Shown here one piece after another: positions 1 to 64,000 of a stretch of DNA of 64,000 nucleotides. Every line of letters begins with the position of its first letter. Position 1 is the first letter of the stretch. The notes under the pieces are model-generated. The model ran no database searches, was not told the DNA's origin, and was given only the letters and a program-made list of their open reading frames with translations. The stretch is taken from contig NC_086097.1 in NCBI RefSeq assembly GCF_963921235.1, positions 43,402,001-43,466,000 on the forward strand, in the 5' to 3' direction. The stretch is from Mobula hypostoma (lineage: Eukaryota). The position numbers and the translations under genes were made by a program.

Positions 1-2572
1 AAAGGCATAGTATGGAAATTCTGAAGTTGAAGTCTGTGATTCATCATGACATAGGCTACAGTTTTGCAATTAAATATCCTGAAAATATTACATGGTGTTG
101 CCTAGATTTGACTATTGCTTTGTAAATTCAATGACACAATACTCTATAGTATCATTAAGTTTAGAGATTGTGAGGTTAAAAATAACAATTCACTTTCTAA
201 CTTAATCTTTACCTACTGTTATATTCAAAAAAGTTAAAAATTAGCTAAGCTGCTCTGAAAGTTACACTGGTATCTCAGCATAAGTCTGGAGAGTGCAGAT
301 TCAAGGTTGAACATTCACAGTATATATATCTTCATCTGCAGTGACATCCACTGAACTGGGGTTCAAATCCCTAATCTCCCATTGCTACATGCTGTTGTAT
401 TGGAAGGCTAGGGCAAATCCCTCTTCTCAGCAAAGAAATTGAGCTCAGGGGTTTTTTGTGAAAACTTGTCAAATAGTTGCCACTGGCCCTTGCATTTGTT
501 ACCATAGGAAAATATCTGGGGAACTAACAAGGGGATACAGCAGCTTCCATCTCCTTCAACAAATTGCTCCCCGGTCTTCTGAAATGAGCAGCCATCCAGC
601 TTGCCGTGATTAGCCATCACCGACTTCAGGCAGCTTCCCTTATCAAACCATTGGGCAATCCATTGCTGGGGGAAGTGCAGGACTTTTGCACCAGTTTAAC
701 CAGCACAGCAACACTTAATAACACATACATGCAGACATGATGCTATAATTACCACTCAGCTCCGACAAAAATGCTCTCAGTCAGCATTTTTTAAATCATT
801 AATTTAGCTTTCCCACTGAGCATAAATTGAGAAACTATATCCCCTGTAGCTTTCACCTGCTTGCCATATTTATTTCCAGTTATTTTTCCATATCTATTCA
901 TCTCACTTCAATGTACTTCTCATTACTTTAAAAACTAATCCTTATTCTTAACAGTTAAGCCAACGCCCAGCATTTTAACCCTTTTTCCTTCTGCCAAGTC
1001 TTATTTTTCCTGTACCCAGTACATTGTATTACTAAACCCAATCTACTTTATATTTAGTGTTGTTTTCACTACCGACTTTGTCAAAATAAACTTTTCTGAA
1101 GTTTCTGCATCCTTTTCAACCAAATTCCTAAAATTTTCACTTCTCTGCTACCAAGATTATTAAACTCTTGTTTTATTTGACCTGATGGTCTCTGGCACAT
1201 ACCCATGAAAACTTTCCTGTCACATGAATCTTATCTCTAACCCTCCCAAAGTAAATAGGTCCATCTTTGGTTTGTTAATTCTCTATCAAATAACAGGTCC
1301 ACAACAGAAACCTCCAATTCTCTTATTTGTTTTACCATTTGCATTTAAGGTTTAAGCAGCCCATTAGTCAGTGACCAATGAGTTGCCCTTTCTCTACTTT
1401 TATTAATATTTACTAAAGGCCATGAAGTACTGCACTCATTTCCTACCCATACCCAAATGCACATCCACCCCAACCTCTAAATTTACTATACGAATATTTT
1501 ATCCAAGCCACTGAACTATGTTTTCTTACAAAAAGATCAGGGAGATGCGTCATGACTGAACTTCCTCACTAAAATGTTACATGATGACTAGGACATATTA
1601 GGAATGTCTTCGCATCAATTTTAAAATCTCAAGTAAAGCAAAGTTAGTTTGTCAACAACCAGCAAAAAAATTCAAGACTTTTGATGATACCTCAAATAAG
1701 AAAATCACTGGAAGTACACACTTAAGCCAAAAGAACATTCTGATACAGGAAACATTTAAAATAAGTTGATAAGTGCATGATTTGTTTTTGTTTTAAAGTT
1801 TATCTCAGGGTAGGTAGAACTCAAAATTAGTACTTCAGTTGTAAAATAAAATATCAAATTTCATCTAGAGGAAAATGTTCACTTCCTTGATATCTGCACT
1901 CAAGAAAGATAGTTGGTCTTACATTGTTGGTTTTCCAGATTATAACATTATAACTAGGCACACCAGTCAATTCCTTACAGCAAGAAATAATTTAAATATT
2001 CAAACAAAACTGTTCTGAACATATATTGGGAATAGAATTTAAAGTTATTTTAGCCATTCACAAGCAAGATGCTGTTCAAGTGTTCACCTCTTAACCTACT
2101 GAAAATATAGTCAAGACTCGTTTTTGAACAGCTCTGATTTGGATAAATTACTCTACTGATTTCTTATTAAATGTTCATGCAGCATAATTTGTCATCAATT
2201 ATTCTGATCACCTGTACATTATCTCATTTTTCTCTTTCTTGATAACATACAACTAAATTGCTTGAACTGATTCATACTTGTAATATTACTTGAAATTTCA
2301 GCTGAATTTTCAGCTTTTGAATGCAAGTGGTAATAAGTTAGACATGCAACAATAGGGAAAGAAAATTATAACTGACATTTTAAGGAAGACAATATAAGGA
2401 AAATCAAAGGGATTCTCGATCTAGCAGTTCCAGATTTAAAGATCTCCTGCAATATGCAATTACTCATTTGTGATTGACTGATGACTGCTAAAACACATTG
2501 AAAGTTAAACAACTGGAAATGTGGGGTAACTATGATGTAGTGATTAGGTTGTGCTTATTTAGTAACACTTAC

Positions 2573-2755
2573 TTCCTCATTAAATAACTTGCTAGTTTCT
2601 TTCTTTACAGGGTCTATAAGTTGAACCTGTCCTGCAGAAAAGCCCACAAGGAGCGAGACACTTTCGGCTGTAGCTGTCAGATGATTGAAATCGTGGCAGG
2701 TGGGCTGTGTTCCCTTGTATATCCGCTTGTCTATAGGTTTGCTTAAATCTGCAGC
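2573..2755 (-). CDS. WDR20: WD repeat-containing protein 20, coding exon 2 (61 codons); gene continues beyond the left edge of the window
   Basis: Minus strand: acceptor tttttgcttccttag|GCT GCA GAT TTA AGC..., translating AADLSKPIDKRIYKGTQPTCHDFNHLTATAESVSLLVGFSAGQVQLIDPVKKETSKLFNEE, then donor GAA|GTAAGT. Phase 0 matches exon 1. Intron 1 is about 25.5 kb. The ORF track shows a different frame here. Confidence 0.95.
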
Positions 2756-3921
2756 CTAAGGAAGCAAAAAGAAACATTGATCATACTTTTGTTTTTGACC
2801 TCTCACATCCAACTCAATGAACATTCACGAATTCCACACACAACTGTGGAATATTACAAACTACATAATCTGCAAACATTAAAATTCTTTATTTCATACT
2901 GTTCACAAGTACATAATACAGTTTGTGATCAAAAGCCAAGATGTAGTAACCAAGGACTAAAGTGTAGGTGTAAACAATAACAAAGGAATTCTTTGGCAAC
3001 TTTCCTATGGAAAAATTTCTAAGAAGTCATTTAACTGACTTCATGTTTCAGTATTGTTTACTTTTTGCCTGCAAAAAAAATCAAAAAACTTTCCTCATGC
3101 TGCAAGCAAGTAACATAAAGAACCATCTATTTTAAACATTAGCTTGTTCACCTAGATTTTTTAAAAGTATAGGAACATACAGAAACTTTAGTTTTATTAG
3201 GAAAAGAGTTTTGCCAAATATTAGGAAGTGTTTCCATCTATGACATTACATCAAAGTTTTCTTCTATCCACGATTTATGAAAAAGGTTCAAAAACAATTC
3301 AGACTAATCCAAAGAGTCTAGTGTAATGTAAATATAGTCAAATTCTGCTGACAGTATTACTGCATTGGTGATGATGAATACTGATACTACTGAAAGATAT
3401 TTTAATGGAATATATGAGCTGCTATCACTAATAAATATAGGTTTGAACTTTGTGGTATTTTTCCTCCCCCACTTGCATTTTCAGTTCTCACATCAGATTA
3501 GCCTGTGTGCATAATACCTGTGGGTCTTTTCCACCTCTGAAAAGCTAAATATTCCTACATTTACAAAACCAAGTTTTTAGAAAACCAAGATACTATGCAA
3601 AGAGTTTGAGGATTTTAACATCTAGAATTGTTTAACAGTTGTGACAAAAACAGTAAACAGCAGATATCTGTAGTTAAGAGGCCTAAGTGTCCCCACACAA
3701 GTAACCTTGCAAGGTTATAGTTTGCCAATTCAATCAGATATCCTTCAGGATAAACTAAGGGCCACGTTTATGTAATGTGACTACAACAAATTGGTCCAAA
3801 TCTAAATAATACTAATTATTCAGTGGATGCCAAAAACACTAATTAAAGCATTTTCTCATTAAAATAGCTTACACATACCAAGACTTTTTCAAAAATCAAA
3901 AAGAATGTTACATAGCAATTC

Positions 3922-4130
3922 AAGCAACACACACAAAATGCTGGTGGAACGCAGCCGGCCAGGCAGCATCTACAGGAAGAAGCACAGTTAACATTTCGGG
4001 TCGTCCTGACGAAGGGTCTCGGCCCGAAACGTCGACTGTATTTCTTCCTATGGATGCTGCCTGGCCTGCTGCGTTCCACCAGTATTTTGTGTGTTGCTTG
4101 AATTTCCAGCATCTGCAGATTTTCTCGTGT
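3922..4130 (+). mobile_element. Penelope-terminal-repeat-derived fold-back element with hammerhead ribozyme motif
   Basis: Inverted arms (3922-4000 vs about 4021-4100), same sequence as the 3' end of the Penelope element at 20135-20230. 14-bp TSD TTACATAGCAATTC at 3908-3921 and 4131-4144. Confidence 0.85.
4003..4036 (+). ncRNA. Minimal type-I hammerhead ribozyme, intact core
   Basis: GTC|CTGACGA|A|GGGT-CTCG-GCCC|GAAA|C-GTC^|GAC: stem I GUC/GAC, conserved CUGANGA and GAAA, 4-bp stem II, loop-less palindromic stem III (ACGU), GUC cleavage triplet. Confidence 0.75.
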
Positions 4131-6583
4131 TTACATAGCAATTCTATGGCTCAGGCACTCAACCAAGACAATGGTATCATAACATTGGCCATCAATAAGT
4201 TTCGGTTCTCAGTGATGAATTTTCAAAATCTATGGAAGCATATCATTCCACTTTCATGTTGACAGACGCTAAACCATTTCCACCAGTCTGATGATCTTCC
4301 ACAAGTGCTGCACCAACAGTTCAACTTGAACTCTCACGATATTCAAATTAAAATGCAATCCTGCAGACTTAAAACACGATCTTATTTGGTGTTGTCGACA
4401 GGCATGTCCAGTTTAGTATCTGCAAGGGGAAATTTAACATCAAACAATATCCGTAACACCAAAAAAAAAATGCAGTTCCTCCCAATTCGGATAGAAACAA
4501 TGCTGCAGCATTACAGCAGTTGGTACTGTTGAAGACAAAACTGACGACAGATTACATATTCTAGAGCAACAATCAATCAGCTGGAGGAACTCAGTGGGCT
4601 CAGCAGAATCCATGGGTTTGGGGAGGGGGGCGGTGGCAGAAGAGATGGTGGCAAAATTCTGCATGGTAACAGACAGTTGGTATTATTGCCTGACAGATCT
4701 AGCAACCTGGGATCAATACCAGTCTCAAGTGCTGTGTGCGGCTTTCATGTTTTCCCTATGTCCACATTGCTCCCATTCTGTTAGGTTAAATTGATGTCTC
4801 TGTTAATTGTCCCTTGCATATGTGGGTGGTAGGAGAATCAGGGCAGAGAGGATGGCCATGTGAGAAAAACCAGGCTACAGAGGAATCAGATTGATCATAA
4901 CGTCCTCAGCTGACAAAGATTCACTTGGCCAAATTGTCATCTTTAAAGCTGCGAGGGGAAAAAAAGAAATACTTTTGAAACTGTCTTGAAATTTCTCTCA
5001 AAGCCATAAGAGCTCTCTCCCCAGCCCAAAAAAAGAGTAGCAGTACCTCAAACAGTAAAACTGTTTTCCAGTAAAACAAGTTTTTGCTTTTTATTTAGAA
5101 CAGATATTAAATCTTCACACAGACTGAGAAATTTTTAGCAGAAATAAATAAATTATTCCAAGATCTGAATTCATGTAAAATGTCAGAAGCTACAATAGAA
5201 GAGGTGTGTTGCTGGCATTATGGCCAGTGGGTGTTAAGTGCACCCAACTTGGAAAATACAATTTTGTAACACTCCAACAGTTTCAATATGTAAAAAGAAT
5301 CAAAATACAATTTTAGATTGCACTTAGATGTAAATGGGTTACCCAGATTTGAAATGTAGTTTTGGAATAAAGCACAACCCAGGATAAATTCCCGGATGAA
5401 AAAGACTATTATGCACTAGTGACAAGGGAGCAATAACACCATCACAATAACTCATTTGAAAATCTAAAGACCCGTATAGTTTTGTAAAATAATATTCCAT
5501 TCAAAATGCTTCTAGGTAGCTACACTATTCAAACTATTATTCATTTGTAGTCATTAGTACTCCGTTTTGTGATCTATAAAAAGATAAAACTGCAGCACAC
5601 CAAAACCTATAGAATCCTTTTGTTTTTAAACTGAACATTTTCCACAAAGCCATTGAATTACACAAATTGCCTGTGTTGAATCGAGACAAAGCATTGCAAA
5701 CTAATAAAAAGGTCTGGAACTTTCGAGTTTGCTTCCTAAATTTCTCCAACTTTCCCTCCTTTAAGGTACACCTTGATATTTAACTCCTTGACTGAGCTTT
5801 TTAACAATGTATGATGTCTGGTTTAATAAAACTGAGACTCATTGCGTTTTATACACATACACATAGCATTAGACAGTGAATCAAACTTGAATACACATTA
5901 GCTTAAAAGTAGCCTGCTTGGATTTCCTCCAGGTGTTTTGATGTCCTCCCACATCCCAAAGATGTGCATGTTGGTTGGTTGGTTAATTGGCTGTTGTATT
6001 TGCCCCTAGCGTGTAGACAAGTGACAGAATTTGCAAGGCATTCCTGAGAATGTTTTCGTGTTGTACACCTCCATGGCTCTATCTTCAGATGATCAACATG
6101 CCAACCATTTTGTCTTCAAAATATCACCGGAGTTCTATATAACTCTTCTGTGCCTTCCAAATCAAATCATCCACCCCTTCTGCTGACAGAAGTTGTTTAG
6201 GCTAAACCAAAAAGAAATGGCGAGCCTGAGGTCAAAATCTGAACTCAAATTAGTTGGGTAGAATGAAAGAAATATGTAGGATGATTTGCTTACAATTCTG
6301 GACTATGGAGGTGTTCAAACTTCTGTGATACATTCTCAGGGCAGACAGGTATAGCAACATGCTGGGTGGAGAAATACTCCCATCTAAAAATGAATGCAAT
6401 TACTGTATCTTATTCCTTATGACCCTAGTAAACTGCTGCCCAAACCCTTATTATCGGTACACATTAAATACATGGTGCTCACAGAGACAGTATGAAACAA
6501 GCCTCTAAAGAACATTAGTAACTTGTTAAAGAGACATTAGAACAGGCAGGGAACTGAGGGATCCAGACCACATACAGGCAGAT

Positions 6584-6825
6584 TATCATCATCAGATGCC
6601 GTGCCCTGTTTGAGCTTTGACTGCCATGGCCCACACACTCCTGTTTCGGGTCAAGTGGATCAATTCATTGATATTCATTTCCAGTTCTCCGGCTGCTGTC
6701 TCTATCATCATTTGTCTTCCTCTCGCTTTCTTCCTTTCAATCTTTCCCATAATTACTGTGCATTCTAACTCCTCTTTCTTAATCACATGTCCAATGAAGT
6801 TACGTTGCCTTTTCATGATATTGTG
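6584..6825 (-). mobile_element. 5'-truncated RTE-clade LINE 3' end
   Basis: Minus ORF RQRNFIGHVIKKEELECTVIMGKIERKKARGRQ...RNRSVW resembles the RTE C-terminus. Short (GAT)n tail. 9-bp TSD CAGGCAGAT at 6575-6583 and 6826-6834. Confidence 0.75.
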
Positions 6826-7526
6826 CAGGCAGATACACAATTTAAATTAGCCTCATGGTCAGCACAAATACCATGGATCAAGAAGTTTGTTCCTCTGTTC
6901 TGTTACCACCTCTATAGATCTGTTTAAAAGTTTGTGTTTTGATAATATTCACTCTTTTTACCCTCCTACCTCACCGTTATTTCTTAAATACACTGTTTAC
7001 TCGCTAAAAAAGCGCAAGGAATTGATGCATACAACCCAGAATTACAAAACATTCTTGAAGCTAGTGACTTTCAGAAAATTTTGCACATTTCAAGCAGCTT
7101 TATTAATTAACATAGCGCATCGAGTATTTCATATCTGCATATTTGAGGCATGGACAGTTTGGCATTCCAATAATTTCATTTGCCAAGTAGATTCTAACTA
7201 TATAACAACATTTCTATTTCCTTTGCTTAGGTGATATAAATGGCATCAATTATAACATATTGTGAACCGACGTAATAAAACAGCACTGAAAGCAAATACA
7301 AGTAATTCCTTGGAGGACAGACAACACTAGAAATGTACACTGGATCCTTTTCTGATGTGATAAGACTGATGGAATGCAGACAGCCCTTCTATCAGAATGA
7401 AAGGTGTATTTCCCATATTAGAGTAGGGTATAGTACAATGGATTTTAACTTTATATTCATCTTATAATAATGTTTTGTACCTCACAACATGGCCTCATCA
7501 TTTCTCAGAAATATCAACCTTAATTA

Positions 7527-7965
7527 CGAGGGGTGATTGATAAGTTCATGGCCTAATGTAGAAGATGAGTTATTAATTTCAAACTTTCTGCATTTTCACT
7601 CAAAGAGTTGAACTGCACGTGCACGTAACGAGAGCTGTATAACTCATCTCCTTCTACCTTAGGCCACGAACTTATCAATCACCCCTGCTGCAGTCTACCT
7701 GGAGGTCCACGACGCTCTCGTTACATGCATGTGCAGGTCAACTCTGAGTGATAATGCAGAAAGTTGGAAGTTAATAACTCATCTCCTTCTACCTTAGGCC
7801 ACCAATTTATCAATCACCCTTGCTGTGGACCACTTCTACAAAGACGGGATCCGTATGCTCCATGACCACTGGACTAAGTGTGTATATGTAGGGAAAATAA
7901 ATGTGCTGGGTTTCCTAAAATTGACTCCTTCTACCTGAGGCCACGAACTTCTCAATCACCCCTCG
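7527..7965 (+). mobile_element. Non-autonomous mariner element (MITE-like)
   Basis: TA TSDs at 7525-7526 and 7966-7967. TIRs CGAGGGGTGATTGATAAGTTC / GAACTTCTCAATCACCCCTCG. Remnant transposase C-terminus FYKDGIRMLHDHWTKCVYVG near 7834-7893. Confidence 0.85.
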
Positions 7966-8074
7966 TATGTTCATGCTTAGATCAAAGTACAGCACTATCA
8001 TTGAATCCATATTAGTAACAACAAGAACATCTACAAAGTGAACAGCTTCATCACATTTCATAGTATGAAGTTCA

Positions 8075-8240
8075 AGACAAAAGAAAATCTGCAGATACTG
8101 GAAATCCAAACAACACACACAAAATGCTGGAGGAACTCAGGTCAGGCAGCATCTGTGAAAAAGAATACAGTCAATATTTCAGGCCGAGACCCTTCATCAG
8201 GACTGAAGATGATGAGCAGTCAGAGTAAGGTGGTGGGGGG
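8075..8240 (-). mobile_element. Penelope terminal repeat fragment with hammerhead motif (8168-8205)
   Basis: Minus strand CAGTC-CTGATGA-A-GGGTCTCGGCCT-GAAA-TATT-GACTG followed by the family tail ending GCAGATTTTCTTT. Confidence 0.75.
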
Positions 8241-9099
8241 AATGGAGGGAAGTTCAAGATATTGGTAGCAGTCACCTAAACAAAAAGGCACAAGCCAAGA
8301 AAAGCAACTACAAATAATCAAAGCTGGCATCGGAACATATTGTTACGTGACTGCACAAGACAGAATTCTTGAAATAACTGAGAACCAAATGGAATAATGT
8401 TTTACTTTGTATGCGATCCTAAATACTAACAATGATATTGGAATTAACTTGCTTGAAGGAAATCATAATTTGAAATATTTTAATTTATGTTAAAAATCAG
8501 GTCAAAAGTAGTTCTTCACCACCGGGCATTTTTCCCCATTCTTTACACACCTGTAGAAGTTAAAATAGACAACTGGATGATAGTAATTACACTTTCTATT
8601 TGCTTTACTTGCCAAGAAATCAGACTTAGCAAAATAAATCTAGAGGTTACTTTGATATTACAGCTTAGGGATAAAATGTATATTTACACTCAATCATAAA
8701 GGAGCAACAACACATGCTGCAGCATATAAAACAGGACTCAACATCCAGCACCCTATTTTGCTTGAGATCCTAGAGTCTGTGCCTTTTAACAATGATGCTG
8801 CAAACATAGTCAAAACTTTCTACCTGTCAAACATCTTTAAATGCAACACAACTACACGAGTTATTTTTTATATTACCACCAAATTCAGTAATGTAACTCA
8901 AGCTCAATTTTAATCAAAATAACTACTTGCTTAGAAGACACACAAAACCTCAGCTAACAGGATGAATTTCTCATTTGTTATGACTCAAGAGGTAGCCAGT
9001 TAGCCCATCACATCATGCTGGCTCTCAGATTAATACCATCAGTCCAATTTGCCCACTTTTTTTTCCTGTAACACATTCCTTCGCATACACATCTGCCCC

Positions 9100-9320
9100 A
9101 TCCTTATTCTATCACACACCTACACTAGGGGCAATTCATTACAGTCAATTAACCCTGCCAGCCAGGATGTCTTTGGGATGCGGGAAGAAACTGAAAACCC
9201 AGACAACTAGAGTGAGAATGTACAAAGTGCACAAAGGTAGCACCAAAGAGAGAGGATCAACCTTGTGTAGCTGGAGCCATGAAGCAGGAGCACTACATGT
9301 GGCATTGCTGTGAGTCAAAC
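9100..9320 (-). mobile_element. V-SINE-like element
   Basis: Reverse complement of the TTCTTCCCGCATCCCAAAGAC...GGTTAATTGACTGTAATG...TTGCCCCTAGTG core shared with the copies at 5900-6050, 18010-18225 and 41960-42220. Confidence 0.55.
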
Positions 9321-11649
9321 AAAAACAAATGATTGATTTATAATACATTTAAATACTAGTCTCTGTAGAATATGAAAATAATAGCATCCATGAATTCAAT
9401 CTAGATCAAAAAACTAAACAAATACGTATGACTCTAATAGTCGAGCAGTTAAATTAGAAAGCATGTGTTTAATGAGCTTCCCTCGCCTTTCCAAGGTTCT
9501 AATACGAATAGTGAGTATACAGTACATGTACTCATCTATTCTACAGTACAGTACATCTAAAGTGCAGTGCATGTAGTTTAGTTTGGAGAGCAAGCTACAA
9601 CTTGATGGAAAACTGCAAGTGTATTTGCCTCTCTTTTACTATAATAAATATCATTATCTTTTCTTGTACTTTAAGTACACCATCATTAATTTATTATTGA
9701 TAGCGGCTGTTTGCATAATTAAATTTAGCCGAAGGTAATTGTCAAGTGGTAAATGTATAAGTATTAAGATTAGCTTTACTTGTCACATATGCATCGAAAC
9801 AGAGTGAAATGCATCATTTGCATCAGTGACCCACACATCTGAAGATGACACCTGTGTGCCGGAGACAGCCCACAGGCATCGCCTTGCTTCCAGCACCAAT
9901 ACAGCATTTCCACGACTTGCTAACCCAAACGTCTTTGGAACATGGGAGAAAACCAGAACACGCAGAGGAAACCTCTGCAGTCATACTGAGAACATTACAG
10001 ATTGAATCTTAATTGCTGATTGCTGGTGCTGTAATGGTGTTATACCAACCATTACACTACCATGCCACATATGTTTCAACCCTAAAACTATTCTGTGTCA
10101 TGCTGGTAAAGTCTTTACTCCAATGTTAAAAATACACCGAGAACTTGTTTAATGTCTTACTTTAAAACCTCTTCCTAATGTTTTTGTGACTCTGTAAATA
10201 TTTTTGAACTTGCATTTCTGTACTTTTTCCTCCAAACCTACAGGTCATAACCATTGGGTCAGTTTTTTAAAATTACATCTGGAACTCCTATCAACATAAA
10301 AAGATGATGAAGATACAAAAGTCTGTTTTAAAAATGGCTGCATTTTTAATAAAAAGGAAAATAAAATGTGAGAAAATGAATAACATTAAGACACTGGATA
10401 TTACACTAAATCAGATCAGTACATGGTATTAAGATGTGGGTTTGAATTTCAGTAATCTTGGAAAACCTCCTCCCATTGATTACAGGCCTGCAATGCACAC
10501 TCAGACATGGGATCGTAACAAACTGCCATACTCAGATCACCGGGAATGAAGGTCAGAAAATATACTGGGTGCAGTTTCTGTATTCTCTTTGGAGCTTTAG
10601 GCTCTGTTGCTCGAGCAAAGTAGTGCAAACCTCAACTCAGTGAAGAGCTCAATGTCAAGAGGCTCCATCTTTTAAGTGAGATATTAACAAATTGCAAAAG
10701 CATCCCTCCAAATTGCCTGTGGATTGCAAGGAAAAGATAAAAGGAAAATTGCATAAAAAGGAAAACCTTTATTTGAAAATTTACTTTAACTGGGGAATAC
10801 ATCCAAGCTTGTACTAAAATGCAAGGCTGTTATGTGGATATGTACAATATAGGATTTAACATGTGCAAACTTACAAGGTGCAGTTTCCATCACAATTACA
10901 TTTTATTGCTATTCTTTTGTACAAAAAAAGCTACAAAGTTCAGTTAAGAAAAATGTGCATAGAATGTGTTGTTAGTTTCAAATAATTCAATGTTAAATAG
11001 GAGGAACTTCCATACTGAGAGGGGGAGATGAAGCCAAATGTTTGTACATTTGCATTTCTGTGAACAATTAAGAAATCCAACCAGAAAATAAAATACTGAA
11101 CTCAATTCTAATAGACTTTGCAATTTAAGTTTTGCAGCAGCTATTGAAATTTGTTCATAACCAACAGCCAACTACACGGGTTATTTAGCTAGCATTTGGT
11201 GGAAAAATATACAAAATTCAATTTAAAAATTTGTTCTGCTATACTCAAACTCATTATATAATACAACACCCCCTCCACCAAAAAAGCAGTTCTTCTAATC
11301 CAAGAACTTTGTATAATTGCATATTACCTTGTAACTATCATCCCCTAACCAATACACCCTCTCCTGTCAGTGATTTTGTGGATTTGCTGGTAGATCTACA
11401 ATGATACCTGCATCTTTGGCAAACTCATTTAAAGAAATTTAAAGAATGAATCACTTGACAGTTTGAGTGTTGAAGAGAATATTGTCTATTATCAACATTC
11501 TTTTGCTGTTCCTGGGCCACTGAAGCAAATAAGCAACCTGTTCACAAATATTTTTAAAGCCTGCTCCATCATGAGCTGAAGTATTCTCCCATCTAGTCTC
11601 AAATTCCGGCTTTCTCCCCATATCCCTTGATACCCTGACTAATTATATA

Positions 11650-12190
11650 TTGTATTGTATACAGTTCTAGTCACTGAATTATAGGAAAGATGTCAATAAA
11701 ATTGAGAGAGTACAGAGGAGGTTTACTAAAATGTTGCCTGGGTTTCACCTAAGTTACAGAGAAAGGTTGAACAAGTTAGGTCTTTATTCTTTGGAGCACA
11801 GAAGGTTGAGGGGGGACTTGATAGAGGTGTTTAAAATTATGAGGGGGATTGATAGAGTTGACATGGTTAAACTTTTTCCATTGAGAGTGGGGAAGACTCA
11901 AACAAGAGGACATGAGTTGAAAGTTAGAGGACAAAAGTTTAGGGGTAACATGAGGGGGAACTTCTTGACTCAGAGAGTGGTAGCTGTGTGGAATGAGCGT
12001 CCAGCAGAAGTGGTTGAGGCAGGTTCAATATTGTCCTTTAAAGTTAAATTGGATAGACATATGGACAGGAGAGGAATGGAGGGTTATGGGCTGAGTGCAG
12101 GTCGGTGGAACTAGGATAGGGTAAGAGTTCGGCACGGACTAGAAGGGTCAAGATGGCCTGTTTCCGTGCTGTAATTGTTATATGGTTATA
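11650..12190 (+). mobile_element. CR1 LINE 3' end
   Basis: ORF LSYRERLNKLGLYSLEHRRLRGDLIEVFKIMRG...TRGH.LK...FLTQRVV..WN (CR1 ORF2 C-terminus), followed by the CR1-type 3' UTR and a short repeat tail. Confidence 0.9.
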
Positions 12191-13154
12191 AAATGCTTGA
12201 TCGCTCATAACTTTGCATCAGTAACATCTGAGTGTAACTTTGTATTTCTCAGACATACACTTTCCTCTGGGAATGTGGAAAACCACTGACAACTTGTACT
12301 GAAATCAATATGAAAATCTGATTTGCATACAAAGATAAAAGCCATTGGAATGTTAAATTGACCTAACTACTGAATTAATACAGGCAAAAGGAAATTGGAG
12401 TGGCTCCTCAATAGACATGGAGTAAAGCAATTCAGGGTTTTGGGGGAAAAAAATGATACAAATGTGTTTTGAAATCAGATCTCAAATGTAAGACAATCCA
12501 AATAGGTTATATTCTAATAACCTTATTTTCTTGTCTGATTATAACTACTTCTGACACCTGAAGGCAGGGTGCTCTCCCTCATAAACTAACCTCAATTCCA
12601 ATTGCAAGTACTTTGCTTAAAAATTAAAAAACTCATTGGCCAGAATGGAACAACCTTCAAAAGATATGTAACTTAAGTCAATATCCAATATTCACAAAAG
12701 CTCTGTAAAGAACTTTTTTTTTATTTAGGTGAGCATATAATGCAAAAGGGTGGGTGCCTTTCCTTTCCCATTTGTGGAAAACAAAGCAAGAAACATACAA
12801 CCCAACATGCCTGCAGCAAGAAAACAATTTCCTCGCTTTCTTTCATTGTCAAGGGAATTCAGGAAATATCCAAAACAATTAGAAAACAAAGTTGCTGAAA
12901 ATCTGGTGATCTTTGGAGTAAGGCCACAGAATGGCCAGGTAGAGCACATAAGAAATTAATTTCTTTTTAAAATGTTCTTTCCAATTTAGGACATATTGTG
13001 GCAAAGAGGAACAATAATTGATTGGAAAAAGATAGAAATAATTTTTAAAATTCTCACACGACCACAGCTTCCAACACAACAAACTATTCACTATGCCTTT
13101 GGAGCACACCAACTCATATCAACAAAATTCTAATGCTTGTCTGTGAGATCTGCT

Positions 13155-13292
13155 GAGAACCATAGAACATTACAGCACAGAAACAGGCCTTTTGGCCCTT
13201 CTCACTGTGCCAAACCATTTTTCTGCCTAGTCCCACTGACCTGCACTTGGACTATATCCCTCCACACACCTCTCATCCATGTACCTGTCCAA
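13155..13292 (-). mobile_element. CR1 3' tail fragment
   Basis: AACCATAGAACATTACAGCACAGAAACAGGCC is the reverse complement of the tail type at 12150-12190. Confidence 0.7.
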
Positions 13293-14359
13293 ATCAAACC
13301 AAAGCCTGGTTTATATGATCCCTTTTGGGAAAATATCAGGTTAACCTTTGTCAGGGATTACAAATCTGTCCAACTCTATTTACCTCAGATCCTTCATATT
13401 CTGTGAACTTTACATAGTGAAGGAACAGGTATTTGGCCCAACAGTAACTCAGCACTCAAATGAACGATCTTTCCTCATTTTCTATTATATTCTTCCCTGT
13501 TTTATTGATACTCACTTAACTGACGTTTACCCCTGCTGACATAAGTTACCTTAAATGTAACAGTATGCTAGATACATTACACTTATAAAATTATTAACCC
13601 AAGTGATCTATAAGATATAATAGAATAAAAAGAGAAAATGCTAGAAACAGACCTTGGAGCCTCCAGGTGCATGTTTGATGTTACATGCAATCAAATACTA
13701 CCACGATCTCACAGCACTCTTACCTCAGCTTTGGAATTCAGCACTTCAGTCCACATTTGGTTTAAGTCTGAAGTGCTGGCAAAACTGAACTTCATTCGTG
13801 AGCAGGTTATTGGAGAGCAAAGGGTATTTTTATTACTGCTCTTTCATTATCACTGCTTCTAAAGGATGGAAGTCCCTGCTCAAGGTCACGCGGCAATACT
13901 TATACAAGGACTACAGTCATTCAAGATGACTCAACTTCTCAGAGAACCAGGGATCAACGAAAGGAATCCTTGGCAAACCCAGCATTCATGTACCATGACA
14001 CAAAAATTAAGGAGGCTTTATCCATTATTTGGAAATTTAGAACTGAACTGCACACCAGCAATACAGTAAATAAGTAAATTAAACGACAGCTAAACAACAA
14101 ATATTTCAACATGCAAGGTATTATAAAATTAATTCCTAAATTAAGTAGAACAAATATATTTTTATTTAGAGATAAAGTGCCCTTCCAGTGGCACTACCCT
14201 GCTACCCCCAACAACTCCGATTTACTCCTAACCTAGTCATGGGACAAGTTACAATGACCAATTAACCTATCCGAATATGCCTTTGGAAGGAATCCAGAGG
14301 ACCCGGAGAAAACCCACGCATTCCACAAGGAGGATTTACAGAGGATGCCAGAATAACAC

Positions 14360-15445
14360 TTAGTCTCTGAGGCCGACGTCAGAACATCTTTCAAGAGTGC
14401 GAACCCTCATGAGGCATCAGGCCCCAATGATGTACCTAGCAGGGCTCTCAAAACTTGTACCAACCAACTGGCAGAGAGTTCAAATACATCTTTAATCCTT
14501 CACTGCTGCTGTCAGAAGTTCCTATCTGCTTCAAAATGGCAACAATCATACCGGTGCCCTAGAACTGCAGGGTGAGCGGCCTCAACAACTATTACCCAGT
14601 GGCACTCACATCTACCGTGATGAAGTACTTTGAGAGGGTGGCCATGGCTAAAATCAACTCCTGCCTAAGCAAGGATTGGGACCTGCTGCAATTTGCCTAG
14701 CCACAATAGGTCTACAGCGGATGAAATCTCACTGGCTCTCCATTCAGCCTTGGATCACTGGACAATAGTAATACCCATGTCAGGTTGCTGTTTATTGACT
14801 GCAGCTCATACCCTCATTTCTAATCAACAAACTCCAAAACTTGGGCATTTGTACCCCTTCTGCAACTGAATCCTTGACTTCCTCACTGGGCAACTACAGT
14901 CAGTGCAAATCAGAAATATTACCTCCTTGCTGACAATCAACATTGATGCACCTCTGAATGTGCACTGAGCCCACTGCTCAAGTCTCTCTACATCCACAAT
15001 TGTGTAGACAGGCACAGCCCAAGCACCATCAGTAAGTTTGCCATCAACACAACTATTGGTGGCAGAATTTCAAATGGTGAGGACTGGGGATACAGGAGCA
15101 AGATAGGTCAGCTGCTGGAGTGGTGTCGCAGCAACAACTTTACACTCAACATCAGTAAGACCAAGGAATTGATTGTGAGTTTCAGGAAGGGGAAGTAGAG
15201 GAAACACATCAGTCCTCAGTCAGAAGTGGAAAGGGTGTGTAGTTTCAAGTTCCTGGGTGTCAACATTTCTGAGGATTTACCCTGGGCCCAACATACTGAT
15301 GTAATTAGAAAAGCGACGCCGGCCCCCTAGGCCTGAGTCGACATAGTAGTAGCACAAAAGCGGCACAACAGTATCTATATTTCATTAGGAGTTCGAGAAG
15401 TATTGGTATGTTACCAAAGACACTTCACGCAAATTTCTACAGATC
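14360..15445 (+). mobile_element. Degenerate Rex1/Babar LINE RT fragment
   Basis: Interrupted RT motifs (ASGP..VP, FNLSL...VP.CFK, YPVALTSTVMK.FER, LQFAY, L.NISKTKELIV, FKFLGV) with stops and frameshifts. Confidence 0.8.
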
Positions 15446-15449
15446 AAAG

Positions 15450-16700
15450 TTAAAAAGTTCAAAGTTCAAGGTAAAATTTATTATCAGAGTACATACATGT
15501 CACCACACACAACCCTGAGATTCTTTTTCCTGCAGGCATACTTAGCAAATCTATACAACAGTAACTGTAATGGGATCAAAGAACAACAAACTGTGCAAAT
15601 TCAAATACAAATAAAAAGCAATAAATAACAAGAGCATGAAATAACAACGAAGAGTCCTTAAAGTGAGGCCATCAATTGTGGGAACACCAGAAATAGAATG
15701 AGTGTAGTTTTCCTCGTTTGTTCAAGAGCCTGATGGTTGAGGGGTAGTAACTGTTCTTGAACCTGGTGGTACAAGTCCTGAGGCTCCTGTACCTTCTACC
15801 TGATGGCAGCAAGAAAAGAGCACAAACAAGAGAAAATGTGCGGATGCTAAAAATCCAAGCCACACACACAAAATGCTAGAGGAACTCAGTAGGCCAGGCT
15901 GTACCCATGGAAAAGAGTGCTGTCGACGTTTTGGGCTAAGACCCTTCATCAGGACTGATCATGTCCTGATGAAGGGTCTCGGTCCAAAATGTCAACTGTA
16001 CTCTCTTCCATAGATGCTGTCTGGCCTACTGAGATCCTCCAGCATTTTGTGTGTGTTGCTGAGAAAAGAGCATTGCCTGGGTGGTGAGGACCTTCAATGA
16101 TGGATGCCGCTTTTCTATAGCAATGTTTCATGTAGATGTGCTCAATGGTTGTGAAGGTTTTACTCGTGATGTACTGGGCCGAATCCATTACCTTTTGTAG
16201 GAGTTTCTGCTCAAAGGCATTGGTGCTCCCATGATGCAGCCAGTCAGCAGACTTTCCACCACACATCTATAGAGGTTTGCCAAGGTTCTTGATGACGTGC
16301 CAAATCTCTGCAGACTCCGGGGGAAGTAGAGACACAGTTGCGCTTTTTTGCATGATATGTCCAGGACAGGTCCTCTGAGGTAGGAATTTAAAGTTACTGA
16401 CATTCTCCACCTCGGATCCTCCAATAAGTACTGGTTCATGGACTCCGGTTTCCCTCAAGTCTACAATCAGTTCCTTGGTCTTGTTGACATTGTGTAAGAG
16501 GCTGTTGTTATTACACCACACAGCTAAATTTTCAAATCTTCCTCCTATAAGCTGATTCATCACAACCTTTGATACAGCCCACCAAAGTGGTGTCATCAGC
16601 AAACTTGTATATGGTGTTCAAGCTGTAGTTAGCCACATAGTCATAGATGTAAAGCAAGTAGAGAAGGGGGCTAAGCACACATTCCTGTGGTGCTCCTGTG
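15450..16700 (-). mobile_element. Rex1/Babar LINE 3' part, interrupted by a hammerhead hairpin insertion
   Basis: Minus strand GAPQ..VLSPLL, HNVNKTKELIVD, LLPSGRRYRSLRTCTTRFKNSYYPSTIRLLN; (TTTGAAC)-like tail at about 15450. Confidence 0.8.
15823..16061. mobile_element. Fold-back Penelope-terminal-repeat element with two back-to-back degenerate hammerheads
   Basis: Long inverted repeat centred near 15958. 11-bp TSD AGAAAAGAGCA at 15812-15822 and 16062-16072. Both cores have GAAA changed to AAAA. Confidence 0.8.
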
Positions 16701-18009
16701 AAGCATCATGGAGAGTATCTAATTGATTGCATCTGCAATGGAAGGTCTACAGCACAGGATTGGTAAAAGCTGCTGTTTCTTTGGATTTATTACCTGCGTG
16801 GTGAGGGAGAGCTTGCTCTCCATACCATACTGACTTGGCTTGCGTATCACGTAGACAGACTGCTCGGATGCACCATCCATGGATAACCCCAACCACCTGA
16901 GCGCCTAATTGCAATGCACGGCAGTCACAAAACAACAAATTTTACAACATATGCCAGTGATATTAAACCTCCTGATTTTTATTTCCTCAAATATCATTCT
17001 GTAATCTACATGCAGTCCAATCATTAGCATCTCACTCTACATTGGGGGTTCTCAATCTTTTAATGCTATGGACCCCAGATTGGGAATGCCTGCTCTACAT
17101 ACAGTTTGCAGCTCCGATTTCTTTTCAGGTAAAACAGTCCAACAAATTATCTGATTATTTCTCTCCATTAAGTCATCTGAGAAACTTGTCAAATAGTCAC
17201 TAGATTTTTGCCATAATCTTTTCCAAAATAGAATTGAGTTAAGGTCACACAAGACAAAAACAAACTTGTTCATGCCTATCATCAATTACCCATTTACCTT
17301 CTTGGTCAACAGACTACTATGCCATAGAAATTAGTACTCATCTACCAAAATTTTCTACTTCCCCCCACCCAATCAAGTCAGATGTTCCAGATTTAACTAC
17401 CCAAGGATGGAAATAAAAGTTTCCTCAAACTTCCTCTAGACCTTTGGTCCTTCTCCTAAATCTATAATCATCAGTTGTGAAGAACAATTTCTTAATGTCT
17501 ACCCTCTTAGGTTCAAATAATTTTGCATTCCCCATCATAACCTCTGATTCAGTCTCTCCTCATAATTGAAATGTTCCACCCCCACAACATCCTGGTGCAT
17601 CTCCTTAGCATCTTCTCCAGAGCCAAAGCAAACTCCTATTGTTTACAAATCATAAGAAAACAGCACCGGATACCAGCACACAGTCTATCATACCTATACC
17701 GGCTCTTCACCGGAGCACTTTGCCAGTTCCATTTAGCAACGTTTATTCCACAGCTTTGCACATTTCCTGGCCACTATACCTGTAAGTGCCATATTCCAGA
17801 TTCCAGCCACAAACCGAATGAAATTATATTTCTTCAGCTTGCTTAATCTTCTTCCTCTGTTTCATGTGTGACCTCCAGTTCTTGACCTCACAAAGGTAAC
17901 AACATCCCATGAGCCATTCTGACATCAATTCTTGCCTCACGCTTCTCTTCAAAGCATAACTTCTCCAATCCATTTTTTGTAGATCTTCATCAATACCATA
18001 ATGATTGAT

Positions 18010-18225
18010 GTTAATGGTTGTACAGCTCCAGCAACCTGGGCTCAATCCAGCCGCTGTTCTTCCTGTGACCGCATACATTTCCTCCGGGGTACACCGGCTT
18101 CCTCACACATTCCAAAGATGTATGGATTAGTAGATTAACTGGTCACATGGACATAATCAGGTGGCAGGGCTCGTTGAGTTGGAAGGACCTGTTACTGCAC
18201 CGTATCCCGAAATAAATAAATAAAT
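18010..18225 (+). mobile_element. V-SINE-like element
   Basis: tRNA-like head remnant (CCTGGGCTCAATCC), CACATTCCAAAGATG...AGATTAACTGGTCAC core, (AAAT)n tail. Confidence 0.55.
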
Positions 18226-18550
18226 ACCATTCTCTCCCTCTCTTTGTGGATCCCCTGCTGATAAAATATAAAATGCCTCAGTTTCTCAATCTGCCCTGTC
18301 GCTTTTCATAACTTGGGCACCTATTATCTCAGGTCCCTCTGATCCTGCATCTCTTTTAAACATACTTTGTTTTTTCATTCGCCCCTTCAAAATGTATCCC
18401 CTTTCATTTCTCTGTATCTGCCCTGCCAACGCTCTTTACATATTCTACTGCAATCTACCATCATCTTCTTTGCAGTATGCCATACTAACTCTAGAGTTAG
18501 CTACAAATTTAGAAGTTGTGCCTTGCACCCCCAAGGCTATGTTATTAATA

Positions 18551-20892
18551 CAGTAGATTCCAGTTAATTGGGACACAATGGGACCAGTATATTTTGGCTC
18601 AATTAAGTTTCATAGAAATTGTTAAAAAGGTATTAAAAAACCGCTCATTTCTGCATACCTTGACACTGTTTTATTCACCCCTTGTTCAATCCCTTCCCAC
18701 CTATGTTCGTGACACTTCTCACGCTCTGGATTTTTTCAATGATTTTAAGTTCCCCGGCCCCCACCGCTTTATTTTCACCATGGATATCCAGTCCCTATAT
18801 ACCTCCATCCCCCACCAGGAAGGTCTCAAAGCTCTCCACTTCTTTTTGGATTCCAGACCTAATCAATTCCCCTCTACCACCACTCTCCTCCATCTAGCAG
18901 AATGAGTCCTTACTCTTAATAATTTCTCCTTTGGCTCCTCCCACTTGCTCCAACTAAAGGTGCAGCCATGGGCACTGGTATAGATCCCAGCTATGCCTGC
19001 CTTTTTGTTGGCTTTGTGGATCAGTCCATGTTCCAAGCCTATACTGGTATCCGTCCCCCACTTTTCCTTCGCTACATCGACGACTGCATTGGCGCTGCTT
19101 CCTGCACGCATGCTGAGCTCGTTGACCTCATTAACTTTGCCTCCAACTTTCACCCTGCCCTCAAATTTACATGGTCCATTTCTGACACCTCCCTCCCCTT
19201 TCTTGATCTTTCTTGATCTCTGAGACAGCTTATCTACTGATGTCTACTATAAGCCTACGGACTCTCACAGCTACCTGGACTATTCCTCTTCCCACCCTGT
19301 CTCTTGCAAAAATGCTATCCCCTTCTCACAATTCCTCCGTCTCCGCCGCATCTGCTCTCAGGATGAGGCCTTTCATTCAAGGACGAAGGGGATGTCTTCC
19401 TTTTTAAAAGAAAGGGGCTTCCCTTCCTCCACCATCAACTCTGCTCATCCCCTTACACTTCCTCCCTTACCACCATTCAGGACCCCAGACAGTCCTTCCA
19501 GGTGAGGTGGCACTTCACCTGTGAGTCGGCTGGGGTGATATACTGCGTCCGGTGCTCCCGATGTGGCCTTCTATATATTGGTGAGACCCGACGCAGACTG
19601 GGAGATCGTTTTGCTGAACACCTACGCTCTGTCTGCCAGAGAAAGCAGGATCTCCCAGTGGCCACACATTTTAATTCCACGTCCCATTCCCATTCTGACA
19701 TGTCTATCCATGGCCTCCTCTACTGTAAAGATGAAGCCACTCTCAGGTTGGAGGAACAACACCTTATATTCCGTCTGGGTAGCCGCCAACCTGATGGCAT
19801 AAACATGAACTTCTCTAAGCTCTGTTAATGCCCCTCCTCCTGTTCTTACCCCATCCCTTATTTATTTATTCCCTTTTCCCCCCTCACTTTTTTTCTCCCT
19901 CTGCCCCTCTCACATTTACTCCATGCCTGCTCTCCATCTTCCTCTGGGTTCCCCTCCCCCTTCCTTTCTCCCTAGACCTCCTGTCCCATGATCCTCTCCC
20001 TTCTCCAGCCTTGTATCCCTTTTGCCAAACAACTTTCCAGCTCTTAGCTCCATCCCTCCCCCTCCTGTCTTCTCCTATCATTTTGGATCTCTCTCCCCTC
20101 CCCCTCTCAAATCTCTTACTATCTCTTCTTTCAGTTAGTCCTGACGAATGGTCTCGGCTCAAAATGTCGACTGTGCTTCTTCCTATGGATGGTGGGCCTG
20201 CTGCATTTCACCAGCATTTTGTGTGTGTTACTTTATCTGAGTAACAGATTATGTATTTAAATGAAATAAGGAACAAATTAGAACATTACCAATACTATCA
20301 AACTGCATATTAGTTCCTAATAGTCAACGACGAAGAAGTTCATCTATGCAATGAACAAAATCAGTGCAGACACCTCAAGCAGAGAATGGACTTCTTTCAT
20401 ACAATGCTAGCAATGATTGCATCCTCCGAATCTTTACTTTCATTGTAACATTCAAGCTGATTGTCGATGCCTTCAAATTCTTTGTAGTTCCTAAGTTGTT
20501 AAAATAGTGAAATTGTTTCATTTTCACTCCCAGCTGTTTCTGGCATCTCCAAGTCTGAATGCTTGAAACAGATGTGAACAAAACAGTTCTGAATTGTCTT
20601 CATGCTTATTTTTCACCAACTATCAGTGACAAAAATCACTGCTTGTTCAGCAACAACACATGCAATTGATGCTATTTTAAAACTGTCCACTCTAAAACTG
20701 GTGCAGTGCCTAATGCAATTGAAGCTACTTAGAAACCGTTCAGCAACAGTCTCTTGCCCCAATTAACCAGCAATTTTCCCAAATAAATGAACAGAATCCG
20801 GCTATTTTCTCAATTAGTTTTGTTCTTTAAGAGTTACCCCAAATAAGCGGTTGCCCCAATTAACCGATGGCCCAATTAACCACGATCTACTG
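18551..20892. mobile_element. Non-autonomous pogo/Tigger-like DNA transposon split by a Penelope insertion
   Basis: TA flanks (18549-18550, 20893-20894). Imperfect 22-bp TIRs CAGTAGATTCCAGTTAATTGGG / CCCAATTAACCACGATCTACTG. Subterminal CCCAATTAACC repeats. Confidence 0.75.
18645..20230 (+). mobile_element. 5'-truncated Penelope-like retroelement (Neptune-type): RT + GIY-YIG + terminal repeat with hammerhead
   Basis: RT motifs FTMDIQSLYTSIPH, MGT...PSYA.LFVG, FLRYIDD, PFLD. GIY-YIG FTCESAGVIYCVRCSRCGLLYIGETRRRLGDRFAEHL (19502-19828). Pyrimidine-rich 3' region and degenerate hammerhead at 20137-20172. Frameshifts and stops present. Confidence 0.92.
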
Positions 20893-21649
20893 TATATTAA
20901 AAAAACAATAAAACTAACACAGACCATAGGGGAACACCACTATTCCCTTTCCTCTAGTCTAAAAAAAGAACCATTCACCTCAATCTTTTATTGCCTGTTA
21001 CTTAGTCAGCTGTGCACAAATTGAACCTGGCTTCTATGCATAATAGTTTATTTCTAAATGGGACACTATTAAAGATTTTTTTCAATAAAGTATTTGATAT
21101 TTTTTCTTTTTACCAAAAACACCTCAAATGTAATTCACCCAAACCGAATACCAAACACAAACAATAGATAAACCCTCCCCAACATGATTACCTTCACCAT
21201 GGGAGCTATTCCTGCGGGAATGGCCAAGTATTAATAAAACTGTTTATATATCTATATTGCTTTCTTCCTTCAGCTTTTTTTTTTAAACCTCCAAGTGCAC
21301 AAAGAAAAGACCTACATTACTTCTTTGTGGGCCTATACATTACCCCTACCACTGCCTACCTTCCTTTGTTATTTTATTTGTCACCATCTAAACAGAATAC
21401 ATTTTCTTAGCTTCAATCATCTCACACTACTTGACTTATTTCAACCCTGATTAGCAGAACTGTCCCAGTATCACCAGTAGATACAACTGGTTCCTAGCTT
21501 TCATCTCCTGGTAACTATGTTCCCATAATCAGATACCATTCAGTTACGCTGTTAGCTCACGGTTAACACAAGCATTTAGATGTAGCACTCTTAATTTCTG
21601 TTCCGCTTTCCTCCTCTCCCCCACCCCCAACACACAAAACCTGCCTTAT

Positions 21650-22036
21650 GTTAACACATAGCAAATGCTGGAGGAACTCAGCAGGGCAGGCAGCATCTAT
21701 GGAAAGGAATACGATAGTTGATGTTTCGGAGTGAGACTCTTCATCAGGACTGGAATGGAAGAGGTAAGGAGCCGGAGTAAGGTGGTTAAGGAGGTGAAGG
21801 GGTACAAGCTAGAATACGATAGGTGGTGAAGCCAGGTTTTTTTTGGGGGGGAGGAAGAGAATGAAGTGAGAAAGGGAAGTGATAGGGGGGAAAAGGTAAA
21901 GGGCTGAAAAACGAATCTGATAGGAGAGAAGAGTGGACCATGCGAGAAAGGGAAGGGTGCACCGGGGGAGGTGATAAGCAGGTGAGGAGCCACAGTTGAG
22001 AACGAAAGAGGAGGGGAGAGAAATTACCAGAAGTTG
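21650..22036 (-). mobile_element. Penelope 3' end fragment, part of a local duplication
   Basis: Family tail, degenerate hammerhead (about 21716-21752) and purine-rich segment, colinear with 24730-25065. Confidence 0.75.
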
Positions 22037-22199
22037 GAGAGAAGAATTCACAAACTCTTATTTCAAATAGCAGCACCATAAGTCTCTCCACACTTAAAAA
22101 CTTACAGTTCCACCGAAAGTCTTCTTGTAAAGTGCTCTTTATAATTCAAAGAATTCAGCCTCCATATCATTGAAATAAGGTATTCTGAAGACTCTCAAT

Positions 22200-24400
22200 A
22201 CTCAAAAGAAATCCTTCCTTATCTCATCTTAAATAGACATTACCTTATTTTCTGATTCTAAGTTCTGTACAAAAGAAAACATCCCCAAGAATTCAGATCG
22301 TCAAGCTGCTAATAATTTTATTTTAATAAGATCCAAACCTTTCCTAAGATAATCCCCTCATATCTGGAATCATCCTAGTGAACCTTCGCCAACTTGCCAT
22401 CAATAATCTTACCTTAAATGAGGTAATCAATAAAATTACTTTAGATGGCCTTCACTAATACTTTGTACAGTTATAAGACATCCCTGTCTCCTTGAATTAA
22501 AATTCTTTCCAATTATACACTGCATTTAGCTTTATGTCACCTTTGTTTCATACGGGAAGAACCCCAACTTCTGTACTTCAGCTTTACACAGTCTTTCTCT
22601 ATTTAAATCTGTTTCATCACTCTTCCTTCCAAATGAATTTTATATTGTCTTACATTGTATCCCGTTTGTCATTGTTTTGCTTCATCATTCAATCTATATT
22701 GCTTAACTGTTTCCAACTCGTTTGACTTTCCACCTACATTTGTATAAAACCAGCAATGGTCACAGCACTGATCCCTCTGGCACCCTGCTGGTTACAGGTT
22801 ATCCAGTTGAAAATAAACCTGTTATCTCTACATGGCGTTTGGTGCACTTTATTCCAACCTTTATGCTAAAATTACATCCAGCACCATGAACTCTAATCAC
22901 ATTGTTCTTTTACGTGGCACCTTCTTCAGTACCTTTTGATAGTCAAAATATATTATTTGTCATCTCTATACTTCCACAAAGAACTCTAACCAATTAAACA
23001 TCATTTCTCCATCATAGAGCACGTCAACTCTGCTTGATCCAATTATGACTTTCTAAATATTGTTTACCTCCTTCATAATTGATTCTACCATTTTTACCAA
23101 TAATAATGGTTCGGCTAACAGACCTGCCGCCTTTTCATTTTTGCACGCTTTTTGAATCATGCTCAGATTCTGAATCAGGTTTTCATGGAGGACACAAACA
23201 CAATAGATGTGAGTACCACTGGGCAACTGTTGTTGAGGTAACTCGGCCTGCTCTTTCTGGGCACCAACATGATTGATGCCCTTTTGAAGCAGGTGGAGCC
23301 TCCGATTGCAGCAATTAGAGGTTCGAGATATTTGTTTACATTCCAGCCAGTTGGTTGCTACAGGTTTTGGGTGCCCTGCCAAATACACCATTGGGGCTTG
23401 ATGCCTTGCAAGATGTTCTGATGGGCCACTCTGGCAGTTATCCATTCCTCTTGTACTTCACCAAAATTTAAGGAGTTTTGAAAGATTACTGCCACTGCAT
23501 CCACCAATCCTGTAGCTAACTCTTAAGCTATCAGGTCTTTGGGACCCTTCAGGCTGTTAATTTGCCTAATATTCTCTGCTGATGGTAATGATAATTAAAT
23601 CCTCTCCCCAACCACTTCTGTAAACTATCATCGATGCTCATACTATTTTCTACCACAAGGATTGATGCAAAATATCTGTTCAATTCTCTGCCATTTCCTT
23701 GCTACCCATAAACATTTCTGCAGTTTCATTCACTCAGGGCCTTTGTTCACTTTCACCTTTCTCTTCCTCTTTATGGACACATGATTATCAAGTTATTGCT
23801 TCTCACTGAACTTAATTTCCCCATGATTTTATTGTAGTCCATTGTAGTCTGAACTTATCCCTTATTTGCAAGGCTACCACGAGTTGTAGCAACTTTACAT
23901 TTTTTCTTTTCAACATAACACCCTCGTTAATTTTGTTGGTAAGCGTTATTCCCTCTATTCTTTCACTTAGACACTACCCTTCTCACTGGAATACATTTGC
24001 TGGGAGCCATGAAATTCCTCTTTAAACTTTTGCTACCTTACCTGAACCTACTTAATCACTACACTTTAACCAACTCTCTTCAAGTTCCTCAAGTTAAAAA
24101 AAGATTTCCTTTTTCATAGTGAATGCTAAATTCTATCACGTTGTGATCAGAACTTCCTGACGGGTGTTGTATTCCAAGATGGCTTATTTAATCCATCTCA
24201 TTTCATATTATCTGATCCAAATTAGCCTGTCCCTTGATTGGTTCCACAAGGAAGCTATCCCGAATGCACTCAAATTTATTCTTGTATCTTTCATTTTGAG
24301 ATTAACCTAAAAATTACAGTCACCCTGATTAACATACCCCTCATTATTTCATGATTTATGCTTTTTCTTAGTGTTTTCTTTTTATACTTTTCTTACCATT
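22200..24400 (-). mobile_element. Old, highly degenerate CR1 LINE fragments
   Basis: Scattered reverse-complement CR1 ORF2-like stretches (for example 22730-23130, giving minus ...PLLLVKMVESIMKE...; and 23450-24330). Confidence 0.45.
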
Positions 24401-24729
24401 TGTGGGCCTATACATTACTCCTACCACTGCTTACCTTCCCTTGTTATTTTATTTGCCTCCATCTAAACAGAATACATTTTCTTAGCTTCAATCATCTCAT
24501 ACTACTTGAATTATTTCAACCCTGATTAGCAGAGCTGTCCCAGTATCACCAGTAGATACAACTGTATACTAAGTTCCTAGCTTTCAGCTCCTTATAACTA
24601 GGTTCCCATAATCAGTATATCATACCATTCAGTTACGGTCGTAGTTCATAGTTTCAGTTAACACAAGCACTTAGACGCAGAACTCTTAATTTCTGTTCCA
24701 CGCCCCACACACAAAAATCTGCCTTATAT

Positions 24730-25890
24730 TAACACACAGCAAATGCTGGAGGAACTCAGCAGGTCTGGCAGCATCTATGGAGAGGAATAAACAGTTGCTG
24801 TTTTGGAGCGAGACGCTTCATCAGGACTGGAAAGGAAGAGGTAAGGAACCAGAGTAAGAAAGTGGGGGCAGGGGAGGAGAATGAAGTGAGAAAGGAAGTG
24901 ATAAGGGGAAAAAGGTAAAGGGCTGAAGAAGGAATCTGATAGGAGGGGAGAGTGGACCATGCAAGAAAGGGAAGAGTGCATCAGGGGAGGTGATAAGCAG
25001 GTGAGAAGCCTAAACTGAGAATGGAAGAGGAGGAAAGGGGGAGGAGCGAAAAATCACCAGAAGTTTAAAAAAAGCGATATCCATGCCTTCAGATTGGAGG
25101 TTATTCAGATAGAATACAAGGTGCTGCTCCTCCATCTTGATAGTGGCCACATCATGGCCATACAGGAGGCCATGGACCAACAGGGCAGAATGAGAATAGG
25201 GACTGGAATTAAAATAGTTGACCACCGAGAAATCCTGCTTGTTGTGGATGGAACAAAGATGCTCAACAAAGTGGTCCCCAAATCTACGTCAGGTCTCAGC
25301 AAAGTAACTGAGGGCACATCGGGAGCACGAGATACAGTAGACACCCCAAGTTTGCGGATGAAACATTGCCTTACCTGGAAGGCCCTGTATGGAGGTGAGG
25401 GAGGAAGTGAATGGGCTGGTATAGCTGTTCTTCCACATGCGTGGATACGTGCCAGGAGTGAGATCAGTGGGGAGGAACGAATGAACAAGAGATTCACAGA
25501 GGGAGTGATCCCAGTGGAAAGCTGAGAGTCAATAGGGGATTAAGATGCGTTTGGTGGTAGGATCCCATTAGAGATGGCAGAAGTTGTGGAGAATGATATG
25601 CTGGGTTTGGAAGCTCATAGGGTGGTAGGTGAGGAGAAGAGAAATTCTATCTCCGTAAAGGCAAAGGGAAATAGAGTGAGTGTGGATGTCCAGGAAATGG
25701 AAGAGAAGCAGGTGAGAGCAATATCAATGCTAGAGGAAGGAAAACCCCGTTCTTTGGAGAGAGGGCATCTCTGATGTTCTGGAAAGGAAAGCCTCATTCT
25801 GGGAACAGATGTCGCTGAGACAAAGGGACTGAGAAAAGGCATTTTTACAGGTGACAGGGTGGGAAGAGGTAGTCAAGATAGCTGTGAGTG
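24730..25890 (-). mobile_element. Degenerate Penelope-like element (RT C-terminus, GIY-YIG, terminal repeat)
   Basis: Minus ORFs HGLLYGHDVATIKMEEQHLVFYL and KERGFPSSSID match the plus-strand element at 19380-19828. Confidence 0.85.
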
Positions 25891-26527
25891 CCTTAAACCT
25901 ACCTATCGTCTGTTGTAGCTCTTGCCCTTTATCCCCTCCTTTTGCTTTCTATTTCCCATTCTTTCGTCTTTTCATCATCTATCTCCGTTTTTTTCTACCT
26001 CCCTACTCATATACCCATCCGTTTCCACACATCCAGTTGAAGCTCTCCCCAACAGGACAAACACAGACCCCTGATATTGGTTCAGTCTTGTTTGGGTCTA
26101 ACCAGTCTAGCTCCTTCCTGCCACAGAAACAACACCAATCCCTCAAAAATAAATTCTACCCTCCAACACTATTGCTCTAATTGTCTTAATCACGCTATTC
26201 AGAAACCTGCAGCTTGTGGGGCTTTATTCCTATTCTCAGTGTATTTACATTATCTCATTTTTCCATGTCCAAAGAACTTGAGTGCCCAGCAGGGTTAGAA
26301 ACTGCACCAACAATGAATAACAAATCACTCCCCTCGAGCACTTTGTTAAAAGTGCAGTTTAGTCAGTAATTAAAAGGCCTACTAGCAAGCAACACAATTT
26401 CTCTGGCTAGGCTCTTTCTATAGACTGGGTTACCTGAAATCGACTGAGAAGATTCTTCAGTTGGAATGACAGTCTACACTCGAGGTTCTATTTAAATATG
26501 CCTGGTAATAAGTGTTCTAGTATACCA

Positions 26528-26658
26528 CAAACACGAGAAATTCTGCAGATTCTGGAAACCTAAAGCAATATGCACAAAATGCTGGAGGAAGTCAGCAGAT
26601 CAGGAAAGGATTCATAGAAATGAACTGTCAACATTTCGGGCTGAGACCCTTCTTCAGA
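26528..26658 (-). mobile_element. Penelope terminal repeat fragment with hammerhead core
   Basis: Minus strand CTGAAGA-A-GGGTCTCAGCCC-GAAA-TGTT-GACAG plus the family tail. Confidence 0.7.
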
Positions 26659-28261
26659 GAATGCGTACGTTGATTAGTAGACTACAAACCAGGCTGGCTC
26701 AAATCCATCTCAGAAGGTAACTTGGTCCTGCTTTCTGGCTAATCAACACTAAGAAACTGCTAGATCTTTGCGCATCTACCCAATGAAGTCACAGCAACTA
26801 CATTAGAAATATCATCAAGAGGCACTCTGCAGATCTCAAGCAGGTACAAGATATAAAAGAAGGAAATGCAGTAAAATATAATTTTTTACATAATGGAAAA
26901 CTACAAATGATCTAAAACATATCAACCTTTATGATAGAGTTGATTTGATATTTAATTGTTATGACGATTACAGACATTCCTGTATGCAATCAACTCTACT
27001 GAACAAGCATTGATGCAGATTATATTGTTTAACTGTCCCAAAATGTAAACTAAGCACAATCATTTCTTTAAAAGAAATACAAACAGCTGAAACCTCACAT
27101 TTAGTCTCATGCCCAGATCTTCTTTGGTCCATAAATATAATTGTATATTTTTAATCATTCACAACATCTTTCAATGTACTTAAGCACTGTTAATTTTTCC
27201 TTAATTGCAAAATATAAAACACTGCTGTTCTGCACAAGACAGATAACATGTTAACCTATTCTAACTAACTCAGATACAAGCTCGGGAAATGTACTCTGTA
27301 TCCATGCTTTTCCATTTGATTTATTTATGTTTAATTAATCACTCTCTGCCAACCCCATCTAACACACTTGGTCAAATCAATATCACTTCTTTTAAGAACA
27401 ACATTCAACAGCTTCAATAATATTTTTAACATGGCCTCCAATTATATCCAAGTAATTATTTTTCAACGAATATATTTTGCTCCTTCAAAAATAAACAGCT
27501 ATTGGGCCTTATTCATAAGTTAAATAATACAATTCAAAAAAAAACAATGTAAAGTAAAAATTTTGTTTTTGCAAGTAGCACAAAATTTTTAAAAAGCATA
27601 TAAATATATGAAACATCATAAATGTTCAAATCATTCTAAATCATCATATTCTAAAAACAAGTCCAGCAAGGTGTACCCGGTAACATTCTTAACCCCTCGT
27701 CCAATGAAAATTTCTTCACCAGAGCTACATTTTGAAGAGGTGATTCATCAGCACTATTTTAATTTAACAGTTTTAAACTATGTATAAAAAAGGCAAGCAG
27801 AGAACATTTTGAACATTGCCCGGGTCATTTTGTACAAAAACAAAGCAACCCTTTGACAATTTTCAAACAGTATTTAAATTGTGCTATATTTCAATTCTTT
27901 CCACATATTATTCTTCTAAATGCTGAAATTTAGTTTAGTAAGTGCACAAGCAATCATACACAAAATGAACCAACGGCACTACCATGGAATCTCTGCAAAC
28001 TCACGTTGACTTAATCCACTGCACTAATCCAAACGTGTTTGCAAACTGAACACGACTTCCATAATTGCTCATTGGGGAGGTGGTGCGGTTTATAGCTGAC
28101 AAGCTGGGCTGAAGGGGTCAGCTCAGCTCCCACCCTTAATAGCCGCAATAACAACTCATTGCTAACCAGACACTGTGCACTGTACACAACCACTTTTTGT
28201 TAAGGCCTTGTTTCCCATTCACTGACCCCGCCCCCGCAAAAATTAACATCTTGATGTTTAC

Positions 28262-28510
28262 CTTCCTTATGCCTTTGTAAATGTAAAAGTACAGCTCCCG
28301 GCCCACATTAAAGCAGATTCTGTCCCCATTGCCGGACTGGTCGTTCACATTTACGAATGACACCTTGACTGGATTGGATCCTTGAGAATTAAAAGGCACC
28401 CTATTGGGCCGGCTGTATTCAGAGTGGGTCAACACTTTATAAACACCTTCCCTGGTAGTAAACTGGGTTTTAATTTCGTTCATCTCCTTCCCTCCTCCCT
28501 CCGTCGCCAT
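28262..28510 (-). CDS. WDR20: WD repeat-containing protein 20, coding exon 1 (83 codons)
   Basis: Translates MATEGGGKEMNEIKTQFTTREGVYKVLTHSEYSRPNRVPFNSQGSNPVKVSFVNVNDQSGNGDRICFNVGRELYFYIYKGIRK, recognisable as the WDR20 N-terminus. Ends at phase-0 donor AAG|GTAAAC. Sits in a CpG-rich patch, head-to-head with HSP90AA1 as in other vertebrates. Confidence 0.96.
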
Positions 28511-28700
28511 GTTGTAATTTAGGATTCATCCTATCCAAGCCCGGATGTTACTCAGTACGCCTGCGTGACCGCTCCGCCGGCTTTACAAGGCGATGACGTC
28601 TTCACGTTGAGCCTGTGCGTAGCTTGCGAAGTGACGCCATTTGCGTCGCTTCGCCGGAATAACCGGAAGTTGAACTGTGGCGGGATACCGGAGCGATCAT
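28500..28700 (-). promoter_or_regulatory. WDR20: WDR20 CpG-rich TATA-less promoter/5' UTR
   Basis: High CpG density. CRE-like TGACGTC (28594-28600) and TGACG (28632-28636). YY1-like CGCCATTT (28635-28642). ETS-like ACCGGAAGT (28662-28670) and CCGGAAT (28654-28660). Confidence 0.7.
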
Positions 28701-28749
28701 TGGGGACTCATTGAGATTGAGATTCGAGTCGAAATCACAGGAGCTACTT

Positions 28750-30960
28750 AAACCGACGGGGTTTGGAGCAGGGTCCTGGGCCCATTGTTAGGAGCTTTCT
28801 CTCAGGCAGGAAGCGATGGAGAAGACAGAGGTGGTATAGGGTGATAGGAGATGTATGAAGGAAGGCGAATGGTGGGTTTCTGGGAAAGCGGCCGATTGAG
28901 GATTGTAGTGATCTATCGTCAAGTGATGAAGGCTCCACACAGGATTCAAATAAAAAAAGGAGAGTGTAACGTTTTGGGTTAAAAGCTGTGTGAGGAAAGA
29001 AAGTAACACCAAGAAATTATATTGAATGACTGGCTTTGGGGAGTAATCCGGAGTGCCTCGATGTAACCATGAACCAAGTTAAAAATAATGTAGGGGAAAA
29101 GTTGTGGACACCAAATGTTTAAAAGGATTTTGTGGTGGAGCTGGAGCAGATAACTTATCGGTGTTGATTAAATTTGATGGGGAAAAAAGTTGCTGGATAG
29201 GGTTAATTTAGGTTGTATGAGTTTATATTGTTTGAGTCTTTGAGATGTTTTCAGTGCCAGAAATTTGGTCGTGTAGCAGTTGTGTGTAAGGGTAAAAAGC
29301 GGTTTGGTCGATTTGATAGAGAACATGATTATGGCAATTGTGGAGAAGACATTAGGCTAAATTGTAGGAATGATAGAGGGGGAACATAGCTCTGCTTGTA
29401 CAGGGTGTCCTGTATATTATAAAGCTGTAAAAAGTGCAGCATGTTCAAATAGAAATGGGCATATTATATGCAGAGGCTCTGCAAAAAATACAGAAGACAG
29501 TGTCCGTGAGATCTATTAAGATCCAGAGTACAGATAGTTTAAAGAGTGTCTAAAGTACATAATTGTATAACAAAGGATTTACTGATTGTTGATAAACTAA
29601 AGTCTGTCACTTTCATGGCAGATACGGTAAATTTTGCAGCACGAACTTAAAGTAGGACGGAAAAAGTTAAAATTATATTTAAAATTCATAAAAGCTAGAG
29701 ATAAAAGACTTAACTCTAGAAGTAATTAATGATGCCCTACAAGGAGGAGTAGATAACATTCAGGCTTCACAGGAGAGTTGTTGAGGGTTTTTCTAAACTT
29801 ACAATTGAATGTTGGAAGCCTGTTAGCCAATGGTCAAGAGTTTAAGAAATTTATTGAAGATTTACCAAATAAACCTGATGAAAATCTGGTTGAAATCTTG
29901 TCTAAGTTTTAAGTCACAAGGTTATGTTGATATAAAATGAGATTAGAAATTGGGCAATGGAGGAGGGGTGGCTACCTTGTCAAAAATGGGATAGCACACA
30001 GAGTTTTGGTGATTGGGGATTTTTGAGTCAATTGTGGATGAAATTTGGGGTAAGAATAGTAAAGTACAGATAATAACTTTTTATAACTCTTGTGAAATGT
30101 TAACACCTGATATATTGGAAAGTGGGGATGGAAATGGGGAAAAATAAAATTGTGCTGTGGAGATTGTAATGCTCATAGTACTATGTGGGGTTGTAGTAAC
30201 ACAAATGTGAATGGGACAGTGATGTAAGACTCTGGAAGAAGAAGTGCTTGGTGTGCTTGACTGATGGTAGGAGTACTAGGATAAATCTATTTAACAACAC
30301 TGTTTCTGCTATGAACATAACACTAGTATCGGAGGATAGAGCAAAGGTGTGTAATGATACAAGTGGGGAGTGATTATTTTCCCCATTATCTGTACAATGG
30401 TAATAGATGTGTATCAGAGGAAACGTTCTTGTATCCCCAGATGGAATTTTTAAAAGGCAAATTGGGATATATTTGATGATTTATGTGAAAGTGTATTTCC
30501 TGATCATTTGGTTTTGAGTTGAGTAATAATATCTTTGTGCTCTGTACTCAACTCAATCGCTGAGGAATTAATTCCCAGATCACTGGGAGGTAATAAAAAG
30601 GAGAGCATTTTCCTGTTGCATGGATAAATGTAAAAGAGCAGTGAAGGAATGGAATAAAGCTTTTAAGAAAGGCAGTGTTACTCTTATTTTCATACAATAT
30701 AAAAGAGCTCAAGCAATAGATAGAAAAGTAGTGAGAAGGGCAAAGAAAATATTGGAGACGATACTATGATAACATTGGGCAAAAGATCCGGGTAGAGGAG
30801 GTTAGGGGTTGATACAGAAAATGGGGGTGAGGGAGTTAGAAAACAATACATTACCAATGTTGGATGGTGGGGAAGAGGTTGTAGTTACTAACTGGAAAAG
30901 GCAGAATTCTTAGCAAAAACATGTCAGCGTACAAAGTTCAGGCAATTTAAGTAAAGAACA
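28750..30960 (+). mobile_element. Degenerate Nimb/I-clade LINE, 5' half only (ORF1 zinc knuckles + APE endonuclease)
   Basis: From 29240 LRCFQCQKFGRVAVVCKGKKR..., then two more decayed knuckles. From 29799 LQLNVGSLLANGQEFKKFIEDLPNKPD. CGD.NAHSTMWG near 30156 and PRWNF.KANWD near 30437. Many frameshifts; no RT seen. Confidence 0.75.
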
Positions 30961-31809
30961 GTGATCTTCTACAGAAACAGTTTTGACAAGCATTCCTCAG
31001 ATTGCTGAGGGGGAGAATGTTCCAGTTTGTGCTTTCTTCGGAAGTTTTCTGAAGTTAACTATTTTTGCTTTGGGTCTATTTAAAAAGGGAGACATCTGTT
31101 GTCATCCATTTCAAAGGATTTATCGTTTTTCGTTGCTGTGCAGAGTCTGCCGTTTGATCTACTAGGCTGTGCTTTCACCTGAAACTTGCTGCAGTAATCA
31201 TTATCTGCGGTTTCGCTTGTCACTCTGGTGCACCAGTGAAGAACTATGGTGTTGTTTGAATTTTAAAAATATATATTTTACTGTCTTCCAAGATTAGATA
31301 ATAGATCCCCTGTCACTAAAAGGCATTTTTACCTAATTTCTTGTTTGCGTTTTACATAGATACGTCATTTGTATGGAGAATGTCTTTTCAATTCCTTATT
31401 TTTTATATGCCACCAGGTCAAACAATGGTAAGGTTTTGTAACTTTTTAGTTCTTGAAAACACTACCAACCACAAGAGATGACCTACTCCAACAGTTTCTG
31501 TTTTTATTTCAGACTTCCAGCAATTGCATCAGCTTGTTTTATTTTGCTGACCAAGTATATCTTTTCTTGATTACTACATATTGATGAGCAACACTTGGAA
31601 GAAGCCCTGAAATTGGCAAGAATACATTATGGGTGGTGAACATGAATGTCCATCAGCCAGAGTGGGTTGTAGCATCCTCCTTGGCTCAATCTTGAAGGAT
31701 GTAGCCAACAGACTGGGTCTGTGTCAGTTCATAAGTTGTCTAATATAAAAGATAAGTCTGCTGTCTGTCCATTTTTAAAAAAAGATTGGTGAGAATGACC
31801 ATAGTATAG

Positions 31810-32440
31810 TCCTTGTTGAGGCAAATTTCAAAAAACTGCAGAGATTTGTGGGCACAGCTTGGCACACCTTAGAAACCAGACTTCCCTCTATGGACTCTGT
31901 CTACACTTCTTGCTGCCTCTAGCTAATCAAAGATTCCCACCCACCCCAGAAATTCTCTCTTCTTCCCCCTCCCAATGGGCAGAAGATACAAAGCCTGAAA
32001 ACGTGTACCACCAAGCTCAAGGACAAACTCTATGTCCATCGTTTAGAAGCACAAGAAGATCTGCAGATGCTGGAAACCCAAGCAACATACACAAATTGCT
32101 GGAGGAACTCGGCAGGCCAGGAGCGTCTATGGAAAAGGTCTCAGCCCGAAACATCGACTGTTCACTCTTTTCCATAGAGGCTGCCTGGCCTGCTGAATTC
32201 CTCCCGTATTTTGTGTCCATTGTTATAAGACTTTTGAATGGTTCCCTTGTACGATAAGGTAGGTTCTTGACCTCATAATCTACGTCATTATGACCTTGCA
32301 CCTTGCTTTCTACCTGCACTGCATCTTCTCTGTATTGTACCACTTTATTCTGTGCTCTGTTGCTGTTGCACCTTTTCCTACATCACTCTTGTAAGGAATT
32401 GATCTTGTGGACGGTGTGCAAGACAAGTTTTTCGCTGGAT
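31810..32440 (+). mobile_element. Rex1/Babar 3' end with nested hammerhead-family hairpin (about 32045-32213)
   Basis: CTCCCAATGGGCAGAAGATAC (LP.GRRY) region and 3' UTR similar to 46200-46600. Nested inverted family repeat flanked by TGTCCAT(C/T)GTT. Confidence 0.7.
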
Positions 32441-32449
32441 CTCAGTCAT

Positions 32450-33860
32450 TGAACACTCCAGCATAGGAACAGGCTTGTCGGCCTGTCAAGACTGTGTCGA
32501 ACTGTTATTCTCTCTAGTCCCACCAACCCACACTTGGACCATACTCCTCCCTTCCATATACTTCTCCAACTTCCATGGCAGCTCATTCCACACTCACCTC
32601 CCTCAGGTTCCCCTGAAATATTTTACTTTTCACCATTAACCTATGGCCTGTAGTTCTAGTCTCGCCCAACCTCAGTGGGGCGGGGGGGAACCTGCTTGCA
32701 TTTACTCTATTTACACCCTTCATGGTTCCTTAAGGATGTCAGAGCAAGGGAGAGGGTGTTAGTGTGGTTAACCTCCCACTGCCTATTAAATGCTCTTAAT
32801 GCTGTGCATCTCAAATAGCCTCTGACAGCCAAATTCAGATTCCTGGTCATCACGTGTAACTTACCCACTAAGCCTGGTGGAACTGTTTCTACTGATAAAA
32901 CAGCCAGCGCGTAACAACCAGTTGCTGTGTGTGGATGGGGCTCATCAGCCGTGGTTGGCGGCTCATCTGGGAGAAGGAAAACTCTGATCTCAAACCTCCG
33001 CTGTCTTGTGGCTATATCCCCTCATGGGGAAGGCTTCGGAAGTAAACCCCAAGGAAAAATCCGGAGCTGAAGTCCCTGAGGCAGCCCTACATTGAGTTCA
33101 ACACTGACTGGCAACTCTGGAGATGCCACTGGTGCCAAACTGTGTTGATCTTTGCCTGTCCTTTGGATTCATCAGCTGCGTGGAGAGGGGGAGCCTGCTA
33201 CATGGGCAACCGCTTGCTCTCCATATCGTACTGCCCTGGCTTACATGTTGCCTTTGATATAGACAGCAAGGACGCAATATCTATGATCTCATAATTTTCT
33301 ATACCTTTATCAAACCTCCCCTTGTTCTCCTATGCTCTGGGAAATAAAATCCTAATCTATTTAACCTTTCTCTATAACTCATAAAGCACAGAAACATGCT
33401 GTTTGGTCTACCATGCCTATGCTAACTATCATTTATACAAATTCCACTACCAGCAATTGGCCTGTAGCCTTCAAGCCCTTGGCAATGAAGTGCTTCTCTG
33501 GGTTATATCCAAAAGTTGTGAAGATCCCTGCCTCCACTACCACCTCAAGCAACATATCTCTGATTCCAAATACCTCCTTAGATCCCCTGAAAACCTCTTA
33601 CAAGTGAAATCACACCCTTTAGTTTGAGACACCTCTGACGAGAGGAAAGGTTTCCTTCTGTGTTGCCCTTGATGATTGTGCACACTTCTTCAGGTCCAAC
33701 CACCCCTGCACCCCTTCACCAGGCCTCAGCTCCTCAGCACTAAGGAACCCAGGCGCAATCTTACTTGCCCTCTCTTAAATGAAATATTCCATCTCAGGCA
33801 ACAACCTGGTGAATCTCCTCCGTATGCTCTTCAGTGCAATTATATCCTTCCTATAGGCAA
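32450..33860 (-). mobile_element. Cluster of CR1 3' fragments with a nested different element at about 32725-33285
   Basis: Reverse-complement CR1 tail and ORF2-end sequence on both sides. The nested GC-richer segment shares sequence with 16780-16885. Confidence 0.55.
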
Positions 33861-34239
33861 GTGATTTTTTTTTTGCTGATCATTATTAATTAGCCTCATT
33901 TTTGAGACTATTTAACTTCACTGCAAAGTGCTTCACATGCATGATATAAGTTATGTGCTGTGGAGAATAATTGTTCTGCCCAAATTGCATTAGATTGTAA
34001 ATTTCAAATTGTAACCAAAAATAGAACTTAATGCCTAAACATTAACTTTCACATTTTTTATATATACACACACACATATGTAACCTTAAAAGAAAGAGAA
34101 AGAAAGTTATTAGCACTGGCTATCCTGATTTTACTAAACCTCCTTAACATTCTCTAAATGGCACAAGATGGTCACACAAATTATCATCCAAATTTACAGA
34201 GGAATACTACAAGAAACATACTAGTATTTGTATTAGAAT

Positions 34240-34630
34240 CAGGTTTATATGTTATTAAATTTGTTGTTTTATGGCAGTAGTACAGAGCAATATATTTTAA
34301 AATTAATACAAACTACAAAAAGAAATTATATTAAATAACTAATGCAAAAAGAGCAAATTAGTGAGGTTGCGTTCGTGAACCATTCAGAAGTCCAGTGGCA
34401 TTGGGGAAGAAGCTGTTCCTAAAATGTTGAGTGTGTGTCATCAGGCTCGTGTACCTCCTCCCTGATGGTAGTAATGAGAAGAGGATATGTCTTCCTGGAC
34501 GGTGATGTTCCTTAATGATATATGCCACCTTCCTGAGGCACTGGTTTTAGAAGGTGTCCTTGATGGTGGGAAGAATGGTGCCCATGATGGAGCTGGATGA
34601 GCGTGCAGCAACCTTTTTCAATCCTGTGAC
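34240..34630 (-). mobile_element. Rex1/Babar 3' end
   Basis: GTACCTCCTCCCTGATGGTAG (reverse LPSGRRY) and GAAGCTGTTCCT motifs. Confidence 0.7.
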
Positions 34631-35082
34631 ACAGTGAAACCATAAAAAATAAACATACTGCTTGTAACATTTGGGCCATATCACATTTGCAAAAGAATAT
34701 GTTAACTGTTTTGGTTTTGTTGTTAACTTCTCATACAGCACTATCATTTGCATAACAAGCTGATAAATCTGTGCTAAGTCTTTCATTGATAATGGAATGT
34801 TTCACAACCAGTAACAACAGGTTGCAATTACTAGTTAGTACTGCTAACTTGTAGACAAGATTAGAAATATAAATGATAAAGATCAAACTCTGAATTATAC
34901 GTGACAGTAAGTATTCAGTTGTGTGACATGGAGTCATAGAGTTATACAACACAGGAAATAGGCCTTTCAGCCCAACTTTTCATGCCAGCTGACTTGCCTG
35001 AGCTAGATCCATTTGCCTGTGTTTCCGCATATCCTTTAAACCTTTCCATCAGCAGCATAGAAGTTGGCAGCAATCGTTATTG

Positions 35083-35214
35083 AAGAAGGGTCTTGGCTTG
35101 AATTGCGGACTGTTTATTCATTTTCATGGGCGCTGCCAGACCTGCTGAGTTCCTCAAGCATTTTGTGTGTATGTTGCCTAGATTTCCACCATCTGCAGAT
35201 TTTCTCATATTTAT
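35083..35214 (+). mobile_element. Penelope terminal repeat insertion, degenerate hammerhead
   Basis: Family sequence. 11-bp TSD AAT(C/T)GTTATTG at 35072-35082 and 35215-35225. Confidence 0.7.
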
Positions 35215-35929
35215 AATTGTTATTGTACTAATTTTCTCTCGTTTTCTGTTTGCTTAAGTGTTGAACCTGCTGGAGCTTGTCGCTTGACTGCCGGTTGCAG
35301 TCTAGTATCTTGTCAAGTAGATTTTGTTTACTTGTGTGCTTTGTCATAAAATTAAGTCACAGTCTATTTGATAATGAAGGCCAAGTGCGATGTCAGTGTA
35401 CATAAAGTCTCAGAGGAGACAGGATACACTCTTTCTCCTGAAGAATTAGATTACTTGTCGAAATCAATTAACGGGATAGCCCAAATCTGCCCTCCTTAAT
35501 TTGGGTTTTGTTATGTGGATGTTGTTGACAGAACATGTTGTTGTTATTCCCCATCTCCAATTGCCCTTTAGAAGATTGTGGTGAGCAATCTCCTTAACTG
35601 CAGCAATGCTTTTACTGAAGGTCCTCACATGATTCTGTTAGTGCGGGAGTTTCAGGATCTGGACCGGAGAGTGGAAATAATATTCCCAATTAGAGTGGTG
35701 TGTTACTTGGAGCGTGGGTCGTCTCCAATTGGACGTTTGCTCACTTACCTTCAGCACTCGTCCTTGATGCAGGAGGTTGCAGGTTTGAGAATTGTTATTG
35801 GGAGTAGCGTAGGTGAATAATTGCAGTGCATTTTGCAGATGCTATACACTGCAACCTTTAAGTACTGATGGTTGCTGGAATGAATAATTGGGTGGTGTAC
35901 CAAATGCCAACCAAACTGGCTGACTTAGA

Positions 35930-36400
35930 ATCTTGAGCTACTAACACAAAAATGAGCCCCTCAGCTCAACTTGTCCATGCCAACCAAATTGCTGAACTGA
36001 TATAGTCCCATTTGGCACACTAAACACAGGCAAATGGGACTAAACCTTTTCCATTCATGTTACTGTCTCTAAACTAATCCTGTCCATGCAACTGTATAAA
36101 TCCTTTTAAATGTCATAATTAATCTGCCTTTACAACTTCCTCAGGCAACTGGTTACAGATACCACCTTCTGTGTGGAAAAAATTGTCCCTCAGTCCCTTT
36201 TAAGTCTTTCCCCTCACATTAAATCTATGTCCTCCAGTTTTGGACTCTCCTACCCTGGGGAAAAGACTAATATAAGGTCATCTCTCAGCCTTCTACACCC
36301 CAGGGGCAAAGGTTGTCCCTATCCAGCCTCTCCGCATAACCGAGCCTTCCAGTCCTGGTAACATCTTTGCAAATCTTTTCGCTACCTTCTCCAGTTTTAC
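35930..36400 (-). mobile_element. CR1 3' fragments
   Basis: Reverse-complement CR1 tail and ORF2-end sequence (TTACAACTTCCTCAGGCAAC...ACCACCTTCTGTGTGGAAAAA). Confidence 0.6.
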
Positions 36401-36859
36401 CAGTCTCTGTAGTCACATATGATCCAGGTTGCCTTACAATCAGTTCATTTCCAATTCTGCAACAAGTAATGAGTTCAACTCTTATCTGTGCTTTAAAATG
36501 GCTGTCAACCCAGTCAAATCAAGGGGAAGAAGGGGTAGAAATTATGTTGTGTTGTCCGTGACATCCATGTGCTGTGAAAAGGTTAATAAAAATTAAAACT
36601 TTTCAGTTCTCATCTACATAGAGACTTTAAAAATTAGTTACTTTTCACGAAAGACATTCAGAAAAATCTTTATAACCTCAGATGAATTACAAAGTAAGTG
36701 ATACTACTACTGTTTGCAATTCAACATGTGTCCATTTAAGAATGTGCTAGTTTGTAATCCGGCATGAGTTTGAGTTTATACGTGTTCTAAACTAAGAGTG
36801 CCATCTACTGATATCCTGAGATATATGCAGATAATCCAGCATTCTCAATCAGGACTTTA

Positions 36860-38410
36860 GTAAATTTATTATTGAAGTACATATATGTTACCATATACTG
36901 TACTACTTTGTGATTCATTTTCTTGCTGGCATTTACAGGGGAAATACAAACTAGAAGTTACAAAAAACTATACATAAACATGCAAAGATTAGTAATGTGT
37001 AAAAGAAGACAAACTGCGAATAAAAAATAATATTGATAAGGTGAATTGTAAAGAGTCCTTGAAAGTGAGTCTGTAGCTTGTAGAATCAGTTCAGAGATGT
37101 GGTGGGTGAAGTTATCCATGCCAGTTCAGGAGCCTGATGATTGAAAGGTAATAATTGTTTCAGGACCTAGAGGTGTGGGACCCAAGGCTTCTGTACCTTT
37201 TTCCTGATGGTAGTAGTGAAAAGGGAGCATGACCTGGGTGGTGGGGGTCCTCGATGATGGATGCTGTTTTCTTGTGGCAACGCTCCATGTAAATGTGCTC
37301 AAAAGGTGGGGACCACTTTGCCTGTCATGGACTAGACTATATCCACCACTTTCTGTAGACTTCTACATTCATGGGCATTGGTGTTTCCCTATACCAGGCT
37401 GTGATGCATGATGTAACCAGTAAGGATTCTCTCCACTGTGCATCTATTGTCAGGCCAGCAGATTTTCTGAACTGCTTCCCAACCACAGACTTTTCCTTTT
37501 GTAATCTATGTCTGTTGCTACTCAATTATTGTAATCTCAGTCTTTTTTAGTCATTAAGATGAAATGTGAATTTTGATCTTGTTCTTTGCCTAATTTGCTT
37601 AGTATTTCAAATTCTAACATCTGCAACATTTTGAATTGTTTTGTATTGTTCTCGCACAGTATCCCTGCTCTTGTATTCACTGCCTCAACCGATAAAGGCA
37701 AGTATCCCATATGTCTTTTCAATCACCATATCGATTTGCCCTGCTTCCTTAAGAGATCTGTGAGTATGCAGACTAAAATTTCTCTATTTCACTATACTCT
37801 TAAATCATATATACTGAGATACAGTAAAAAGTTTTTGTTTTGTGTGCCTTCCAGACAGATCATGCCATACATAATGTATCAAAGTAGTAAAAAGAAAACA
37901 GACTGCAAAATAGAGTATTAGTTACAGAGAAAGTCCAGTGCCAATAGACAAAATTACTGCAAAGGCCTTGATGGTGTAGATTGGGAGATCAAGAGTTTAT
38001 CCTTTTATATCTGAGAGGTCGGTCAAGAGACTATCAACAATGGGGTTTGTATCCTTTTTTCTAACGGGATGAGAGAGAACGACAGGTGTGGGAGAGGTTC
38101 TTGATTATGTTAGCTGTTTTCCTGACACAGCAGGAAATGTAGACAGTCAACAGAATGAAGGTTGATGTACTGGGCTGTGTTCACAACTCTCTGCAATTTA
38201 TACCTTATTGTCGTCAAACAGTTGGTACTAGAACGTGCGATCATCATAGCGATATTTGATTCTGCGCTTCCCGCTCTCTCGATTACAAATCGATAATAAA
38301 TATTAGAAATTTTAAATTATAAATATTTCTTGTGGGTTTTGGTGGAGCAGTTGCCTTACCAAGCTTTGATGTGTCTTTGATGCCTTCTATGGTGCATCAA
38401 TAAAAATTGG
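36860..38410 (-). mobile_element. Rex1/Babar 3' fragments (at least two, 36860-37450 and 37820-38410)
   Basis: Minus ...SCITAWY... ORF and CTGTACCTTTTTCCTGATGGTAG (reverse LPSG.RY); 3' UTR similar to 15450-15800. Confidence 0.65.
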
Positions 38411-39319
38411 CAAGAGTGGATATATCTTCTTTCTCTGTTGTTTTCACTGCAAAAACAGGCAAAAAGTTCATTTACAACTACACATGTCTTCCACTTCCAC
38501 GGACAAGCTTTTATTTTGGTCCTTCATAGGACCTATTCATTACTATCTTTCCCTCAAAATATCTTATTTCCTTGACTTATTTTGTGCCAATATACATTAT
38601 TTTAACATTCCCTAATGTCTTCCGAATTTCCTTTCTGATTATTTCGTTTTTAAAATTTTCTCTTTTGTCTTATCTTTTTCTCTGTCCCTCAGTGTCCATT
38701 GTGGTCTAGATCTGGGAATTCTTCCTTTTATTAGGAACAAATTTAGTCAGTTCCCCAGTAATCTCCTGCTTGAAAATATCCCATTGTTCTGTGATTTGCA
38801 GTATTTGAAAGGAGTTGTTTCAGTCCGATTTTACGAAACTTAATTATCCCAATTGAAAACTGTTTTTCCTGGTCTTTATCATACATATTGCTAAATTTAA
38901 ACACACTTTGATCCTTAGCTCCAAAATGAATTAGGTAGTACACATAAAAAAAATTAGATATCAGGAGTTCTTCCAACTTTGGTAGAAATGGATTTTCTCA
39001 CAAAACAAGCTAGAAGAGTTCCAGTGTATGCAATTTATTTAACAAATTAAAAAGATAGATAAGTGCCTTTATCAGTACCATGGTTTGGGTTTGATCGTAT
39101 ATGTTAGAGAAGACTTTTACTACCAATCTCTGATTTGCCCTTTTTTTTAGCTTGCTTACATCAGGAAATTATATTGTTGCTGATGGATCACAATATTCAT
39201 AACTGTATGGTCCAAATTTGATTATCAATTTCTGGGTTCAGTATAGTAGTGGTAGAGGATGTTATTTCCTTTATTTTGCTTTCAGTCATACTCTTTGAGG
39301 GCCAGGTGGGGATGGCATT

Positions 39320-40735
39320 GGAGCCATAGCCTCTGCTTTGCACTCTGTGCTGTCCCACCTGGAAAATGGTGCCTCATATGCCAGGATGCTATTTATCAAT
39401 TTCTGCTCAGCCCTTAATATGATCATCCCTCAAAAGCTGGCGGGCAAACTGTCCTCATTTATTCTCAACACCTCTCTCTCTATCTGGATCTTGGACTTCT
39501 TGACAGAAAGGACTCAGTCAGTCCGTGTTGGCAGAAACATCACTAACCCATCAGACTGAACACGGGCCCCCCTGAGGGCTGTATGCTCAGCCCACTGCTG
39601 TTCATGCTGCTGACTCGTGGCTGCACTGCTGGATTCAGTTCAAACCAAGTTGTCAAATTACTGATGACACAAAAGTAGTTGGCCTCATCAACAACGATGA
39701 CAAGACGGTATAGAGAGGAGGGAGAATGGTACAAGCACAACAACGTGGGCAAAACTAAAGAGATGATTGTGGACTTTAGGAAGGTGCAGGCAGACCGCAC
39801 TTCAGTGCACATAACCAGCTCCTCCATGGAGAAAGCTAGGAGCATGAAGTTTCTGGGCATGCACATAACAGACAATCTCACCTGGTCTCTGAACACCACC
39901 TCTTTGGGCAAGAAAGCACAGCAGCATCTCCACTTCCTGAGGTGAGTGAGGCTCCACCCACCCTCCATTCTAAACAACTTTTACAGGAGCACCATTGAGG
40001 GTGTCTTGACCAGCTGCATCACTGTCTGGTATGACATTGTAAAGCATATGATTGCAAGTCCCTACAAAGATTTGCAAGGACTGCTAAGAGGATCATTGAG
40101 GTCTCTCCTCCACCTGTCAGATATTTATCAGGAGCGCTGCATATACAGGGCCTTAGCATTATCAATGATTCCTTCCCATTTGCCCAACAATCTCTTTGGC
40201 TCCCTACTATCAAGCAGGAGGTACCACAGCCTGCCTGTGGCCATCAAACTTTACAACTCCTCCCTTGGAGGGTCAGACACCCTGAGCCAATAGGCTGGTC
40301 CTGGACTTATTTCCTGGCATAATTTACATATTATTTAATTATTTATGGTTTTATATGGCTATATTTATAATCTGTTCTTGGTTGGTGCAACTGTAAGAAA
40401 ACCAAATTTCCCTCGGGATCAATAAAGTATGACTATGACTAGCATTAGGACAAGAACTGTTAAGGTGGGAGATAGCTTCTTTCTCCAGTCAGACCACTGA
40501 ACTCCCTGCCCACTACCCAGGTCTCATCACGAATGAAACGCTAGTAGCGTTATACTATTTACTTTTTAAGACGCATTATAAATTCATCTCTTATTTGTTA
40601 ATTTAGTTGTGGTAATCTTACTTTGTGTTGTGTGTGAATTATATGTACTGTGTTGTGCACCTTGGTCCAGAGGAACACTGTTTCATTTTGAGTATACATG
40701 TATACAGTTGAATGACAATAAATTGAGCTTGAGGA
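39320..40735 (+). mobile_element. Rex1/Babar LINE RT and 3' end
   Basis: [89 protein letters not shown]. Confidence 0.85.
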
Positions 40736-41959
40736 CCTGAAACAGCTCAGAATACTTCATAGCTCTGCACAATTCTACTGAAAGGTGATTGATACTGACT
40801 GTTTCTCTCTCAATAAAGGTTGCGTGACTGCATATTTACAACATTTTATATTTTCCAGTATTTATAGGTTTTTTTGCTTTGAAATTACCCCAGCTTGGAA
40901 CAGAATGTTTTTACTAATGTTACCAGTACTTTTTATCTCAATGACTTTTTGTCCATTTTGAAACCAGCTTGTGGTACCTTTAGCTGCATTTCATATCATT
41001 CTCAAAAAATGTGAGATTCTTTTTTCTCTTTGAGCTACATTAAAAAGTACTCCCCACTTGCCTGAATGAGTGCAGCTCCAACTACACTCGAAACTCTCAG
41101 CCCATCAAAGACAAGACAGCCCAGTTGATTTGCACCTCTTCCACCATCATTCCTCAGCACTAGCCTATTCTGGCTCTAATGTGTGTCATCTGGAAAATAC
41201 ACTGCAATTAATTTTCTGTGCTATTCTGATAGCTTGTGAATTTGGTGGGTGCTATCACAAAGGACAAGGGCAGCAGGCACATTTGAATGCCAAGCCTTCT
41301 GAAACACAAAAAAAAACCTCCTGAAGTGGCAATGAGTTGCCAATACTTTGTTATCATTAAGTCTAAGTGCTGGAAGTCTCTACCAATAAAAATGAGCCAC
41401 TTCATAAGAGAAGTACAAAAGTTCAAGGTGGTAGTTCATAGTCCATATTTCAGAAATTGATAAAAAGCATATGCTGTATAAGCCCAAATTCAAATGAGGA
41501 TATTAAAGGACTGTGCATCAGAAACTAGGTATATTTCTCTTGGATTTTCGATTTTCATATATTGTTTGTACAATGGTGATGGTATTGGAGCTGTTGCACA
41601 GTGTACTGTGGAGCTCAGTTTCAAGACCTGAATCAAGCTACTGCCTTTGATATTTAAATAATTAATCCAAGAATGAGTGATTTCACCAACAAAACTAGTC
41701 TGGAGAAACGGGGGAGGGGGGGTGGGGGATGTAGGTTGTATTGCTTGAAAAGTGGGTAATAGGAGTTTGAGTAAACATTTTTTTTAAGGGACTAGAGAAT
41801 ACAGATCTAAACAGTGTTGTCTACTAATAAATTTCATAAACTCTTTATATGCAAAAAAAATGGCTACAACTTGGAACTCGCTGTGTAAAAGAACCAATAA
41901 GATCTTTCAAGAGGGAATTGAATGGGTACATAAAGGAAAATAATTTTATGGGTGCTTGG

Positions 41960-42225
41960 ATGGGCAGCACAGTTGCATAGAGGTTCGCACAATGCATTAC
42001 AGTACTAATGCCTGGGGTTCATTTCCCACTGCTGTCTATAAGGAGTTTTCTGTAACTGCGTGGCTTTCCTTGGGTGTTCTGGTTTCCTTCCAATGTCCAA
42101 AGATGTACAGGTTGGTAGATTAATTGGTCATGGTAAATTGTCCAGTGATTAACCTAGGGTTAAATTGGGAGTTGCTGGGCAGCAAAGCTTGAAGAGTTGT
42201 CTGTCAATAAAAATAGATAAATAAT
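41960..42225 (+). mobile_element. V-SINE-like tRNA-derived SINE
   Basis: tRNA-like head (GGGCAGCACAGTTGCATAG...GGGGTTCATTTCCC), central GGTTTCCTTCCAATGTCCAAAGATG...TAATTGGTCATGGTAAATTGTCC, A-rich tail. Confidence 0.65.
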
Positions 42226-42834
42226 ATATACTAACAGTTAAATTGTTCTACAGACATGTTGGGTCAAATTTTGGAGAAATTGACAGCAGCTTCAGGCTGG
42301 ATGCCTAAATCTGGACCTGAAGCAAGTCACTGGGCAGCATAGTCTAGGCCCGGAGCATTTCGCTGTAATGGTGCCCGGGTCCTACTGCAGGATACGATAC
42401 ACATTTGGACAATTTAAACAGTGTACTGGAAGGACAGGATGTCGGAATAGAGGTGAGAGCTGGTTTTGCTCACTTTCCTGTGATGTCTATTCCTCTCTTT
42501 TTGATATTGTGAAATTGGGTATTAACAGCCCTTAAGGGACTTCCCTCAGTATATTCTATTTATTTCTGAACAAGACCCTTGGCAATCTATGACAGTGACA
42601 TCATTGGAAATGTACCATCTGCACTCAGCTACAGTTTCCACCACTTAACCTTGCTTAGATCTTGTAGATGTAGTGTGACGCAAACCACTTTGTTTTGACC
42701 CCCGCATTCTGCCAATTCTTTGTGTTTTGTCATCTCATCTCTCAGTTCAAACCCTTTATATTCAGATTAGCAAGCAGGGGTATTTACAGACATCATTTAC
42801 CACTTCCTGCTTTAATTTGGGTTTTCCACATACT

Positions 42835-45290
42835 TTAAGTAAGAAAGCTAAGAGAGATGGAGGTTTAGCATTACCTAACTTTAGATTCTATTATTGGGCA
42901 ATCAATATTCGACATATGAAATTTTGGTTACTTGACCAGGATATACTATCCATTCCTAAATGGGTAGCATTGGAATTACCATCTGTTCAGGGCTATACAC
43001 TTGGCTCTATTTTAGGTTCCTCTCTTCCTTTTGATTTGAAACGCCTTAAACAGGTAACTAACCCGATAGTTAAATATACCTTACGTATTTGGTTCCAATT
43101 CAGAAAATTTTTTGATCTTAACCAATTTGGGCTAGCGATTCCTATTTTAGGTAACATATTTTTTCCTCCCTCTTTTACGGATTGTGCTTTTCAAATATGG
43201 AAGACTAAGGGTATTTCACGGTTTTTGGATTTATTTTTAGATGGTTCCCTTATGTCTCTTGAACAATTATCTAATAAATATAATTTATCAAGAATACATT
43301 TTTTTAGGTATCTACAAGTTAGAAATTTCCTAAATACTATACTTTCTTTGTAACATACCCCGTAACTGGGTTGCCAAACCAGCAGAAATGGATCACTCAG
43401 TTGGAGTCTGGATTACTAGAACTAAGAAAGTTTTATTAAAGAAACAAGCAACACAGTAATCGAAAGGATAATAAATGCAACAGTTCAGCAATGATAAACA
43501 CACGTGCACAGAATTAAGATAACAGTATCAATCAAGCTCTATCGTTGTCTAGGGGTAAATGACCAATTTCAAAGTGACACAAAGTTCAGTCCAATTTAGT
43601 TCAGTTCGCAGTAATCGTTGCCATGGCGATGGACAACGTGGGGGGAGGGAGAGAGAGAACGAGAACGACTGATCATTCAGAAACGGCTTCCACTCACAGA
43701 CCGGCGATATTGCTCACAAGCAGCTTTCGGGCGGGTCCTTTGTGATGTCACCTGAGGTCACCGACTGTGACCCCTCCTCCAGATGCAGTCGATCCTCTGC
43801 AGTGAACCCGGCACCCAAGCGAGGGTGGACACACACCGGGTTCCCGCTGATCGTACCTTTCCACCCTGTGCGTTTGTGGCCCAGTACTTCCCACCGACTT
43901 GTGAGAGGTGCACCGCTTCCAGGGTCTCGTTACCTCGGGTGTTGTGTGTGTCCTGCCTTAGCGAACCTGTCCCTTTTTATCCCCCTGCTGGGGTATCGCC
44001 TGTCCATCACTTCAAACAGTTCAGGGTTCAAAGGGGGAGCGACTCTGGACAATACCCAGACTGATGGCTCCTTCATTAACATCTCCAAATGCTGCTTCAT
44101 TGTTCCTTTTCTCTCCCTCCTCAGAGGACAGGTGGCAGACCAACTGCTGATGCCTTTGGTGCTAGCCCAGGCCAGCAAACATCTTAATTTACGTGTATTC
44201 TCGTCACATCTTCTTTTCCAATGCTTTCTCCTACATACATTTTAGATACTATAATTAACCTTAATCCATGTCAGAAAGGTGCATCGGCTATGATTTATAA
44301 TATTATTATGAAACTTAGGAAAGCTCCATTTGATAAGATTAGGGTAGATTGGGAACAGGAATTGGGGTCTATCATTTCCGTGGATGACTGGGGGCAGATT
44401 TTACAATTAGTCAATACTTCCTCTATCTGTGCTAAACATTCCCTAATTCAATTTAAAGTTGTTCATAAAGCACATATGTCCAAAGATAAATTAGCTCGCT
44501 TTTATTCTCATGTTAATCCTTTTTGTGATAGATGTCCGGGGCAGATAGCCTCTTTAACTCATACGTTTTGGTCTTGTCCTACTCTGGAAACTTTTTGGAG
44601 AGACATTTTTAATATTATCTCAAAGGTATTGAATGTAGATATCTCTCCTCACCCTATTACTGCTATCTTTGGACTACCTAAAATTTCCAGTAATCTTTCT
44701 CCTTCAGCCCGTAGAATGATTGCATTTCTTACTTTAATGGCGAAAAGATGTATCTTACAACACTGGAAAGAGCTTAACGCTCCAACCACCTTTTTTTGGT
44801 TTTCTCAGACGATATTATGCTTGAATTTGGAGAAAATTAGAAGCAATCTTTATGATTCCTCACTTAAATTTAAAGACCTGGAGATCTTTTATTCAATATT
44901 TTCATTTAATGTAATTTTTTTTCTTCTCTTTTTTGCTCCATATTTATATACCCTTCTTGTTTTTTTTTACTGTTTTTAATGGAGGTCGGGTTTGAGGACA
45001 TGATTTTAAGTTCTTTAACTCTATTTGGTTCCAAGTTAGCCCATTGCTTTGCTTTGCTTTTAGTTTAGTTGCACGGTGGTTTTTTTTTTCCTTTTCTCTA
45101 TTGAAATATATATATATAAATTAGTATACTATTATGTTACCTTAGTATGTTATGTTTAAATTACATTGTATCACTTTTTTTTCTGTATTAATATTTCCTG
45201 TAATTTTATTATATTCTAACAGTGTATTAGTGCCTATATGGCTTACCCTTTTGTATACTTATTCAATAAAAAGATTTAAAAAGGAAAGAA
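42835..45290 (+). mobile_element. 5'-truncated L1-clade LINE ORF2 3' part, split by a solo LTR
   Basis: GGLALPNFRFYYWA...FFRYLQVRNF (to 43348) continues in frame after the LTR into ...CDRCPGQIASLTHTFWSCP (zinc knuckle). 3' UTR with AATAAA and A-rich tail at 45266-45290. Confidence 0.9.
43349..44208 (-). mobile_element. Solo LTR (860 bp), Gypsy/ERV-like
   Basis: TGTAAC...GTCACA termini. 4-bp TSD TCTT (43345-43348, 44209-44212). GC/CpG richer than host. Minus-strand GATAAAAA near 43980 and AATAAA near 43435 give the orientation. Confidence 0.85.
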
Positions 45291-45319
45291 GTACATTATC
45301 AACCTGGTACCCAACATAA

Positions 45320-46600
45320 ACAAGGTAATGAGCCTTAATAACCACCCAGTGGCTCTGACATCTACTGTCATGAAATACTTCTAGAAATTAGTCATGCTAT
45401 GCATTAACTCTAGCCTCCCAGACAATCTTGATCCACTGCAATTTATCTACTATTGAACCAGATCTAAGGTAGGTGTAAACTCCCTAGCCCTACACTGGAG
45501 TATTTGGACAATGTAGACACCTATGTTAGACTATTGTTTATTGACTACAACTCTATACTTCACTTCACAACAAAATCATCTCCAAGTTCCAAGATCTGTT
45601 ACTCAATGCCCCACCTTTGCAACTGAGTCTTGACTTCATGACCAACGAACCACAATCAGTAAGAATAGATCTCAAACTTGCCACGATTATCCTCTACACT
45701 GGTGCCCTATGAGGCTGTAACCTCAGCCCCCTATTCGACTCATGACTGCATGGCCAGATTCTGCTTTAATTCCTCTACAAGTTTGCAAATGACACCAGGG
45801 CTTAATCTCAAATTACAATTAATCGGACTAATGGAAGGAGATGGAGAGCGTAGTGACATGGTGCAATCACAACCTTTCCCTCAATGTCAGCAAAACAGAA
45901 GAGCTGGTCATTGACTTCAGGAATCTGGAGATGTGGTGCACCTACTCCTGTTTACATTAATGGTGCTGCTGAAAGCTTCACGGTCCTAGGAGACATCATC
46001 ATCAATAACCTGTTGTGGTCCAACCACATTGAGGCTATGGCCAAGAGAGCTTACCAGTGCCTCTATTTCATCAGGGGGTTAAACAGTTTGGTTTTTCCCC
46101 TTTAACCCTCACTGATTTTTATCAATGTACCATATACAGCAAACTATCTGGATGGCAACTGGTCTACACATGACTGCAAGAAACTGCAGAGCTGTGGACA
46201 CAGCTCAGCACATCACGGAAACTAACCTCCCTCCATGGATGCTGTCTTCACTTCTCACTGCCTTGGTAAAGCCGACCTATCCTCCCCAGACATTCTCTCT
46301 CATCTCCCCTCCCATTAGGCAGAAGATACAAAAGCCTGAAAGCACATACTAACAGGCTTAAGTAGATTTTCTGTCCTGTTGTTTAAAACTATTGAATGGT
46401 TTCCTAGTAAGACAAGTTGGACTCTTGACCTCCTAATCTACCTTATTGTCTACCTGCATTGCACTTTCTCTGTAGCACTTTATTCTGTATTTATTGTTTT
46501 ACCATGTACTACCTCAATACACTATTGTAATGAATTGATCTGTATGAATGATATGCAAGACAAGTTTTTCACTGTACCTCAGTACATAATAAACCAATTC
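45320..46600 (+). mobile_element. Degenerate Rex1/Babar LINE
   Basis: PVALTSTVMK, LDPLQF, YVRLLFIDY, LNVSKTEELVIDFR, NLLWSNHI..MAKRAYQCLYFIR motifs and family 3' UTR. Confidence 0.8.
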
Positions 46601-47968
46601 ACCATCTTCTCTACTGATCTTTCAGGTTCAAATAAATGTTTTTGTCAAAGTTTTTTTTAGCTTTACTCCCTCAGCATTGGCAGCAAGACTTCTCACCTTA
46701 TTTGTCTCTTAAACTTGGGACAGTTCATACCACCATCATTTTCACTTTCTATTCCCCTTTAATCCTTCCTTCTATTACGCTTCCCAAAACACAGTCACAT
46801 TTTTAACTTTACACAGCAAGGGAAAGACCATGTGACAGTTGGAGACACAGCTGACAGGAGGAAATAGACCCCCAACAGGGCTGTTATGGGCTAACTACCC
46901 ATAACAGCAGGCTCCATCATCTTGTCAGGGCACAAGAGCCACCCTCACTTAGCTACGGAAAGTTTAAAAAGTACTTTTTAAGAGTACTTAAAAAGAGCGG
47001 GGGCTCAAGAAGACTGACTGACCTCCTGGTAACAAACCTTGGCATGGACACGAGAATGAATCAAGAGAGTGGCCTCCTTGTCACCACTCCAAGCCCAGTG
47101 CCAACATCGAGAGTGCCGACTTACCATAGGGATTGAAACATTAAGTCCTAGTAGCTCTACATCTACTGCTCTTAAAATTTCAATCACAGTGAAGTTATTT
47201 CTTGTCGTTTCCTCGTATTGTTATAGATTGAAACACCTGCTCAATATTACTTTCTGCCAAACTTTTCCAATGCAACAAGGCTATTCTCTAGCTCTTGGTC
47301 TGGTCAACCACGCCATCACCTCCACCTTAGATGTCCTGGTAGTTACAATAATCATTCTTGCTAAATCTGACTGTTCTTAGTACAACCTATAACTACATAA
47401 TAAACTTCACATACTTGCTGTCAATATTGCTGCTTACTTCATCTCCATAACTATAACAACTTCTATCTACTTTTGAGCTGTGGAAACACTCAACCATCTC
47501 TCTGCTCATTCTTTAGCAAGCTGTTCCAATGTAGTCCTATCAAGTTTCCCTTATTCGACTTGAGCTAGTTGAAAAGGTATGTCTGTATTCGCTCATCACC
47601 CTTGTGCTTTTTGATCCAAATTGCCACCTGATTAAGCAAATTCTCTGTTTTACAACTATTACCTTTGTTTTCAAGTTATTCCATGGCTTCACCGTTCCTT
47701 ATTTTGATAATAATTGCAGACATTGTCAACATTATTTTCAGATAGAATGGAGATGATACACTCCTTTCCAAAGAAAGTGATTTCTATTACTCCTTTCAAT
47801 TTAATATACTGCATTTGGTGCTCACCATGTAATGTAATATCCTCTAAACTGAGCATCTCATTTCATTTCACAAGCGACCTTGTTGCTAGTACTGTACTTT
47901 AATTAAGCAATACTTTAATCTCTGTCTTCCGCTTCACAACTGTTCCAATGAAGCCTGGTATAACAGTA

Positions 47969-48054
47969 ACCTCGAGGAAATCTGCAGATGCTGGAATTTC
48001 AAGCAACAGACATAAAAGTTGCTGGTGAACGCAGCAGGCCAGGCAGCATCTATA
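47969..48054 (-). mobile_element. Short Penelope-tail insertion
   Basis: Family tail only. 12-bp TSD GGTATAACAGTA at 47957-47968 and 48055-48066. Confidence 0.8.
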
Positions 48055-48922
48055 GGTATAACAGTATCTTCTTTTTCACCTAGACCTGTTAAAGCCCATA
48101 GCATTGATTCAACAATTTCAGAAAACCAGCCTTTGCATGGAGTATGTATTAGTCAATTCTAACAAAAGGATATCAGCTTGTATCATTAACTCGTTTTCTC
48201 TTCGCACAAATACTTGAGTACAACTGCCGAGTATGTCCAGCATGCTTTAATTTCAGATTTCCACCAAACAAGGAATTTTACATTTTTTTTACTCTCGTTT
48301 AGCGATTAGTACCCTTAGGTCATTTAGTCTCTCCTTACCAAATTTATTATCAAAAATAAATCTTCCTCTACCCACCCCATTCTCTGCAACTCCAAAACAT
48401 TGATTTTATTTATATAAGTTTTCCTAGTTCCAATGAAAGATCATCAGTCTAAATCGTAAACTCTGCTCCTTTCTTTGTTCTTGCTGCCTGATCTGATGAA
48501 TCTTTACAGCTTTTTCTTTTAAATCAGTTAAGCATTTTTCTCGCCACAGATGCTGACCGACGAATATATGCAGCATTTTCTGGTTTAAATCTGTCTCTTC
48601 TTCAAAACACTGGTCGGCCTCTGATGGAAAGCAACAACTACACCTCTAGCCTTCGCTACCGCTGTACCTTCAAAGAATATTCCAGAGCCTGAAATAAAAG
48701 TAAGTGAAAGCGCGTTTACCGGTCGAGGCGTTCCCCCTCCCTCCCCTTCAGCTCGACAGCGGCACCGCCTGCAACCTCCCTGTCTTTTCATCATTCATGG
48801 GAACCGGGCTGCCGGCCAGAAGCTCGTCCTTCCTGAGGTAATCGCATCAACTCCAGCCAGCACGCCGGGATGAATCTCGTTTCCCGGCCTTAACCAGGAA
48901 AACGCCTTTTACAGTATAATAG

Positions 48923-49102
48923 AGACAAGAAATTCTGCAGATGCTGCAAATCCAAAGCAACGCACAAAACTGCTGGAGGAACTCAGCAGCGATCTTTTCT
49001 GGTCCTGAGAAGGGGTCTCGGCCCGAAACGTCGACAGTTTATTCATTTCGATAGATGCTGCCTGACCTGCGGAATTACTCCAGCATTTTGACTGCATTGC
49101 TT
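48923..49102. mobile_element. Fold-back Penelope-terminal-repeat element with near-intact hammerhead (49002-49035, +)
   Basis: Inverted arms; GTC-CTGAGAA-G-GGGTCTCGGCCC-GAAA-CGTC-GAC. Confidence 0.75.
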
Positions 49103-49389
49103 TATATATGTCGGAAATTAATTAATATTAAGCCTCCTAACGAGGGCTTACACCAAAAGAATTAACACCCTCTCTCCAACAGTGGTCGGGAATTTTTGAG
49201 TGTTTTTTTTCCCTCAGTGTGGGTGATCTACCCGCTTCAGAAGGTAAGATATGCCTACATTAGAACGGAACCATACTTCCAAATTTACAAAATGGGTGAG
49301 ACCATCCCACAATTATCCAGTTTGAAAGCCGGCTAGATTGCACTGTGAATGGGTGCGTTTTGAAGATCGCGCAGCAGAGTTTTGGCGGC

Positions 49390-49700
49390 TTTGGGGCGGG
49401 TGGGAGATGATCCCCGTCCGCTACCATCAGCACGCCGCTACCGCTGCTGCTCCCGCTCACTCCCGCGCGCCAGCCCAGAAAATTCCAGCAACTTCGGGGC
49501 TGTGACTTCATTTCAAACCACTTTCCGCATTACCTTCAGCGTCTCCGCCCCCCCGCCGACGATTGGGCCAGGGAGCGCGGCGCGTCGGCTGCCGAACGCC
49601 CCTATTGGTCGAGCCTGCTGACAATCAAACGCAGCGCCTTGACGAGGGTTCGAGATGTTTCTCGAACTTTAATTTCGCGAAGTCGAGGCGCCGTATAAAA
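49390..49700 (+). promoter_or_regulatory. HSP90AA1: HSP90AA1 heat-inducible promoter in a CpG island
   Basis: TATAAAA 49694-49700. Proximal HSE gTTCg-aGATg-tTTCt-cGAAc (49648-49667) plus tTTCg-cGAAg (49673-49682). Distal HSE aGAAa-aTTCc-aGCAa-cTTCg (49477-49496). Inverted CCAAT boxes ATTGG at 49562-49566 and 49604-49608. GC boxes near 49392 and 49545. Confidence 0.88.
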
Positions 49701-49724
49701 ACCGCCGCACCGCCTTTCCCCCCT

Positions 49725-49801
49725 GCATTTGCTAAGGTGGTCGCCGTGCGGGAGCCTGGTGTAGTTCTCAAAGCCTGAGCGTCCTAAGGAAACTGAGCAA
49801 G
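49725..49801 (+). other. HSP90AA1: HSP90AA1 non-coding exon 1 (5' UTR); TSS approximate
   Basis: Starts about 25-30 nt after TATAAAA (49694-49700) and ends at donor CAAG|GTAAAA. The next exon begins exactly at the ATG, as in vertebrate HSP90 genes. Confidence 0.75.
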
Positions 49802-50114
49802 GTAAAAAGTTCTGAGTATATTAATAAGACCCACGTGAAAAGAAACTCAATCAAAGTGAATTTTTGGTTGTTAAGGATATTATTTTTTAAATGATTTGTA
49901 GATTTCAGTACTTCAAATCAAACGGATGTTCTGATAGCTACATACAAACCGTCAGCGCGGTTTGCCGATGAGTATAATGCCGTGGAGAGGTTCTCCTTGT
50001 ATTTAATAACTGAAATGCATTCCATGTAACCATTACTGTACATTTCTTTTAACTGCCACTCGTGTCAGTTCATTGTCACACGCCGTTGCGGCGCTAAGGC
50101 TTCTGGTAACGCCG

Positions 50115-50134
50115 AGACTTTTCTAGAAGCTTGC
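50115..50134 (+). promoter_or_regulatory. Heat-shock-element-like site in HSP90AA1 intron 1
   Basis: aGACt-tTTCt-aGAAg-cTTGc: in-phase alternating pentamers around a perfect TTCtaGAA core. Confidence 0.5.
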
Positions 50135-50278
50135 TCTGGTGGGTGGAGCATGACTTGCGCATGTGGGATTGCATGGTATCGCTAATATCGGTGATACTTT
50201 ATTTGTTACCCATTTAGACGGCCGTTTAGCTTATCTACTTGCCGGAGTAACGTTTCTTTTTTTTAATGTTAAAATCAG

Positions 50279-55989
<5,711 letters not shown>

Positions 55990-56150
55990 ACAAAGAATGC
56001 TAATATACTTGTTCTGAAGGGCTGTGGCAGTCATGTTAAGAGACAAGTCGTCAACACAACTAATATTGTCTGAAGCATGGGTCATGAGTTTTGTAAACTG
56101 TTAAGTAAATATAAGTAAACGGGTTAGATCAACTTGAGCATATGTTGTGA

Positions 56151-56156
56151 AATAAA
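56151..56156 (+). terminator. Candidate polyadenylation signal of HSP90AA1
   Basis: First AATAAA after the stop codon, about 160 nt downstream. Confidence 0.55.
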
Positions 56157-57062
56157 AGTAATAAGTTTCAATCCCATCCTGAATATGTGTAATAACTTGC
56201 ACACCACCTGCCTTTTTCAATTTATAGCAATTGCAATTCAAACTGATCTGAGTACTAATAAGAGTTGGCTTCACTGTCAGCAAGTGCCCCTCTGCAGGAA
56301 GGTCAGATAATCATTTTGATTGTTTTCATTTTAACTTCTGCAGTGGAATGTAATGCTTCAGTCATACTCTGAACTTCTCTACTCCCTTGGTGTTGAGTTG
56401 AAACAGTTCATTTTTGTCCTGCCCTTGTTATTCTTCAAAGTTGGAGATTAGCATAATGGATCATTGTACAATTGGTATTGAGAAATTACTGGCACCTGAA
56501 CATTGATTAATACAAGTTGAGTAATGCTTGATCTTAGATGGATTTTGGAATATATAACGAGATAGCCAGCCAGGGTGTAGTAGTAGTAGCATTGGACTTA
56601 AAGAGGAGTGGTCCCGGGTTTAAATCCATCTGGCTCATTGCATACTTTGCATCTGTGCTGCATTGAGTGTCAAGCTAGCAATGCTGCCTCATGAAAAAAG
56701 ATAAATACCAGAGCAACAGCAAGGTTATGGCCCAATACGCCACAAGGCAGGGTAAGGAACAGAAGATTGCTAGGGATTGCCATACCTGATAAGTTATGTG
56801 CTACCCTGTAAACAGTTTTGTCTTACACTTCAGCACAGAAGCACTTAACATTAAAAGTTACTGCATGCAATTAATTTGAGCAAGAAAACAAGCACAGCAG
56901 TATTGAGAGAATACCTGAGCAAGTTGTTGAACAACAAAACAGACAAGCTTTCAGTCTCCACCTACAATGTTTTGATTAAAAGATGAGTAAACTATTTGTT
57001 TTTAGGTTTTATATAAGGTATATGACCAATCAGTACTGTGAACTTATTCTGGAGCTGGATTT

Positions 57063-57620
57063 TCATAGAAATACAGGAAACCCACCACACAAGACAGGCC
57101 CTTCATCCTACAATGCTGTGCCAAACATCTATGTTAGAAATTACCTTGGGTTACCCATAGCCCTCTATTTTCTAAGCTCCATGGATCTATCCCAAGAGTC
57201 TCTGAAAAGACCCTATTGTATCTGCCTCCACCACTGTTGTTGACAGCCCATTCTACGCACTCACCATTCCCTGTTTTTAAAAAAAACCCTGACATGTCTA
57301 CCTATTTCCAAGCACCTTAAAATTGTGCCTTCTTGCATTAGCCACTTCAGTGCTGGGGGAAAAAGCCAATGACTATCCACACCATCAATGCCCCTCATTA
57401 TACACCTATCGGGTCACCTCTCATCCTCCTTTGCTCCAAGGCCAAATTCACTCAACCTATTCTCCTAAGGAATACACCCCAATCCAGGCAACATCCTTGT
57501 AAATCTCTGCACCCTTTCTATAGTTTCTACATCCTTGCTGTACTGAGGTGTCCAGAACTGAGTGCAGTACTCCCAAAGTCTGACCAGGGTCCTATATAGC
57601 CGTAACATTACCTTGGCTCC
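57063..57620 (-). mobile_element. CR1 3' end
   Basis: CATAGAAA...ACAGGCCCTTC tail, CAATCCAGGCAACATCCTTG and CCAGAACTGAGTGCAGTACTCC reverse CR1 motifs. Confidence 0.75.
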
Positions 57621-59129
57621 TGAATTCATCAGCAACTATCTTGGCAAACTCAATTTTCTGCTGCTTCATAATCTGCAGACACTATCACCACAGATAATTA
57701 AAAATAGAAAGCCAGGGCTTTTTAATTTATGCAGCCAGCCTACTGAATATTTGTGATTGACTTCCGATTTTCAGTTTTATTGTGATCATTGCTTGTTTCG
57801 TGATCAGTATACGTACTGCTGTGGTATATGTTCACTCTGATGTGACCAAATCCACTTTTTCAATACACAAGGGAGATCTTCATTTTTTGTTTTAAGCAGT
57901 TTTTCTATTTTTCTCTTCTATATGTATGTGAGGTCACTTCAGAACTGGTGTGCATTGCCTGGGAACCTTCCCAGCACCTTGTGAGATTTCCCATTTGTGA
58001 TGTCGATGCTCAAAAAAAGTAGATTTTTAGATTAGGGGTACAATCTGTACTTCAGCTTTACTTAGCCCAGTTGCTAAACTTGATTTCATTTTATTTTTGG
58101 GCAGTTTTCTGCTAGTCAATGCCCAGCTTTCTGGTAACTGATTTTGTACCATAAGTGACAGTTTTAACCTGTATTTGCTGGAGGAGGTTATTCATAAAGA
58201 GCATATTTTGATCTTAAAATGCCATGATATTTGAACATTTGCACCCCATACTATAATTGACTTCAATTAGATCACACTCTGGAAGAAAAATACAAATATA
58301 AATCAAAACTAGCACATGGAACTGGCAGTGAAATATATACTATGGTACCTTATTTGCATTGTAGGCTATTTGAAGTACTAACCTGGCAGGAGTGTTCTTA
58401 ATGTGTTTGATAGAGCACTAGCAAACCATTGACCTGGAGTTGCAGATTTTAAGGGCAATTGCCAAAGGCTTGTTCTGAGGTAAGTAGTGCTGCAAGATGG
58501 TGCAACTCTGTAAGACTACAGATTGGCTAAATAAGAACACTTGTCAAGATATCCATGCCAATAATAGTTCAGAAATATGGATGGGAGTCAGATTGGAGGG
58601 GTTCACATAATTTGGAGAAAAGATACACAGATATTTGAGAAATTCAAAATCCAAAGATATTTTGTAAAGGAAAATAAGTTGCGTAAATTTGTAAGGATTG
58701 GAGTTTTGTGTGTGAAGGGAACAATTTTAATGTACGGATTAAAAATGGAAGTAAATAAAGAAAGTTGAGAATGTGGGAGAGATGGATTAGATGAGAAAAT
58801 GCAAGTTGAGGGCTGGTGAATGGAGAATTTAGCCTCATCGAAAATGAATCAGTGCAGGGTCAAAAAAGTCCATGAACTCTTATTGGAAGTGAAAGTAAGG
58901 AAGGACTGCTAATAGATTGGGCCATTTAGCAGATTTAAGACGCCTGTGGAGGATTATTTATTGAAATAAGTAATTACTTTGAATTAATATGGGGAACAAT
59001 TTAGTATAACTTCATATTAAATTTAGATTCAAGCCTTACAGTTTTGGAGATAGAAAAATAGTGTACGTTTAAAACCTGCTCTCTCGTATTTGGGATCGGA
59101 GAATAGCTTTTATGGGGAAGGGCAGGGTT

Positions 59130-60690
59130 TTGACAGATTCTGCTTTAACATCACTGAAACTCATTCCAACCATCTCTGACATGTCGTCAATCCAGGCAAG
59201 CTCTCAGGACTGGTTGAAAGCAGCCGACTAGTCAAGTTCAAGGTGTGGATATACCAGCATGGCACCCTACTGAGGATTCTCTGGCCAATTCTGGAATATG
59301 TAGTTTCAACTTTCACTACCGAGAAATTAGAGAGAAAAGGTCAGCAGCTTTCCCCAGAGGTGGCTGGGATTGCCCAGGACTCTCAGCAGCATTGCCCTCT
59401 ATGGAAAGAATATCAAGCTGTGGCTTGCCTTGAAATCCTTGGGGGAAGAGTTCAAGATGACGGGAGCTAGAGAAGTGATGCAGTAAAGGGAGTCCAGCAA
59501 GGGTCGTTGTGAAGACTGGGAGGAAGTGGAGAGCAGAAGAGGCTGTGCAGCAGGCTGAACCTGGACTGTGCCACAGAGTCTTGGTGGGAGTGGTGACCCG
59601 AGGAAGAGCTGGCTTAGGAAGCTTCCCAGTCCCCAGGAATGACATGGCTAAGGGGAGGAGAAGCACAACCTCATTCAGGAGGGAGTGAGAGCAGCCGTCG
59701 AAGAGAGATCCACCAAAGCAGTGGGCATGAAACAGCAGGGAGCTTGGATCAAGTGGGAGCAGGCCATGGAGAGTGGCATGGACTGGTCTCTGGCAAGCAG
59801 AGCCACACCGAATCAAGTTCTTTTTGTCTAGGCAGTGTATTCATTTTGCCCAGCCCATCCAACCTGCATAACTGGGGAAAGGTTGATGCCCCTGACTGTC
59901 TCTTATGTTCCAGGAGAGGAACCTTGGAGCACATCCTGAACTGCTGCCTACTCAAAAGCTCTTGGAGATGGCCGATGTTGCTGAAGATATGACTAAGTAT
60001 TGAAGACCCTGGCGGAAGTATTCTTCTTGAGAATTAGTAACAGCAAATGAGCTCAACCCTACAATCGAGCTAATACCTTTGTGAGGCCTGGAGAGCAACC
60101 AGAAGCAAGAGTAAAGCCACCCACAGGGATTCTGACACATGCTCACGACTGGTAACTCATGACCGATCTGGAGAAATAACTAGTGTTCTCACAGCACATT
60201 ATCAACACCCCCTTGAGACCAGACATCCTCCTGGTCTCAGAGACAGCAAAACACATCATCCTGCTGGAGCTGACAGTGCCATGGGAGGAGCTGTGGAGGA
60301 TGCCCACGAGAGGAAGCTTGCCAGATACTGGTCAGGGACTGTCAGAGGCAGGAATGGAAAGCAAGATGCACGCCCGTTGAAGTGGGCTGCCAGGGCTTCG
60401 CTGGGCAGTCTCTTCACAGAGCCCCCAGTGCATTGGGCATTGATGATACAAGGTGACAGAGTCATCGGCAACTTCACTGAGGCAGTAGAGAAAGCCTCAA
60501 GATGACTCTGGATGAAGAGAGCAAGTCCATGGGGATCTGCAGGACATGATACCTGAACATAAGTCGTGGCTTGATCAACCTAGGTTGCCTGGGTGAGGGT
60601 GTCTGATGTTGAAAGACCCAAAACACCCAATGGCCCCAGGTTACATAAGTGATGTTGTGTTCAGAGCATCGTGAGATGTATTCTTCAAAT
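59130..60690 (+). mobile_element. Degenerate Hero-clade (R2-like, restriction-like endonuclease) non-LTR retrotransposon 3' part
   Basis: KFKVWIYQHGTL.RILWP, KTGRKWRAEEAVQQAE, GRAGLG, CCHC finger CLLCSRRGTLEHILNCC, RLE motif LRPDILLVSETAKHIILLELTVPWEE...AHERKLARY; frameshifted. Confidence 0.85.
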
Positions 60691-61039
60691 CAAGGTCAAT
60701 TAAATATCAGACCTTGAAGTACAGAAGTTTGGACTGAGTGTTTTTTTAAATGTAAAAATCTATCAACAAGCCAGTGAAGCACCACTGCATGGTTTTCCAT
60801 CACAAGTGAACTGGACTTTGAATTGGAAAAGGAGTAATTTGGGGATGAAATAAATCATGTATTTAGGAAAAGTTTGAAGTTAGGAAGGGGATCATAAACT
60901 GGTAATAAAATTGTACTGGGTATATTTTAGAAATGCTGGGAAAAAGGTTTGTGACTTATAATAGGTGTTAACATTCATCACTACAATAAATAATTGCAAT
61001 TTGCTACAAAATAGTAGTAAGATATATAATTAAAACTTT

Positions 61040-61260
61040 AAGAGCATAAGAAATAGGAGCAGGAGTATGCCACCTGACCCATCGAGCCTACTCCACCATT
61101 CAATAAGATCATGGCTGATCTGGTCATGGACTTGTCTCCATCTACCTGCCTTTTCCCCATAACCCTTAGTTCCCCTACAATGCAAAAATATATCGGACCT
61201 TGTCTTAAATATATTTACTAAGGTAGCCTCCACAGTTCCATTGGGCAGAGAATTCTACAG
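61040..61260 (-). mobile_element. CR1 3' tail
   Basis: CATAAGAAATAGGAGCAGGAGTA...CCATTCAATAAGATCATGGCTGATC, a typical reverse CR1 tail. Confidence 0.75.
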
Positions 61261-61318
61261 ATCTAGATAGAGAATTCCACATATGTAATAATAATGAAAT
61301 CCATCTCGATACATGAAT

Positions 61319-61965
61319 ATATTAGTGGCCACTTCATTGGGTTCATTCGTACATCTGCTTGTTAATGCAAATATCTAATCAACCAATCATGTGGTAGCAA
61401 CTCAATGCATAAAAGCACGCAGACATGTGCAAGAGATTCAGTTGTTCAGACCAAACATCAGAATGGAGAAGAAATGCGATTTAAACAACACACACCAAAG
61501 TTGCTGGTGAACGCAGCAGGTCAGGCAGCATCTCTAGGAAGAGATACAGTCGACGCTTCAGGCCGAGACCCTTCGTGAGGAATGCGATTTAGGTGACTTT
61601 GATTGGGGAATGAATGTCGGTGCCAGACAGGGTGGTTTGAGTATCTCAGAAACTGCTGATCTCCAGTGCTTTCACACACAACCGTCTCTAGAATTTAAAG
61701 AGAATGGTGCGTAAACCAATAAAACATCCAGTGAACGGCAGTTCCGTGGGCGAAAATGCCTTGTTAATGAGAGAGGTCATAGGAGAGTGGCCAAAATGGA
61801 TCAAGCTGACAGGATGGAGACAATAACTCAAATAACCACACATTACAACATTACAAGCAGAAGAGGATCAATCTCTGAACACACAACACTTCAGACCTGG
61901 AAGTCGTGGGCTACAGCAGCAGAAGATGTTGGTGTCTGTATGTATGATAAGATGGTCACTGAGTG
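61319..61965 (+). mobile_element. Non-autonomous Tc1-like DNA transposon containing a nested hammerhead-family insertion (61484-61580)
   Basis: TIR-like AGTGGCCACTTCATT...GATGGTCACTGAGTG followed by TA; transposase N-terminal remnant. Nested insert has the 11-bp TSD AATGCGATTTA (61473-61483, 61581-61591). Confidence 0.75.
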
Positions 61966-62734
61966 TAGAAGTTGACTCTCTACTTAAAGGACTGTAAATA
62001 AAAGAAAAACATGGAGCTCTGAAATAAAACCATCTTAGAAGACTATATGATTCCAGCATGAGAGATAACAATAGAACTCAAGAAGATAGTACAGTGACAA
62101 TAGCATGTTCAACAATGTAACAGAATACAAAGTGCAGGCAACACCCAGGGGAAAAGGGTGACTGCATTTGTAGAAAAAAACATATTGTGATTTTCTTTAA
62201 TGTCAAAAAACGTGAGTTAGAAATAATTAAATGTGCTGATTCATTTACTTTTTTTTCACGTTCTGTGAAAGTGAATTTTATTCTACAACTCTAATTTTTA
62301 TGTAGTGATTTTAAAATTCTGTAATGACAAATTTCCATAAATTGAATGGCTGTAACTCGGAGTAATGCATGGTATAAAACATATTGGTACTCATATTGCA
62401 ACAGTTATGTACCCTTTACTATTGAGAAATAAGAAAGAACATTACTTAGAAGTACCCAACACAAATTACAGTTGAATTTGGTCTTCTCACAGTCTCAGGT
62501 CTCTGTAGCAGTGAAGGTGTATGTGAAGTCTCACTCATGATGGGATGTCTACTGATATATGGCAAATTTCTTTATTGGGAACGTCACAAAATATCAGAAC
62601 AGGGAGATTATGCTGGAATGATATGAACCACCAGTTTGGTCTTAGCTGATGTCACAAAGTACAATTCTGGTCATGAGGATGTTACTGAGATGAATACAAA
62701 AGTAGACTGAGGAAAGAAAGAATGGATAGAGTGA

Positions 62735-62858
62735 AGGGTTTTGGCCGGAAACGTCGACTGTACTTCTTCCCTAGTTGCTGCCTGGCCTGCTGAGTTCCTC
62801 CAGCATTTTGCATGTGTTGCTTGGATTTCCAGCATCTGCAGGTTTTTCTCTTGTTTGT
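62735..62858 (+). mobile_element. Penelope terminal repeat insertion starting inside the hammerhead
   Basis: AGGGTTTTGGCCGGAAACGTCGACTG plus family tail. 10-bp TSD GATAGAGTGA at 62725-62734 and 62859-62868. Confidence 0.8.
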
Positions 62859-62919
62859 GATAGAGTGAGCATATATTTTTAAAGCAGGTTGTTTGCCATA
62901 CTGTAGGGAAAATGTGACT

Positions 62920-63365
62920 GTAATTGCAAGGGTTCAGAGGAGATTCACCAGGATGTTGCTTGGGATATAACATTTCAGTTTTAAGGACTGAGTGGATATG
63001 CTGAATTTGTTTTCCTTGGAGTAGATGAGGCTGCAGGTGAACCTAAACATAATTATAGGAGACATAGATCAATACTTCTCCCATGGCAGAAGTGTCAAGG
63101 GTGCATAGGTTTAAGATGAGATTTAGAGGGGATTCAAGAAAGCATTTTTTCTTCACCCAGAGATTACTTTAAATATGAAATGCACTGCTTATAAGTGTGG
63201 AGACAGATACTCTTACAACATTTAAGATGCCTCTGGATAAGCACTTAAATCAGCAAGGCAACGTCAACTACAGACCCAGTGCTGGTAAGTGGGATTAGTA
63301 TAAATATGTCAATGATGGCTGTCATAGGCTGAAGAACCTGTTCCTATGCTGAATGACTTTGACTC
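62920..63365 (+). mobile_element. Degenerate CR1 3' end
   Basis: GTTCAGAGGAGATTCACCAGGATGTTG, TTTTCCTTGGAG.AGATGAGGCTG and GCTGAAGAACCTGTTCCTATGCTG tail. Confidence 0.7.
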
Positions 63366-63459
63366 CAAATTTAAGCTGATAAAATAATGAAAAGGGAAAC
63401 AGAGTAGACAGAATAACCCTACTTCACTTAGTAGAGAGATCACTTTGCCAGGGGTTATA

Positions 63460-63964
63460 AAGTCAGTGGTCACTTTGTTAGGCACCTCCTGTGGTCCTCT
63501 ACTGCAGTAGCCCATTCACTTCAAGGTTGCGGAAGATGGTCTTCTGCACACTGCTGTTGTAATGTGTGATTATTTGTGTTGCTGTCACTTTTCTGTCACC
63601 TTCAGCCAGTCTGGCCATTCTCCTCTGACCTCTCTCATTATTAACGAGGCGTTTTCACACACAGATCATCGGATTTTTTGTTTTGTTTTTTGCATCATTC
63701 TCTGTAAACTTCAGTGAAAGTCGTGCATGAAAGTCCCAGGAAATCAGCAGCTTCTGAGATATTCAAACCACCCTGTCTGGCACAGACAATCGTTCCATGG
63801 TCAAAAGTCACTTAGATTGCATTTCTTCCTCATTCTGATGTTTAGTTTGGGGAGCAACTGAACCTTTTGACCATGCCTGCATGCTTTGAGTTGCTTCCAC
63901 ATGACTGGCTGATTAGATATTTGTATTAACAAGCAGGTATACCTAATAAAATGGCCACTGAGTG
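63460..63964 (-). mobile_element. Second Tc1-like non-autonomous copy, inverted relative to 61319-61965
   Basis: TIRs TCAGTGGTCACTTTGTTAGG / CCTAATAAAATGGCCACTGAGTG followed by TA; interior is reverse-complement similar to the first copy. Confidence 0.75.
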
Positions 63965-64000
63965 TAGGTTTTAAATAATAAGCAGAAGCATCAGAGGAAA

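What the first reader, a model, noticed from the sequence alone, without database searches (positions are those of the whole stretch)
4003..4036. Minimal hammerhead ribozyme hidden in the window's dominant short repeat family
Seen: the recurring motif (CA)GTC-CTGANGA-A-GGGTCTCGGCCC-GAAAC-GTC-GAC(TG) folds as a type-I hammerhead. It has stem I CAGUC/GACUG, the conserved CUGANGA and GAAA boxes, a 4-bp stem II, a GUC cleavage triplet and a loop-less stem III made of the palindrome ACGU. This copy is intact. Related cores occur at 8168-8205(-), 15922-15955(-), 15963-15996(+), 20137-20172(+), about 21716-21752(-), about 24792-24829(-), 26626-26658(-), about 32128-32150(+), about 35081-35112(+), 49002-49035(+), about 61547-61580(-) and 62735-62760(+). 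Established: minimal hammerheads with palindromic stem III occur in terminal repeats of Penelope-like elements and are thought to cleave as dimers. Inference: about one family copy per 5 kb here would imply a very large genomic ribozyme population in this lineage. I cannot tell whether this family has been described.
Basis: partly seen in the sequence, partly recalled or inferred. Interest (0 to 1): 0.85.

Follow-up and report, generated by a model that had tools for sequence, protein, structure and literature searches.

The report
Penelope-element minimal hammerhead ribozyme relic
The flagged 34 bases are a copy of the small hammerhead ribozyme motif that Penelope-like jumping genes carry near their tail, a known kind of element that is hugely amplified in this vertebrate genome, and this copy is a dead, cut-short insertion.

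Summary
Window 4003-4036 reads GUC-CUGACGA-A-GGGUCUCGGCCC-GAAA-CGUC-GAC. All 13 listed sites are copies of one repeat family. Only the flagged copy keeps every core feature, and 4 of 13 keep both boxes.

The repeat is not a free-standing ribozyme family. It is the 3' tail of a Penelope-like retrotransposon (PLE). In eight near-full-length copies the motif lies about 300 nt after a reverse transcriptase plus GIY-YIG endonuclease frame. In one copy it occurs twice, in direct pseudo-LTRs 3.5 kb apart.

The motif matches the minimal hammerhead of PLEs described in 2014 (PMC4209133), so it is a new member of a known kind.

Genome counts are large: 88,531 box-intact motifs and 161,762 within 3 mismatches.

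Nothing here shows cleavage:
- No Rfam hammerhead hit.
- No covariation.
- The predicted folds prefer an inactive rod.
- The dominant young lineage has G.U at 10.1/11.1.
- No truncated copy starts at the cut site.

The window copy is a single insertion between 12-nt target duplications, with helix I cut to 3 bp.

This scan found the same family before on other windows of this genome.

In passing, 144 close head-to-tail motif pairs turned up, many with units of only 36-40 nt.

The parts
3908..3919 (.). Left target-site duplication TTACATAGCAAT
   Evidence: The same 12 nt occur at 4131-4142.
3920..4002 (-). Inverted, 5'-truncated arm of the same PLE tail. It runs from the pseudo-LTR end inward to about the 3' strand of helix II and has no tail extension.
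   Evidence: blastn self-match 3917-4104 on opposite strands at 81%. The start relative to C3 is +14. It causes the miRNA-like hairpin hits in Rfam.
4003..4130 (+). Direct 5'-truncated PLE tail copy: hammerhead, rest of the pseudo-LTR, and a tail extension of about 30-35 nt (GAATTTCCAGCATCTGCAGATTTTCTCGTGTTT).
   Evidence: The tail extension is homologous to the first 40 nt of the unit body in L042 605-644.
4003..4005 (+). Remnant of the helix I 5' strand (GUC). It pairs with GAC at 4034-4036.
   Evidence: The full 5-bp helix is seen in other copies.
4006..4012 (+). Core box CUGACGA (C3-A9)
4013..4013 (+). Unpaired A between A9 and G10.1
   Evidence: This feature is listed for PLE min-HHRs in PMC4209133.
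4014..4025 (+). Helix II hairpin GGGU-CUCG-GCCC, closing pair G10.1-C11.1
   Evidence: Helix II is paired in 94.7% of cells in 66 distinct copies.
4026..4029 (+). Core box GAAA (G12-A15.1)
4029..4032 (+). Palindrome ACGU (15.1, 15.2, 16.2, 16.1). It could form helix III only with a second copy.
   Evidence: The dimer idea comes from PMC4209133.
4033..4033 (+). C17. The predicted cleavage is 3' of this base.
   Evidence: Position read off by hammerhead numbering. Not tested.
4034..4038 (+). Helix I 3' strand GACUG
4131..4142 (.). Right target-site duplication TTACATAGCAAT
8082..8204 (-). Older family copy. Both boxes are kept, U11.1, AUAU in place of ACGU, and helix I is CAGUC/GACUG.
15824..15956 (-). 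Family copy with G12>A. It forms a head-to-head pair with the next copy.
15963..16060 (+). Family copy with G12>A. It starts at -3.
19446..20233 (+). Longer 5'-truncated PLE copy (about 790 nt) with G12>A in its hammerhead at 20141-20168.
21653..21751 (-). Older family copy. The boxes are kept but helix II and the palindrome are disrupted.
24731..24846 (-). Older family copy with G12>A.
26529..26657 (-). Copy that starts at C3 (no helix I 5' strand). The boxes are kept and the palindrome is broken.
32047..32216 (.). Head-to-head pair of truncated tails. The hammerhead is cut inside CUGANGA.
35081..35213 (+). Copy that starts at U4. The core is broken.
47966..48056 (-). Tail fragment without the hammerhead (starts at +41).
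48925..49102 (.). Inverted fragment plus a direct copy whose core has G8>A.
51581..51623 (-). Fragment holding the tail extension only.
61479..61581 (-). Copy of the young-lineage type with G5>C and A14>G.
62733..62856 (+). Copy cut inside the motif. It lacks CUGANGA.

Best explanation
Window 4003-4036 is a minimal type-I hammerhead motif (min-HHR) of the kind carried in the pseudo-LTR of Penelope-like retrotransposons. The 'dominant short repeat' is the last roughly 130 nt of such an element, in 5'-truncated copies that are often paired head to head.

Shown: in near-full-length copies of this genome the motif lies about 300 nt after a frame of about 1,000 codons. [quoted passage not shown] The motif is about 90 nt before the unit's 3' end. 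In one copy it is present in both direct pseudo-LTRs, 3.5 kb apart.

Shown: the window copy is one insertion event. It consists of an inverted truncated arm plus a direct arm with the PLE 'tail' extension, between 12-nt target duplications.

Inferred from the published model, not shown here: in a transcript with two motifs the ACGU palindromes pair to make helix III, and each core then cleaves after C17 (window 4033).

The window copy itself is most likely inert, because helix I is cut to 3 bp and the inverted arm pairs with the core. I put about 0.9 on the identity and about 0.4 on the motif being used as a working self-cleaver in the element's life cycle.
For: - Motif: every core position and the spacing are present.
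- Features that PMC4209133 lists as not imposed by its search are also present: an extra nucleotide between 9 and 10.1, G10.1-C11.1, and a palindromic 15.2-16.2.
- Carrier element: homology runs more than 1.5 kb upstream in several of 30 genome copies.
- The upstream frames hit GIY-YIG and RVT_1 weakly.
- Their 45 homologues (best E 1.5e-102) carry RVT_1, DUF8422, HTH_animal and GIY-YIG.
- A PLE-type protein finds 56 scored matches of 165,433 first-look candidates. Fifty of the 56 have no stop inside the match.
- In 7 of 8 fetched near-full-length copies a box-intact motif starts about 300 nt after the frame.
- L042 has direct repeats 1-604 and 3515-4120 (99.2% identical) with motifs at 513 and 4029.
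- PLE hallmarks named in PMC8557442 are all seen: 5' truncation, partial tandems, adjacent inverted truncated copies and a 30-40-nt tail at one end.
- Abundance: 7,665 exact copies, 88,531 box-intact and 161,762 within 3 mismatches. The controls gave 0, 35 and 0.
- Contigs from runs of other coded organisms depart from the reference at L042 4025 and 4061, the two outer edges of helix I.
Against: - No Rfam hammerhead model matches. There were 0 hits at gathering score in the window. None appeared at E<=10 on the window copy or on a young copy with full helix I. None appeared at E<=1 on natural tandem arrays.
- There is no covariation. 87.4% of cells are paired, against 87.4% in shuffles, and the covariation score is 0.145 against 0.148.
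- Nearest-neighbour folding prefers a rod in which GACG (5-8) pairs with CGUC (15.2-17). The figures are -15.9 against -9.5 kcal/mol for a monomer and -11.8 against -7.5 for an array unit.
- The dominant intact variant has U at 11.1, giving a G.U pair instead of the G-C that the 2014 paper calls highly conserved. It has 43,352 exact copies against 7,665 for the C form.
- None of 26 truncated copies starts at the cut site.
- For an Anolis PLE, core mutants did not affect insertion in vitro and no RNA-seq ends were found at the cut (PMC11167929, passages).
- PMC8557442 calls the function of the motif unclear.
Confidence: 0.9

Rival explanations
1. The block is hammerhead-shaped but serves mainly as a folded RNA handle for the element's reverse transcriptase, for binding or as a template-switch point. 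Catalysis would be weak or dispensable. This rival concerns function, not identity, and can be true together with the best explanation.
For: - Truncated copies pile up at the 5' edge of helix I. Eight or nine of 26 start within -4..+1, where about 1.4 would be expected if starts were spread evenly over 115 positions (my arithmetic).
- None of those copies starts at the cut site.
- There are 144 close head-to-tail motif pairs. In 40 of the 100 listed, the junction joins the two edges of helix I almost directly.
- The most successful lineage has G.U at 10.1/11.1.
- An opposite-strand joint at L042 4026/4068 occurs in two runs.
- Published work reports that core mutants do not affect insertion in vitro (PMC11167929).
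Against: All invariant core nucleotides are kept in the young lineage, which a mere handle would not need. The same Anolis study reports protein-dependent cleavage that responds to C3G, G8C and the double mutant. Fungal and plant PLE hammerheads cleave well (PMC4209133).
Confidence: 0.3
2. The roughly 130-nt units that begin at the hammerhead's edge are a separate non-autonomous element, retrozyme-like or SINE-like, copied by the PLE machinery. They would not be random truncations of full elements.
For: The 5' boundary is discrete, at -4..-2, in several copies. Head-to-tail dimers of the short unit with periods of about 110-135 nt exist: 70 pattern hits, control 0. A 2026 preprint argues that animal retrozymes derive from PLE pseudo-LTRs (10.64898/2026.07.22.740005, abstract and Results).
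Against: The short units are the same sequence as the tails of long copies and share their subfamily variants. Truncation points also fall at many other positions. Tandem short units are rare beside 88,531 motifs. No promoter or separate 5' part was found.
Confidence: 0.1
3. The match is a chance resemblance inside a hairpin-forming repeat, for example a miRNA-like or MITE-like inverted repeat.
For: Rfam gives only hairpin miRNA models on the locus (mir-3926, 35.5 bits, E 5.6e-05), and no hammerhead model matches.
Against: The hairpin is the head-to-head junction of two copies within one target duplication. Most copies have no inverted partner. The miRNA scores are far below the gathering scores (35.5 against 82). 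Fifteen fixed core bases at correct spacing recur 88,531 times against 35 in the reversed control, always in the PLE tail.
Confidence: 0.02

Closest known systems
Minimal hammerheads (min-HHR) in the pseudo-LTRs of metazoan Penelope-like elements (Cervera and De la Pena 2014, PMC4209133; parts 1-2 of 4 read)
   Same: It shares the CUGANGA/GAAA core, the absence of a helix III hairpin, palindromic 15.2-16.2, the extra nucleotide before G10.1 and a short helix I of 4-5 bp. It also shares the location in both pseudo-LTRs, the wide scatter as single motifs on truncated copies, and pairs on opposite strands 100-700 bp apart.
   Different: Helix II here is 4 bp (7-8 bp in the Schistosoma families). 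Copy number is about ten times the roughly 4,000-9,000 given there for coelacanth and Xenopus. The copies are very uniform, whereas that paper stresses extreme variability. The dominant lineage has G.U rather than G-C at 10.1/11.1.
PAc, a Poseidon-type PLE of Anolis carolinensis, and its hammerhead (Frangieh et al. 2024, PMC11167929; passages read)
   Same: It has the same RT plus GIY-YIG element with a pseudo-LTR hammerhead. The genomic 'tail' is explained there by internal initiation of reverse transcription. There too, no molecule ends were found at the cut site.
   Different: In PAc the frame starts inside the hammerhead, at helix II. Here the first ATG of the long frame lies 61 nt after the cut, at the pseudo-LTR/body junction. 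The linker CX4CX2C suggests a Neptune- or Nematis-type clade rather than Poseidon. That clade call is an inference from PMC8557442 passages; no tree was made.
Animal non-LTR retrozymes (Cervera and de la Pena 2020, PMC7229834, passages; Li et al. 2026 preprint 10.64898/2026.07.22.740005, abstract and Results)
   Same: Both are type-I hammerheads acting as dimers, and both are linked to PLE pseudo-LTRs. Head-to-tail arrays of motif-bearing units do exist in this genome.
   Different: The window copies are single or head-to-head, not tandem. Retrozyme hammerheads are canonical, with helix III and loop contacts, and their units are 150-450 bp (51-972 bp in the preprint). The arrays here have units of 36-67 nt or about 120-130 nt and are few.
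Canonical type-I hammerheads with a weak helix III, such as the axolotl repeats (up to 120,000 copies by a section heading in PMC7229834). Newt satellite and Schistosoma repeats are named from recall.
   Same: They share the catalytic core, and an unstable helix III means that two copies are needed for cleavage.
   Different: Those motifs keep a helix III hairpin and are found by Rfam-type models. This motif has none and gives no Rfam hit.

Membership tests
PLE minimal hammerhead (min-HHR) | Core boxes CUGANGA and GAAA and an NUH cleavage triplet at the right spacing | tested here: met
   Window 4006-4033 matches with 0 mismatches. There are 88,531 genome matches against 35 in the control.
PLE minimal hammerhead (min-HHR) | No helix III hairpin; positions 15.2-16.2 palindromic, so that two copies can pair | tested here: met
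   ACGU at 4029-4032. The two pairs are standard in 87.1% of cells of 66 copies.
PLE minimal hammerhead (min-HHR) | Unpaired nucleotide between A9 and G10.1 | tested here: met
   A4013. Column 19 of A1 is nearly invariant A.
PLE minimal hammerhead (min-HHR) | Conserved G10.1-C11.1 pair closing helix II | tested here: inconclusive
   Met in the window copy (G4014-C4025). The commonest intact genome variant has U11.1 (G.U): 43,352 exact copies against 7,665.
PLE minimal hammerhead (min-HHR) | Helix I of 4-5 bp | tested here: inconclusive
   Family copies have UAGUC/GACUG or CAGUC/GACUG (helix I 81.8% paired). The window copy keeps only GUC/GAC.
PLE minimal hammerhead (min-HHR) | Located in the pseudo-LTRs of a Penelope-like element | tested here: met
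   L042 has motifs at 513 and 4029 inside direct repeats that flank a 1,043-codon frame. The motif is present in 7 of 8 near-full-length copies.
PLE minimal hammerhead (min-HHR) | Self-cleavage after position 17 | not testable with these tools
   No run on record as RNA was available. Contigs cannot show molecule ends.
Canonical type-I hammerhead (Rfam hammerhead models) | Match to a curated covariance model, including a helix III hairpin | tested here: not met
   No hammerhead hit at gathering score, at E<=10 or at E<=1 on arrays.
Endonuclease-bearing Penelope-like element (the carrier) | Single frame with RT followed by a C-terminal GIY-YIG endonuclease | tested here: met
   RVT_1 at residues 534-683 and GIY-YIG at 946-1020 of 1,043, both below Pfam's cut-off. 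ADKG, VIY...YIG and CX4CX2C are visible. Homologues and Atlas clusters carry RVT_1, GIY-YIG, HTH_animal and DUF8422.
Endonuclease-bearing Penelope-like element (the carrier) | Pseudo-LTRs from partial tandems, frequent 5' truncation, adjacent inverted truncated copy, and a 30-40-nt tail at one end | tested here: met
   set against the description in PMC8557442.
Animal non-LTR retrozyme | Head-to-tail tandem units, each with a hammerhead | tested here: not met
   The window copies are single or head to head. Tandem forms exist elsewhere in the genome but are rare: 70 and 144 pattern hits.
Animal non-LTR retrozyme | Expression as circular RNA | not testable with these tools
   No RNA reads were available.

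The most novel reading that the evidence does not exclude
The hammerhead domain, closed by helix I, folds in the RNA template while the element is being copied and acts as a turning point for the reverse transcriptase. This would explain why truncations, head-to-head junctions and tandem duplications all break at the two edges of helix I. It would also explain how repeated passes around the domain give hammerhead-only micro-arrays with 36-40-nt units. In a transcript of such an array, neighbouring ACGU palindromes can form helix III in cis, giving a complete type-III-like hammerhead. The arrays could therefore be the smallest retrozyme-like units known, shedding self-cleaved or circular RNAs of about 38-40 nt.
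Probability: 0.15. Interest if true: 0.6.

Novelty: new member of a known kind. Interest (0 to 1): 0.3.

Why it matters
The finding itself is ordinary in kind. Hammerhead motifs in Penelope-like elements have been known since 2014, and this scan has already met this family on many other windows of the same genome.

Three things give it some value:
- Scale. This 3.5-Gb genome holds 88,531 box-intact motifs. A 2020 paper reports up to 120,000 canonical hammerheads for the roughly ten-times-larger axolotl genome.
- Youth. The lineage is very young and uniform, and 50 of 56 scored matches to a PLE-type protein have no stop inside the match. It also carries a natural G.U variant at a pair regarded as conserved.
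- Footprints. Junctions sit at the edges of helix I and none at the cut site.

Together these make the genome a good natural system for the open question of what the hammerhead does for these elements.

Tried and rejected
- Rfam at gathering score and at permissive E-values, on the window, on a young copy and on natural arrays, gave no hammerhead model. It gave only hairpin miRNA models, caused by inverted copies.
- Covariation on 70 copies (66 distinct) was no better than shuffles. The copies are too alike, and they decay neutrally after insertion, so the test has little power.
- Thermodynamic folding of monomer, homodimer and array unit did not give the hammerhead fold as the minimum.
- RNA evidence: no RNA holder was listed. 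The four runs laid were contigs of unknown kind, which cannot show molecule ends or expression. Table 6 listed no places where many molecules begin or end, which says nothing for contigs.
- A larger random sample of the genome could not be fetched. The 5'-end statistics therefore rest on 36 fragments.
- Lunse, Weinberg and Breaker 2017, on PLE hammerheads cleaving as dimers, is not held. I know of it only from recall and from titles in reference lists.
- Literature searches gave 0 papers for 'ribozyme' + 'Penelope-like' + 'cartilaginous'. They also gave 0 papers for five 14-17-nt strings of the motif. Supplements were not searched, and the supplementary alignments of PMC4209133 may hold related fish sequences.
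- The idea that an intron ends at helix I could not be tested. It rests on the polypyrimidine-CAG run just upstream. None of the 15 joints listed ends there, but 350 more were not shown.

Full report
**What is at the coordinates.** One search shows window 4000-4039 as gtcGTCCTGACGAAGGGTCTCGGCCCGAAACGTCGACTGt. In hammerhead numbering:
- 4006-4012: CUGACGA (C3-A9).
- 4013: an extra A.
- 4014-4025: helix II, GGGU-CUCG-GCCC, with G10.1-C11.1 as the closing pair.
- 4026-4029: GAAA.
- 4029-4032: the palindrome ACGU.
- 4033: C17.
- 4034-4038: GACUG.

In this copy only GUC (4003-4005) is left of the 5' strand of helix I. The pattern CTGANGA-N13-GAAACGTC with up to 2 mismatches occurs 8 times in the window. 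The mean over 100 dinucleotide shuffles is 0.31, and none reaches 8.

**The listed copies.**
- One (4003) has every feature.
- Four keep both boxes: 4003, 8168-, 21716- and 26626-.
- Four have G12>A: 15922-, 15963+, 20137+ and 24792-.
- Three have other core changes: 35081+, 49002+ and 61547-.
- Two are cut inside the motif: 32128+ and 62735+.

Many changes are CpG transitions, as expected for old methylated vertebrate repeats (sequence).

**What the repeat is.** A blastn of 3800-4300 against the window shows about 15 places. The unit runs from 4003 to about 4130. The window lies in a 3.48-Gb assembly of 200 contigs.

In 30 close genome copies, homology stops at different points upstream and in several runs more than 1.5 kb. 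That is the pattern of a 5'-truncated retroelement. Upstream frames give weak Pfam hits to RVT_1 and GIY-YIG. The frame with GIY-YIG has 45 homologues (best E 1.5e-102) of 570-1,030 residues that carry RVT_1, DUF8422, HTH_animal and sometimes GIY-YIG.

One such protein, searched against the genome, gave 56 scored matches out of 165,433 first-look candidates. All were 54-55% identical. Fifty of the 56 had no stop inside the match, and open frames reached 1,054 residues.

Eight of these places were fetched.
- Copies are 97-99% alike.
- In 7 of 8 a box-intact motif starts about 300 nt after the frame.
- In L042 the stretch 1-604 repeats at 3515-4120 (99.2% identity), with motifs at 513 and 4029.
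- The 1,043-codon frame shows ADKG, reverse transcriptase, a CX4CX2C linker and VIY...YIG.

This is the architecture of an endonuclease-bearing Penelope-like element with pseudo-LTRs. The linker suggests the Neptune or Nematis type, as described in passages of PMC8557442. That is an inference, because no tree was made.

**The window copy as an insertion.** The same 12 nt, TTACATAGCAAT, stand at 3908-3919 and 4131-4142. Between them lie two arms.
- An inverted arm at 3920-4002, which ends at the pseudo-LTR end without a tail.
- A direct arm at 4003-4130, which adds about 30-35 nt homologous to the first 40 nt of the unit body (L042 605-644).

An adjacent inverted truncated copy and a 30-40-nt tail at one end only are listed as PLE signatures in PMC8557442. 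[quoted passage not shown]

The inverted arm explains why Rfam returns only miRNA-like hairpin models on this locus. It also explains why the predicted fold of the window copy buries the core in a long hairpin.

**Comparison with the known family.** Cervera and De la Pena (PMC4209133, parts 1-2 read) defined minimal hammerheads without helix III in the pseudo-LTRs of PLEs from invertebrates, fishes, coelacanth, Xenopus and reptiles. They list four features that emerged beyond their search descriptor:
- consensus families;
- a nucleotide between 9 and 10.1;
- G10.1-C11.1;
- palindromic 15.2-16.2.

The last three can be checked on a single copy, and the window copy has them. The family has helix I of 5 bp (UAGUC/GACUG in young copies, CAGUC/GACUG in older ones). 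The motif is therefore a member of a described kind.

I found no paper on this family or lineage. 'Ribozyme' + 'Penelope-like' + 'cartilaginous' gave 0 papers, and five strings of the motif gave 0. Supplements were not searched.

**Numbers.**

| Pattern searched in the genome | Matches | Reversed control |
|---|---|---|
| 31-nt pattern of the window copy, exact | 7,665 | 0 |
| Same pattern, up to 3 mismatches | 161,762 | 0 |
| Two boxes plus ACGUC at correct spacing | 88,531 | 35 |
| Exact variant with U at 11.1 | 43,352 | 0 |

In 80 kb of randomly placed stretches I found 20 tail fragments, 3 of them with intact boxes. That is one per 4 kb, like the window. It extrapolates, by my arithmetic, to the order of 0.9 million fragments.

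For scale, the 2014 paper gives about 4,000 and 9,000 min-HHRs for coelacanth and Xenopus. A 2020 paper has a heading giving up to 120,000 canonical hammerheads for the axolotl. A 2026 preprint gives a maximum of 14,255 'active' retrozymes.

**Does it work as a ribozyme?** Nothing here shows it.
- Rfam's hammerhead models do not match the window copy, a young copy or natural arrays.
- On 66 distinct copies the proposed pairs are standard in 87.4% of cells. That compares with 16-44% when partners are slid, but with 87.4% in shuffles. The covariation score is 0.145 against 0.148. The structure fits the sequence, but there is no compensatory change.
- Folding prefers a rod in which GACG of the 5' box pairs with CGUC at the cut site.
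- The most abundant and youngest lineage has G.U at 10.1/11.1. In contigs of another coded organism, C is the majority letter at that place (76% in X21), so U is probably derived.
- Among 36 tail fragments in the window plus the random sample, 26 are true truncations. None starts at the cut site (+28 from C3), while 8 or 9 start within -4..+1, where about 1.4 would be expected.

Published work points the same way. The Anolis PLE hammerhead needed protein to cleave. Its mutants did not affect insertion in vitro, and no RNA-seq ends were seen at the cut (PMC11167929). PMC8557442 calls the function unclear.

Three things favour function.
- Every invariant core base is kept in a lineage that multiplied to tens of thousands of copies.
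- The block is shared by subfamilies whose flanks differ on both sides.
- Contigs from other coded organisms leave the reference exactly at L042 4025 and 4061, the outer edges of helix I.

**Passing observation.** Head-to-tail motif pairs exist.
- With 85-115 nt between GAC and the next GTCC there are 70 hits.
- With 2-32 nt there are 144 hits, control 0.
- In 40 of the 100 listed close pairs only 2-6 nt lie between the two, so the unit is 36-40 nt and is essentially the hammerhead alone. These occur at 36 or more places, with recurring junctions.

| Locus | Unit length (nt) | Copies |
|---|---|---|
| L057 | 40 | 5.1 |
| L058 | 62 | 8.0 |
| L059 | 61 | 6.7 |
| L060 | 40 | 3.6 |
| L061 | 40 | 4.8 |
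| L062 | 67 | 4.0 |

All six fetched arrays sit at the 5' end of a direct tail copy. Five are next to an inverted arm, and one lies between target duplications.

Truncations, inverted junctions and duplications thus share break points at the edges of helix I. This suggests that the domain is folded when the reverse transcriptase switches templates. That is an inference, and I give the bolder version of it about 0.15.

**Earlier notes of this scan.** After I had reached the above, one search showed that 68 notes on this genome fit the same words. The eight shown describe the same motif on other windows, and their follow-ups reach the same verdict. One notes the pile-up at the ribozyme's edge, and one notes the lack of any sign that the cut is used. 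They agree with my results but are not independent evidence. No note mentions the micro-arrays.

**Verdict.** The kind is already described, so this is a new member of a known kind. The window copy is an inert relic. Interest is modest (0.3). It rests on the scale, the youth and uniformity of the lineage, the natural G.U variant and the junction footprints.

Noticed in passing
Own genome, e.g. L057 763-966, L060 521-664, L061 434-626 (40-nt units); L058 551-1046 (62 nt); L059 426-834 (61 nt); L062 471-741 (67 nt): There are short head-to-tail arrays whose unit is little more than the hammerhead itself. The genome holds 144 close pairs (control 0), and 40 of the 100 listed have units of 36-40 nt. 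All six fetched arrays lie at the 5' end of a truncated tail copy. Published retrozyme units are 51 bp or longer.
   Followed up: partly
Window 4003, 15956, 15963, 26657, 35081, 61581; L050 1051 and 2273: The 5' ends of truncated copies and head-to-head junctions pile up at the 5' edge of helix I (-4..+1 from C3). This holds for 8-9 of 26 truncated copies, and none starts at the predicted cut site.
   Followed up: partly
Own genome; L042 4048: The commonest intact variant has U at 11.1 (G.U instead of G-C): 43,352 exact copies against 7,665 for the C form carried by the window copy. In contigs of another coded organism, C is the majority at that place.
   Followed up: partly
L060 566-697, L061 403-502: The Rfam model MIR6136 matches head-to-head motif pairs at 48-53 bits (gathering score 99, E about 6e-08). 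The consensus of that miRNA family resembles an inverted pair of this motif, so the family may itself derive from such a repeat in another organism.
   Followed up: no
L042 3990-4025; window 8205-8225(-), 21752-21775(-): The 5' strand of helix I is directly preceded by CTTAC, a pyrimidine run and CAG, which looks like a 3' splice site. In Drosophila virilis Penelope an intron ends at the 5' end of helix I (PMC4209133). No RNA data were available to test this here.
   Followed up: no
L042 595-605 and 4111-4120: The first ATG of the long frame is formed by the last bases of the upstream pseudo-LTR, one base before the repeat/body junction, and is preceded by an in-frame TGA. A unit without an upstream partial copy would lack this start. 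In the Anolis PAc element the frame also starts in the repeat, inside the hammerhead.
   Followed up: partly
L042 3730-4010: The roughly 280 nt between the stop codon and the hammerhead are almost pure pyrimidine on the sense strand and vary more between subfamilies than the motif and the 60 nt after it.
   Followed up: no
L031 and L034 (contig C52, about 147 kb apart): These two loci are about 90-94% alike over most of their 6.4 kb, far beyond the element. They look like a segmental duplication that carries the element.
   Followed up: no
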